This document shows positions 1-39,420 of a stretch of 39,420 nt of DNA, one piece after another. The DNA lies in the IMG/VR virus record IMGVR_UViG_3300025594_000002; one strand, written 5' to 3'. The notes beneath the pieces are model-generated. The model ran no database searches, was not told the DNA's origin, and saw only the letters and a list, made by a program, of their open reading frames with translations. The position numbers were made by a program, and so were the translations under genes. This stretch comes from a virus. Positions within the stretch are counted from its first letter, which is position 1; every line of letters starts with the position of its first letter.

Positions 1-129
1 CTCCTTTAGTGGCTGTAACTTAAAGAAGGTAACTTTCCTACATTGCTCGCCAAGTTCATCTAATTCAGCCTTAGCTGTTACCAATTCTGCTTTAAGTTGC
101 TCGATTTCTTTAATATCTGCTAGTGAGCG
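1..129. repeat. Terminal direct repeat, copy A (identical to 39292..39420). Either the assembly overlap of a circular or permuted genome, or true terminal redundancy.
   Basis: Read directly: bases 1-129 (ctcctttagtggctgtaactt...ctgctagtgagcg) recur exactly as the last 129 bases of the window. Confidence 0.9.
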
Positions 130-288
130 AGTGTGGCAAAGGTCAGCATGTGCATAATCCCAATCTCTCCCACCATCGTAATCTTCCATAGTCATATATC
201 CGCTTTTGCCGGCTGACAAGTAAAACCCATTATTATCAACATGAGTCGCACCCTCTGGCGCATTGTCTATAATCTCTTGGTTAGTCAT
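1..288 (-). CDS. NAPEGATHV-family small early protein, 5' part. The gene runs off the left edge and is completed by 39280..39420, about 99 aa in total.
   Basis: ATG at 288..286 overlaps the TAA of the upstream gene. Hand translation: MTNQEIIDNAPEGATHVDNNGFYLSAGKSGYMTMEDYDGGRDWDYAHADLCHTRSLADIKEIEQLKAELVTAKAELDELGEQCRKVTFFKLQPLKE, open to base 1. It is a paralog of 1077..1328. Confidence 0.55.
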   Translation of the reverse strand, partial: MTNQEIIDNAPEGATHVDNNGFYLSAGKSGYMTMEDYDGGRDWDYAHADLCHTRSLADIKEIEQLKAELVTAKAELDELGEQCRKVTFFKLQPLKE

Positions 289-752
289 TAGCCTTGCTCC
301 TTTAGTTTTTTGGCATAAATAAGCGCCCTATTTTTAGCTACGGATTCATCGTACTGGCTCCCCAAAGCCCACTTACAAGCAGACACATACCCCTTAACCA
401 CGCCTTTCGCCTGTTGCTCAAGGTCGCGTATTGCTAAATCTTCATATGAAACACACCTTGTTTGCGTGACTGTTTCATATGCTGTATTAAGCTCAGCATT
501 CTTCTTTCTAAGCTCGACAAGTTCCTTAATGTCTGTGAGTGAATGGTAATCTTCCATGCTTTCGCTATCTACCTTCTGAAATGAATAAATGTAATCTTGA
601 CTAGTGGGGCAAAAGTGATGCCACTCAAAAAGACCACCTTTCAATCTCCAGTACTCAAAATCTCCGCTAGATTCAATTTCAACATGCGTCGCACCCTCTG
701 GCGCATTCTCAAGTATCAATTCATTTGCTGTTTTGCTGTCGTGTTTAGTCAT
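288..752 (-). CDS. Hypothetical early protein. N-terminal NAPEGATHV module plus a C-terminal RDLxQQAKG module.
   Basis: 154-aa ORF. ENAPEGATHV is shared with 1..288 and 1077..1328. IRDLEQQAKG is shared with 38724..39014. It ends in KEQG at a junction motif. Confidence 0.65.
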   Translation of the reverse strand: MTKHDSKTANELILENAPEGATHVEIESSGDFEYWRLKGGLFEWHHFCPTSQDYIYSFQKVDSESMEDYHSLTDIKELVELRKKNAELNTAYETVTQTRCVSYEDLAIRDLEQQAKGVVKGYVSACKWALGSQYDESVAKNRALIYAKKLKEQG

Positions 753-1080
753 TGGGTAACTCCTCTGTCATTTCTGCATCTAGCAGTTTTTTTGCCTCTT
801 CCAGTCTATCTATAGCAATATCAATAGACTTGGTATTATCAAAAACTAAATATACTTTTTCGTGATTCGGCATATTGTTTACTACTTTAGCGTGGTCTCC
901 TTTATACACCCCAAAAGGTTTATCCATTAATTTATCTCGGACAATCTGTATTCCTGCTAAGTCACCATCCCACCCGACAGTTGATATTCTAGTTTTACCA
1001 TCTCCAAAACTAGCAACTTTCGATTCGACTTTATCTATTCCAAATATTTGATTGCTTATTCCGTATTCAATTTTCATCAC
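745..1080 (-). CDS. Hypothetical early protein.
   Basis: 111-aa ORF in the same-strand gene chain. Its start overlaps the upstream stop by 4 nt (1077-1080) and its 3' end overlaps the next gene's start by 8 nt (745-752). Confidence 0.6.
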   Translation of the reverse strand: MMKIEYGISNQIFGIDKVESKVASFGDGKTRISTVGWDGDLAGIQIVRDKLMDKPFGVYKGDHAKVVNNMPNHEKVYLVFDNTKSIDIAIDRLEEAKKLLDAEMTEELPND

Positions 1081-1328
1081 TTCACCTTCCTGTTATCAAT
1101 CCACGCGTCAAGTTCTTTTGTTCTAGCTAATAGCATTTCTTCAAGCTCTGCAATGCGCTTAATGTCTGCTAGTGAGCGGGTAGTAGTAGCTCTTGTTGCC
1201 TCAAATCTTTTAGTTTCATCATGCCATAAATTCCATCGCCAACGTGCATTAAAAGCAAAGTAATCATTTTCTTCATCAACATGCGTCGCACCCTCTGGCG
1301 CATTGTCTATAATCTCTTGGTTAGTCAT
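1077..1328 (-). CDS. NAPEGATHV-family small early protein (paralog).
   Basis: 83 aa, MTNQEIIDNAPEGATHV...RSLADIKRIAELEE. The first ~65 nt, including the upstream junction, are near-identical to 243-305. Confidence 0.65.
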   Translation of the reverse strand: MTNQEIIDNAPEGATHVDEENDYFAFNARWRWNLWHDETKRFEATRATTTRSLADIKRIAELEEMLLARTKELDAWIDNRKVK

Positions 1329-1552
1329 TCGCCTTGCTCCTTTAGTTCCTCGTAACGGTTAACCCAGTATTTAGCATCAGCAGCAGCATCAGCAGCAGCA
1401 TCAGCAGCATAATAAGCAGCATTAGCAGCATAATCAGCAGCATAAGCAGCATTAGCAGCATCAGCAGCATCACGATTATCGTCTAACTCTTGCTGCGTAA
1501 CTGACGTAGGGTCAACTAACCACTTCTTTACTAGTTCTATGTGTTTATTCAT
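1325..1552 (-). CDS. Ala/Asp/Asn/Tyr low-complexity repeat protein, paralog 1 (75 aa).
   Basis: Conserved ends MNKHIELVKKWL..SVTQQELDDNR and YWVNRYEELKEQGE flank an (AAx)n array encoded only by GCT and xAT codons. Junction motif at both ends. Confidence 0.7.
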   Translation of the reverse strand: MNKHIELVKKWLVDPTSVTQQELDDNRDAADAANAAYAADYAANAAYYAADAAADAAADAKYWVNRYEELKEQGE

Positions 1553-1563
1553 TCGCCTTGCTC

Positions 1564-1773
1564 CTACGCTTGATTTTTACTATGACGATAACGCAAGCCT
1601 ACTAAGCTTATTTCACGTCTATGTAGCATTGACGCTATTGCACCGGCGGGACGGTCAAAGTGTTTCGCTAGGTCTTTTAATCTATAACCAAGGTATAAAA
1701 CCAAGTCGATTAACTCAACTATGCGCTTATCCCACCATTCTTTTTTTGTTTGTATGCTTGGGTTTGGATTCAT
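1564..1773 (-). CDS. Small putative HTH DNA-binding protein.
   Basis: 69-aa ORF. The segment YRLKDLAKHFDRPAGAIASMLHRR resembles a sigma-70 region-4 / LuxR-type helix-turn-helix. 4-nt overlap with the upstream gene. Confidence 0.5.
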   Translation of the reverse strand: MNPNPSIQTKKEWWDKRIVELIDLVLYLGYRLKDLAKHFDRPAGAIASMLHRREISLVGLRYRHSKNQA

Positions 1774-1973
1774 TTCTTTAACGCCTTTACATTAGTAATA
1801 ATTGTTTTTAACTGACCTTGTTGCTTTAGCCATAATACTGAGTGAATAACCATGTCTATGCGCTCAGGGTAGTTGTTTGACCAATCGTATATTGTACGGT
1901 CTGGCACTGGATTATTTGCCTTTAGAATGCCAGGCGTAATACCAGCCGCTTTGCATTTGTCTTTTAATGTCAT
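1770..1973 (-). CDS. Hypothetical early protein.
   Basis: 67-aa ORF, the first gene downstream of a sigma-70-like promoter. Confidence 0.55.
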   Translation of the reverse strand: MTLKDKCKAAGITPGILKANNPVPDRTIYDWSNNYPERIDMVIHSVLWLKQQGQLKTIITNVKALKK

Positions 1974-2004
1974 TTCCTAACCCCTTCCGATTCAATTAAC
2001 CCTA

Positions 2005-2032
2005 ATATTAGCGCGATTACCGCATTAATCAA
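2005..2032 (-). promoter_or_regulatory. Sigma-70-like promoter (TTGATT-16 nt-TAATAT).
   Basis: The minus strand reads ttgatt aatgcggtaatcgcgc taatat in the 200-bp gap between dnaB and the next gene. Confidence 0.4.
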
Positions 2033-2177
2033 GGTTTATTTTCAATCTTTTTAACTGAGCCATCAAACCACCAAGGTTTATCCTTCCTCAAATCCTTCTC
2101 CACCTGGTCTTTGTTTCGCTTATCCATGCTTATAGCGGTTATTAGCCCGCGGTCAGTCTTTATTTGGTATAAGGGCA

Positions 2178-3515
2178 TTAGCCGAATCTATCTTTTGTTT
2201 CAGCTTCTACATATTCAGTATCGACACATTGAAAGCGTTGATAGTCTAATTGGTTTTCTAGCATCTTCACGCCAGTTTCGCCAAACCTTACCTTGTTGAA
2301 TATCTCGCAAGTTAGCATTCCTTTGTGCGGTTTAAGGTCTTCACTCGGTGTGTGTAAGAACATTAAAACGTCTGAATCATTCTCAATGGCTCCTGTTTCG
2401 CGTAAGTCTGATGCGTTTGGAAAGCCTGTTGAATTTTTCTTTAACTGAGCTATTACAATTACAGATGAGCCTAATTCCATCGCTAGATCTTTTAACCTGT
2501 TGCTTGCGTTGGTTAATTCTGAGTACATGTTGTTGCTGTCGATTTTTAAGCGCTGTATGTAATCAACTACAATTAAATCTAGTTCGTTATACTTCGCTTT
2601 TAGCTGCCTAGCTTTGCGCTCAATATCGCTTATAGATAATCCTGAACTATCATCAATGTGAAGCTTTGATTTTTTAACCACTTCAATTGCATTTGCTGCA
2701 CATGACCATTGATAATCGTTTAGCTCTGCTGATTTAATTGCAGAAAATGGTACATTACCAATATCACTGACTAGTTTCATCATTCCTTTTTGCCGCTTCA
2801 TTTCCATACTGAAGAACAATGAACGCCTGCCCATTTTTGTATAGTGCGCGAGTATATTCATAGCTCTGGTAGTTTTACCGCTTCCAGACCTGCCAGCAAT
2901 CGCCAGATAGTCACCAGTATGTAAGCCACCTGTTGCATCATCTAGGTGCTTATCTCCAGTACACAGCCCACTCATGCCTCCGTCTGTTTTACCTAACCTT
3001 TCCAATTCATCAATAAACGCACTACAAAGCTCTGGAGCGTCTGCAATTTCATTCTCACCCCTTTCTACGAATAAAGGCTCGATATCGCTGTACAGTTTCT
3101 CACGGGTTTTTTTATAGCCACTCTTAGCATAAACCTGATCTAATGCTTTGTGGCAGGCTTCAATTATCTTTCTTCCGTTCCATTCCATGACAACCATTTC
3201 GCAGTAAGTCATAACGTTTGCAGATGTTGGTGTATTTCTGGCTAGTTCGCCAATGTATGCCATGCCTCCCGCATCGTCTAAAGTACCAAGTGATTCTAAT
3301 AAGTCACAAATTGTTAATAGGTCGATAGGCTTTTTGTTTTCTAGCAGGATCTTAATTGCTTTGTATATTTCACGATGAGATAAAACATAAAAGTGATCGT
3401 GATTTATAATTTCAACAACTGAGTAATGACAATCTGAATTTATAATCATCGAGCCTAAAACGGATTGTTCAGCAGCTAGTGAATGTGGTGGTATTTTTAA
3501 TATTTGATTATTCAT
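2178..3515 (-). CDS. dnaB: Replicative DNA helicase, DnaB family.
   Basis: 445 aa. N-terminal DnaB-type sequence PPHSLAAEQSVLGSMI, Walker A GRSGSGKTT, and C-terminal RecA-like domain motifs (VVDYIQRL, SVIVIAQL). Confidence 0.92.
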   Translation of the reverse strand: MNNQILKIPPHSLAAEQSVLGSMIINSDCHYSVVEIINHDHFYVLSHREIYKAIKILLENKKPIDLLTICDLLESLGTLDDAGGMAYIGELARNTPTSANVMTYCEMVVMEWNGRKIIEACHKALDQVYAKSGYKKTREKLYSDIEPLFVERGENEIADAPELCSAFIDELERLGKTDGGMSGLCTGDKHLDDATGGLHTGDYLAIAGRSGSGKTTRAMNILAHYTKMGRRSLFFSMEMKRQKGMMKLVSDIGNVPFSAIKSAELNDYQWSCAANAIEVVKKSKLHIDDSSGLSISDIERKARQLKAKYNELDLIVVDYIQRLKIDSNNMYSELTNASNRLKDLAMELGSSVIVIAQLKKNSTGFPNASDLRETGAIENDSDVLMFLHTPSEDLKPHKGMLTCEIFNKVRFGETGVKMLENQLDYQRFQCVDTEYVEAETKDRFG

Positions 3516-4209
3516 CGCGCCACTGAGCCTCCGTTAAGAACCTAGCCAACTGCATGTTTTCAAATCTTCCACGATCAGCATTGTGGGCTTCTTTGCAAAA
3601 TGCAGCCATTGCGTTTACTTCAGCTTTGAATTTTTCAGTGGTATGAGTCATGAAGTATTTTTTATTAAATAAAGGCTTCCAACGTTTTTCAAGGTTGAAG
3701 GATTTTGGAGATGTGTCGACTTTACCTATGGCCTTTTTAACTGGCTTCCATGATGTAGACCAAAACCATTCAAAAGCTTTTTCAACCACGTTAGATTGGT
3801 CGTTAGACCTATCATTAGTATCTGACTGGTTCAATGACTGATTAACTGACTGATTATGCACCCCGTTTTCGGGATCATCCAAAGTACCGTTTTCGGGATC
3901 GTCTATCATACCGTTTTCGGGATCATCCCAATTTCGGATTGACTGAATAATTATTTTTAAAACTCTAACTCTTTGAGACTGCCCAACACGCTTGCCAGTG
4001 TCTTGAACTAGCCCAAAATTAATAAGTTTTGTGATGTTTAATTGAACTGTTTTTTTGTTTAATGCTGTGTCTTTAGATATTCGCTCTATTGATGGGTAAC
4101 ATCTATGCCCATCGTTATCAGCTCGATCAGCTAATGATAAAAGCGTAAGTTTTAAAGTAGCTGGTTTGAGATTCATATCCCATACAGCTTGGGTGCAGTC
4201 TCTACTCAT
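3508..4209 (-). CDS. Replication initiator / HTH replication protein (phage O or DnaD-like role).
   Basis: 233 aa. N-terminal winged-HTH-like region (LKLTLLSLADRADNDGHRCYPSIERISKDTALNKKTV). Lies immediately upstream of dnaB and overlaps it. Contains the iteron array. Confidence 0.6.
   Translation of the reverse strand: MSRDCTQAVWDMNLKPATLKLTLLSLADRADNDGHRCYPSIERISKDTALNKKTVQLNITKLINFGLVQDTGKRVGQSQRVRVLKIIIQSIRNWDDPENGMIDDPENGTLDDPENGVHNQSVNQSLNQSDTNDRSNDQSNVVEKAFEWFWSTSWKPVKKAIGKVDTSPKSFNLEKRWKPLFNKKYFMTHTTEKFKAEVNAMAAFCKEAHNADRGRFENMQLARFLTEAQWRDE
3863..3934. repeat. Three 24-bp tandem iterons (core CCGTTTTCGGGATC, each with a GATC), followed by an AT-rich tract. Candidate replication origin inside the initiator gene.
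   Basis: Cores start at 3863, 3887 and 3911, an exact 24-bp period. They encode DDPENG x3. The AT-rich tract aataattatttttaaaac follows at about 3946-3963. Confidence 0.55.
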
Positions 4210-4332
4210 TATTGTATACCTTTTTAGTGTAAATCCAGCCTACTGAACGCCTCCGCTAAAGAGGATGCCCGATAGTTTTAGCGTCTATCGGGCGGATTCA
4301 CTAGGTATTTGCAGCCTGGCGACTACCCGTTA

Positions 4333-4360
4333 ATTATACTATAGCCTTGTTTATTGGCAA
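4333..4360 (-). promoter_or_regulatory. Sigma-70-like promoter (TTGCCA-16 nt-TATAAT) for the replication operon.
   Basis: The minus strand reads ttgcca ataaacaaggctatag tataat, about 125 nt upstream of the initiator ATG. Confidence 0.5.
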
Positions 4361-4376
4361 GGGGCTTTTTGTTTGG

Positions 4377-4607
4377 TTACTCGTCAAACTTCAAAACATC
4401 AGGCTCGTGTAGTGCTAGCCAAGCTATACAGATTTGATTGAACTGTTCAATGCTAAATACATCTTCAGATCCAAACACATCAACACATACCATATTGCGT
4501 TCAGCGGATATTGATAAGTCACCCGATTTTACACCGCATGGTTTCCCGTTCTCATCTGTTATATAGCTTAGAAAATCAGGTTTTTTAAATTCTATTACGT
4601 TATCCAC
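4377..4607 (-). CDS. Hypothetical early protein.
   Basis: 76-aa ORF with a GTG start preceded by AGGAGAGGATT. Confidence 0.6.
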   Translation of the reverse strand: MDNVIEFKKPDFLSYITDENGKPCGVKSGDLSISAERNMVCVDVFGSEDVFSIEQFNQICIAWLALHEPDVLKFDE

Positions 4608-4620
4608 AATCCTCTCCTCT

Positions 4621-4725
4621 TTAATTTAAAGCTAAATACACATTAACAACTACCAGTGCAAATATAGCTATTGTGTAAAGTGCTTTGTGTGTTTGTATCT
4701 GGCCCTGGGTTCGTGTTGGTTTCAT
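4621..4725 (-). CDS. Small hydrophobic peptide (34 aa), single predicted TM segment.
   Basis: Hand-translated as MKPTRTQGQIQTHKALYTIAIFALVVVNVYLALN. The ATG is preceded by the same AGGAGAGGATT Shine-Dalgarno string as the next gene. Confidence 0.4.
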   Translation of the reverse strand: MKPTRTQGQIQTHKALYTIAIFALVVVNVYLALN

Positions 4726-4760
4726 AATCCTCTCCTGTTTATACTGTTAGTTTTGTTAAT

Positions 4761-5072
4761 CTAAAATAGTCTTATCTGCCTGCTTTCTTCATCTGATTTT
4801 TCATTTTTTACAACATGATACCAGTGGCTAACGTGAGGCTGAAATCCTAGAGCGTATAAAGGCAAATCATTATTTAATATCGCCATAGCTATTGCCTTGT
4901 AGCTAGGAACTCGCATTGACTTCATTAATCCGGTTGGTACCTCGTCTGGGATTCCGTCAGGATAACAGCGATCCTCCCATACTTGCTCGTAACTTTTTAC
5001 TCTCGATATACATGTTCTCCCATGATGATATTGCTCTGATTGCTTCCTTATTTGCCAAATATTGTTGCTCAT
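4761..5072 (-). CDS. Conserved phage protein, C-terminal module. Probably the downstream half of a gene split from 4957..5370 by a 1-nt frame change.
   Basis: 103-aa ORF overlapping the upstream ORF by 116 nt in another frame. PSYKAIAMAILNNDLPLYALGF resembles the C-terminus of the IbrA-like protein. Confidence 0.5.
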   Translation of the reverse strand: MSNNIWQIRKQSEQYHHGRTCISRVKSYEQVWEDRCYPDGIPDEVPTGLMKSMRVPSYKAIAMAILNNDLPLYALGFQPHVSHWYHVVKNEKSDEESRQIRLF

Positions 5073-5370
5073 AATTTAAGTTCTTCCAAGCTTGTCTTGT
5101 TATATCTTCAGGAATGCCCAAGGCCAACGCAACAGCGGCATGACCAATCCACGCTTTTCTGTTCATATAATAATCAGTTAATGCGTTTTCGCAACTAACA
5201 GGCCATTCATTTACAACTTTAGTCATATAGAAACCGTATAACTTGTGGCTTCCAGTGAAATCAATAGCGATTAATGTTGATCTCTTTCTGTCAGAGACAG
5301 TGCCCCACATATTGTGCGGCACCTCCTCCCATTTATAATATGGGTGCCAAACCCTTTTAAACTTCCTCAT
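4957..5370 (-). CDS. Conserved phage protein, N-terminal module (see the frameshift finding).
   Basis: 137-aa ORF translationally coupled to the ParB-like gene by a 14-nt overlap. The frame ends 12 codons after an A5 run. Confidence 0.6.
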   Translation of the reverse strand: MRKFKRVWHPYYKWEEVPHNMWGTVSDRKRSTLIAIDFTGSHKLYGFYMTKVVNEWPVSCENALTDYYMNRKAWIGHAAVALALGIPEDITRQAWKNLNYEQQYLANKEAIRAISSWENMYIESKKLRASMGGSLLS

Positions 5371-5884
5371 CGTTCTCTATCGACCACGATTCAGAGAAGT
5401 CTTTATTTTGAAATAGTGATGCCAAACCGGTTATCTGCTTAAGCCTTAGCAGCTCATCTGCACTCATCCCTATGTGCTGGCATATCCATCTATCGCCTTT
5501 ACCCATCTCGACAAGCTCAGAAACTATCGTGCTCATCAGCTCTATGTTGTGCGATCCTCTAGCCCTGTTATGCCTAATCGTTGATGCCATCCTATCGTGC
5601 ATTTCTTTGTCAAGAACAACACAAGGCAACACACCGCCTTCACGCTCTAAAATTCGCTTTGAGTTTTTAAGCGTTAAGAACCTATGGAATCCATCTATAA
5701 CAACATATTTATCATTCTCCTTGTCATAAACAGTTACTACTGGCTGTGTATACCCATCCTCCCAAATTGAAGTTTCTAGCAATGCCATTTCTGGAGGCGC
5801 AACGCTGTTTGGGTTGTAATCGTTCGCTGTTACTTTTTCAATTGGCACTGGTATAACGTTATACACTGGTGATTTATAAGTCAT
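5357..5884 (-). CDS. ibrB: ParB/Srx N-terminal-domain protein (IbrB-like).
   Basis: ParB-type motif VVIDGFHRF and TIRHNRARG. I chose the start at ATG 5884 (MTYKSP...) because GGGAG lies 8 nt upstream and it directly follows the stop of the previous gene. The ORF track extends it to 5941. Confidence 0.75.
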   Translation of the reverse strand: MTYKSPVYNVIPVPIEKVTANDYNPNSVAPPEMALLETSIWEDGYTQPVVTVYDKENDKYVVIDGFHRFLTLKNSKRILEREGGVLPCVVLDKEMHDRMASTIRHNRARGSHNIELMSTIVSELVEMGKGDRWICQHIGMSADELLRLKQITGLASLFQNKDFSESWSIENDEEV

Positions 5885-5885
5885 A

Positions 5886-6275
5886 TTAATTACTCCCATC
5901 AGTTGAGTATGAACCATCTTCTCTGTGCGTCTCTCTTGCAATTAGCGGAGGATTCCAAGAACATAGTAGCGTGGTTTCTTCCATAGCTTGAAAATAATGC
6001 GGATCGTTTTTATCAAGAATATAGGTGTCGCCTTCTCTTATCCAATGCTCATGCCCAGTCTTTGCGCATGTCAGTATTGCCAAGCCCTTTATGCAATAGC
6101 ATGCCTCAAGGTGGTTTTTATAATGCTGAAACACTTTGCCAGCTTCTGGCATTATTGTTGTTCTTGTTAGTCCAAAGCCCATGCCATCCTTTTTCAATAT
6201 AATTCGCTTGCTTACACCAGCGTGAAAATCAACTACTCTATCTTTCTCTAAATTAGCATGATTAACTATTTTCAT
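5886..6275 (-). CDS. Ectoine-synthase-like cupin (EctC family).
   Basis: 129 aa. HYKNHLEACYCIKG, GDTYILDKNDPH and ETHREDGSY line up with the EctC signature HYKHHFEAVYCIEG...GDIYILDQHDEH...EVHREDGSY, as I recall the Halomonas EctC. Confidence 0.75.
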   Translation of the reverse strand: MKIVNHANLEKDRVVDFHAGVSKRIILKKDGMGFGLTRTTIMPEAGKVFQHYKNHLEACYCIKGLAILTCAKTGHEHWIREGDTYILDKNDPHYFQAMEETTLLCSWNPPLIARETHREDGSYSTDGSN

Positions 6276-7597
6276 TTTTTATCTCCAAGTACTTTGTATT
6301 TTTCCATTATGGCGCGTTGCCTTTTTGCTTGTGTGTGAGTTGGCTGTAATCCCATATACTTGCACGTGTGGTCATTCTTTAAGATTGTTATTGCAAATCT
6401 TTTCCAGCTTGTAACGTTGCTGTTGTTTTTCTTCATCCCGTCAACATGGTCAGGCGGAACAGGTATTCTAACTCTTAGCAGGCTTTTAGACCCGTGAGGG
6501 GTTAGCCCGTTTATGTTAAACCTGACCCCATTTTTTGAAAGTTCACTTATTGTTTCATTATCTAGGCCGCGCCCCACTCTTGCCCAATATTTTATAGATT
6601 GAACGAAGCGAATTTTAAAATTTTCAGCAGACTCTTTAGGTAATGTCTCAAGAAGAAACTTAACAAAAGACTTCCACGTATGACCTTTAGGTAGGCTTAC
6701 ACTCTTGTAATCTAACTGTTTTCCATATGTTGCTACAAAATTTGCACCTTGAACCCTAGCGCAAAGTCTAGCCCATATATGCGGGTTTATAACTCGGTAC
6801 AAACTTAAACTTCCTTTTGCTTCACTCATAAACGGTGATGCAACCCTCATTGAATGAAGTGGTATTCCTGCTTTGTAAAAAATGTCGTAAAGCTCATTGT
6901 AGTTCCATTCAAACTTGTCATTAGCTATCCAAACATCCTCTGTTTTCCAATCGTAAACAGGATAAACATTGTAAGTGTGTTCGGTATTCTTTTTTGTCCA
7001 CGGCTTACCGTCGACCATTTGTTTTCTTTCGTTCATTATCGCTCTGAAGCGGTTTAGGCTTTCCTGGGTTCTAATCCCTATCATATTCGCGCAAGACTTG
7101 CCTTGACTGTACCATTCAGCGAACATATCCCAAAAATGGTCATACTGCATATCTTCTTCAAACAAATCACCAAATGGATGGTTATCTATATTCACAATAT
7201 AATCATCTTCAAACATCGGCCTTATCCATCTATGCTTGTCTCTTTCGCCCCAACACTGCCAATCCATGTGATACGCGGAAACTGTGCAAGGTAATGTTAT
7301 TGGTAGACAGCACCAATATATATCTAAAACGTCGCGGTTATCTCTCATCATTTCGTGCATAAACTTGATCGATTCATCATAGTTAGCTTCGTTATCCATT
7401 ATCTGAATGCCAAGCTTTCTCCCGTTTATTACGTCTGGATTTTCTTTCATGTACTTAATCGCTAAATTAAGCATTACACCAGAATCCTTTCCGCCAGAAA
7501 AAGAAAGATAAACCCTTTCAAAATTCCTCCAAGTAAAGTCGATACGCTCATAGGCAGCATCAAAAACATTTTTATTTTTATCCCACACCCTTTTCAT
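6272..7597 (-). CDS. ibrA: PAPS-reductase-family PP-loop protein with a long C-terminal extension (IbrA-like, DUF3440-type).
   Basis: 441 aa. PP-loop SFSGGKDS near the N-terminus. The C-terminal region with SWKRFAITILKNDHTCKYMGL is typical of IbrA-like proteins. Strong RBS AGAGGTGA. Confidence 0.8.
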   Translation of the reverse strand: MKRVWDKNKNVFDAAYERIDFTWRNFERVYLSFSGGKDSGVMLNLAIKYMKENPDVINGRKLGIQIMDNEANYDESIKFMHEMMRDNRDVLDIYWCCLPITLPCTVSAYHMDWQCWGERDKHRWIRPMFEDDYIVNIDNHPFGDLFEEDMQYDHFWDMFAEWYSQGKSCANMIGIRTQESLNRFRAIMNERKQMVDGKPWTKKNTEHTYNVYPVYDWKTEDVWIANDKFEWNYNELYDIFYKAGIPLHSMRVASPFMSEAKGSLSLYRVINPHIWARLCARVQGANFVATYGKQLDYKSVSLPKGHTWKSFVKFLLETLPKESAENFKIRFVQSIKYWARVGRGLDNETISELSKNGVRFNINGLTPHGSKSLLRVRIPVPPDHVDGMKKNNSNVTSWKRFAITILKNDHTCKYMGLQPTHTQAKRQRAIMEKYKVLGDKK

Positions 7598-7618
7598 ACA
7601 TCACCTCTATTAAGTTGT

Positions 7619-7747
7619 TTATAAGCCTTCTGGTATGCCGTTAATTTCATGCAGCATAGCTTTGATATATTCCTGCGCTGCTTCAACGTCTAAGTCACAG
7701 TTAACAATACATTCATATGCGTCATCTAGTGTTAATTCGAATTTCAT
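7619..7747 (-). CDS. Small acidic hypothetical protein (42 aa).
   Basis: Hand-translated as MKFELTLDDAYECIVNCDLDVEAAQEYIKAMLHEINGIPEGL. It fills the gap in the gene chain, with GGGGT upstream. Confidence 0.4.
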   Translation of the reverse strand: MKFELTLDDAYECIVNCDLDVEAAQEYIKAMLHEINGIPEGL

Positions 7748-7767
7748 AACCTACCCCATTTTATTAA

Positions 7768-7974
7768 TTAATATAAAATCCATTCAACAAATATATTCGC
7801 CTTCGTCTGCCTTATGCGTGTATAACCGTCTTGGTTTTTATGTTGCATGTAAGTTCTAGTTGGTGCGCTGCCTACCCTTTCTTTTACGGTTCTCATGTAG
7901 TCGTATAAGTCCATTAGTAGCACCGGTTTTATTTCAAATTCATCATGTGGAAGTTTTAAACTAATTGTTTTCAC
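7768..7974 (-). CDS. Hypothetical early protein.
   Basis: 68-aa ORF whose start overlaps the upstream gene's 3' end. Confidence 0.55.
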   Translation of the reverse strand: MKTISLKLPHDEFEIKPVLLMDLYDYMRTVKERVGSAPTRTYMQHKNQDGYTRIRQTKANIFVEWILY

Positions 7975-8182
7975 TTTGCATTACCTCCTGCGTTGAACTC
8001 TGCTTATCTAAATATGCAGTGCCAAAATAACCAGCAGAGAGAATAATAATTAATAATACAACTCTAATTTGTCCGATGTGCTTCGCTATCCATAGGCCGG
8101 TCAATGATTTTCTGCCGCCTCTTCGTCTGTACATGTAATGCTCTTGCTTGTGGTTCATTGTGTTAGCCTTTAGTTGTTGCAT
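7961..8182 (-). CDS. Small membrane protein (one TM helix).
   Basis: 73-aa ORF. Basic N-terminus, then the hydrophobic stretch IRVVLLIIILSAGYFGTAYL. Confidence 0.55.
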   Translation of the reverse strand: MQQLKANTMNHKQEHYMYRRRGGRKSLTGLWIAKHIGQIRVVLLIIILSAGYFGTAYLDKQSSTQEVMQSENN

Positions 8183-8313
8183 TCTTTCTTATGCGCGGTT
8201 CGTATCATCTCGCTTACTATATCTTTGCGAGTCTTAACTAAGCTTTTGTTTGCTTTCCTGGTATCTACCAATTCAGCAAGTAAATTCATTTCGTAATTGT
8301 CTAACTTTACCAT
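8170..8313 (-). CDS. Small ribbon-helix-helix-like regulator (47 aa), first gene of the leftward operon.
   Basis: Hand-translated as MVKLDNYEMNLLAELVDTRKANKSLVKTRKDIVSEMIRTAHKKECNN. Beta-strand then two helices, the Arc/CopG pattern. Its position next to the palindromic operator fits a regulator. Confidence 0.45.
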   Translation of the reverse strand: MVKLDNYEMNLLAELVDTRKANKSLVKTRKDIVSEMIRTAHKKECNN

Positions 8314-8342
8314 TTTTGTGCCTTTAATTAGTTAACTTGAGC

Positions 8343-8357
8343 TAACTATAATAGTTA
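8343..8357. promoter_or_regulatory. 15-bp perfect palindrome TAACTAT-A-ATAGTTA. Candidate operator overlapping the -10 elements of both divergent promoters.
   Basis: Read directly. It lies in the centre of the divergent intergenic region. Confidence 0.5.
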
Positions 8358-8373
8358 ATTTAAAATAAATCAA
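8345..8373 (-). promoter_or_regulatory. Leftward early promoter (TTGATT-17 nt-TATAGT).
   Basis: On the minus strand, -35 is at 8373..8368 and -10 at 8350..8345, upstream of the RHH-like gene. Confidence 0.45.
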
Positions 8374-8381
8374 TTAAATAC

Positions 8382-8410
8382 TTGTAATTAATTTTAAGCT
8401 GGTCTAAAGT
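8382..8410 (+). promoter_or_regulatory. Rightward early promoter (TTGTAA-17 nt-TAAAGT).
   Basis: On the plus strand, -35 is at 8382-8387 and -10 at 8405-8410, about 30 nt upstream of the ATG at 8441. An alternative TATAAT at 8347-8352 lies inside the palindrome. Confidence 0.4.
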
Positions 8411-8440
8411 TTGGTTATCGAAATCGCAGAGGGTAAAATT

Positions 8441-8737
8441 ATGAATAAAGTAACAGATTACAACCACGCACATTCAATCAATCCTGATTCTGAGGAGCGC
8501 CCAAAAGAAGCGGTTATTGCCGCATATCGTGAAGTGTTCTTCGAGCTTGAAGTGGTAACAGTTGGCGGTATTGAAATAACACTAAATGACGTCTTAGCAG
8601 AAATATCCTTGAATGAATCAAATCAGCTTTTTACATTATCAATGCGCGGCGAGTCTGAAAAAGTAACTGAGCTAACTATTGAAATATTAACTAAACATGC
8701 TGAGAGTTTAATTATTGATGCTCTTGCAAGTAACTAG
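8441..8737 (+). CDS. Hypothetical early protein.
   Basis: ATG at 8441 with AGAGGG 7 nt upstream. The track's 8411 start is a TTG without an RBS. Confidence 0.65.
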   Translation: MNKVTDYNHAHSINPDSEERPKEAVIAAYREVFFELEVVTVGGIEITLNDVLAEISLNESNQLFTLSMRGESEKVTELTIEILTKHAESLIIDALASN

Positions 8738-8746
8738 GGGAAGGTT

Positions 8747-8929
8747 ATGAAAATACATGCTAGTGGTAAAGTTTTAATTGAAGGTAATGGTGCGGAGGCA
8801 ATTATTAATGCAGAGATTTCGAGGCCAGATCTTTTGATTGACGAAATCATCAACGAAAAAGGCATTGGCTATGTTCTTAATGCAATCGGTAGCGTTGCAA
8901 TTTTGGAATATTTAACGAGTAAGGGGTGA
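8747..8929 (+). CDS. Hypothetical early protein.
   Basis: 60-aa ORF with RBS GGGGAAGG. Confidence 0.55.
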   Translation: MKIHASGKVLIEGNGAEAIINAEISRPDLLIDEIINEKGIGYVLNAIGSVAILEYLTSKG

Positions 8930-8932
8930 TTT

Positions 8933-9634
8933 ATGAGTAATTTAGCGTTTTGGGATGAAGTCGAAACAACAGACCCAAAGTATACTAAACCTGCAAAAGT
9001 AGGCGGGCAGCAAAGAACATCTGTTGATGCGCAGTACAAAAAGAAAATGATAACCAAGGCTTTTGGCATGTACGGATTGGGATGGGGTGTTATAGCAGGC
9101 AGTGAGATATACGAGAGAGTTCACTTTGAAGGAAGTACTTGTATATTGAATTATCAAGCAACCGCATTTTATAACTATGGTGGTGAAAAAGCTGAGTTTC
9201 CTATCGCGTCACAAATTAAAGAGGCTTATATAACAAATGGTGGTAAAGGTTATTTGAAAGTTGATGATGAAGCCGTAAAGAAGGTAAGGACTGACGCGCT
9301 AACAAAGGCATTTACTGACTTAGGGTTTTGCGCTGATATACATATGGGTAAATTTGACGATCAGGATTATGTTCACGGCGCTGAAATGTCAGCAAGACTA
9401 AAAGAATCTGAAGAAAAAGAAGAGAAACAACGCGAACAACACAAAAAGATAGGCGAATGGCTAGTCAAAGAAGTTGAGTCAGCAAAGGCTATAAGTAACA
9501 TTGCAGGATTTGAAAAGGCAATATTGAGAATTAAGCAGAAGGCTATAACGCGCTGCCAATTTGGTGGGTTTGCTAGCAAGGGTTTTGAGACTAAATTAGA
9601 TAAAGCAATCGAGGACAGAAAAAATGAAAAATGA
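8933..9634 (+). CDS. Putative single-strand annealing protein (Rad52/Sak-like, DUF1071-type).
   Basis: 233 aa. N-terminal FWDEVETTDPKYTKP...TSVDAQY..ITKAFGMYGLGWG and VRTDALTKAFTDLGFCADIHMGKFDD resemble phage SSAPs. Lies next to the SSB gene. Confidence 0.5.
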   Translation: MSNLAFWDEVETTDPKYTKPAKVGGQQRTSVDAQYKKKMITKAFGMYGLGWGVIAGSEIYERVHFEGSTCILNYQATAFYNYGGEKAEFPIASQIKEAYITNGGKGYLKVDDEAVKKVRTDALTKAFTDLGFCADIHMGKFDDQDYVHGAEMSARLKESEEKEEKQREQHKKIGEWLVKEVESAKAISNIAGFEKAILRIKQKAITRCQFGGFASKGFETKLDKAIEDRKNEK

Positions 9635-10619
9635 AATAGTTATATTTAAGGATTTAACAACTGAAGAAAAACTTCAGGAAATTGAAAAGCAGTCTGAGAA
9701 ATACAAAGGGCTTATTGTTGATATGAACAAGCCAGCAGAGCGCAAAAATGTTAAGGATAGCGCTTCACTAATTAACGGTATACTGAAAACTATTGATAGA
9801 GCAAGAATTGATAAAGCTAAAGATTTTAAATCACAGGTAGAAGCTGAAGCGGAATTAATTAGAGCTAGACTTGAAAACGCAAATAAGCCACTAACAGCTT
9901 TAATTGACGCTCACGCAGAAGAGCAAAGAATAATACGCGAAGCTGAAAAGCAAAGGCAGGAAAGTATTGATCAAGCATTTGCTAAGTTAACAGACTCAGC
10001 TATGGAAGCTATCGGACAAACATCAACTGTAATCGAGACTATTATTGATGAAATACAAGACTACAGTTTTGACCCTCTTGTGTTTCAAGATAGAACAGAA
10101 GATGCCGTAAAAAAACAGCTTGAATTATTAGATAAACTAAACAATATGCTGAATGGTGCAATCGCACAAGAAGAAACCGAGACTAAGCTTGCCAAGCTTG
10201 CAGAAATGGAAGCGGCTCAGAAAAAAGCAGATGAAGAGACAGAGCAAGCTATTCGTGATGAAGGTATAAGAGCAAAAGCGCAAGCTGAAGCTCATCAGCG
10301 TAATGCAGAATTACTTGACCAGGCAAATAGACGCGAAGAGCAAGCCAAGCTAGACGCAGAGAAAGCCGCTAAACAAGCTGAGTTTGACAAGTTAGCAGCC
10401 ATCGAACAAGCCAAGAAAGACGCAGTAGCAGAGCAGCATAGAATTGCTGAAGTTGAAGCTGAGAGATTGCGCAAGCTAGAAGCCAACAAAAAGCACGCTG
10501 GTGCTGTTAGAGGCGAAATAAAAACCCACTTAATGCAAGAGTGCGGAATTGATGAAAAAACCGCTATAAGTGTCGTTAAGGCGTTACTTAAAACTGAACG
10601 TGTAACAATTAACTATTAA
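9624..10619 (+). CDS. Coiled-coil recombination-module protein (DUF1351-like).
   Basis: 331 aa, strongly helical and rich in E/K/A/Q. Lies between the SSAP-like gene and the SSB gene. Confidence 0.4.
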   Translation: MKNEIVIFKDLTTEEKLQEIEKQSEKYKGLIVDMNKPAERKNVKDSASLINGILKTIDRARIDKAKDFKSQVEAEAELIRARLENANKPLTALIDAHAEEQRIIREAEKQRQESIDQAFAKLTDSAMEAIGQTSTVIETIIDEIQDYSFDPLVFQDRTEDAVKKQLELLDKLNNMLNGAIAQEETETKLAKLAEMEAAQKKADEETEQAIRDEGIRAKAQAEAHQRNAELLDQANRREEQAKLDAEKAAKQAEFDKLAAIEQAKKDAVAEQHRIAEVEAERLRKLEANKKHAGAVRGEIKTHLMQECGIDEKTAISVVKALLKTERVTINY

Positions 10620-10636
10620 ACAAGGTAGGGCAAACA

Positions 10637-11104
10637 ATGAACAATTGGAATATTACAGGTAATTTAGGAAAGGATTGCAGGACTGCGCAAGTGGGGCAGC
10701 ATGCTGTCTGCAACTTCGCATTAGCGGTTAAATCTGGGTTTGGCGATAGACAACAAACGCTATGGGTTGATTGTGCGCTATGGGGCAAGCAAGCAGAATC
10801 TAAGCTAGTTCAATACCTGGTTAAAGGTCAGCAAGTGGCGCTGAGTGGTGAAGTTGGAACAAAAGAGCATGAAGGAAAGGTTTATCTAACTCTGAAGGTT
10901 TCATCAATTGATTTGATTGGTAGTGCTGGAAGCAATCAACAAGCGCCACAACAGCAGCAAAACAACCCGACATACCAGAAGCCGCAACAGCAGCAAGCGC
11001 CAGCACAATCCGAGCCAATGGTTAAGCCTGACTTTGATTTTGACGACGATGTCCCATTTGCGCCAATCGGTTTGCAGTATCGCGCAATATTAAACTGCAT
11101 GTAG
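10637..11104 (+). CDS. ssb: Single-stranded DNA-binding protein.
   Basis: OB-fold N-terminus (NITGNLGKDCR...WVDCALWGKQAE), a Q/P-rich linker and an acidic tip DFDFDDDVPF. Unusually, 14 more residues follow the tip. Confidence 0.88.
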   Translation: MNNWNITGNLGKDCRTAQVGQHAVCNFALAVKSGFGDRQQTLWVDCALWGKQAESKLVQYLVKGQQVALSGEVGTKEHEGKVYLTLKVSSIDLIGSAGSNQQAPQQQQNNPTYQKPQQQQAPAQSEPMVKPDFDFDDDVPFAPIGLQYRAILNCM

Positions 11105-11114
11105 GAGCTAAACC

Positions 11115-11294
11115 ATGACACATATGCAACAATTACCAGTAGAGGAAATCGCAAAGAGAATATTAAAAATTCGCAATCAAAGCGACACACCAAGAGATAA
11201 AGAACGTAGAGCTATGGAACACAAAATGAGTAAAGCTCGTGAGATCGAAATAATCAAAGAGAATAAGGCTATCTACGATGAACTTATTGGTTAA
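11115..11294 (+). CDS. Hypothetical small protein (59 aa).
   Basis: Hand-translated as MTHMQQLPVEEIAKRILKIRNQSDTPRDKERRAMEHKMSKAREIEIIKENKAIYDELIG. AGGAG lies 6 nt upstream. Confidence 0.55.
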   Translation: MTHMQQLPVEEIAKRILKIRNQSDTPRDKERRAMEHKMSKAREIEIIKENKAIYDELIG

Positions 11295-11420
11295 TTTAAT
11301 AAGTATCTTAAATATTTATGCTGTATTACTTGCGTTATTCGCATTCTTTGTTATGCTCTATGTTCTCGCTATTACTATTAATGACATAGAGCGGTTCTTT
11401 AAACTTAAATAGAGGTTACT

Positions 11421-11756
11421 ATGAATATAAATGATTTAACAATTGGGCAGGCGAAAGAATTATCTGGATTATTTAACTTAAATAGCAATAATCATGAGTC
11501 TCCGTTTAAAGTCGGGAAGGCTTACATGTTTAGAACGGTTACACATATACATGTTGGTATTGTAGAAGAAGTCCACGGGGATCTTGTTAGCACTTCAAGC
11601 GGTTCATGGGTTGCTGACACTGGGCTTTTTACTGAATTTCTTGAAACTGGCAAGGTTTCCGAAGTTGAGATGTTTTCTGGACGTTCTGGTGTAAATATAG
11701 GGGCGTTAGTTGATTGGGCGGAATGGGAAAACGAACTGTACAGGGAAAGAAAATGA
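11421..11756 (+). CDS. Hypothetical protein.
   Basis: 111-aa ORF with RBS AGAGG. Confidence 0.65.
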   Translation: MNINDLTIGQAKELSGLFNLNSNNHESPFKVGKAYMFRTVTHIHVGIVEEVHGDLVSTSSGSWVADTGLFTEFLETGKVSEVEMFSGRSGVNIGALVDWAEWENELYRERK

Positions 11757-11947
11757 ACGCAGCAATAATGTCTTGGTCTGGGTCTAAGTCTAGGTCTGGG
11801 TCTTGGTCTGGGTCTAAGTCTAGGTCTGGGTCTTGGTCTAGGTCTGGGTCTAGGTCCTGGTCTAGGTCTAGGTCTATGTCTAGGTCTAGGTCTATGTCTA
11901 GGTCTAGGTCTTGGTCTAGGTCTATGTCTGGGTCTAGGTCTGGGTAA
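11753..11947 (+). CDS. Ser-X dipeptide repeat protein (64 aa, extremely basic). Coding status uncertain.
   Basis: The ATG overlaps the upstream TGA (ATGA). MNAAIM is followed by 29 S-X dipeptides, X = W, G, K, R or M. Confidence 0.4.
   Translation: MNAAIMSWSGSKSRSGSWSGSKSRSGSWSRSGSRSWSRSRSMSRSRSMSRSRSWSRSMSGSRSG
11771..11944. repeat. 29 tandem hexanucleotide units (TCT-NGG / TCT-AAG / TCT-ATG).
   Basis: Read directly: tcttgg tctggg tctaag tctagg and so on. 28 of the 29 Ser codons are TCT. Confidence 0.9.
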
Positions 11948-12010
11948 AAGTGGAGTAAAATTATGAAAGACTAACTAAACGTGTAATGAGTAAATAACGA
12001 ATGCAAGTTA

Positions 12011-12246
12011 AGCTTACCCCGCTGCCTGCTTTGTTAATACCGCGCCCCTTAATTGGGGCTTTGTGGTGCAAATATTTAATTAACCATTAACTAAGAGGCA
12101 CCACGGACGGGTAAGTAAAGCAGAGGGGCCAACTGTAATGTATAGCCGAAACTCCTTGGCAGTTAATGTGCTGCAACCATGTTAACACGAACAGTTGATA
12201 TGCCATATGCAAAGCCGGCGGTTTAAATTCCGCTCATAGCCGAAAA
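12011..12246 (+). other. Helix-rich non-coding region (possible structured RNA or cis element) between the convergent operons.
   Basis: No ORF on either strand. Complementary pairs: cttaccc/gggtaag (12013-19 / 12109-15), ctgcttt/aaagcag (12026-32 / 12118-24), gcccc/ggggc, gtggtgc/gcaccac, caactgt/acagttg. Direct repeat ATAGCCGAAA x2. Confidence 0.3.
12044..12066 (+). terminator. Possible rho-independent terminator of the rightward operon.
   Basis: GCCCC-TTAATT-GGGGC followed by TTTGTGG. The stem is short (5 bp). Confidence 0.35.
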
Positions 12247-12368
12247 CCTGAGACGGTGGCGAAATATCAGGATTAACTTAACTAATAGAGGTGATTTATG
12301 CACTACGATGAACAGCGCGAAGAATTGGCGATTAAGGAAGATTTCAAGCCTTGTTTAATCTTGGCTAA

Positions 12369-12761
12369 TTACTGCTGCTTGAATGTTCTCATCATTTTTT
12401 CACCACCACGACTAACAACATAGCCGCCTAAACCAATCTGTAACAAAATCCATGCATCATCTGCCAGCCTAAACGTAAGCAAGCCAAACGAGTCACACAC
12501 GACTAAAGCCAAAAAGGTTAGCATTGTTATTGGTCGCCAGTTTCTTTGCATCCAGCTTTCACCTGTGGCCTCTGCTGTGATTATTTTAGTCTTACTGTCG
12601 AGTATCTTTGTTTCATACTCTAAAACCTTAGTGTGAAGCTCGTTTTCAAGCTTTGCTAATGCATTTGAAAGGATCAGCTTTTCTTCAGTGCTGGTGTGTA
12701 GGTCATCAACTAACTTTGCTGCTGGTGCGAATATCTCACCTATAAAGCTGAGTATGTTCAT
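12369..12761 (-). CDS. Holin, GTA-type 3-TM family.
   Basis: 130 aa. Coiled N-terminus, then ESWMQRNWRPITMLTFLALVV, typical of the 3TM holin family. It is the last gene of the lysis cassette. Confidence 0.6.
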   Translation of the reverse strand: MNILSFIGEIFAPAAKLVDDLHTSTEEKLILSNALAKLENELHTKVLEYETKILDSKTKIITAEATGESWMQRNWRPITMLTFLALVVCDSFGLLTFRLADDAWILLQIGLGGYVVSRGGEKMMRTFKQQ

Positions 12762-12762
12762 G

Positions 12763-13110
12763 TTATTTACTCCCGTTATGTTCTAGTGAGTAATGATTTC
12801 CATCACCTTTAGGGAATCTGCCACCCCATCTGCAAAGCGGGTGCAATGACTCCCAATAGACCCCGAATGGCTCATGCTCTTTATCTGTTTTGAATAACTC
12901 GCCATCTTTAAATATATTTAAATCAGCAGCTAACTTTAATTTGTGGCATGAATTTTTATGGCCATACCCTATATCTTCGCCTATATGGCCATGCATTCTA
13001 GGGTCGCGGAACCAATCGCCACCCCTAATCTCATGATCGCGTTCGTGTATGAAAAACATAAGCTTACATAGTAGACGGCTAAATAGCTCTTGCTTTTGGC
13101 CTAGGGTCAC
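12763..13110 (-). CDS. Endolysin, peptidase M15 (VanY / L-Ala-D-Glu peptidase-like).
   Basis: 115 aa. Zn-ligand motifs SCHKLKLAADL and GDGNHYSLEH. Confidence 0.75.
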   Translation of the reverse strand: MTLGQKQELFSRLLCKLMFFIHERDHEIRGGDWFRDPRMHGHIGEDIGYGHKNSCHKLKLAADLNIFKDGELFKTDKEHEPFGVYWESLHPLCRWGGRFPKGDGNHYSLEHNGSK

Positions 13111-13391
13111 TACTCTTTATCCCCGCGCTTAACCTCTAGCCTTTTAAAATAAATATCACACGCATTTTTTATGACTAACGAGGCCACCCCAATTGCAGGT
13201 ATGTATGCTAGCCAGTCTGGTGCAATTGCTGCGCATTGCTCTATTATTTCGTGATTAGTGTTTTTTGAGATAGTTTGCACCGTACCGCCACCAACTCCAG
13301 CACCTACGCCAAAGTACATAATAAGCTTACTTGTTAGCGGGTTTCCACTGTCACTAATCGCTTTTAGTCCGCTTGTTAATAGATCTCTCAT
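13110..13391 (-). CDS. Lysis-cassette membrane protein (holin/antiholin or spanin-like).
   Basis: I chose the start at ATG 13391 because it overlaps the upstream TGA (ATGA). There are two hydrophobic segments. The track extends the ORF to 13430. Confidence 0.5.
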   Translation of the reverse strand: MRDLLTSGLKAISDSGNPLTSKLIMYFGVGAGVGGGTVQTISKNTNHEIIEQCAAIAPDWLAYIPAIGVASLVIKNACDIYFKRLEVKRGDKE

Positions 13392-13834
13392 GCTCTGCCT
13401 TTCTTCTGTAAATGTGCTTGATTGTTCCATATATTGACCACCCCAGAAAAATTATACCGGCTAAGTTTATTATTAAATCCATTATCTACCCTTAAGCACC
13501 CGATTAATATTAGACTTAAGGCTAATATTATTTGAATCTCGTTGTAGCTATTACTCAAAAAAGTATCACTGTATCTGTAAAGTTGATAATCAATTGATAC
13601 AAAAAGGTGAAAGGTAGAGTAAACAACCATGGCTGTCGATAATTGGATTATAGCAAAATAGCAAAAGGGTATAAATATTAACCCATAAATAACATGATTA
13701 ATTACCGCGCTATGGTAATCGAATAAGGTTAATTGATAGGCAACGCAAAAAGAATACGCCAAGAAAGTAGGGCGTATTTTTTCATTTACTAGGGACGCTA
13801 CCGCAAAAGCAAGCAGTAGCAATAAGTCCGTCAC
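13388..13834 (-). CDS. Polytopic membrane protein (about 4 TM).
   Basis: 148-aa ORF with a GTG start, very hydrophobic. Confidence 0.55.
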   Translation of the reverse strand: MTDLLLLLAFAVASLVNEKIRPTFLAYSFCVAYQLTLFDYHSAVINHVIYGLIFIPFCYFAIIQLSTAMVVYSTFHLFVSIDYQLYRYSDTFLSNSYNEIQIILALSLILIGCLRVDNGFNNKLSRYNFSGVVNIWNNQAHLQKKGRA

Positions 13835-13929
13835 TTGGCTTTTGTTTTCTTCTTTGGCTTCACAACTTTCTGTGCAACCTTGTTTGTGGTTTCTTCGTCT
13901 TTCTCTTTGCCTTTGGTTTTATTTCCCAT
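13831..13929 (-). CDS. Lys-rich 32-aa peptide (tentative).
   Basis: Hand-translated as MGNKTKGKEKDEETTNKVAQKVVKPKKKTKAK. Its TGA overlaps the downstream GTG start. Confidence 0.3.
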   Translation of the reverse strand: MGNKTKGKEKDEETTNKVAQKVVKPKKKTKAK

Positions 13930-13959
13930 CTTTAAACTCTCTTTAGTTGATTAATCTTA

Positions 13960-13968
13960 ATTATATCA
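13960..13968 (-). promoter_or_regulatory. Extended -10 element (TGATATAAT) upstream of the lysis cassette.
   Basis: The minus strand reads tgatataat. There is no good -35. Confidence 0.3.
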
Positions 13969-14005
13969 CAGCTTATGAGACTGCGTTTATTGAGCATGAT
14001 GCAAG

Positions 14006-14743
14006 TTAATTGATTGTGTATTTAAGGTTTAACACCTCTACCGAGTATTCGATCTCATAGTCTTCTGGCTTGTTAAAGTCTTTTGCCCAATACATTCCAA
14101 AATAATTAATATGGCGCTCTGTATAACTCATTGTTTGGTATTCTGCATCGCTCACCCTAACGCCATTAACTTTAAGTGATGCCCAGCCTCGATCATGTAT
14201 ATCAAAGCTGATGTCGTAATACTGCCCCGCCGTTATTTTATATTCACCGCGCATAACTTCAAGTCCGTGCGTATGGTTATAGTCGTCAGGGTCATCAGGG
14301 TCAAAGTTCCACGGCTTAAACTGCCAAGAGTTTTCCCAATGCTGTAAATACAATTGATCAGCAAAGCGCCTTATTTTTATAGTGGTTAGCGGGTGATTTC
14401 CATTTGTATCAAGTGGGTCAAGCTTCGCCCAATCCTGAAATATAATAAGCCATTCTGGAGCGCTTTCACTTTGATGAATCTTGAATGTAAAAGAATAATT
14501 TCTTTTGTTTTGCAGGTTGAATGAGCCTTTTTCAATTTCTATACCCACCTTTCTGCACCCGCTATTATTCAGGTTAAGGCATCCTGAATTACCATGAGCT
14601 GTCAACTTCCAGCTATCCGGTGCTAAGTCTTCAATATAGCCGTTAAAGTAGGTGCTTACGCGCTGAGTGCTAGAGCCTTTGTAAATGTAATCAAGGGCGC
14701 TAACACTGAATGACATTACCATCAATAATAAAAACTTAATCAC
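14006..14743 (-). CDS. Secreted protein with a Sec signal peptide. Possibly a concanavalin-like or polysaccharide-lyase fold.
   Basis: 245 aa. MIKFLLLMVMSFSVSA|LD signal. The beta-rich body (WLIIFQDWAKLDP...HPLTTIKIRR) resembles heparinase-I-type lyases. Confidence 0.45.
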   Translation of the reverse strand: MIKFLLLMVMSFSVSALDYIYKGSSTQRVSTYFNGYIEDLAPDSWKLTAHGNSGCLNLNNSGCRKVGIEIEKGSFNLQNKRNYSFTFKIHQSESAPEWLIIFQDWAKLDPLDTNGNHPLTTIKIRRFADQLYLQHWENSWQFKPWNFDPDDPDDYNHTHGLEVMRGEYKITAGQYYDISFDIHDRGWASLKVNGVRVSDAEYQTMSYTERHINYFGMYWAKDFNKPEDYEIEYSVEVLNLKYTIN

Positions 14744-15168
14744 TATAGTGCCTCCATAACCTGATATGCGTAATCTATGTCTTCTGTGGTTGTGCCAGTG
14801 TCTTTTGTTAGTGTGAAAGACAAGCAGTTTATTTCTTTAAGCAATCTGGCAGAGTTCAGAACTGATGTACTGCCATCTGCAACACCAAAAACAGTTGCGC
14901 TCGCTGGTGCAGATGGGGTGGCATCAGTTAGTGACTCTCCGCTAAACAAGTCAACCCCATCGACCGTCAGCGTCATACCCGCTTCAGTTGTTGCCGTTCC
15001 AGTCGTCAAGTAAGTAAGCTTCAAATACTGATTAGCCCCAGCAGTTGCAGTTAATATATCACCGCTTGCCCCCAATGCTATTTGGTTGCTATTAAATGCG
15101 ACTGGCTTAAGTATGCCTCCAGCCGTTTGAACCACTATCTCGCCACATGGGCCGTATGTTTGAGCCAT
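14743..15168 (-). CDS. Hypothetical structural protein (fibre-associated).
   Basis: 141-aa ORF in the fibre gene chain. Confidence 0.6.
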   Translation of the reverse strand: MAQTYGPCGEIVVQTAGGILKPVAFNSNQIALGASGDILTATAGANQYLKLTYLTTGTATTEAGMTLTVDGVDLFSGESLTDATPSAPASATVFGVADGSTSVLNSARLLKEINCLSFTLTKDTGTTTEDIDYAYQVMEAL

Positions 15169-15178
15169 TATTTACCCC

Positions 15179-15934
15179 TTAACTTAAATATGTTATTTCG
15201 TCAGCGCTTAACACAAAATCATAAAACCTAAGACCTTGCATGTTAACTGTGAAGTCCCCGGACGTTGTTACGCTTCCAGTTAAATCCATGTCCGCTGTAA
15301 TTCCTGTCGCTATAGTATCTGTAGCAGCAAGTATGCCGCCTATGTATAAATTAATTAAGCCTTCAGAATACGTCAAAACAAGAGATTGAAGCGCTGATGA
15401 TGTGGCGCTTGTTGATGATGTCGCCTTGTATTGCAGTAAATCACTACCAAGCAAAACCGCCTCCCAATTGCCACTTGAGTTAGTCCCTACGCTAAGCAGA
15501 TCTCCAGATAAGCCAGGCACTATAAATACGTTTTGACTTGACGCCGCTTCCGCATAGGAACCGATACTCAAAACAACAGAAAACCCATCGCTTAAAAGAG
15601 GTACATTATCAGCAACCTGAATATTATAGTAGGTGTCATCAACGGTTATTAACCATCCTTCGGCTTCTTCCCTTGGCGCGTCCACTAATGCAGTTTGAGC
15701 ATTCCCGTATATATCGATATATGCAGCAGTTGTTGGGCGCTCAATTGTTAGCGTGTTTTTTAGGACGCTAACTAGATTATTTTTACGGTATAGCCAGCTT
15801 AACGGGTTGTCTATTAACGCCTTTCTTACGCTGTTGAATCCAGCCCCGTCTGCCCCGTTAGTCCCCGGGGAACCATCTGGGCCTGAAGGGCTTATTACCA
15901 CCTGTGTAGGTGTATCTGTTGCTGTAACTGGCAT
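15179..15934 (-). CDS. Tail fibre protein with a short collagen-like motif and a LamG-like C-terminus.
   Basis: GPDGSPGTNGADGAG (Gly-X-Y x5) near the N-terminus. C-terminal ...LRFYDFVLSADEITYLS is typical of LamG/ConA-like domains. Confidence 0.6.
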   Translation of the reverse strand: MPVTATDTPTQVVISPSGPDGSPGTNGADGAGFNSVRKALIDNPLSWLYRKNNLVSVLKNTLTIERPTTAAYIDIYGNAQTALVDAPREEAEGWLITVDDTYYNIQVADNVPLLSDGFSVVLSIGSYAEAASSQNVFIVPGLSGDLLSVGTNSSGNWEAVLLGSDLLQYKATSSTSATSSALQSLVLTYSEGLINLYIGGILAATDTIATGITADMDLTGSVTTSGDFTVNMQGLRFYDFVLSADEITYLS

Positions 15935-17580
15935 TATTTAGCCCCCATTAAATACTGAATATTTGGCTCAGAAAGAGCTAAGTTGTAAAACATACACCTT
16001 GAAAGGTAGCCGTCTAAGTAATTATTAGCACCATTATAACCTAAGTAAGCATTAGCGCCTATCGTGGTGGTGCTTCCCATCGCCTGAGTACTTGCCAGTC
16101 TTTGCTGGTTGTATATTTTTAGTTCCGCCCCATCATAAACAAGGGCAACGCCAGTAAAATCAAATGTTTGATATGTAGCTGTATTGGCCCCATTGGTCAA
16201 CGTCATTATTTTATTTGTGTAGGTTAACGAAAACTCATCTGTAGAAGATAATCCATTGCTAAACACTGTTTTTGTGTCGGCATCGTCCGGTATGCCAACA
16301 ACCGAGAATAAAAAAGTCCACGGCAGATTTGGCGCTGGAAAATTAGTTGCGTAATCCATGCTTACATTGTCAGCGGATCTAGTTTTTACAGCTGTTGGCG
16401 ACTCGATATAACTAGATATATCTCCGGTTTCAACTTGGACATTTGATATGTATAGCTGAGCTGTCAAGCCTTCACTTGTTGCTTTCAAAGTTAAAGTGTC
16501 GCCTGCCCCAGCCTTAACCACAACAGAAAGCCTTGCAAATCCCGATACTGATGGCTGACTCATTGCAACTTCAACTCCGTCACCTAACGACGCTGTAAGG
16601 CTGTTAAGAGATCCTGCCGCTATCCATGCATAGATAGACACAGTGTAATCAACTCCGGCAGTTAAGGTTCCTGTATCTGATTTTAATGTGATGGTTGGCA
16701 ATGAAACAAAGTTAACTCTGATGTTTTCGTACAGCAAACCAAACGGACTCAGCCCTTCGTAAGCTGATATAGTTCCATCCGTTACCGTCCAGTTTTTTAA
16801 ATCGTTACTGTGCAGGCATAGATTTTGCTTTTCTTCTTCTATTAAGAACCCGTTTTGATTTTCTCGCATTACCAGAACTTCATAATTAGCTGATTTAGCC
16901 AATCCGCTTGTTCTTATGTAGTCAGTTAATTCTGTATCCTGAACCTGGATGCCAAACAGCCCAACCCTTGTCCCTGAATCGCCTCTAGGGTTTATAGATA
17001 TTAACGCTCCACCGCTAGCGTTTGGCGCTTTGATTACTCTCCTTTCCCAGTCGCTGGTGATGCTCCCTATCTCATATCTGGAGGTTCCAACAGCGACATC
17101 TAAACTTTCAACCGTGCCAGAGATAGACTTAATCCAAAAAGACAAAATTATGTAAGAGTCAGCAGCCCAGCCGCTTTGGTTTTGGGCTATAACGGGGTTT
17201 AGTATTGATGGGCTTCTGGTGTCAACATTCAAGTTTAACTCGCTGGCATTACTGCCGCCCAAAGGATCGGATATTGCGCCTACAACTGAAAACCTACCTA
17301 AGCCAAAAGCATCCCACTGAGTATAGTTCTCTGAGTAAGTTACGTAATTTGTTGTTAATGGCGTATCTGTCCATTTAAGGCGGGAGTACCGATCAGTGTA
17401 AGACCCCTTGCCGGTGCGCGAAAATGTTATAAAGGCATTCTTTGAAAGCTTGTTTTGATGAAGCGCGTCAAGTATAGGACTGTCAACTGCTAGATCATCA
17501 ACATCTGCTATGCCGCTGCCGTTAATTCCATTCTGTCCGCTCTCGCCTTTATCGCCTGAGAACAAGGTAAATATACTCAT
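15934..17580 (-). CDS. Tail fibre protein with a collagen-like motif and a LamG-like C-terminus.
   Basis: 548 aa. GDKGESGQNGINGSG near the N-terminus. C-terminal YLDGYLSRCMFYNLALSEPNIQYL. Confidence 0.6.
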   Translation of the reverse strand: MSIFTLFSGDKGESGQNGINGSGIADVDDLAVDSPILDALHQNKLSKNAFITFSRTGKGSYTDRYSRLKWTDTPLTTNYVTYSENYTQWDAFGLGRFSVVGAISDPLGGSNASELNLNVDTRSPSILNPVIAQNQSGWAADSYIILSFWIKSISGTVESLDVAVGTSRYEIGSITSDWERRVIKAPNASGGALISINPRGDSGTRVGLFGIQVQDTELTDYIRTSGLAKSANYEVLVMRENQNGFLIEEEKQNLCLHSNDLKNWTVTDGTISAYEGLSPFGLLYENIRVNFVSLPTITLKSDTGTLTAGVDYTVSIYAWIAAGSLNSLTASLGDGVEVAMSQPSVSGFARLSVVVKAGAGDTLTLKATSEGLTAQLYISNVQVETGDISSYIESPTAVKTRSADNVSMDYATNFPAPNLPWTFLFSVVGIPDDADTKTVFSNGLSSTDEFSLTYTNKIMTLTNGANTATYQTFDFTGVALVYDGAELKIYNQQRLASTQAMGSTTTIGANAYLGYNGANNYLDGYLSRCMFYNLALSEPNIQYLMGAK

Positions 17581-17942
17581 CGTATGCCGCTCTGCTCAAT
17601 TGTGACATTCATGCCAGCAACCGATCTTGTGGTGCCGTCAGAAAATGTAAGCCTTATTTTTGAAACATAACCCTTGAGCGCTGGCGAGCCTTCAACTATA
17701 GGTAATAGAGATTGGCTTTCGGTTTTAGTTAGAGAAAAAACCCCGCTACCCGTCAATGGCTCAGTTATGCCGCCCGTCATGCTTATTACTTTAACCAACT
17801 CAGTTATTCCTTCAAGCAATTGCATTTCAGCAGTTGCGCCGGTCAAGTCAATACCAACCCCGTCGTCATCTGAATATTGCCAATTTATTGTTATTGTGTC
17901 GCCAGCTGTATAACAGGCATTTGCAAACTCTACACAAGCCAT
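17577..17942 (-). CDS. Hypothetical structural protein (beta-rich, Ig-like).
   Basis: 121-aa ORF overlapping its neighbour by 4 nt. Confidence 0.55.
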   Translation of the reverse strand: MACVEFANACYTAGDTITINWQYSDDDGVGIDLTGATAEMQLLEGITELVKVISMTGGITEPLTGSGVFSLTKTESQSLLPIVEGSPALKGYVSKIRLTFSDGTTRSVAGMNVTIEQSGIR

Positions 17943-17963
17943 TAGTAAACCCCTTTTTGTTTA

Positions 17964-20297
17964 TTATACATGATCGCCATTTCCGTTTATATATCTCAAT
18001 GTTGTATCGCCGTAAAACGTAACAGTAGCCCCGCTATCAACAACACCGCTACCAGCAGCGCCACCAAATGCGTTATTATTAGCGCCGTCAATGCCAAATG
18101 GCCCAACCTCACTAGCAGCAGCCCCAGCGTCACCATTATCAGTGAAAGCGCCAGCCTGAACAACACCACCAGACCCGCCAAGCCCAGCAGACCTACCAGA
18201 GCCACCAGCACCGCCATTGCCAGCCGTCGAGCTGTTTAGCGGCGTTGTTAACGTAGCACTAAACCCACCAGCACCGCCACTAGGCGCGCGCAAATAACCA
18301 TCAGCAGTTGGGTGGTTTACATTTCCAGTTGGGCCGCTAAAATAAATGTTAGTTGTCACCCCTTCAGCGTCATAAACTACCCCTCCGTCAGCGCCGTTTG
18401 TTGGCTCTGTTCTTATCCAGTCTGGCACCTCGAACTCATAGAAACCACCGCCACCAGTGCCACCTTTACCACCTGCAGCCTGTAGGTCTGCGCCATTTAT
18501 CAAAATAATATTGATAACGCTACCCGCAGCAAAAGCGCCAGCTCGTATGGCTGGAAGTGAGTTGCCAGTAGTTCCTGTGGTGGTGCCATCAAAAATAAAT
18601 GTAACCTCCACAACGCCGGGAGGCGCGCCAGCATATTCGTTGTATAGATTTATGTAGTTGAGTATATTCCCTGATATCACAAATTCTGAGCCTGTCTCAA
18701 AGTTTGGCAAATATGCGAGCGCTGATATTTTGTACTCTCTACCGTCACCTGTATAACTTGGCCTTATTGATGTAACTTGCGCTCTTGAAGTTGCCACCGG
18801 AAGGCCAGTAAAATCAACTGTTGAAAGGTCTTGTATATCAACAACGTCGCCAACATCAAAACTCAGCTTCCTTTCTTGGGTCGTCCAAGTGAAGCTGAAA
18901 GGGTTAGAGTATCTATTAACCCACCTATTAACTAAAAGGTTGGCACTGTCAGTATCCAGCACTACAGAAGGGTCAAACTTTTTTGTTTTAGCTTCACCAA
19001 ACTGATCCGCAGTTTCAAGTTCGGTTTGTGCAAATAGCGAGGCTTTTTTATAGCTTTCAATGTCATCATCATCAGTGAGTTTTCGTTTGTCGTAGAAAAC
19101 CAAAGCCCTTGTTGCTCTTAATGCCTCCTCACTTTTTCTACTTATACTTTCAAAGTCTATCTGATTGCCTTCTATCAAAGATGCCGTTGACTCTTGCCAT
19201 GTGCTAATTGCGGATATCTTGATTAACCTAGAGACCGGATCAAACCACATATCTATCATAAAGTAAGATAGTATTTTTTCCATCACGTCGGCAGTGTCTT
19301 CTGACTCAATCCATATCGTGTTTATTTTTGAGTTTGGATGCCACGTTGCAACCTCTGCCGCCCATTCTGATAATGGTATATATGAAGCGTCAACACCTAT
19401 GTCTATAAGTATCCTAGACAGCAGGCTGTCAATTACCTCATCGTCAGAAACTTCGCATACAAATATTTCATCCCCTAGAGAATGCTCATCCTTATCTGTA
19501 AAGGAAAGCGTGTTGGTATAATTAATCGGAGTTCCGCGTGACTGCACAGTTATATTTGCGGTTCCTGTGCCTATGTCGCTTACTGATGTTATTTTCATCA
19601 GCTCATCGCCTATACGTATTGCTTGAGCTGCTTGATAATCAACATTAGGATCAACATTGAATGTTGTTTGCGAGTCGGTTATGTCATTTATTAAAAACCC
19701 CTCAAGAGGAAGCGGCCAAACAGTCTCGCCTATATTAACCCTCGCAAGTTCATCCTTAAACTTTATTGTCCATTCACCATTTTTACCGGCATCAAATGAA
19801 TCTATTATAAAGTGCCTAACTTGCGCTCCATTTAATAAATCAATAGTTCCATCAATTTCTGTACGGTAATTTTTAATCCTTAGCGCTCTATTTGTGAAGT
19901 TATTTCTAGCCGCCATTTTTGCCAAGTAACCGCCTTGAGATTTGATCTCATCAGTTACACCTGGCGCGTTTGGGTTTGGATCTTTACCTGTCATATCAAA
20001 CAGCTTTATTGAGCCAGTGCCTCTACTAGATAAGCCTCTACCGCTATTTAGCTTGGCTGGGTTTTCAGATATTGATTTTACTAGCCTTAGTATTCCGTTT
20101 TCTGGAAGCATTGGTGCACTGGCTTGTGTGAATTTGTAGGTTGTTATCCCATCGCTAGATTGATCGCAACTAAGAGGCGTGCCGAACCCTGGCAACCCGC
20201 CTATTGTGCATTCACCTCCAACACTTGGCAAATCAATCTCAATTATTGTGAAATGCGTTTGATTGAATAACCCCTTCGATTGCTCAAATGTACTCAT
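17964..20297 (-). CDS. Tail tip / host-specificity protein with a glycine-rich C-terminal domain.
   Basis: 777 aa, the largest tail gene, two genes after the TMP. The C-terminal ~200 aa are rich in GGxGG tracts. Confidence 0.65.
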   Translation of the reverse strand: MSTFEQSKGLFNQTHFTIIEIDLPSVGGECTIGGLPGFGTPLSCDQSSDGITTYKFTQASAPMLPENGILRLVKSISENPAKLNSGRGLSSRGTGSIKLFDMTGKDPNPNAPGVTDEIKSQGGYLAKMAARNNFTNRALRIKNYRTEIDGTIDLLNGAQVRHFIIDSFDAGKNGEWTIKFKDELARVNIGETVWPLPLEGFLINDITDSQTTFNVDPNVDYQAAQAIRIGDELMKITSVSDIGTGTANITVQSRGTPINYTNTLSFTDKDEHSLGDEIFVCEVSDDEVIDSLLSRILIDIGVDASYIPLSEWAAEVATWHPNSKINTIWIESEDTADVMEKILSYFMIDMWFDPVSRLIKISAISTWQESTASLIEGNQIDFESISRKSEEALRATRALVFYDKRKLTDDDDIESYKKASLFAQTELETADQFGEAKTKKFDPSVVLDTDSANLLVNRWVNRYSNPFSFTWTTQERKLSFDVGDVVDIQDLSTVDFTGLPVATSRAQVTSIRPSYTGDGREYKISALAYLPNFETGSEFVISGNILNYINLYNEYAGAPPGVVEVTFIFDGTTTGTTGNSLPAIRAGAFAAGSVINIILINGADLQAAGGKGGTGGGGFYEFEVPDWIRTEPTNGADGGVVYDAEGVTTNIYFSGPTGNVNHPTADGYLRAPSGGAGGFSATLTTPLNSSTAGNGGAGGSGRSAGLGGSGGVVQAGAFTDNGDAGAAASEVGPFGIDGANNNAFGGAAGSGVVDSGATVTFYGDTTLRYINGNGDHV

Positions 20298-21055
20298 AAG
20301 CCTGTAAACACCTTAAAGCTAATAGACACGTTGTTAAGCAACCTAGTTTGCGCACCTGCGCTTGTGCTTGTGTTAGTTGCATCAAAGCAAAGGTATGCAC
20401 TTTGATTTTGCGTAACCTCACCAGTTAAGTCCTGCTCAACTATAAAGAAATAATTGTTTACGCTAAAATCTAAGAAATCCTGCCATTCAGATTCAGTAAA
20501 TAATTTTGTCATATTTGGCAGGGTAAGCGTTCCTGATGGCGCTATTTTTTTTGTCAGAACCGCAGTCGGGGCGGCTAAGTTGCTAAGCGTACTTTTTGTT
20601 TTAATGTTGCGGTTTAAAAACTGCCTATTATAGCCTGCATTCTCGCCACCATTTGGAACCTGCATATATTCACCAGCAGCGATAAACCTAACAGATGGAA
20701 GTTTATCACCAGCAGCATTGTATAATTTAACTCTTAGATTTGAAAAAGACTTAGCATCAAAAGTGATCATTACACAATTATCTCTGACTATGTAGTTAGC
20801 TGATACGGCAGTTGAGCCATCCGCAACCCTAACATAACTTAACCCATCACCTAGCCCACTTATATTAATACCTGCAACTGCAACATAACTTATATTGCTG
20901 CGAGCGCCAAATTCAAAGCGCAAAGTATTGTTATCAGTGCCAGTGTAAGAAGTTGAGAAATCGGGATCAGTAACATTAGCCGCGCTGTCCAGCGAGCCGC
21001 CAGTGGTTACCGATGGCGTAGACCCTAAAAGAACATTGGTTTTACTAATTCTCAT
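20294..21055 (-). CDS. Minor tail protein (distal-tail position).
   Basis: 253-aa ORF directly after the TMP, with 4-nt overlaps on both sides. Confidence 0.55.
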   Translation of the reverse strand: MRISKTNVLLGSTPSVTTGGSLDSAANVTDPDFSTSYTGTDNNTLRFEFGARSNISYVAVAGINISGLGDGLSYVRVADGSTAVSANYIVRDNCVMITFDAKSFSNLRVKLYNAAGDKLPSVRFIAAGEYMQVPNGGENAGYNRQFLNRNIKTKSTLSNLAAPTAVLTKKIAPSGTLTLPNMTKLFTESEWQDFLDFSVNNYFFIVEQDLTGEVTQNQSAYLCFDATNTSTSAGAQTRLLNNVSISFKVFTGL

Positions 21056-22596
21056 CCTCTGCCGTTCCTCATACTGTCATTCATAACGCCCATTAATGCA
21101 TCAATCAACTGGTCACCGGTTTCTGTATCGAATCTTATCACGTTTGCTGTGTTGCTTTCTTCACTTCTAAAATCCAAGCCGATTTCGGATTGTTCTGGGC
21201 TAAATGATTCTTGAGCGGTTTCGGCTGCTGCTGCTGAAGGTGCGGATATTGAGCCGCCGCCCTTACCAGAGCTTTGCAGTGATGCCAGTTGAGCCAATCC
21301 AGTTGCCGCTGTAAGAGCTACGAACGGTATTGCGGCAGGCATTCCCAATTTAGAGATGGTTTTCATTATTCCAGCCGCAGTATCAGCAACTATAAGCCCA
21401 GCATTTATGGCCTTGTTATCATCAAGAAATGCTTCGTTTATTTTACCAATTGCTGAGAATGAAGCTTGCGCGCCGCTAATCTTCTCTCTGTATTTCTTTT
21501 TATCCGCATCTGTCTCAGTTCTTGCCCCGACAACCGTTAAGCCCTCAACCTTTTTCAGCTGCTCATCTACTACCCCGGTGATTTTCTTCATCTTTTTGTC
21601 GATTTCTTCTGGGTCTAGACCTAGCGCCTTTAATATGGGGCTGTCATCACCGAATAAATCAACCATCTTCGACGCGACATCAAGGCCAACCTTCTCTAGG
21701 GTGCTTGGTAATGTATTTGCATCATTCACCAAATCAAATATCGCAGAGCCTAGAATATCACCGACACCAGTAAATTGCTTGCCAAGCAGGATAAACACCT
21801 TTGAGCTAACGTTAACTAGGTTGGCAATTAGCGCGGTTGCTGTGATTATTTCTTGGCTAAATTCAGCTGATATTTTAGCGCCAGCGTTAGTGGCTTCAGC
21901 CCCGAGAACGTTAAATGCCTCACCGACATTTGTTAGCTTTTGAAGGTCAAGTTCCGTTAAGGTTTGCTCTATATTGAAAAACTCGTCTGACAATTCGCGC
22001 ATAGCAGCGCCGCCATTAGTTAATAGAGGTAAAAGGTCTGTCGTATCACTGGCTAACCCTTCCAAAGCAAAAGACATTTGCTGTCCAGTTATGCCGCCAC
22101 GCTCCATCTCATCAACCAATGTTTGAAGTATGCTGCTTGATGATAAGCCCTCTAAGCTTTGGGCCATCTTGGTTGCCTGCTCTGCACTGAGTCCCATTAC
22201 ATCTGCAAAATCCTGAAACCCACCACCGCCCGTGGCTAAAAACTCACCTATCTTTTCCTGAGTGTCCTTTCCTATATCGCCTAGTTTCTCTAGGGATATC
22301 CCAACCGAATTGGCTGCAAAAACTTGAGCTTGCATGTTTTCCACGGTTTCATTGCTTCTCTGTGAGGCAACAAGAAGCTCTTTCGCATATATAGCAGACT
22401 GTCTAGCAACCGCCCCAAATGCTACAGCTAAAGCACCAGCAGCCGCGACGCCTGCCTTTCCCATACTTACTAATGAGCTATCAGTTTTTTTAACTTGGCC
22501 CTCAACTCCATCTAAGCTTCTCTCAACCTTAGACAGTTTTGCATCAAGCTTGGCTGTCTTTGCATCAAGCTCAATTATTAACTGCTCAGTAGACAT
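21052..22596 (-). CDS. Tape measure protein.
   Basis: 514 aa, helical and Ala/Gly-rich with hydrophobic stretches. Lies directly downstream of the frameshifted chaperone pair. Confidence 0.8.
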   Translation of the reverse strand: MSTEQLIIELDAKTAKLDAKLSKVERSLDGVEGQVKKTDSSLVSMGKAGVAAAGALAVAFGAVARQSAIYAKELLVASQRSNETVENMQAQVFAANSVGISLEKLGDIGKDTQEKIGEFLATGGGGFQDFADVMGLSAEQATKMAQSLEGLSSSSILQTLVDEMERGGITGQQMSFALEGLASDTTDLLPLLTNGGAAMRELSDEFFNIEQTLTELDLQKLTNVGEAFNVLGAEATNAGAKISAEFSQEIITATALIANLVNVSSKVFILLGKQFTGVGDILGSAIFDLVNDANTLPSTLEKVGLDVASKMVDLFGDDSPILKALGLDPEEIDKKMKKITGVVDEQLKKVEGLTVVGARTETDADKKKYREKISGAQASFSAIGKINEAFLDDNKAINAGLIVADTAAGIMKTISKLGMPAAIPFVALTAATGLAQLASLQSSGKGGGSISAPSAAAAETAQESFSPEQSEIGLDFRSEESNTANVIRFDTETGDQLIDALMGVMNDSMRNGRG

Positions 22597-22814
22597 TCAG
22601 GCGCTCCGTTTTGCTTTCTTTGGTGGTACAGTGCTAATGATATATCTGCACTTTTAGGCTCTATTTCTAATATGTGAGCGGTTTCTATAAAATCCATAGC
22701 CCAAGCCTCAGATGGTGAAACTCCCGACTTTACCAATGATTTCCACCAGCTAAAATGATCGAAGTCATAAATGTCAGAACTAGATTTTAGCCTTGCCCTT
22801 CCTCTGAGGGGCAT
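22578..22814 (-). CDS. Tail assembly chaperone, -1 frame extension (GT-type product made by frameshifting from 22787..23212).
   Basis: The -1 frame is open from the slip site through this ORF. Confidence 0.7.
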   Translation of the reverse strand: MPLRGRARLKSSSDIYDFDHFSWWKSLVKSGVSPSEAWAMDFIETAHILEIEPKSADISLALYHQRKQNGAPECLLSS

Positions 22815-23212
22815 AAAAGCTTTTTTGCTTTGATGGCTTCGTCCTCATACATTTGATCAATGTCAATTAACATTAAATATAAAACATACGTGTAAGGCTG
22901 CGCATATGCAGAGTCATCAGATACAGGCCGCCAGCCAACACGATCACAAGCGTCTGCAATCTCACCAAGAGATAATGCAGAGTTGCACTGCTTAGCTAAT
23001 ACCCATAAGAGGATGGCCCCGTCAACGTCATCGATATGCTTACCAATAGCAGCCATCAAATCTAGTACAGAACCTTCACCGTTTTGGCGAACAACCCCCA
23101 TTACACCTTGCAATGTAGACCATAAGCCACGGCCAGTTTCGCGTTTAAACTCACGCTTAGCTGCCCAGGTTATTTTGTACTCATAGTCTTTGTAGCATAG
23201 TTGAAATTTCAT
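22787..23212 (-). CDS. Tail assembly chaperone (G-type).
   Basis: Lies between the major tail gene and the TMP. ATG 23212 immediately follows the major tail stop. The track's GTG at 23242 is an alternative start. Confidence 0.7.
   Translation of the reverse strand: MKFQLCYKDYEYKITWAAKREFKRETGRGLWSTLQGVMGVVRQNGEGSVLDLMAAIGKHIDDVDGAILLWVLAKQCNSALSLGEIADACDRVGWRPVSDDSAYAQPYTYVLYLMLIDIDQMYEDEAIKAKKLLCPSEEGQG
22820..22826 (-). promoter_or_regulatory. Programmed -1 ribosomal frameshift heptamer A_AAA_AAG.
   Basis: The minus strand reads GCA AAA AAG CTT in the zero frame, 11 codons before the G-type stop. Confidence 0.7.
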
Positions 23213-23213
23213 A

Positions 23214-23624
23214 TTAGGCTGGTGGTGTGTAAACGTAAGCACCCGAAGTGCTGATAGTCAGTGACATTTGAGGAATGCCGTTTAATGGCGCTGCATCACT
23301 ACGGCCTGAAATAGACCATGTATCACATTGCCAAGATTCGCCACCGGTGCCAGTCTCAACAATGCCTGCTATTTGAGTGCCGTTCTCAATCGCGTTTTTA
23401 AGCGTTAATTGATCAGCCTCTGCTAGTAATGTAAATGAGCCTGCAAAAGTGATTTGCTTGCCTGCAACAAAGCCGGCTAGGTACTCAATATAACCGCCTG
23501 ATGCCTTGTTAGTAATTTCAACGGGTGCGCCGTTCATTGTCATAGTGCCGTCAAGTTGACCAGAGACAACAACCTCAGAGCCACTAGCGCCCATTTTTAA
23601 TACGTAATCGTTTGAACCTGCCAT
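23214..23624 (-). CDS. Major tail protein.
   Basis: 136 aa, beta-rich. Lies immediately upstream of the chaperone pair. Resembles the TP901-1/GTA-type small major tail proteins. Confidence 0.65.
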   Translation of the reverse strand: MAGSNDYVLKMGASGSEVVVSGQLDGTMTMNGAPVEITNKASGGYIEYLAGFVAGKQITFAGSFTLLAEADQLTLKNAIENGTQIAGIVETGTGGESWQCDTWSISGRSDAAPLNGIPQMSLTISTSGAYVYTPPA

Positions 23625-23638
23625 TTTGAAGCCTCTTT

Positions 23639-24058
23639 TTAAATAATTGTTAAGTAGTCAATTGATATATCACGCTTAAACCAAGACTCGTTTTCTGAGC
23701 CTGAATTAACCGTTGATTCTAAAATGCATACAGTTTGTGCATTATACACTGTCACGCTGTTATATTGAAACCCTGCCAGTATATCATCTATAATTTGTAG
23801 CTGGTCATTGTCATAGTTACCGCTGTTCAGTTTAATAAATACCGTGACCTGAAATATTCCACGCTGCTCTTGCCCTGCATTTAACTCTTTACCGGTTGAA
23901 TCACTGGTTGCTGGGATAAAATAAGCGGCAATGTATTTGCTCTTGCTGGTCGGGTCAAAGTCGTTATTCTCAAAAGCAATGTCAGCCGATGTAATACCAG
24001 TTATTGGAGTGGCAAGTAGCTGTGTAATCAATGCTTGTTTTGTGTCTAAATAACTCAT
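23639..24058 (-). CDS. Tail terminator / tail completion protein.
   Basis: 139 aa, assigned by position. The FENNDFDP...YIAAYFIP...GIFQVTVF pattern resembles DUF4128/DUF3168-type proteins. Confidence 0.45.
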   Translation of the reverse strand: MSYLDTKQALITQLLATPITGITSADIAFENNDFDPTSKSKYIAAYFIPATSDSTGKELNAGQEQRGIFQVTVFIKLNSGNYDNDQLQIIDDILAGFQYNSVTVYNAQTVCILESTVNSGSENESWFKRDISIDYLTII

Positions 24059-24528
24059 AATTGCCTTATCTTTTTAGCCATTGCTTTTAGTGTTTTACGT
24101 ACCCATCCGTCAGGTGCAACTTGCTTGCTGAACCCACCAGTTGAACGCACCTCATAGCTTTTTGACTTCTTAACCCATGTGCCTTTTTTGACTGGATTGG
24201 GATAGCCACCATATTCAAGCGTCTCAATGTATGGCAAATTATTGGTGAAGAATATTTTTTGATTCATCACTCTTTTTGGCATCTGCCTAATTGACCGTAT
24301 CGCACCAAGGCCCTTGCTCTTACTGGTGGTTGAATTACCCGAAGCTGCACCGATGGTTAAAAACCAGTTATTACGCGCCCTGCCTTCATCAACCGGCGTA
24401 CCTAAAACAACATTGTAAAGCCCTTGAAGGTACACGCCCCTAACATCATCATTAGCTGCTAGGTATCTTTTCTCAATGGCCAGGTCAACGTTTTTACGCC
24501 CTTTAAGTGGCATTACTGCGCCCTGCAT
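24055..24528 (-). CDS. HK97 gp10-like neck protein.
   Basis: 157 aa. TPVDEGRARNNW motif, assigned partly by position. Confidence 0.55.
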   Translation of the reverse strand: MQGAVMPLKGRKNVDLAIEKRYLAANDDVRGVYLQGLYNVVLGTPVDEGRARNNWFLTIGAASGNSTTSKSKGLGAIRSIRQMPKRVMNQKIFFTNNLPYIETLEYGGYPNPVKKGTWVKKSKSYEVRSTGGFSKQVAPDGWVRKTLKAMAKKIRQL

Positions 24529-24878
24529 TGTGTTATGTATGCTAACGGTTCAGCAGATGGCGCTTTTATATCCACATTGATTACAATGTATTCAGCGCCA
24601 GCTTGCCTGATAATATCATTCTGGTTTATCTCATTATCTGAATCACTAACCAGTTGACGGTCACCAACTCTGATATTCACATCAGTCAGCCCTTGCTGGT
24701 ACGATTTAAAAATTGCATTAGGCAATAATATAATTGTTTCAGTTGTTGATGGTGCTAATGGCGTGCCGCCTTGCGTCTTTCTAACCAGGTAGATTTTAGC
24801 ATCAGCGGGAGAGCCAACCGCAATAGCAGCCTTGGCAAGTCCAGCTTTTACTTTAGCTTGTATACTTGCAGCACTCAT
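24513..24878 (-). CDS. Head closure / head-tail joining protein.
   Basis: 121 aa, assigned by position in the connector module. Confidence 0.4.
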   Translation of the reverse strand: MSAASIQAKVKAGLAKAAIAVGSPADAKIYLVRKTQGGTPLAPSTTETIILLPNAIFKSYQQGLTDVNIRVGDRQLVSDSDNEINQNDIIRQAGAEYIVINVDIKAPSAEPLAYITQCRAQ

Positions 24879-25678
24879 TACACGCGCACCATCATATTAT
24901 TTGAGCCGTTGTTTCTCATCAATGAATCGAGATATGCGTCGGCCTTATCGGTTCTGACTTGAGTCCAACCGCCACCACTAAAATATGTTTCAGAATAAAC
25001 ACCGTCAACATTAAAGCTGGCTAGGTTTTGCACCTCGCCTGATACTAACAAACTTGATTCATTAGCTTGTAGGGCCAATTCCATTTGGGCTTTTTTAAGG
25101 CTTTGCGGTATGGCATCAGATGCAACATTAAACCCATTAGAGCAAACACCCCTGCGCGGGTATGGCAAATCTTGCTCGGCGCTAACACGACTACCTTTTA
25201 ATTCTTGCTCTTTGCTGAACAAGTAATCCATAGCGAGCACCAACAACGCTTCTCTATCAGGCTGTGTGGCTGGTAAATCAATATTGCGAACATTCGCATA
25301 GCTATTAAACTCTGCATCGGTAGCGAAGCTGTTAGCACCATCAATAATACTTCCATCTTCAATGACCAACTGAGTACCAATAGCAACTACAATTTTTTCA
25401 GAATTACCTAACGCTTGACTGGTAATGTCAGTACCGTTAACGCTTGCGCCGTCAATATAAGTGACGGTAGCAAACACTTTTCCGGTTTCAGCGGTTGCAG
25501 ACAAGTCTAAGCTAAGTTCTGTTGCGCTGCTTACAACAACCAATGTTGGATTGCTTGCTTTGCTATAAGTCTCCGCACCAAAGGTAACTAGAATGTCAGT
25601 AGCTTGCGTTAAATCAATGCCGGTAAATACAAATACGACTTTATTGTCTTTATTGGGTATTACTAAATTTTGTGGCAT
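24878..25678 (-). CDS. Head-tail adaptor (gp6-like) with an N-terminal Ig-like extension.
   Basis: 266 aa. C-terminal half ...REALLVLAMDYLFSKEQELKGSRVSAEQDLPYPRRGV resembles connector or DNA-packaging adaptor proteins. Confidence 0.45.
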   Translation of the reverse strand: MPQNLVIPNKDNKVVFVFTGIDLTQATDILVTFGAETYSKASNPTLVVVSSATELSLDLSATAETGKVFATVTYIDGASVNGTDITSQALGNSEKIVVAIGTQLVIEDGSIIDGANSFATDAEFNSYANVRNIDLPATQPDREALLVLAMDYLFSKEQELKGSRVSAEQDLPYPRRGVCSNGFNVASDAIPQSLKKAQMELALQANESSLLVSGEVQNLASFNVDGVYSETYFSGGGWTQVRTDKADAYLDSLMRNNGSNNMMVRV

Positions 25679-25682
25679 TGCT

Positions 25683-26234
25683 TTAGTTCTCGTTAAAAAT
25701 TAATGAATAAACACCGAGCGCGGTGCCCGACCCGCCCAACTTTGAAAATGATAAATAATAAGTACCAGCGACTAATCCTCGCCTACCTTGCGCACCAGCA
25801 AAAACAGTTGACCTTTGCGCCGTTGCGGATGCCGATAAGGCATTTAAAGTTTCAACCGCAGTTTGACCCACATCTGGGGTAAAGCCCCCGCCTGTTGTGA
25901 TAGATACTTGTTGGGTGTAATCAGTGACGGTGCTTTGAATGTTATTTTTGTATGCTGGAACACCTGTATCATAAATGCCTGTTTCCGCACCTTGAGCGCT
26001 TCGGTAAGCCTCAAAAGTTATTCCGCTTTGATGAGTCTCTAAGCTTTGCGCTATCAATTCAAAATTTATTGGACTTTCAAATCTTAAAACGACTGGTGCG
26101 CCATCATCCACGGTTAACGGTAAGCTTATTCTAAATTGAGTGCCTAAAAAATACCCTGGGTCACCTTGCTCAACTTTAAGCCGCCTTTTGGCCCGTATTT
26201 CTGATGTCATCAAGTCAATAGGTAAGTATGGCAT
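25683..26234 (-). CDS. Hypothetical head-associated protein.
   Basis: 183-aa ORF after the capsid gene. Confidence 0.55.
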   Translation of the reverse strand: MPYLPIDLMTSEIRAKRRLKVEQGDPGYFLGTQFRISLPLTVDDGAPVVLRFESPINFELIAQSLETHQSGITFEAYRSAQGAETGIYDTGVPAYKNNIQSTVTDYTQQVSITTGGGFTPDVGQTAVETLNALSASATAQRSTVFAGAQGRRGLVAGTYYLSFSKLGGSGTALGVYSLIFNEN

Positions 26235-26389
26235 TAGGCTTTCTTGCTTTTGCGCTTAGCTTTTGGCTTTGCAGGTTCATCTAATTTAGGGGAAGGATCA
26301 AACTTGGCATCTATAACTTTGAAGCCTTGCTTGTTTAGCTCTTTTTTTTCTTCAATGCTGATTGGCATTTTAACGTATTTAATTTGCAT
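26234..26389 (-). CDS. Small Lys-rich protein (51 aa).
   Basis: I chose the start at ATG 26389 (AGAGG upstream) because the longer track ORF would include the capsid terminator hairpin. Confidence 0.45.
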   Translation of the reverse strand: MQIKYVKMPISIEEKKELNKQGFKVIDAKFDPSPKLDEPAKPKAKRKSKKA

Positions 26390-26401
26390 ATTAACCTCTG
26401 G

Positions 26402-26424
26402 ATAAAAGGGGTCTTTCGACCCCT
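26402..26424 (-). terminator. Rho-independent terminator or attenuator after the major capsid gene.
   Basis: The minus strand reads AGGGGTC-GAAA-GACCCCT-TTTAT: a 7-bp perfect stem with a GNRA loop, 8 nt after the capsid stop. Confidence 0.7.
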
Positions 26425-26431
26425 GCATTAA

Positions 26432-27400
26432 TTATACGTCTGCGCTACCTACTAGCAAAGTGCCAAGCGTGTGCTTGTTCTCTGTAACTGCTTTATCCCA
26501 GTTAGTGCCTGTGAATAACTCAGCGTCGGTAGGTGATGCGCCACCGTTCGCAACGTCCCAGCCATAACCTTTAAGCTTAACGCCAAAGGTATAGTCAGCC
26601 TGCCAAGTGGTCTCTATACGCTGGTTGCCGTTCGTGGTTTCCATGTTAGAAACAATATCACTTGAGTTGTCAACGATAATACCACCTGAAGTAACAGACA
26701 ATACCTTGTCTTTGTTTGGCGTACCGGCTTCATACAAAGCAGGGATATCAGAAATAACAACCAACTTACCGAGAATGTCCACAACTTGAACATTGGTAGA
26801 TAAGAATAAACGATTGCCATTGGTGATAGCCTCAGCAACTAAGCGATGGTAAACGTCGCCAGTCATAACATCAGCGGCAAGGATCGAACTCATATCACCG
26901 AACTTACGATGTGAGTTATTTAATCCGCCCTGAGTAACACCGGCAGAGCCAGATACATCGTTAACCAGAGCTGCTACATTCTCAACAGCCGCAACCGCAC
27001 AACCTACAGCAGTGTTAAGCTGGTCAGCTAGTAAGGCATCAGCAAAGCCACTAGCAATGGCAGTAATTGCCGCACCTGGGTTTTGTTGTAAGTAAGTCAT
27101 TTGAGCAGGCTCAAAGATTACAGGGCCGAAACCACCAGCCACTTTAACGCCAACCATTTCACCTTGAGTTAGTGCTGTTGCTGCTTGCGTAGCGTTAGCT
27201 GCATAACGGTCAACTCGACGCTGTGCGCTTGCTATTTGATTAAAGAAAGATTCTTTTGAGAAATCACCGCGAAAAGTTGCAGCGTTAAGCAAAATTGAAC
27301 CACCAGAAGCCGCATTAAACATGTCAATCTTCTGCCCTAGCAACTCGATTGTATTACCTACAATCTCATCGTTGTAAACCTGCATATTAGTTAAAGCCAT
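26432..27400 (-). CDS. Major capsid protein.
   Basis: 322 aa, directly after the scaffold gene and followed by a strong terminator. Confidence 0.75.
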   Translation of the reverse strand: MALTNMQVYNDEIVGNTIELLGQKIDMFNAASGGSILLNAATFRGDFSKESFFNQIASAQRRVDRYAANATQAATALTQGEMVGVKVAGGFGPVIFEPAQMTYLQQNPGAAITAIASGFADALLADQLNTAVGCAVAAVENVAALVNDVSGSAGVTQGGLNNSHRKFGDMSSILAADVMTGDVYHRLVAEAITNGNRLFLSTNVQVVDILGKLVVISDIPALYEAGTPNKDKVLSVTSGGIIVDNSSDIVSNMETTNGNQRIETTWQADYTFGVKLKGYGWDVANGGASPTDAELFTGTNWDKAVTENKHTLGTLLVGSADV

Positions 27401-27404
27401 TGTT

Positions 27405-28022
27405 TTAAGTTCCTAATCTAGTATTAATATCGTGTGCCCGTTTCTCTTCCGGCGTCATGTTGTTACCTGAGCCTGAAACGTTTTTAGTGCCTGTAGAGTC
27501 ACCTCTGGCGTTGTCGGGCGCTAAGCGCACCGCTTTCCCGTGGTCAGTGTCAGACCACTCTTTAATTGCATCGCTTAGCGGTTTATCCCCAATGACGACT
27601 TTGCCGTCTACTAGTTGCGCTTGCTGCCTAAAGTACGATGTGACGTACTCGCTATGCAGTGGATTAACACGCGCCTCAGTCAATGCCTCTGAAAGGCTTG
27701 AACCGATTAACATGCTGCGCTCTTTTTGCTCAAATAAACCAACCTTTTCTGATAGCTCGTTTATTTGTTTTGTGTATTTGTCAGTAGTTAAAGCCAATGC
27801 TTCATCATAATTCTGCTTTGATTCCAATTCCTTTTGCTGCTGCAAGGCCTCCAATGCCGCCAGCTTTTCAACAGCCGATTGGTTTTCGCTGGCTACTGTT
27901 TTGGTCTTAGAGAGCTTTTCTTCAAGTTCGGTTTTCTTGTTTATTAGCCCGCTTGCCAATGCGTTGATTTGATCGATAGCATCATCTGCGGTTAAATCTA
28001 TTTTATCTAGTCCGTTTAACAT
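27405..28022 (-). CDS. Scaffolding protein.
   Basis: 205 aa with a coiled-coil-rich sequence, immediately upstream of the capsid gene. Confidence 0.65.
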   Translation of the reverse strand: MLNGLDKIDLTADDAIDQINALASGLINKKTELEEKLSKTKTVASENQSAVEKLAALEALQQQKELESKQNYDEALALTTDKYTKQINELSEKVGLFEQKERSMLIGSSLSEALTEARVNPLHSEYVTSYFRQQAQLVDGKVVIGDKPLSDAIKEWSDTDHGKAVRLAPDNARGDSTGTKNVSGSGNNMTPEEKRAHDINTRLGT

Positions 28023-28135
28023 GTTAAACCCTTGGGGTAAGTTGAGCGCTTAGCGCTAATATTTAGTTTACTATTTTATCATTATGGGCTAGGCTCTTAC
28101 ATATGGGCGATTTGCCTATGCTTATGGGGTAGAAA

Positions 28136-28300
28136 ATGAAGTGTAAATTCACAGAGATAATCCACGGCAAAGGCTGGACGGTGTGGGATGCCTGCAAGCA
28201 TTGGGGTATTCGGTATGACGTATGGCGCAGGAAGTGCCGTAATACTAAGTTAGAGGCTCAGCTATTGAGCATGTGTAAAGGTTTGGAGGATAGAAAATGA
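28136..28300 (+). CDS. Small basic Cys/Trp-rich protein, possible HTH (moron gene 1).
   Basis: Hand-translated as MKCKFTEIIHGKGWTVWDACKHWGIRYDVWRRKCRNTKLEAQLLSMCKGLEDRK. ATGA coupling to the next plus-strand ORF. Confidence 0.45.
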   Translation: MKCKFTEIIHGKGWTVWDACKHWGIRYDVWRRKCRNTKLEAQLLSMCKGLEDRK

Positions 28301-28674
28301 ATAGTTTTGAATTGAGATGCCCGCCAAAGGATATTTGTTTCCAAGAGTGGGGTTTTGATTGGAGCGAGGAGGAAGAGTTAGCGGTGTTCGAATTTATAGT
28401 TTCTATTGGGCTTGATTTCGACTTACCATTTAAATCTAAAAACCCTCTAGACTTACAAATAGACCTTGGTATTTTTGAGGACGGCTCAGAAAAAAACCCA
28501 TCTTTAACTATCAACATGTCGGATTTCATTCTTTATGAAATTGAAAACGTTGATAACATTGGCGGCGATTTATCAAAATTAAAAGCGATAAGGAGTGAGT
28601 TGGCTATGCTAGTTGATAAGATAGACTCAAACATAGTAAGGCTTGATGAAGAATGGGGGGATCCAAACGAATAG
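28297..28674 (+). CDS. Highly acidic 125-aa protein (moron gene 2).
   Basis: GGAGGA lies 8 nt upstream of the ATG. The sequence is rich in D/E. Opposite strand to the head operon. Confidence 0.6.
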   Translation: MNSFELRCPPKDICFQEWGFDWSEEEELAVFEFIVSIGLDFDLPFKSKNPLDLQIDLGIFEDGSEKNPSLTINMSDFILYEIENVDNIGGDLSKLKAIRSELAMLVDKIDSNIVRLDEEWGDPNE

Positions 28675-28678
28675 TTTA

Positions 28679-28801
28679 ATGATCGTATTAATATCAATAT
28701 TTGTATTTTTATTAATGCGCGAAGTTTTATGTTGGTATTTTAAAATAAATGCGAGGCTTGATGTTAGTAAAAAGATACTTGCTGAGCTAGAAAAATGGTA
28801 A
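28679..28801 (+). CDS. Small TM peptide, 40 aa (moron gene 3, tentative).
   Basis: Hand-translated as MIVLISIFVFLLMREVLCWYFKINARLDVSKKILAELEKW. No clear RBS. Confidence 0.3.
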   Translation: MIVLISIFVFLLMREVLCWYFKINARLDVSKKILAELEKW

Positions 28802-28895
28802 AGGATGGATCTATTAAACCATACCGCATTATTAAGACAACAAAGCGGTACACGCAAAAAAGCCATTACAAGTTATTGGAATTCCTAGCCAAAAA

Positions 28896-29996
28896 CTAAC
28901 CACCCCCAGACCTATCAAAAGCTAGCTGTAGCGACTGCTTTTCTCGCAATACATCAAGCGGTATCGGCTGAAACAATTCATCTAGTGTGAGCTTTTTGAA
29001 TCTATCAGCCGTTAACCCGCCATCGAGAAACAACTTGCCGCGCTCCTTGCCTAGTACGTCCATAACAAAAGCCCTTCCCTTTGCGCCTTGCTCGCCTTGC
29101 TCTTTTAGCCATCCGTAGTAAGTGGTATCAGCATTAACTTGTTGTCCGCCCTCAACGCCTCGTGACGCCCTTGTATTTACGCTATCGTCTAATCTATAAC
29201 GTTCATCAAGCACTGGGGCTGTGGAGCTTCTACAGTTAGGATGCGCGGGAGGGTATTGCTTATTCTTGTCGCTATTCTTAAATATCTTTCCGTCTAAGCC
29301 TTTACACGTTGAGCTTGTGCGGCTATCTAATGTCGATATCCACTCGTACCCTTTAACCAAGTCGTCGTTATCGTCAAACGTTGCTTGCCTAGCTAAATTA
29401 CTTGTGTGGTTGGTAGCCGTTCTGACCATTGTTTTAATTGAGCTACGCACCTGGTTATCTAAGTAGCCGCCTTTGCCAGCAATATCTTGCGTAATCTGGT
29501 TATTGGTACGGCCTAAAATAAAGCCTGTCCGAATAATATCCTCAACCTTTTTAATTTGGTTAGCTTCCCAGCCTTTAACAAAAGAACCCAACATTGCTAC
29601 GCCATTGCCATCAGGGAACACCAAAGGCGTGCTATTAACTGCTGCTGCTATTTGTCCAGCGCTAGGCACTGTCAAACTTACCGCTGTAGATTCAACTGCT
29701 GAGTTTAAACTAGCAACCTGCCAATTGGCCTCATCACCGCCAAACTCCTTGAGCTGTTTCATTAGGATATCGCTGGTGTATTCACCATAAACAGCTATAG
29801 AAGCCTTGCGATAATCGGCCAGCATTCTGTTAATGCGTCTAATGTCTTTTGTCTCAGTCGGGAAATCTATCAGCGCAAGTTTTAATTCGCGCTGCAGTCT
29901 TTTCAGGTAAGGATCGAATAGGTTAGCCAAATATCCCGCATAACGTTGAACATATACAGCATGACGTGATGCTTGCTGTATGGTTAGGTCGGTCAT
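28896..29996 (-). CDS. Head morphogenesis protein (SPP1 gp7 / Mu F-like).
   Basis: 366 aa with a PPAHPNCRSS motif, directly after the portal gene. Confidence 0.8.
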   Translation of the reverse strand: MTDLTIQQASRHAVYVQRYAGYLANLFDPYLKRLQRELKLALIDFPTETKDIRRINRMLADYRKASIAVYGEYTSDILMKQLKEFGGDEANWQVASLNSAVESTAVSLTVPSAGQIAAAVNSTPLVFPDGNGVAMLGSFVKGWEANQIKKVEDIIRTGFILGRTNNQITQDIAGKGGYLDNQVRSSIKTMVRTATNHTSNLARQATFDDNDDLVKGYEWISTLDSRTSSTCKGLDGKIFKNSDKNKQYPPAHPNCRSSTAPVLDERYRLDDSVNTRASRGVEGGQQVNADTTYYGWLKEQGEQGAKGRAFVMDVLGKERGKLFLDGGLTADRFKKLTLDELFQPIPLDVLREKQSLQLAFDRSGGG

Positions 29997-31426
29997 TCTG
30001 GCAATTCACCCATGCCAGTATTAGCATTACCAATCAACGCCTGTTCATCTTCTGCGGTGCGCTCAGTGCTGGCTATCTCACCACGTTGTAAATTCTCGTA
30101 GAAAGTATCGTAACTGATAGCGCCCGATTGCCATGTAGCAAGTAAGGCCGTTAAGTCTTGGGCGCTCATACCAGTTGGATTGTAATCAGTGTTTAGTGAA
30201 TAAACGGCCTCTTCTGAGCTTCCCATCCACATAATAGCGAAGTTGATTGCCTTGGTTAGCGCCTCGCTTACTGTGATAGCCACGTTAGCGGTTGTTGAGT
30301 TTTGTGCAACTTGGTCTAGGCTTTTCGCTTCCGCGCTCTCTGCGCCACTCTGACGAGGTTTTAACGCTTCCGCACCTAATGCCGCCATTCGCTGCTCATC
30401 GTCTTGTAGAGATATGCGTAATGCGTCACTGTTGCCGTCTGGTTGTAATATTCCAAACGTTGCATCGCTGGAAACATTCGACCATTTGACGCCGTTACCC
30501 ATGAGCATGTTTTGCCCTTGTTGCGCACCTGTTTCGTACCAGATAATAAATGAGCTAAAATGGTTTTTACTGTTGTAATCAGCACTAACCTGGTAATGAT
30601 GAAAATTCATATCAACTAGGTCATTCAATACGCTTTTATTCTCTGCGCCAACTTCGATAAAGTAAAACGGTATTTCGTCCGACATGTTGCCGTTGATGAT
30701 AACAGGCATTACTTCCTCGACTAATGCGCCACCATCATTGTATAGCGACTGGTGATATACGCCGTCGATTAGCTCTAATACCCTGTACTGGTCTTCGCAT
30801 TCAACCTTAAAGCCTTTACGCTTTGTAACCTGCTCTTTTAGGACGACCAAAGACAACTTCTCGACATTGTTGATTACTTCATAATCCCAATTAATAATTG
30901 ACTCGTATTTATAATGCAGGATTTTAGGACGTAGATTACTCATCTCAACGTCTAGCTGGCTAGCGCCTTGCGGCGTTGATGGTCTTGCGACTAACAAACC
31001 AGAGCGGGGCGCAATGAATGCCTCGGTTGATGCCTTTTTAGCTAATGACCTAAGCGTATTACCCTTGCTGTCTGCGTTTTCTTTTAAGTAATCAACGATT
31101 GCAGGTAATTCGCAAACAGCCTCTTTAGAGAATATTAAACCTACCAAACCGTCTGCCGTTCTGCCAGTTGCACCATAAAAAGAGGCTAGCGCTTTATACT
31201 TGGTATAAGCTGCTTGACCCTCAAGTGTTAAACCTGATTGCTGATTAATAATGGTCATGCCGTTCTGGTCGTCGTATGACGTATCGCAGCACATTGATGC
31301 TAATGGTGGTAAGAACTTAACGCCTGCGCGTTTGACTTCACGCTCACCGGCCACCGCTGCGCGGTTACGCTCAACGTCTGGTAGGTAGTGAGTGTATTCT
31401 TCTCTAGGTTCTGTTACTTGGGTCAT
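29993..31426 (-). CDS. Portal protein.
   Basis: 477 aa, between TerL and the MuF-like gene. Confidence 0.75.
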   Translation of the reverse strand: MTQVTEPREEYTHYLPDVERNRAAVAGEREVKRAGVKFLPPLASMCCDTSYDDQNGMTIINQQSGLTLEGQAAYTKYKALASFYGATGRTADGLVGLIFSKEAVCELPAIVDYLKENADSKGNTLRSLAKKASTEAFIAPRSGLLVARPSTPQGASQLDVEMSNLRPKILHYKYESIINWDYEVINNVEKLSLVVLKEQVTKRKGFKVECEDQYRVLELIDGVYHQSLYNDGGALVEEVMPVIINGNMSDEIPFYFIEVGAENKSVLNDLVDMNFHHYQVSADYNSKNHFSSFIIWYETGAQQGQNMLMGNGVKWSNVSSDATFGILQPDGNSDALRISLQDDEQRMAALGAEALKPRQSGAESAEAKSLDQVAQNSTTANVAITVSEALTKAINFAIMWMGSSEEAVYSLNTDYNPTGMSAQDLTALLATWQSGAISYDTFYENLQRGEIASTERTAEDEQALIGNANTGMGELPE

Positions 31427-31477
31427 TATTAAGCCTTTGGATTATAAGTTTATCGGCTTAACCGAATTATTTTGACA

Positions 31478-32719
31478 TTATACTATCATTCGTGTTGCGT
31501 TGGTAGCTGGCTTGGTAACTGGGTATTTATAGTGTATTAGATAGCCGCTTGCGTCGTTTGTGTGGTCGTTTCCTGCTGATTTATCTGGCTCGCCTGCGTT
31601 ATTATATACTTGCTGCTCTAAGTTTGCAGCATGTGTTGCGCATCGCTTGACGTTTACAAAGTGCAGTTGTTTAGTAAAGCTATTATTCATTGCCAATATT
31701 CTATCTTTAACAAATGGGTTCTTGTTCTTTGCAAACACTTGAAAACCTGCCTGCCTTAACAATTGGATTGATGATTCTGAAGCACCTTGCGCGTTTCTGT
31801 TTTTGCCGCTTGCATCTGGATATATGTTTATTTGACATTGCTGATACCTCTCTTGTATTGAGTTGATCATGCTTGGCGTATCATACCCGCCTGTTATCTC
31901 GTCAATGTCATAACATATCCCTTTCCTGATAACCGCAATAACTGCGCTCATATTGCAGACGTTGAAATCCATACCTATATGAAGTGACTCGCGCCCATCC
32001 CATGTTGCATCAGTATTATTTCCCACTCTGTCAAATTCAGTGTAAACAGTTCCACTCGTAAGGTTTACAAACTCGCCCTGGATATAAGCGTTTATTAGTT
32101 CGCCAGGGTAAGTTTCTTTTAGCGTATCAATGTAATCATCAGGTAAGTATTTCTCATTTTCGTATGTTGAAGCCTGCACCATTGAATAAGATTTAGTAGG
32201 GTCTTTTTTAAACTTAGAATATACGAACAGAAAACCCTCTGGGGTAGTTGTTACTCCAATACCGTTCTCTACTCCATCAATTTTAAGTCTTAGTCTTGCT
32301 ACTATCTTATTCCATGCTTTGCTTGCTTTATCTTTATTTAGAACGTCAATTTCATCAACTAGCGCTCTTGATATTTTAAAGCCAACTATTGATTGCGGGT
32401 TATCCATAGACCGACAGATAACAGTGCCATAATAAAACCCATTCCTATAAACATGCACCTCTTTGTTGGCCTCGCGCACAATAACGGTATAGCCAAGCAT
32501 GTGGGCGGCCTCTTCAAATGTAGGATAAAATATATCTCTCATTGAAGGAAAGCTTATTCCAAAGTACCCCTGCTTTGTACCTGGATGCTTGCCGAAGAAA
32601 TTAAGCAGGTCAATGCATCCAATAAATGTTTTTCCTGAGCCGAACCCGCCAACATAAGCCCTATATTTTGTATTCAGCCCGTTCAGGAATATATTTTGAG
32701 GGGCGCTAAGGATTGGCAT
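31478..32719 (-). CDS. terL: Terminase large subunit.
   Basis: 413 aa. Walker A GGFGSGKTF, Walker B-like LVDEID, and a C-terminal nuclease-like region. Confidence 0.88.
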   Translation of the reverse strand: MPILSAPQNIFLNGLNTKYRAYVGGFGSGKTFIGCIDLLNFFGKHPGTKQGYFGISFPSMRDIFYPTFEEAAHMLGYTVIVREANKEVHVYRNGFYYGTVICRSMDNPQSIVGFKISRALVDEIDVLNKDKASKAWNKIVARLRLKIDGVENGIGVTTTPEGFLFVYSKFKKDPTKSYSMVQASTYENEKYLPDDYIDTLKETYPGELINAYIQGEFVNLTSGTVYTEFDRVGNNTDATWDGRESLHIGMDFNVCNMSAVIAVIRKGICYDIDEITGGYDTPSMINSIQERYQQCQINIYPDASGKNRNAQGASESSIQLLRQAGFQVFAKNKNPFVKDRILAMNNSFTKQLHFVNVKRCATHAANLEQQVYNNAGEPDKSAGNDHTNDASGYLIHYKYPVTKPATNATRMIV

Positions 32720-33176
32720 TTGTTGTCTTTATTTCACCTACTGGATCTGATACTTCAAAGTTGATTGTTAGTGGCTGCGCTTCTCCGCCGTCTTTATTGT
32801 CTTCTTTTGGTTTGTAGCGCTTAGCTGCTAACCTTTCTGCATCCCACTCTATCGCCCTTATCTGCTCTTTGACGAGAGTAACCCACACATTACCGTTTAC
32901 GCCTTCTGGTAATTCTTTAATATCATTAAATGCTTCACTTATTAACTCATGTCTTTCTTCCGCCTTTAGGTGCGTTCTAAATTGAAGTGCCTGTGCATAT
33001 TGGTATGAAAACTCAGCGTTTTTTGATAGCCAAGTATTAACAGTTGCCCTAGGTGGCATGTTATCCATTGAGCATATCTTGTGTACAGATAAGCCTGACA
33101 TTATAGACTCGCATAAGTCATCAGCTATTTTTTGAGTGAACTTAGTTGGTCTACCGACGGTCTTTGGCTTAGCCAT
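32706..33176 (-). CDS. terS: Terminase small subunit.
   Basis: 156 aa. N-terminal HTH (GRPTKFTQKIADDLCESIMSGLSVHKIC). Overlaps terL. Confidence 0.75.
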   Translation of the reverse strand: MAKPKTVGRPTKFTQKIADDLCESIMSGLSVHKICSMDNMPPRATVNTWLSKNAEFSYQYAQALQFRTHLKAEERHELISEAFNDIKELPEGVNGNVWVTLVKEQIRAIEWDAERLAAKRYKPKEDNKDGGEAQPLTINFEVSDPVGEIKTTNANP

Positions 33177-33222
33177 GTAATCCCCTTTAGAGATTAACCG
33201 CCTTTTACAGCGGTTTTAGTTG

Positions 33223-33684
33223 TTATGCAGTGACGGTAGCGTTTACTGTTCCGTTAGCGTTAAATGTGATTGTTAAATCATTATTAACAAGGTCTACCGC
33301 TGTGGTGCCATCAGTAGTTAAATCAATTGCGTGGTAGCTTCTATTGCCTGCAGTTGAGTTAATAATTAATACGGTTTTACCTGTTGTTGGATTGCCCGCT
33401 GCTTTTAACATGCTTACATCAGTAAAGTCTAATGATGATACGCCAGCCGCTACCGTTCCAATTGCCCAGGTAACACCAGCTAGCGCATTTCCGCCTGCTG
33501 TGTAGTTGCCACCAGCAGCCACTTCTGTGAATGACGCTAATGTTGGATCAACAGTTGTTTTTAATACAGCCGCATAAGCATCGGTTACGATTGCATACTT
33601 AAATGAATCTGTTGAATTATTGTAAAGTTTTAACCCTGCGTTGTAAGGGTAATAATCGAATGTTTTTAAGTCGCCACGTGCCAT
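33223..33684 (-). CDS. Hypothetical beta-rich (structural-like) protein.
   Basis: I chose the start at ATG 33684 (AGAGGA upstream, just after the upstream stop at 33689). The track extends the ORF to 33792. Confidence 0.55.
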   Translation of the reverse strand: MARGDLKTFDYYPYNAGLKLYNNSTDSFKYAIVTDAYAAVLKTTVDPTLASFTEVAAGGNYTAGGNALAGVTWAIGTVAAGVSSLDFTDVSMLKAAGNPTTGKTVLIINSTAGNRSYHAIDLTTDGTTAVDLVNNDLTITFNANGTVNATVTA

Positions 33685-33688
33685 GGTT

Positions 33689-35305
33689 TTATCCTCTAAA
33701 ATTAACTGTTGTTGAATCTGGTTTAAATGTTGAGCCGTATATGTCATCAGCAAATCCGACACCAACAACACCGAATGATTGCCCGGCGGCAACCGTTACG
33801 GTTGTATTATCACTAGTATAACTGATTGTTCCAAGTGTTGCATTAACGTCGATTAAGCCAGCTAGTGATACAACAGCATCATTACTTGAATACGATATCG
33901 TACCTAGTGTAGCCGGTACGCTAACCACGCCTTGCAAACTGATTACTGTGTCATTGCTCGAATACGTAATTGTACCCAATGTCGATGACACAACGATAGC
34001 TCCACCTATTGAAACAATCGGACTTACAGATGTATAAGTAATTGCACCTAGTGTGGCTAGTGCATCTACTGAGCCTGTTACGTCAACCGTTACATTGCTA
34101 CTTGAATAATCAATCGTTCCGAGGGTCGTTATTACGTCTACTGAACCTGTAATGCCAACCGTCGTGTTATTGCTTGTGTAATCTATCGCGCCTAATGTGA
34201 CTATTGCGTCAACACTTCCACTAATATCAACCGTTGCATTGTTTGAGGTGTATGCAATTGTTCCCAGTGTGGCGGCTACATCAATTGAGCCTGTGATTGA
34301 TACAGTCGTGCTTTGACCTGTATAGGATATTGTTCCCAGTGTTGCGGGTACTGTTATCGCACCCCCCGCATCCTCCGCAATCCACCAAGAGCCTGTTGCG
34401 TTAATATTATCAGTTTCTATTTTGGCTTGATTTTCATAAATGGGAGTATTTGAAAATGCTATGCTACTAACTGTGATGGTTGTACCTTCAAACAAAGATA
34501 CAAAGCTAGACCATGTTTGCCCTACTGTCCCTCCGTTATAGCTAAAATACTCAACACCATCCCTGTAAATCTTAACTACGCCATCTTGATTGGTTAAGTG
34601 ATAAACAGCCATACCAGCTGTTGTACTAAACGCTGTGGTATAACCGTTGGAAATAGTTCTGTCTCCGTTATCATACCTAGATTTAGCTTGGTCGTTTGAG
34701 TCCTTGCGCTGGAAGTAAGCATTACCAGAATCTATTATTTGACTATTGTTAGCATGAGAAGAAAAGTCAGCTATAAAACTTAAAGTATAACTTTTTGTGC
34801 TTGCAGGTATTAAACTATCTGCATCTGAAGAATACAAATTACTTGATGCTGGAAGTGTTACGCCTTTACCTGTTGTGGTATCTACCCCCTGTGTTACAGA
34901 GCCTTGGTATATCCAGCTAGTATTCCCTACACTGTCTATCGGATTTCCAGTGGTTTCTTCAAGCTCTAAGTTGAATACCTTATCTTGGTGAACTGCCTCG
35001 CTTCCATACGGATCGGATGCTAACGGCTGCGAGGCTGTGGCATTATTGCCCCATACCCCTACTATTACGTCCACTGCTACATTGATTAGCCTTGTTTTAA
35101 CTAAGCTATCATTTATTACATGTATAGGAAGTTGGTTTGTACCATCATGTAGCCTCAAATCGCCTAAGTCAGCTCTTAAACTACCCGTGAACGGGGCTAG
35201 TGCTTGCGAGTTAATTTCCAGTATTGTAGCGCCAGAAGTAGCTCCACCTAAGCTTGGTACTTTTAGTGTGCCTAGTAGAGTAAAGCCCTCAGTTGATAGG
35301 CTCAT
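33689..35305 (-). CDS. Large repeat protein: N-terminal DUF2341/LamG-like region plus eight 24-aa tandem repeats.
   Basis: 538 aa. TLG(T/A)I.Y(T/S)S motifs at residues 322, 346, 370, 394, 418, 442, 466 and 490. Confidence 0.7.
   Translation of the reverse strand: MSLSTEGFTLLGTLKVPSLGGATSGATILEINSQALAPFTGSLRADLGDLRLHDGTNQLPIHVINDSLVKTRLINVAVDVIVGVWGNNATASQPLASDPYGSEAVHQDKVFNLELEETTGNPIDSVGNTSWIYQGSVTQGVDTTTGKGVTLPASSNLYSSDADSLIPASTKSYTLSFIADFSSHANNSQIIDSGNAYFQRKDSNDQAKSRYDNGDRTISNGYTTAFSTTAGMAVYHLTNQDGVVKIYRDGVEYFSYNGGTVGQTWSSFVSLFEGTTITVSSIAFSNTPIYENQAKIETDNINATGSWWIAEDAGGAITVPATLGTISYTGQSTTVSITGSIDVAATLGTIAYTSNNATVDISGSVDAIVTLGAIDYTSNNTTVGITGSVDVITTLGTIDYSSSNVTVDVTGSVDALATLGAITYTSVSPIVSIGGAIVVSSTLGTITYSSNDTVISLQGVVSVPATLGTISYSSNDAVVSLAGLIDVNATLGTISYTSDNTTVTVAAGQSFGVVGVGFADDIYGSTFKPDSTTVNFRG
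33782..34360. repeat. Eight tandem 72-bp coding repeats.
   Basis: Exact 24-residue periodicity counted in the translated protein. The copies are diverged. Confidence 0.85.
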
Positions 35306-35958
35306 TAAGCTAACTCAACACCTAAAGTCAAAGGACTAATCAACCTCAACTCACGAATCAACGAGTTACTAGCTGGAATCATCCCGCTTGAGTATGTGCT
35401 TTGCTTATACAGAACGCTCACACTTGCAACATCATGCCACTCTGTTAAATCCTCGGCTGTATCACCAAAGCGTTGTTGAATATTTAGCTTGGTTACCTTG
35501 CGAGGTGCTGTGGTGATTGTTAACAATACTTTATGCTGTCCAGTATTAGCTGGTAGAGTGATTGTCTCACCTACGTCTTTTGCTTCATCGAAGTCTAGCT
35601 GTGTAGCATCTGCGTGTGGGTAACTTGATGTAAGCGCTAATGATAACAAAGACGCCTTCTGCGCTTCTGTCATTATTCCTGCTGCAACCATAGTATTAGC
35701 TGCTGTCAGATTGCCTTGGCCTTCTGCTGTTGCAGTATCCAAACCAAAGAAACTAGACGCATCACTAGCAGTAACGATTACTGCATCAGCTAAAGCGAAT
35801 AATGGGTTAGCAATATCAGCTTGAATCTGTCTAAGTGTTACCCAGATACCATTGTTAACAAAAAAGCCTCTAGCTTGGCCTGAGCCAATTTGCTTTTTGT
35901 CTGTGATTAGCTCGTATGCTTGTGCTTCTGCGAGTGTATTAAAATCTGATAACTGCAT
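35305..35958 (-). CDS. Hypothetical protein.
   Basis: 217-aa ORF whose stop codon shares one nucleotide with the next gene's start (35305). Confidence 0.6.
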   Translation of the reverse strand: MQLSDFNTLAEAQAYELITDKKQIGSGQARGFFVNNGIWVTLRQIQADIANPLFALADAVIVTASDASSFFGLDTATAEGQGNLTAANTMVAAGIMTEAQKASLLSLALTSSYPHADATQLDFDEAKDVGETITLPANTGQHKVLLTITTAPRKVTKLNIQQRFGDTAEDLTEWHDVASVSVLYKQSTYSSGMIPASNSLIRELRLISPLTLGVELA

Positions 35959-35987
35959 TTTATTAGCCTAATTATTACAATTATCAG

Positions 35988-36016
35988 ATTATACCATTAG
36001 CGAAGCCTCATTTCAC
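35988..36016 (-). promoter_or_regulatory. Extended -10 promoter (GTGAAA-17 nt-TGGTATAAT) ahead of the structural-like genes.
   Basis: The minus strand reads tggtataat directly after the dut stop. Confidence 0.3.
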
Positions 36017-36299
36017 TAGATAGAATGCCAGCATGGCCACGGCTAGTTCTGTCCAAATCATCAACGATGTTTATTTCCATATCTGCGTAGTGTTTTTGTA
36101 CGATTAACTGAGCCACTTTATCACCTGTTTTTATTTCAACCGGATCAAGCCCAGTGTTTAATAATGACACATGTATTTCTCCGCGATAATCACTGTCTAC
36201 AACACCCGCTAATATATCAATGCCCATTTTAGACGCTAGCTTGCTGCGAGGCCATATCAAGCCAACATACCCACGAGGCATTGAAGCCAAGCTTAACAA
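35997..36299 (-). pseudogene. dut: dUTPase lacking the N-terminal ~65 aa (motif I absent, motif V degenerate).
   Basis: Motifs II-IV are present (WPRSKL, GVVDSDYRGEI, GDKVAQLI). The C-terminus reads RGHAGILSS instead of RG..GFGS.G. There is an in-frame TAA 13 codons upstream of the TTG start. Confidence 0.7.
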
Positions 36300-36700
36300 G
36301 TTTTGTTTTGGCTTTTCCTGTGTCTGTACGCCATGTTTTTAAGCGTTCCATATTTGATATCTAGTAACCTGCCAATGTCAGCTAATGATTTTGATTTATC
36401 GCCATTATCAAGAGCTGTGATCATATCAAGCGCCTGTTGATTCTTCTTTGTTCTGATTGACTTGCGCTCGGGCTTTATAGATTCATACCTTACTTTCCAC
36501 TTGCTTTTTGCTTTAATCTCTCGCTGTAATCTCGCTTCAAGCTGTTCAACCTGCTTCTTTAGCGCTTTTATTTCGCCTTTATCTTCCAGGTAATCGTCAA
36601 GCCCTATACCTGGGTAATGATCGCCTTCATTGCCATTTTGCATAATAGCTTCAATTCTTGTTTCATCACTGGGCCAGTCTTTAGTTTGTGGGTATTTCAT
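36293..36700 (-). CDS. Hypothetical protein with a C-terminal HTH.
   Basis: 135 aa. Coiled middle, then SLADIGRLLDIKYGTLKNMAYRHR, which is HTH-like. It occupies the space where the dut 5' third should be. Confidence 0.55.
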   Translation of the reverse strand: MKYPQTKDWPSDETRIEAIMQNGNEGDHYPGIGLDDYLEDKGEIKALKKQVEQLEARLQREIKAKSKWKVRYESIKPERKSIRTKKNQQALDMITALDNGDKSKSLADIGRLLDIKYGTLKNMAYRHRKSQNKTC

Positions 36701-37137
36701 TTAGACCCCAAAAAGCCGAAGTATGCAGCACTGCGAGTGTCTTCATTGCTTCTGCCTGTCCAGCCTGTTACACGTTCAAACTCTGTCTTGCTTGCTTGGG
36801 TTTTCCATTTGCTAGATACTTTATGCAGCACAACTTTAATTTTAAAGTGTTCACATATACGCTCTATTTCTTGTTGTGCGTGTTTGCATTTACCAACAGA
36901 TTCTGAGTATTTAGCTTTTACCTTCGCATTAGGTAAGCTTTTCCAGCCAAAAGAGCTGCACCGATTACCGTTTAAATTCTCAAGGTGAACAGACCCTATA
37001 CTTTGACGCCACTCTTCACAGAATAGATAGAATTGAATAGTTGTGAAGTTGTGTAATGCTCCTAGTTTGCCGTTTTCATATAGTGCTATTCCGTTTTTAA
37101 CTGAGTCCGGATCAATTCCTATTATTAGTTTATTCAA
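36697..37137 (-). CDS. RuvC-like Holliday junction resolvase.
   Basis: 146 aa. IIGIDPDS at the N-terminus and NEDTRSAA near the C-terminus. TTG start with GGAGGA upstream. Confidence 0.6.
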   Translation of the reverse strand: MNKLIIGIDPDSVKNGIALYENGKLGALHNFTTIQFYLFCEEWRQSIGSVHLENLNGNRCSSFGWKSLPNAKVKAKYSESVGKCKHAQQEIERICEHFKIKVVLHKVSSKWKTQASKTEFERVTGWTGRSNEDTRSAAYFGFLGSK

Positions 37138-37307
37138 ACTATATCCTCCTGCTCACAGATTGCCCTAGCCATATCTATAAACTCCTGCTCTAGCTCGTAT
37201 TTTCCATAACCAAAATCAATACCGATATGGGCGACAGCTTTTATTATTGATAGCATTCTTGTTCTTTCTGGATCGATATTTCCTTGGTCTATTATTACTT
37301 TATCCAT
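37134..37307 (-). CDS. Hypothetical small protein (57 aa).
   Basis: Hand-translated as MDKVIIDQGNIDPERTRMLSIIKAVAHIGIDFGYGKYELEQEFIDMARAICEQEDIV. RBS AGGGGGTG. Confidence 0.5.
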   Translation of the reverse strand: MDKVIIDQGNIDPERTRMLSIIKAVAHIGIDFGYGKYELEQEFIDMARAICEQEDIV

Positions 37308-37308
37308 G

Positions 37309-37704
37309 TCACCCCCTAACTATTGCGTTGATTATGTCTTGGCTGAATGGTATTTCATAACCGTCTGATTTCATTGTTGTAATCATGTCATCAAATACAA
37401 AATCATCACCAGCAAAGTGTTCTCTAAAGGCTGCTGGTCTTAGTGTTTTGTTGTACTTATGATCGCACATAACATTATGCAATTCATAAGGTATTGGCAT
37501 TATTGCCAGCTCTCCAACCTTGACAGACACAAGATTAATTTTTCTTTTAGCTTGAGCGCCTAGAATATGGTCTAACTCAAATCTTGATGTGTCTGAGTAC
37601 TCACCAAACCAAACATCAAGCCAATCTGTGTTATTCGCAAAATCTGCCACTATCCCGCGCCATTTCAATTCTAATGCTGTTGGGTTCTTTCCTTTGCTAA
37701 TCAT
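37309..37704 (-). CDS. Hypothetical protein with a weak His-Me/HNH-like pattern.
   Basis: 131 aa. The only hints are ELDHILG ... YELHNVMCDHKYNK. Confidence 0.5.
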   Translation of the reverse strand: MISKGKNPTALELKWRGIVADFANNTDWLDVWFGEYSDTSRFELDHILGAQAKRKINLVSVKVGELAIMPIPYELHNVMCDHKYNKTLRPAAFREHFAGDDFVFDDMITTMKSDGYEIPFSQDIINAIVRG

Positions 37705-37715
37705 GCCTATACACC

Positions 37716-38129
37716 TTATTGTTCTTTGTTAGGCCATTCTAAAGATATTCCTAACTTGGTTGCTGTGTGACGGTTTAACGTCTCGTATATTTCTGGATAA
37801 TCTTTAGTGCTAACCCTTGCCGTTGACGTTTCTTTTTTTAAAGCCTCTTGAATTGGCCTCCACATGAAATCTTTAACTCTTTCCATTGTCCAATTGCATT
37901 CAGTTTCTTTCCTGTTAACTATGATCACAAATCCAAATCCAGCGTCATTCATAGCCTCAGCTAGTAGGCCGCAATAGACATGCAATGCTTTATTTTGCAA
38001 TCCTGTCCTTTGCTTATCGTAGTTAGGTGTTATCTGTAGCCACTTACGATCATTAAACTCTTTAGTTAAAAAATCCTTAGCCGCTTGCAGCGTAGCTTCT
38101 GAGTTAATTGTAAATGGCTGTTGTTTCAT
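37716..38129 (-). CDS. NinB/Orf-like recombination protein (tentative).
   Basis: 137 aa. KQRTGLQNKALHVYCGLLAEAM resembles lambda NinB RNRSLDQNRKLWACLGDV. Confidence 0.45.
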   Translation of the reverse strand: MKQQPFTINSEATLQAAKDFLTKEFNDRKWLQITPNYDKQRTGLQNKALHVYCGLLAEAMNDAGFGFVIIVNRKETECNWTMERVKDFMWRPIQEALKKETSTARVSTKDYPEIYETLNRHTATKLGISLEWPNKEQ

Positions 38130-38530
38130 TCACCTTGCTCCTTTAGTTCCTCGTAACGTTTAACCCAGTAAGCAGCATAAGCAGCAGCATAAGCAGCAGC
38201 ATAAGCAGCATTAGCAGCATCAGCAGCAGCATAATAAGCAACATCAGCAGCAGCATCAGCAGCAGCATCAGCAGCAGCACGAGCAGCAGCACTAGTAGCA
38301 GCATCAGCAGCAGCATTATAAGCAGCATTAGCAGCACGAGCAGCAGCATCAGCAGCATCAGCAGCATAATAAGCAGCATTAGCAGCATTAGCAGCAGCAT
38401 AATAAGCAGCATCAGCAGCAGCATCAGCAGCATAAGCAGCAGCAACATTACGGTTATCGTCTAATTCTTGTTGTGTAACTGAATCATTATCAGCTAACCA
38501 CTTCTTTACTAGTTCAATATGTTTGTTCAT
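38126..38530 (-). CDS. Ala/Asp/Asn/Tyr low-complexity repeat protein, paralog 2 (134 aa).
   Basis: Same conserved ends as 1325..1552 and 39011..39283, with the longest central array. Confidence 0.7.
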   Translation of the reverse strand: MNKHIELVKKWLADNDSVTQQELDDNRNVAAAYAADAAADAAYYAAANAANAAYYAADAADAAARAANAAYNAAADAATSAAARAAADAAADAAADVAYYAAADAANAAYAAAYAAAYAAYWVKRYEELKEQGE

Positions 38531-38727
38531 TCGCCTTGCTCCTTTTTTATAACGCCTGTCTCATTTAGTAATAACGTTTTCCATCCCATACCACTTTGTA
38601 CAGATACTTGTAGTCGCCGTTCATCGGATAAGTGGTGCTTATTTATAAAGCAGTAAAACACGCCAATCTCCCCTGCGTATTTTCCTCTGAGGATAACAAC
38701 TTTGTCACCTTCTTTGTATTTAGTCAT
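38527..38727 (-). CDS. Small KOW/SH3-like protein.
   Basis: 66 aa. GDKVVILRGKYAGEIG resembles a KOW motif. Ends in KEQGE. Confidence 0.5.
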   Translation of the reverse strand: MTKYKEGDKVVILRGKYAGEIGVFYCFINKHHLSDERRLQVSVQSGMGWKTLLLNETGVIKKEQGE

Positions 38728-39014
38728 TCGCCTTGCTCTTTAGCTTGGTTGAGTAGGTGCATGATATAGTTTTCAGAGCAATTTATATCCGTTTGGTTTA
38801 TGATTTCGGTAACACCTTGAATGTGTTTGATATAATCACTAATACCCTTAGCTTGTTGGGTTAGGTCACGAGCAACACGCTCTTCCTCAAGCTCTGCAAT
38901 GCGTTCACTAAGTGCGCTCACTGTTTTTTCGACCTTATAAGCTGAGTAGACTTCTTGATACCCGTCAAAGTCCTCGATTGACTGCGGCGCTCCTAATCTT
39001 GGTATGTCTATCAT
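38724..39014 (-). CDS. Hypothetical early protein with an RDLxQQAKG module.
   Basis: 96 aa. ARDLTQQAKGI is shared with 288..752. Ends in KEQGE. Confidence 0.6.
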   Translation of the reverse strand: MIDIPRLGAPQSIEDFDGYQEVYSAYKVEKTVSALSERIAELEEERVARDLTQQAKGISDYIKHIQGVTEIINQTDINCSENYIMHLLNQAKEQGE

Positions 39015-39283
39015 TCGCCTTGCTCCTTTAATTCCTCGTAACGGTTAACCCAGTATTTAGCATCAGCAGCAGCATCAGCAGCAGCATCAGCAGCAGCATC
39101 AGCAGCATAATAAGCAGCATAAGCAGCATAATCAGCAGCATTAGCAGCATTAGCAGCACGAGCAGTACGAGCAGCAGCATCAGCAGCAGCATCAGCAGCA
39201 GCACGGTTATCTTCTAACTCTTGTTGTGTAACTGATTCAGAGTCAGCTAGCCATTTTTTTACTAGTTCTATGTGTTTGTTCAT
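39011..39283 (-). CDS. Ala/Asp/Asn/Tyr low-complexity repeat protein, paralog 3 (90 aa).
   Basis: Same conserved ends as the two other paralogs. Confidence 0.7.
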   Translation of the reverse strand: MNKHIELVKKWLADSESVTQQELEDNRAAADAAADAAARTARAANAANAADYAAYAAYYAADAAADAAADAAADAKYWVNRYEELKEQGE

Positions 39284-39420
39284 TCGCCTTGCTCCTTTAG
39301 TGGCTGTAACTTAAAGAAGGTAACTTTCCTACATTGCTCGCCAAGTTCATCTAATTCAGCCTTAGCTGTTACCAATTCTGCTTTAAGTTGCTCGATTTCT
39401 TTAATATCTGCTAGTGAGCG
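39280..39420 (-). CDS. 3' part of the junction-spanning NAPEGATHV-family gene (same gene as 1..288).
   Basis: The frame is open from the right edge. It ends ...FFKLQPLKEQGE with TGA at 39282..39280, overlapping the next ATG. Confidence 0.55.
   Translation of the reverse strand, partial: RSLADIKEIEQLKAELVTAKAELDELGEQCRKVTFFKLQPLKEQGE
39292..39420. repeat. Terminal direct repeat, copy B (identical to 1..129).
   Basis: Read directly. Confidence 0.9.

Follow-up and report, generated by a model that had tools for sequence, protein, structure and literature searches.

A five-gene phage cassette around IbrA- and IbrB-like proteins, with a candidate role in nucleic-acid modification

The IbrA and IbrB proteins of the E. 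coli ECOR-9 island (YbdN and YbdM in K-12) pair a PAPS_reduct+DUF3440 protein with a neighbouring DGxHR protein of the ParB/Srx fold, and the same pair is carried by Streptococcus phages such as D4276. No function has been assigned to YbdNM (PMC9068703), and the passage of PMC10434257 that cites Sandt 2002 derives the IbrAB name from the activation of prophage eib genes. A literature search yielded no paper on the cassette described here or on the biochemistry of IbrAB, in keeping with an earlier reading of this DNA made from the sequence alone, in which that biochemistry was held not to be established. Related components occur in better described systems. DndC and BrxP are PAPS-reductase-fold proteins of mobile-element conflict systems, in DNA phosphorothioation systems (PMC10853773, PMC12839542), and the DNA-modifying enzymes DpdA and 5mYOX have proven partners of the ParB type, each enzyme being activated by its dedicated ParB-fold protein (PMC12839542, PMC13229309). 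The ectoine synthase EctC binds iron through Glu57, Tyr84 and His92 and contacts substrate and product through Trp21 and Asn38, within a deep, lidded tunnel that suits small molecules (PMC6344544). Here, we describe a cassette in which homologues of such components are combined.

The cassette and its recognisable members

The window is the whole analysed stretch of 39,420 nucleotides (IMG/VR record IMGVR_UViG_3300025594_000002), which derives from a marine phage. The five genes, IbrA–cupin–IbrB–A–B, are tightly packed on the minus strand (Table 1), within a leftward early operon and upstream of an HTH_36 replication-initiator-like gene and DnaB. The sequence-only reading had recognised IbrA-like, EctC-like and IbrB-like genes at these positions, among early and replication genes, and both the assignments, through profile matches, and the setting are borne out. 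The junctions were also recovered as described: IbrA and the cupin overlap by 4 nt, ParB and A by 14 nt, and 1 nt lies between the cupin and ParB when the ParB start is taken at 5884. The count of four genes has to be corrected to five, the fourth item being two overlapping genes. Among the profiles named in that reading, PAPS_reduct, DUF3440 and Ectoine_synth were matched above their gathering scores, but ParB_N was not.

Table 1. Positions of the cassette features in the window
Feature	Position	Strand	Basis
IbrA-like PP-loop ATP pyrophosphatase, 441 aa	6272..7597	-	PF11922 and PF01507, phrog_2302
PP-loop motif SFSGGKDS, IbrA residues 32-39	7481..7504	-	direct sequence reading
EctC-like cupin, 129 aa, 4-nt overlap with IbrA stop	5886..6275	-	PF06339
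IbrB-like ParB/Srx-fold protein	5357..5884	-	phrog_2159; motif IDGFHRF
Protein A, 137 aa, 14-nt overlap with ParB stop	4957..5370	-	conserved family, AF2 model
Protein B, 103 aa, +1 frame relative to A	4761..5072	-	conserved ORF with ATG
A/B dual-coding overlap, 116 nt; B start codon 5072..5070	4957..5072	-	codon-position entropies

IbrA matches DUF3440 (PF11922, 2.7e-57) and PAPS_reduct (PF01507, 6.2e-11) in Pfam and phrog_2302 (1.9e-106) in PHROG, and has at least 7,860 homologues at E<=1e-10. Across 72 orthologues the motif S.SGGKDSG is invariant and 166 residues are at least 95% conserved, and the tail of the protein is interrupted in this lineage by an insert of about 40 aa. The N-terminal domain of an AF2 model matches CysH, APS reductase, CysD and FAD synthase, followed by TtuA, NcsA, LarE and TilS, the closest solved structures being CysH, CysD and FAD synthase. 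The NCBIfam models for CysH nevertheless score far below their cut-offs (TIGR00434, 19 bits against 165.1; TIGR02057, 16 against 254.2), as do those for CysD (about 20 against 195-413), and the C-terminal ECGLH-type motif with the catalytic Cys was absent on direct reading of the sequence. The DndC model TIGR03183 reaches 20 bits against 290.4, the PADLOC matches to DndC are partial and weak (2.7e-6), and no PADLOC match to BrxP was obtained at E<=0.01, the setting moreover being a phage genome. Judged by curated thresholds, IbrA is thus neither a PAPS reductase, nor DndC, nor BrxP, and the link to the latter two that had been drawn earlier holds as superfamily-level kinship but does not extend to membership of either family.

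The cupin matches Ectoine_synth (PF06339) at 5.6e-34 (117.6 bits against a gathering score of 27), but remains below the NCBIfam cut-off for ectoine synthase (NF009806, 118.2 bits against 128). When aligned to solved EctC structures (5bxx, 5onm-5ono), its E57, Y85 and H93 coincide with the iron ligands and are invariant in 73 orthologues, as are R24, T39, Y52, E57 and S22, which correspond to residues holding the reacting amine and amide; the C-terminal lid motif is conserved as well. On the other hand, Trp21 and Asn38, which in EctC anchor N-acetyl-diaminobutyrate by its aliphatic chain and its carboxylate and are conserved in 437/437 EctC proteins encoded in ect clusters, are replaced by G20 and T37, neither of which is conserved across the phage clade. 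At the level of aligned residues, the cupin is therefore shown to have kept the EctC catalytic core intact and to have an altered substrate-anchoring pocket. No acetyltransferase or transaminase gene adjoins it within the window, and neither ectA nor ectB lies beside the cupin in about 100 loci, where it is flanked by IbrA and IbrB; all close homologues whose neighbourhood was examined lie within the cassette.

IbrB matches phrog_2159 (1.4e-78) and, at 1.7e-10, phrog_498, which represents the N-terminal, ParB-type portion of DNA methyltransferases. Its score against Pfam ParB_N (19.9 bits) is under the gathering score of 26.3, although orthologues carry PF02195 matches, and weak matches to SbnI and SerK were obtained in NCBIfam. 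DGFHR and RMASTIRHNRARG are invariant in the orthologue alignment. Comparison with orthologues beginning MSNFKSPVYNV and MSQFKSPVYNV points to the ATG at 5884, 1 nt past the cupin stop, as the likely start, the alternatives being 5899, 5917 and 5941. The C-terminal half, read by eye and with no profile match, appears HTH-like. A partition ParB (CTPase) was considered and rejected, since TIGR00180 scores 16.4 bits against 58.45 and no ParA gene adjoins IbrB within the window.

Protein A, protein B and their overlap

Protein A has no family match in Pfam, NCBIfam, PHROG or PADLOC, and comparison with PDB and BFVD by fold and by sequence matched only its orthologue from Pseudoalteromonas phage XCL1123. 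It represents a new family of all-alpha proteins that act as partners to IbrA and IbrB: 631 homologues were found (mostly about 136 aa among the 120 matches listed), the family comprises 747 clusters at 50% identity, 584 confirmed places in the viral-contig collection encode it, and the AF2 model (pLDDT 93) consists of six helices. A widespread family with a confident predicted fold thus stands without known relatives.

The reading frames of A and B overlap out of frame, and the sequence-only reading had taken them for a split gene. A single gene broken by a frameshift, whether through decay to a pseudogene, through an error in sequencing or through programmed +1 frameshifting that yields an A-B fusion, would agree with this overlap and with the in-frame A-B fusions of remote relatives (P0123, P0149 and P0177), yet we regard it as very improbable. 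Among 91 related loci, about 85 have a +1 frame of A that stays open for some 310 nt, with an ATG at an unvarying position as the first start codon, whereas the +2 control frame is short; the arrangement is retained down to 52% identity in A. Within the overlap, the codon-position entropies show the constrained frame changing from A to B, the third-position entropy of the A frame dropping from 1.49 to 1.00, and in its non-overlapping core B has a coding periodicity of 0.95/0.66/1.69. The B ATG is preceded by a purine-rich TGG-GGG/AAG/AGA stretch. A residue 100 is limited to Y, N, D, H and I across loci; four of these are the amino acids with NAT codons, which keep the ATG together with the G of the invariant E101. 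The distance from the A stop to the B ATG varies from 110 to 140 nt by locus, so there is no conserved shift site, and a programmed-frameshift gene was rejected on this ground and on the conservation of the ATG; moreover, B is separate from A, or overlaps it minimally, in L090 and several type III loci. A and B are, on this comparative evidence, two separately conserved, out-of-frame overlapping genes, although a low-level A-B frameshift fusion is possible. The motif shared with the IbrA tail that had been ascribed to the fourth gene resides in B, which aligns with IbrA 381-425 (hhalign probability 93.9%, E 1.5e-7) and matches phrog_15645 (3.2e-5) and DUF3440 (0.01). As judged by this alignment, B is a free-standing paralogue of the IbrA C-terminal motif, and a conserved overlapping gene of this kind is missed by gene callers.

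Recurrence and variant cassettes

The cassette recurs in hundreds of uncultured phages and a few cultured ones, namely XCL1123 and mycobacteriophages Gaia and Nebkiss. Synteny in other genomes, on which the sequence-only reading had staked its cassette, is evident: of 91 loci retrieved by way of A, about 83 have IbrA-cupin-ParB-A-B in collinear order, a second set adds 17 such loci, and the same arrangement surrounds cupins that are merely 47-58% identical. The distribution is nearly exclusively viral, the 584 confirmed places in viral contigs comparing with 5 MAG contigs among 185,579 species genomes. Replication and recombination genes surround the cassette in all loci inspected, and in XCL1123 it lies immediately upstream of the portal gene and the structural module. 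Beyond the five-gene set, IbrA, IbrB and A form a wider core that lacks the cupin and is arranged in several gene orders, and most architectures are of this cupin-less type.

Gene fusions join the cupin to the ParB protein in L003, L021 and L036/Gaia gp104, which supports a functional tie between the cupin and IbrB. In L013, one 499-aa ORF comprises the cupin, a middle segment that we read as methyltransferase-like, with no Pfam match, and the ParB protein; its cupin scores 144 where the NCBIfam cut-off for ectoine synthase is 128, and an EctD-like hydroxylase (TIGR02408, 6.8e-51; PhyH, 6.4e-29) adjoins it. A methyltransferase-like gene in L091 scores slightly under the gathering score (PF08242, 1.9e-06), GNAT acetyltransferases occur in other variant cassettes, and in L092 a Mom gene lies three genes downstream. 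The EctD-like variant and a peroxiredoxin variant are known from one locus each. The multi-step chemistry suggested earlier fits the hydroxylase, methyltransferase-like and GNAT variants.

Candidate functions and relation to known systems

We tentatively favour, as a proposal that may well prove wrong, an early-expressed five-protein module on an IbrA/IbrB/A core that installs and then tailors a covalent nucleic-acid modification, the target being either replicated phage DNA or a precursor nucleotide. IbrB, through its ParB/Srx N-domain and HTH-like half, would bind DNA and position or activate IbrA, a role suggested by what ParB-type partners do for DpdA and phage thymine dioxygenases. The PP-loop of IbrA would spend ATP on the adenylylation of a target oxyanion or carbonyl, a nucleophile then replacing that group, with A and B as non-catalytic adaptor subunits and B providing the canonical tail motif that the insert breaks in this lineage's IbrA. 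By cyclo-dehydration of an acylamido-amine group on the product, the cupin could then form a cyclic amidine, which in some phages might be further hydroxylated, methylated or acetylated, and phage DNA may thereby be shielded from host nucleases or defence systems. The conserved synteny, the cupin-ParB and A-B fusions, the EctD-like, methyltransferase-like, GNAT and Mom genes of sister cassettes, the replication-gene setting with a nearly viral-only spread, and the retention of the cupin core with loss of Trp21 and Asn38 all count for nucleic-acid modification; the link to DNA is drawn from the homology of IbrB to phrog_498, the ParB partners of DpdA and 5mYOX and the fold kinship with DndC and BrxP. 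A more specific form, in which the PP-loop/ParB/A/B machine installs an adduct on phage DNA, an EctC-derived cyclase closes an ectoine-like cyclic amidine (tetrahydropyrimidine) ring, and an EctD-derived hydroxylase and a methyltransferase act next in some phages, would amount to a new hypermodified base or backbone adduct. This form is distinctly doubtful; if true, osmolyte-biosynthesis enzymes would have been recruited into nucleic-acid chemistry.

Several observations weigh against modification of nucleic acids and lend some weight to a small-molecule pathway, which is possible, if rather less probable. Here, the proteins would produce or transform a free metabolite, either a cyclic amidine resembling ectoine or such an amidine in adenylylated or phosphorylated form, IbrA having the part of an adenylyltransferase and IbrB that of a kinase-like enzyme. 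The metabolite would help to take over the host, improve the osmotic fitness of the infected cell or inhibit a host defence. The cupin keeps the catalytic core and the lid of a small-molecule tunnel (PMC6344544), and the L013 cupin passes the ectoine-synthase cut-off beside an EctD-like hydroxylase. GNAT, EctD-like and methyltransferase enzymes are equally usual in small-molecule pathways, EctA itself being a GNAT. The nearest solved structures to IbrA act on small molecules, CysD and FAD synthase among them, and ParB/Srx-fold proteins can be small-molecule kinases, as the weak matches of IbrB to SbnI and SerK recall. The modification proposal is further weakened by the single-locus status of the EctD-like and peroxiredoxin variants and by an HTH-like half recognised by eye. 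A metabolite pathway is in turn opposed by the absence of EctA and EctB partners beside the cupin in any locus, where the neighbours are IbrA and IbrB, by the loss of Trp21 and Asn38, by the fusion of the cupin to a ParB protein that is HTH-like in one half, by the lack of any cupin in most architectures of the IbrA/IbrB/A core and by the placement among DNA replication genes. A third possibility, which we consider unlikely, is that IbrB acts as a ParB/KorB-like regulator on phage DNA and that IbrA, A and B modulate it by nucleotide turnover, switching on later genes. The sole reported IbrAB phenotype, in the passage of PMC10434257 citing Sandt 2002, is activation of prophage genes, which also counts against modification; database names read 'co-activator of prophage gene expression', SbnI is by its NCBIfam name a ParB-fold protein that is both enzyme and regulator, and the HTH-like half and the XCL1123 position upstream of the portal gene would fit. 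Such a co-activator leaves unexplained why an EctC-like enzyme, catalytically intact by its residues, is fused to IbrB and why EctD-like, GNAT and methyltransferase-like enzymes are added; the invariant PP-loop and the 166 highly conserved IbrA residues point to catalysis, the cassette here precedes replication genes rather than late genes, and DNA modification could by itself produce the reported expression phenotype.

The XCL1123 gene has been annotated as a 'PAPS reductase' and handled as an AMG in a published survey (PMC10232697). Auxiliary sulfur and osmolyte metabolism, with IbrA raising host sulfate assimilation as a PAPS reductase and the cupin as a true ectoine synthase, would agree with that treatment and with the Pfam family names, but we give it almost no credence. 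The CysH and CysD scores, the missing ECGLH-type motif, the sub-threshold cupin without Trp21 and Asn38 and the obligatory linkage of IbrA to ParB, A and B all speak against it. So does the intact PP-loop ATP-pyrophosphatase motif of IbrA, which PAPS reductases, to our knowledge, lack. Phages and enterobacteria very commonly carry pairs of the IbrA/IbrB type, which are routinely given the wrong label of sulfur-cycle 'auxiliary metabolic genes'; the obligatory partners A and B, the fusions linking an EctC-type cyclase to the ParB component and the variable tailoring enzymes provide handles on what such pairs do. Since Gaia, Nebkiss and XCL1123 are cultured, the DNA or metabolites of cassette carriers are directly analysable. 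A new DNA modification, should that be the product, would bear on phage-host conflict and could offer a potential tool enzyme.

Compared with the reference IbrA/IbrB pair, the cassette adds three conserved genes (the EctC-like cupin, A and B), separates IbrA from IbrB by the cupin alone, and carries the insert in the IbrA tail with the canonical motif provided in trans on B. The cupin shares with EctC and with 'orphan' EctC-type proteins the fold and the iron ligands, and retains the counterparts of EctC Arg25, Thr40, Tyr52 and Ser23 and the lid motif; it differs in its lost anchoring residues, its sub-threshold NCBIfam score, the lack of adjacent ectA and ectB and its place in, and sometimes fusion to, an IbrAB module. 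DndB/DndC and BrxP systems likewise combine a PAPS-reductase-fold PP-loop enzyme with a DGxHR protein of the ParB superfamily (DndB, DGQHR) in a setting of mobile-element conflict, but the present cassette has no DndA, DndD or DndE partners, neighbours replication and recombination genes, and is borne by phages and not by the host. The pairing of an enzyme with a dedicated ParB-fold protein is common to the cassette, to the 5mYOX thymine dioxygenase with its ParB and to DpdA with DpdB, whereas the enzyme class is a PP-loop ATPase here, an Fe/2OG dioxygenase in 5mYOX and a TGT in DpdA.

Layout, context and recurrence of the cassette

Five successive minus-strand ORFs span positions 7597 to 4761 of the window and encode an IbrA-like PP-loop protein, an EctC-like cupin, a ParB/Srx-type protein (IbrB) and two further proteins, designated A and B.

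Coordinates and profile matches of the cassette ORFs
Feature	Coordinates	Strand	Length	Motifs and matches
IbrA-like	7597..6272	-	441 aa	PP-loop SFSGGKDS; PF01507 (PAPS_reduct) 6.2e-11; PF11922/DUF3440 2.7e-57
Cupin	6275..5886	-	129 aa	PF06339 (Ectoine_synth) 5.6e-34
ParB/Srx-type (IbrB)	5884 or 5899..5357	-		IDGFHRF; phrog_2159 1.4e-78
ORF A	5370..4957	-	137 aa	without a Pfam, NCBIfam, PHROGs or PADLOC family
ORF B	5072..4761	-	103 aa	+1 frame of A; 116-nt overlap with A

The gene junctions given in the sequence-only reading (a 4-nt overlap, a 1-nt gap and a 14-nt overlap) all match the ORF coordinates, and the PAPS_reduct, DUF3440 and Ectoine_synth profiles that it named were recovered. For its ParB-domain assignment, IbrB matches phrog_2159, and the Pfam ParB_N score of 19.9 bits is below the gathering score of 26.3. 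As had been proposed, the cassette lies among early and replication genes, within a leftward early operon and ahead of genes encoding an HTH_36 initiator-like protein and DnaB. Overall, the window amounts to an almost complete genome of siphovirus type, with genes for terminase, head morphogenesis protein, major head protein, tape measure, holin, dUTPase, exonuclease and DnaB, and its DNA gave no megablast match to isolated phages. A scan of the window for promoters and terminators returned sites no more numerous than in shuffled sequence. The divergent intergenic region at 8313-8411 carries promoter-like hexamers on both strands, also at a frequency not above that of shuffled sequence, and separates the leftward operon (small ORFs, the cassette and replication genes) from a rightward one encoding a 233-aa protein without assignment, a 331-aa protein and SSB. 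Directly downstream of B, a short minus-strand ORF (4629-4727; MKPTRTQGQIQTHKALYTIAIFALVVVNVYLALN) with its own SD-like GGAGAGG and a hydrophobic C-terminal half may encode a small membrane protein sitting between the cassette and the replication genes.

The synteny survey proposed earlier, performed by tblastn with the five proteins, revealed the collinear order IbrA-cupin-ParB-A-B in approximately 83 of 91 related phage loci. Under a looser pattern, A was confirmed at 584 places in a viral-contig collection; among 185,579 species-representative genomes, only 5 contigs were found, all MAG-derived. In a second set of loci (L092-L172), four main core arrangements were observed, namely IbrA-cupin-ParB-A-B, ParB-A-IbrA, A-B-IbrA-ParB and A-IbrA-ParB, so the core comprises IbrA, IbrB and A, and the B motif is supplied either in cis or in trans. 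Only the first of these arrangements includes the cupin, and in the two neighbourhoods looked up, its homologues at 47 % and 58 % identity sit in the same cassette. The cultured carriers are Pseudoalteromonas phage XCL1123 and mycobacteriophages Gaia and Nebkiss, while Pseudomonas phage Amjad_SA appears, judged by gene order, to have the ParB-A-IbrA form.

Proteins A and B

The fourth member of the cassette had been read as a single split gene sharing a motif with the IbrA tail. The motif was borne out by hhalign, which aligned B 41-85 with IbrA 381-425 (93.9 % probability, E 1.5e-7), whereas the split gene proved to be two genes, A and B, given the conservation of both and the retention of the overlapping frame. 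The +1 frame is open in approximately 85 of the 91 loci, from about 113-140 nt ahead of the A stop codon to about 200 nt beyond it, while the +2 control frame is short in the same comparison. Its first start codon is an ATG at a position fixed across related loci, with a purine-rich TGG-GGG, -AAG or -AGA stretch 9-10 nt upstream. This ATG is formed by codon 100 of A and the G of the invariant Glu101; only Y, N, D, H and I were seen at residue 100, and since four of these five (Y, N, D and H) have NAT codons, it is the ATG, rather than the residue, that is constrained; the B start codon is itself under selection.

Codon-position entropies show that the constrained frame switches from A to B. 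Third-position entropy in the A frame falls from 1.49 ahead of the overlap to 1.00 within it, and in the last 17 codons of A position 1 becomes the most variable. Codons 1-20 of B track the constraint on A, from codon 21 onwards variability in the B frame is highest at the third position, and the non-overlapping core of B carries a clean coding signal (0.95/0.66/1.69). Two genes are also supported by variant arrangements: in L090 and several other loci B comes after A and overlaps it slightly or not at all, and in the remote relatives P0123, P0149 and P0177 the two are fused in frame. A split pseudogene or sequencing error was discarded on grounds of conservation. Programmed +1 frameshifting at the stop codon of A, upstream of which the window has an SD-like GGAGGA, was considered and found unlikely; this stop is conserved in neither position nor context, and its distance from the B start varies between 110 and 140 nt, leaving no conserved frameshift site.

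B is usually skipped by gene callers. In Gaia, gp107 (L173:5383-5583) is annotated from about 14 nt ahead of the gp106 end and is too short, so that protein B loses its conserved Tyr28 and its invariant Trp32; a longer overlapping ORF, whose ATG lies about 101 nt ahead of the gp106 stop, probably represents the actual gene. In the GenBank record of XCL1123 (L001, MN313256; 8243-8855), A starts internally (116 aa) and B is unannotated.

Sequence comparison identifies B as a paralogue of the motif at the C-terminus of IbrA. B of locus L091 exceeds the Pfam DUF3440 gathering score, and the short IbrA of systems without B, such as L065, ends in a canonical tail (W..GYPDGIPDE..VPSWR..LLRND..C) that reads as B-like. 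Where B is separate, IbrA is approximately 25-40 aa longer and the extra insert splits the tail motif. Profile searches against PDB sequences found no match for either B or A.

Protein A is a separate family, with 631 homologues (mostly about 136 aa among the 120 listed) and 747 clusters when 1.84 billion representative proteins were searched by profile. The AlphaFold2 model is confident and consists of six helices (pLDDT 93), for which Foldseek found no relative in the PDB and only the XCL1123 orthologue in BFVD. The motif W..SCENALTD...N.KAW.GHAA is invariant across the close family; its Cys, Glu and His vary among remote members, which makes a structural or adaptor role more likely than a catalytic one. 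In many remote members (P0127, P0145, P0153, P0155, P0173 and P0188), another conserved C-terminal extension, with the consensus G.PGW/LS.RDTRR...S.I..DM......ERF.F..PW, replaces B.

The predicted enzymes and their variants

The cupin is alignable to solved EctC structures, for which residue roles have been assigned (PMC6344544). In EctC numbering, the iron ligands (Glu57, Tyr84 and His92) are invariant in all 73 phage orthologues, and so are Arg25, Ser23, the C-terminal lid and the residues holding the amine and amide that react (Thr40, Tyr52 and Glu57). Trp21 and Asn38, which in EctC contact the aliphatic chain and carboxylate of N-gamma-acetyl-diaminobutyrate (PMC6344544), are not conserved in the phage proteins. 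Because the residues of the reacting groups are kept and these two are lost, the cupin likely catalyses attack of an amine on an amide to form a cyclic amidine, on a substrate other than that of EctC.

In IbrA, 166 of 441 positions, including the PP-loop, are at least 95 % conserved. The IbrA model (pLDDT 75) matches CysH, APS reductase, CysD and FAD synthase, followed by TtuA, NcsA, LarE and TilS, and no homologue was found among PDB sequences. The links to DndC and BrxP raised earlier hold only at the superfamily level; IbrA failed every curated threshold for CysH, CysD and DndC, and PADLOC returned only weak, partial DndC matches for the cassette and none to BrxP. Cys97, Cys104, Cys279 and Cys412 are invariant in the cassette lineage; in the model, three low-confidence internal loops hold or adjoin invariant cysteines, Cys104 being inside its loop and Cys279 and Cys412 inside or beside theirs. 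A cofactor site, for which a four-cysteine Fe-S cluster was considered, or a site for a mobile tail is possible, although neither shorter nor more divergent IbrA proteins retain both Cys104 and Cys279 (the L065 type II IbrA lacks Cys104, and Cys279 is missing from L065 and L091). In IbrB, DGFHR and RMASTIRHNRARG are invariant, and one segment (GK.D.WI..HIGMS.DELLR.KQ) is HTH-like. IbrB also shows homology (1.7e-10) to a DNA methyltransferase family, phrog_498, in the N-terminal part of the latter.

The cupin and ParB proteins are fused in L003, L021 and L036/Gaia gp104. In L013, a single 499-aa ORF joins a cupin, which scores above the NCBIfam ectoine-synthase cut-off (144 versus 128 bits), to ParB through a middle segment that has no Pfam match and reads as methyltransferase-like; an ectoine-hydroxylase-like Fe/2OG enzyme (TIGR02408 6.8e-51, PhyH 6.4e-29, signature WHSDFETWH) is encoded ahead of this ORF. 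A methyltransferase-like gene occupies the cupin position in L091, GNAT genes lie within the cassette in L125 and L135, and P0209 of locus L092 is an A-GNAT fusion, with a Mom homologue (PF25680, 1.4e-39) three genes downstream. As this Mom-family gene and a faint Nmad5 match (L092:6613-7224 and L092:1021-1506) lie near ParB, the A-GNAT fusion and IbrA, several DNA-modification functions cluster in the L092 replication module.

In L010, a 1-Cys peroxiredoxin (3868-4617; PF00578 2.6e-24 and PF10417) replaces the cupin between IbrA and the ParB/sulfiredoxin-fold protein. A sulfiredoxin-peroxiredoxin link was set aside, as IbrB lacks the Srx catalytic Cys (DGFHR) and a single locus is concerned; the peroxiredoxin is possibly an unrelated insertion, or could hint at redox chemistry. 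Small ORFs between cassette genes (L021:2532-2852, L036:5634-6008, which is Gaia gp105, L054:4725-5042 and L118:1391-1666) share the motif YxITYPNGKIYIGQ...GYNR and a weak Pfam GIY-YIG match (0.0035), and are probably homing endonucleases targeting the conserved locus.

Possible function and relation to known systems

We tentatively favour a nucleic-acid modification module, a reading to which we give somewhat less than an even chance. It is favoured because ParB-fold proteins serve as partners of DNA-modifying enzymes, as DpdB does for DpdA and ParB for phage thymine dioxygenases (PMC12839542, PMC13229309), and because DndC and BrxP, which represent the PAPS-reductase fold in conflict systems, are components of systems for DNA phosphorothioation (PMC10853773, PMC12839542). 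Moreover, the cassette is phage-specific and early, amid replication and recombination genes, and the cupin is physically fused to IbrB, a protein with an HTH-like half. The placement among replication genes and the cupin fusion sit less easily with a small-molecule pathway, which we regard as possible but doubtful; the lidded tunnel of the EctC active site, the fit of EctD-like, GNAT and methyltransferase enzymes to metabolite tailoring and the existence of ParB-fold kinases such as SbnI and SerK nevertheless speak for it.

A role as co-activator of gene expression, the sole reported IbrAB phenotype, is considered unlikely. Most improbable is a sulfur or ectoine auxiliary metabolic gene; XCL1123 was so treated in a survey that counted its IbrA gene in the sulfur cycle (PMC10232697), an assignment that the curated thresholds fail to support and that the obligatory gene context also opposes.

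In the literature searched, no mechanistic paper was found on IbrA, IbrB, DUF3440, PP-loop with ParB or ectoine synthase with ParB, nor any description of the five-gene cassette, family A, overlapping gene B or the EctC-ParB link. The IbrAB gene pair itself is already known, and the cultured phages that carry it within the cassette are where the function can be tested.

Follow-up and report, generated by a model that had tools for sequence, protein, structure and literature searches.

In fish, the type I antifreeze genes encode alanine-rich amphipathic helices and strongly prefer one Ala codon, and both codon homogeneity and unequal recombination have been documented for them (PMC3855684). Among phage proteins, the small coiled-coil protein T7 gp5.9, with a pI of 4.0, mimics DNA, and lambda Gam forms a dimer that is small, acidic and helical (PMC9836394). 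In T4-type phages, the PeSLs found at gene boundaries are recombination points at which small accessory genes are shuffled (PMC2839356, PMC4122927). Contingency-type in-frame repeats of bacteria and phages consist of short tandem units within coding regions, with insertions and deletions in multiples of three and length polymorphism among near-identical genomes. In 2004, Fellouse et al. reportedly found that libraries written in a 'four-amino-acid code' of Tyr, Ala, Asp and Ser (the KMT codon) are enough for specific protein binding in vitro.

The genes described here, three of which occur in the window (the whole stretch of 39,420 nucleotides of viral DNA that was analyzed), resemble each of these systems in part. 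With fish type I antifreeze genes they have in common alanine-rich amphipathic helices, in our case predicted ones, and the strong preference for a single Ala codon (PMC3855684), but there is no homology between the two. The arrays of our family lack the 11-residue Thr repeat and are rich in Tyr and Asp, and the family differs further in its conserved non-repetitive termini, in a codon bias that extends over all array codons, and in its location among phage early genes. Like T7 gp5.9 and lambda Gam, the products are small, acidic (pI about 4), early phage proteins, predicted to be alpha-helical and encoded among DNA-metabolism genes (PMC9836394); however, they match neither protein in sequence or fold, their density of Asp and Glu is much lower, and their array is repetitive and of variable length. 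The array shares with contingency-type repeats its tandem short units within coding sequence, its length polymorphism and indels in steps of three nucleotides, but it is imperfect, with mixed 9- and 12-nt units, occurs in multi-copy cassettes, and would alter the length and surface of a helix rather than switch expression on or off. The short conserved boundary motifs that appear to serve as recombination points recall the PeSL cassettes of T4-type hyperplastic regions. In the present family, however, the motif is an 18-nt ribosome-binding site (RBS) plus ATGA translational-coupling junction, not a promoter/stem-loop unit, and it also encodes the last residues of the upstream protein. Only by analogy can the arrays be likened to the four-amino-acid libraries, with which they share a restricted alphabet and the T-ending codons GCT, GAT, TAT and TCT; unlike the libraries, the natural arrays are predicted to be helical and are dominated by Ala. 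In-frame repeat instability, single-codon alanine-rich helices and cassette shuffling at boundary motifs are thus known singly from elsewhere; what is new in the combination is the fixing of synonymous third positions and a protein alphabet that seems to be set by the codons.

Three paralogous early genes and their junctions

The window begins and ends with the same 129 nt, which indicates a circular contig of about 39,291 bp and places the three paralogs, designated A, B and C, within about 2.7 kb of one early-gene cluster. This early region lies on the minus strand and runs from DnaB across the window ends to the genes of a NinB-like protein and a Holliday-junction resolvase (Table 1). Three ORFs with near-identical ends and differing central arrays had been predicted from the letters of the sequence, and all three were recovered. 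Their common N-terminus reads MNKHIELVKKWL.D..SVTQQEL.DNR and their common C-terminus YWV[NK]RYEELKEQGE. The proteins are acidic, with a pI of 4.29-4.47 and a net charge of -8 to -10 for lengths of 75-134 aa. A ribosome-binding site, AAGGAG (AGGAG for paralog A), is located 8 nt 5' to the start of each gene, and the start itself lies within an ATGA overlap. On this genomic evidence, the three ORFs are coding genes in the early region of a phage whose circular genome spans about 39.3 kb, and such genes are often found in tandem in relatives.

An 18-nt repeat, AAGGAGCAAGGCGAATGA, was present 8 times in the window when counted with at most one mismatch, versus 0.05 occurrences expected, and was found on both sides of each paralog. 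As the 'KEQGE' tail of the proteins is encoded by this junction repeat, it need not be a protein motif.

Table 1. Coordinates of the paralogs, junction repeats, neighboring early genes and +1-frame ORFs in the window
Feature	Position	Strand	Description
Paralog A	1325..1552	(-)	75 aa; array 1370..1471, 34 codons
Paralog B	38126..38530	(-)	134 aa; array 38171..38449, 93 codons
Paralog C	39011..39283	(-)	90 aa; array 39056..39202, 49 codons
Junction TAGGAGCAAGGCGAATGA upstream of A	1549..1566	(-)	AGGAG RBS (consensus AAGGAG), spacer, ATGA stop/start overlap
Junction, 3' end of A	1325..1342	(-)	encodes ..KEQGE*
Junction upstream of B	38527..38544	(-)	repeat match
Junction, 3' end of B	38126..38143	(-)	1 mismatch
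Junction upstream of C	39280..39297	(-)	repeat match
Junction, 3' end of C	39011..39028	(-)	repeat match
Junction between 96-aa and 66-aa cassettes (located between C and B)	38724..38741	(-)	repeat match
Junction ending 154-aa gene, start of gene wrapping across window ends	285..302	(-)	repeat match
DnaB	2178..3515	(-)	
NinB-like	37716..38129	(-)	
Holliday-junction resolvase	36697..37137	(-)	
+1-frame ORF	38143..38448		all-hydrophobic Leu/Met/Ile
+1-frame ORF	39028..39204		all-hydrophobic Leu/Met/Ile
+1-frame ORF	1342..1473		all-hydrophobic Leu/Met/Ile

Codon usage of the arrays

In the array of paralog A, all 21 Ala codons were GCT, as the original prediction had it, and the remaining codons were 6 GAT (Asp), 4 TAT (Tyr), 2 AAT (Asn) and 1 AAA (Lys). 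The same pattern, with a few Arg, Thr, Ser and Val residues in addition, had been proposed for the other two arrays and was borne out by a codon-by-codon tally: array B contained 61 GCT, 11 TAT, 9 GAT, 6 AAT, 2 GTT, 2 CGT, 1 ACT and 1 AGT, and array C 32 GCT, 7 GAT, 4 TAT, 2 AAT, 2 CGT and 1 ACT, along with 1 AAA for a terminal Lys. Over the three arrays, which are 62-66% Ala, this residue was encoded by GCT in 114 of 114 codons, and Asp was always GAT, Tyr TAT, Asn AAT and Arg CGT. Every array codon therefore ends in T, with the sole exception of the final AAA of A and C. Among the 37 other genes of the window, GCT constitutes 34% of Ala codons (the corresponding values are 62% for GAT, 53% for TAT and 53% for AAT), and given this frequency the probability of 114 GCT codons in 114 is about 1e-53. 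Tyr is encoded by TAC in the flanks of the paralogs and always by TAT in the arrays of the same genes.

Codon use was also computed for 49 family genes from outside the window, with long ORFs as the background. GCT made up 90% of the Ala codons in the arrays versus 35% in the background, GAT 93% versus 58% of the Asp codons, TAT 95% versus 51% of the Tyr codons and AAT 96% versus 49% of the Asn codons. Further T-ending codons were favored in the family arrays (GTT 87%, ACT 76%, TCT 72%, CGT 65%, GGT 62%), and T occupied the third position in 84% of array codons versus 24% of flank codons in the 49 genes; for many homologues the array value was only 0.56-0.8. The ratio of Asp to Glu in the same genes was 191:39 in arrays and 100:241 in flanks. 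The residues E, Q, K, W and M, none of which has a T-ending codon, accounted for about 4% of array residues across the family, in which Tyr was the commonest non-Ala residue (15%), with Asp at about 10% and Thr at 3.6%. The dominance of T-ending codons together with the depletion of these five residues suggests that nucleotide-level repeat structure shapes the composition of the protein. On helix propensity scales, Asp and Asn form helices less well than Glu, Gln and Lys; that the poorer helix formers are preferred points in turn to a constraint on composition at the codon level. The family is an unusually clean case of this kind, in which synonymous sites are fixed and amino-acid-changing sites vary, with D used and not E, and N and not K or Q.

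Two candidate causes of the codon uniformity were rejected. Recent whole-gene duplication is excluded by the flanks, which show about 20% synonymous codon differences, while in the arrays T is the last base of every codon but the closing AAA of paralogs A and C. In the 41 flank codons of the three paralogs there were 8-9 synonymous-only differences versus 4 amino-acid differences, which indicates that the flanks are under ordinary protein-level constraint and that the copies are not recent. Translational optimization was discarded since TAC, GAC and AAC are used freely in the flanks of the same genes, so that translational selection acting at the level of the gene is unlikely. Highly expressed gamma-proteobacterial genes are, moreover, not known to favor NAU codons.

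To examine mRNA structure, the real arrays were compared with 300 synonymous recodings drawn from genome codon usage. The mRNA of the three window arrays was far less self-complementary than the recodings (z = +4.9, +10.1 and +7.2), and none of the 300 was as unstructured as the real sequences. Across the family, the median z was +4.3 for arrays versus +0.4 for flanks. The predicted folding energy of paralog B was -78 for the real sequence, -124 if all Ala codons were GCA, -155 for GCG and -59 for GCC, and Glu (GAA) in place of Asp would make the array mRNAs more structured by 11-16 kcal/mol. Recoding of NAT to NAC slightly lowered the predicted structure, so structure avoidance does not account for the final T in the codons for Asp, Asn and Tyr. 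Repeat turnover and avoidance of self-complementarity can each be regarded as a partial explanation for the codon signature. The third-position T could also be a functionless by-product of repeat turnover; one step leads from GCT to GAT, and one further step from GAT to AAT or TAT.

Array instability and cassette exchange

Tandem Repeats Finder reported imperfect repeats over each of the three arrays, at periods of 9, 12, 21 and 30 nt and with matches of 67-85%. The arrays had been proposed to be cryptic trinucleotide-based repeats prone to in-frame expansion or contraction, for which a comparison of lengths among related isolates was suggested, and such a comparison did reveal in-frame differences of 18 and 42 nt between near-identical sequences. 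Around paralog A, the window and the related sequence L052 are identical over about 630 nt except for one SNP in the downstream gene and changes in the array, the latter consisting of an 18-nt in-frame indel and one or two substitutions. From the RBS to the stop codon, the gene shared by L029 and L030 differs only in its array, by a 42-nt in-frame indel and one SNP. Nine sets of proteins were likewise found in which the termini are identical and the arrays differ; in one of these, an ortholog of paralog C, the array has a chimeric look, as though the start of C had been joined to the middle of B. The central array is an imperfect (GCT GCT [GCT] NAT)n microsatellite. A diversity-generating retroelement was considered and rejected, as the arrays vary in length and a reverse-transcriptase domain was absent from the 20 larger window ORFs scanned; nor do the array codons, of which GCT makes up 50-65%, resemble a random NNT mix.

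Exchange of whole genes was evident at the junctions. Five contigs share at least 96% identity across the upstream 69-aa gene as far as the junction, and beyond it they carry different cassettes, each closed by the same junction. L052 is without window positions 308..1324, a segment of three genes between two junctions, and in L029 and L030 the same gene is surrounded by DNA that is unrelated on both sides outside the junctions. Comparison of these loci identifies each gene as a discrete cassette, bounded by the RBS and ATGA junction, that is swapped, gained and lost there. The original prediction took the presence of three copies to imply selection, an argument with little force by itself, because the copies are cassettes between 18-nt direct repeats, and such repeats can duplicate or swap them by recombination. 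In its evolution, the family combines tandem paralogs and hypermutable arrays with an exchange of cassettes at translational-coupling junctions.

Distribution of the family

The profile and BLAST searches that had been suggested with the conserved termini recovered a large unnamed family. In the clustered protein collection there were 414 matches, all unnamed and 55-123 aa long, which have the same termini with variable middles rich in Ala, Tyr and Asp. A separate profile search of 1.84 billion representatives, clustered at 50% identity, yielded 846 unnamed proteins at a threshold of E<=1e-3, and 414 when the cutoff was E<=1e-10. At about 850 clusters at 50% identity, this is a large unannotated group of phage early proteins. 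The family is carried by 46 IMG/VR loci and by further metagenome contigs, often in 3-5 tandem copies, and on present sequence collections it is a large uncharacterized family confined to uncultured viruses from the environment. In other phages the neighboring genes include those for DNA polymerase A, a PD-(D/E)XK nuclease, an SNF2 helicase, Dam and dUTPase. A search for a neighbor conserved across the loci yielded none; only an unrelated family of small genes, 'NAPEGATH', recurs, at 9 loci.

That no characterized family of this kind is known, as had been supposed, agrees with the searches of domain and structure databases. Among 121 family members there was no meaningful match in Pfam; the alanine-zipper family PF11839 gave weak matches to only 3 of the 121 (best E = 0.0096) and to none of the window proteins. 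NCBIfam gave no family match, and PHROGs gave one weak match only, to a family of unknown function. Sequence and profile searches of PDB produced no match, nor did three Foldseek searches against PDB and BFVD. A rare family member without low-complexity sequence had homologues that are all unnamed, and the longer 'fusion' members contained DUF551 only, in one probable read-through. One genome from each of 185,579 bacterial and archaeal species was scanned twice by motif, with no confirmed relative and with chance matches only, in Nostocales. A text search of papers for the conserved motifs found none, and no known RNA family (Rfam) or tRNA was matched. Among GenBank phages, neither tblastn with the 75-aa paralog nor megablast with positions 36000..39420 gave a match. 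The sole GenBank phage match from the window was that of a 538-aa ORF (33689..35305), which has no Pfam match, to an Antarctic Paraglaciecola virus.

Predicted structure

Structures were predicted with AlphaFold2 from an alignment of 121 sequences, and the secondary structure and confidence of the monomer were read out. For paralog A (pLDDT 91.8) the model has a helix at residues 3-13, a loop, and a single helix from 20 to 72. For paralog B (pLDDT 83.4) helices were predicted at 2-13, 20-76 and 81-132, with a break at 77-80 (AATS), and the two long helices probably form a hairpin. A Fourier spectrum of the non-Ala array residues showed a periodicity of 3.5-3.7 residues and no peak at 11, and these residues cluster on a single face of the helix (moment z = 3.8, 5.0 and 2.8 versus shuffled arrays), with aromatic and acidic or amide residues on the same or adjacent faces. 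The suggestion of an Ala helix with acidic or aromatic residues at regular intervals, for which an AlphaFold prediction had been proposed, is consistent with both the long modeled helices and this spacing. The predicted product is a small acidic protein with a conserved N-terminal helix-loop, a long Ala-rich helix (two in the longest paralog) and a hydrophobic C-terminal motif that is likewise conserved, and the long helix is modeled with one all-Ala face and one Tyr/Asp/Asn face.

The distance between the conserved motifs at the two ends varies continuously from 33 to 111 residues across the family. A helical-phase or heptad constraint on this distance was tested and rejected, all Rayleigh tests being weak. 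This lack of quantization indicates that the ends are not locked in helical phase, and it argues against a rigid continuous interface from end to end. In one subfamily, the change of ELVKK to LLVMK in the N-terminal helix occurs together with a change of YEE to YFE at the C-terminus; in this single clade, the coupled changes give a weak hint that the two ends touch.

Possible functions of the family

Within the above account of cassettes and arrays, we assign a probability of about 0.4 to the reading that the product is a self-associating acidic helix which inhibits a host DNA-handling or defense protein. The Ala face would drive helix-helix self-association, as a dimer or a hairpin, and the variable Tyr/Asp/Asn face would be a fast-evolving binding surface. 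The protein may act early and stoichiometrically, as a decoy or mimic inhibitor of its host target, for which T7 gp5.9 and lambda Gam are the nearest functional analogues, and several paralogs would provide a repertoire of binding surfaces. A pI of 4.3-4.5 and the replication and recombination neighbors (DnaB, the NinB-like protein and the Holliday-junction resolvase) favor inhibition; a charge density well below that of known DNA mimics, with about 10% Asp in the arrays, speaks against it, as does the lack of a conserved partner gene, and homology searches tie the family to no target protein. DNA mimicry, by analogy with proteins of the gp5.9, Gam and Ocr type, is only plausible; searches for such a relationship gave no PDB sequence match and no Foldseek match in PDB or BFVD. 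If the proteins are tunable inhibitors of host defense or DNA repair, they would represent a new class of counter-defense genes as well as a natural scaffold for helical binders.

The observations on array length can also be read as those of an expandable spacer, in which only the conserved ends function, whereas the array, a CTG-type microsatellite, expands selfishly, is tolerated, and needs only to be helical. We regard this as rather unlikely, although the continuous range of 33-111 residues between the motifs, with no phase constraint, fits it well, as do arrays that are not conserved among proteins with identical termini, one member whose array is only about 9 residues, and rare members with ordinary non-repetitive middles. 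A single-codon bias is, in addition, what repeat turnover predicts, as in the type I antifreeze genes (PMC3855684). A mere spacer, however, would not account for non-Ala residues that are far more one-faced than in shuffled arrays, for the prevalence of Tyr, two mutational steps from GCT and yet the commonest non-Ala residue (15%), or for the rarity of Gly, Pro and Ser, each one step from GCT; nor would it be expected that arrays are kept across several hundred diverged clusters. Even as a neutral spacer, the array would leave the family useful as a model of repeat dynamics in viral genomes. The helix may instead self-assemble as a scaffold or adaptor for the replication or recombination proteins of the phage itself and not inhibit the host. 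The genes are always located within replication/recombination modules, and the coupled LLVMK/YFE changes in one subfamily hint at contact between the ends, but the same gene occurs in unrelated surroundings (L029/L030), no partner gene co-occurs consistently, and the family spans phages with differing replication machinery, so that we consider a phage partner unlikely.

A function at the level of the nucleic acid appears very unlikely. Here the third-base T would itself be selected, for an unstructured or protein-binding RNA tract or for a peptide encoded in the +1 frame (Table 1). Third-position T at 84-100% throughout the family, the depletion of residues without T-ending codons and the unusually unstructured array mRNA are all in keeping with such selection, and changes among D, N and Y behind an Ala codon are silent (Leu) when read in the +1 frame. 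However, the flanks are clearly under frame-0 protein selection, the many homologues with third-position T of only 0.56-0.8 would encode Pro, Gln or Lys in the +1 frame, no ribosome-binding site precedes the ATGs of that frame, and there was no Rfam match; the +1 frame is, moreover, open in any alanine-rich tract, whatever the codons. Least probable of all, and scarcely credible in our judgment, is an alanine-rich ice-binding or cryoprotective helix for cold marine hosts. The 62-66% Ala content of the window arrays, with Asp, Asn and Thr, and the single-Ala-codon bias are reminiscent of the fish type I proteins (PMC3855684), family members are marine, some with Tara Oceans labels, and the only GenBank phage match, that of the 538-aa ORF, was to an Antarctic virus. 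Against this, the 11-residue periodicity is absent, the arrays are Tyr-rich and not Thr-rich, and the genes are early genes in replication modules whose products have no signal peptide.

Returning to host inhibition, a more far-reaching form of this reading, which we consider doubtful, is that the arrays constitute a natural diversification system without a reverse transcriptase, in which cassette-exchanged, re-tunable helical inhibitors have been selected for evolvability. The T-ending codons would maintain a tract that slips readily and forms no RNA structure, and would at the same time confine the alphabet to Ala, Tyr, Asp, Asn, Ser and Thr. Repeat mechanics would then dictate the composition of inhibitors aimed at host defense or DNA-processing proteins.

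Gene junctions and small early gene families

An 18-nt sequence, AAGGAGCAAGGCGAATGA, is found in 8 copies in the window, where 0.05 would be expected. It comprises a ribosome-binding site, a spacer and the ATGA stop/start of the adjoining genes, and it encodes the '..KEQGE' C-termini that recur in several unrelated proteins. Among related contigs, small early genes have been swapped, gained or lost at the boundaries marked by this junction.

Interspersed among the alanine-array genes in the window is a second small paralogous family, which has the N-terminal motif ..NAPEGATHV.. and corresponds to phrog_20106 (function unknown). Members of this family again adjoin alanine-array genes at nine loci. 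L052, a related contig that is near-identical to the window around the alanine-array gene paralog A, lacks window positions 308..1324, a stretch that carries part of the NAPEGATHV family. One member of the family runs across the window ends: positions 1..129 are identical to 39292..39420 over 129 nt, and the window is a circular contig of ~39,291 bp. In the coordinates of this gene, position 39420 is the same as position 129, and the 129-nt overlap is counted once.

Within the alanine-array family itself, a 78-aa ortholog of paralog C has an array that resembles the start of the C array joined to the middle of that of paralog B, a likeness that suggests recombination between paralog arrays. 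In P0022 (123 aa), two family members are naturally fused head to tail.

Other reading frames and early-region features

Since all array codons end in T, the +1 frame of each array is uninterrupted, for up to 101 aa, with residues limited to Leu, Met, Ile and Val. This open run is probably a by-product.

A second codon-monotone, low-complexity ORF has a start that overlaps the preceding stop codon (ATGA). Its product begins with MNAAIM and continues as (Ser-x)29, in which all Ser codons are TCT except for a single TCC, and the x positions hold W, G, K, R or M (TGG, GGG, AAG, AGG or ATG). The repeat is basic, of the Ser/Arg type, and its DNA is a (TCTNGG)n hexamer array.

The HTH_36 gene (3508..4209), which adjoins DnaB, is probably the replication initiator, and the tandem repeats within it may be iterons of a replication origin. 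In the early region, a PAPS-reductase/DUF3440 gene lies close to one whose product matches ParB_N weakly and below threshold (E = 7.7e-4); the two may form an IbrA/IbrB-type pair.

Coordinates of junctions, genes and repeats in the window
Feature	Coordinates	Strand
18-nt junction	285..302, 1325..1342, 1549..1566, 38126..38143, 38527..38544, 38724..38741, 39011..39028, 39280..39297	minus
NAPEGATHV family	1077..1328; 288..752	minus
NAPEGATHV family, end-spanning, ~99 aa	287..1 + 39420..39280	minus
Open +1 frames of arrays	38143..38448, 39028..39204, 1342..1473	minus
Ser-x ORF	11753..11947	+
24-nt repeat (2.8 copies), HTH_36 gene	3863..3928	
12-nt repeat, HTH_36 gene	3823..3856	
PAPS-reductase/DUF3440	6272..7597	minus
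ParB_N match	5357..5941	minus
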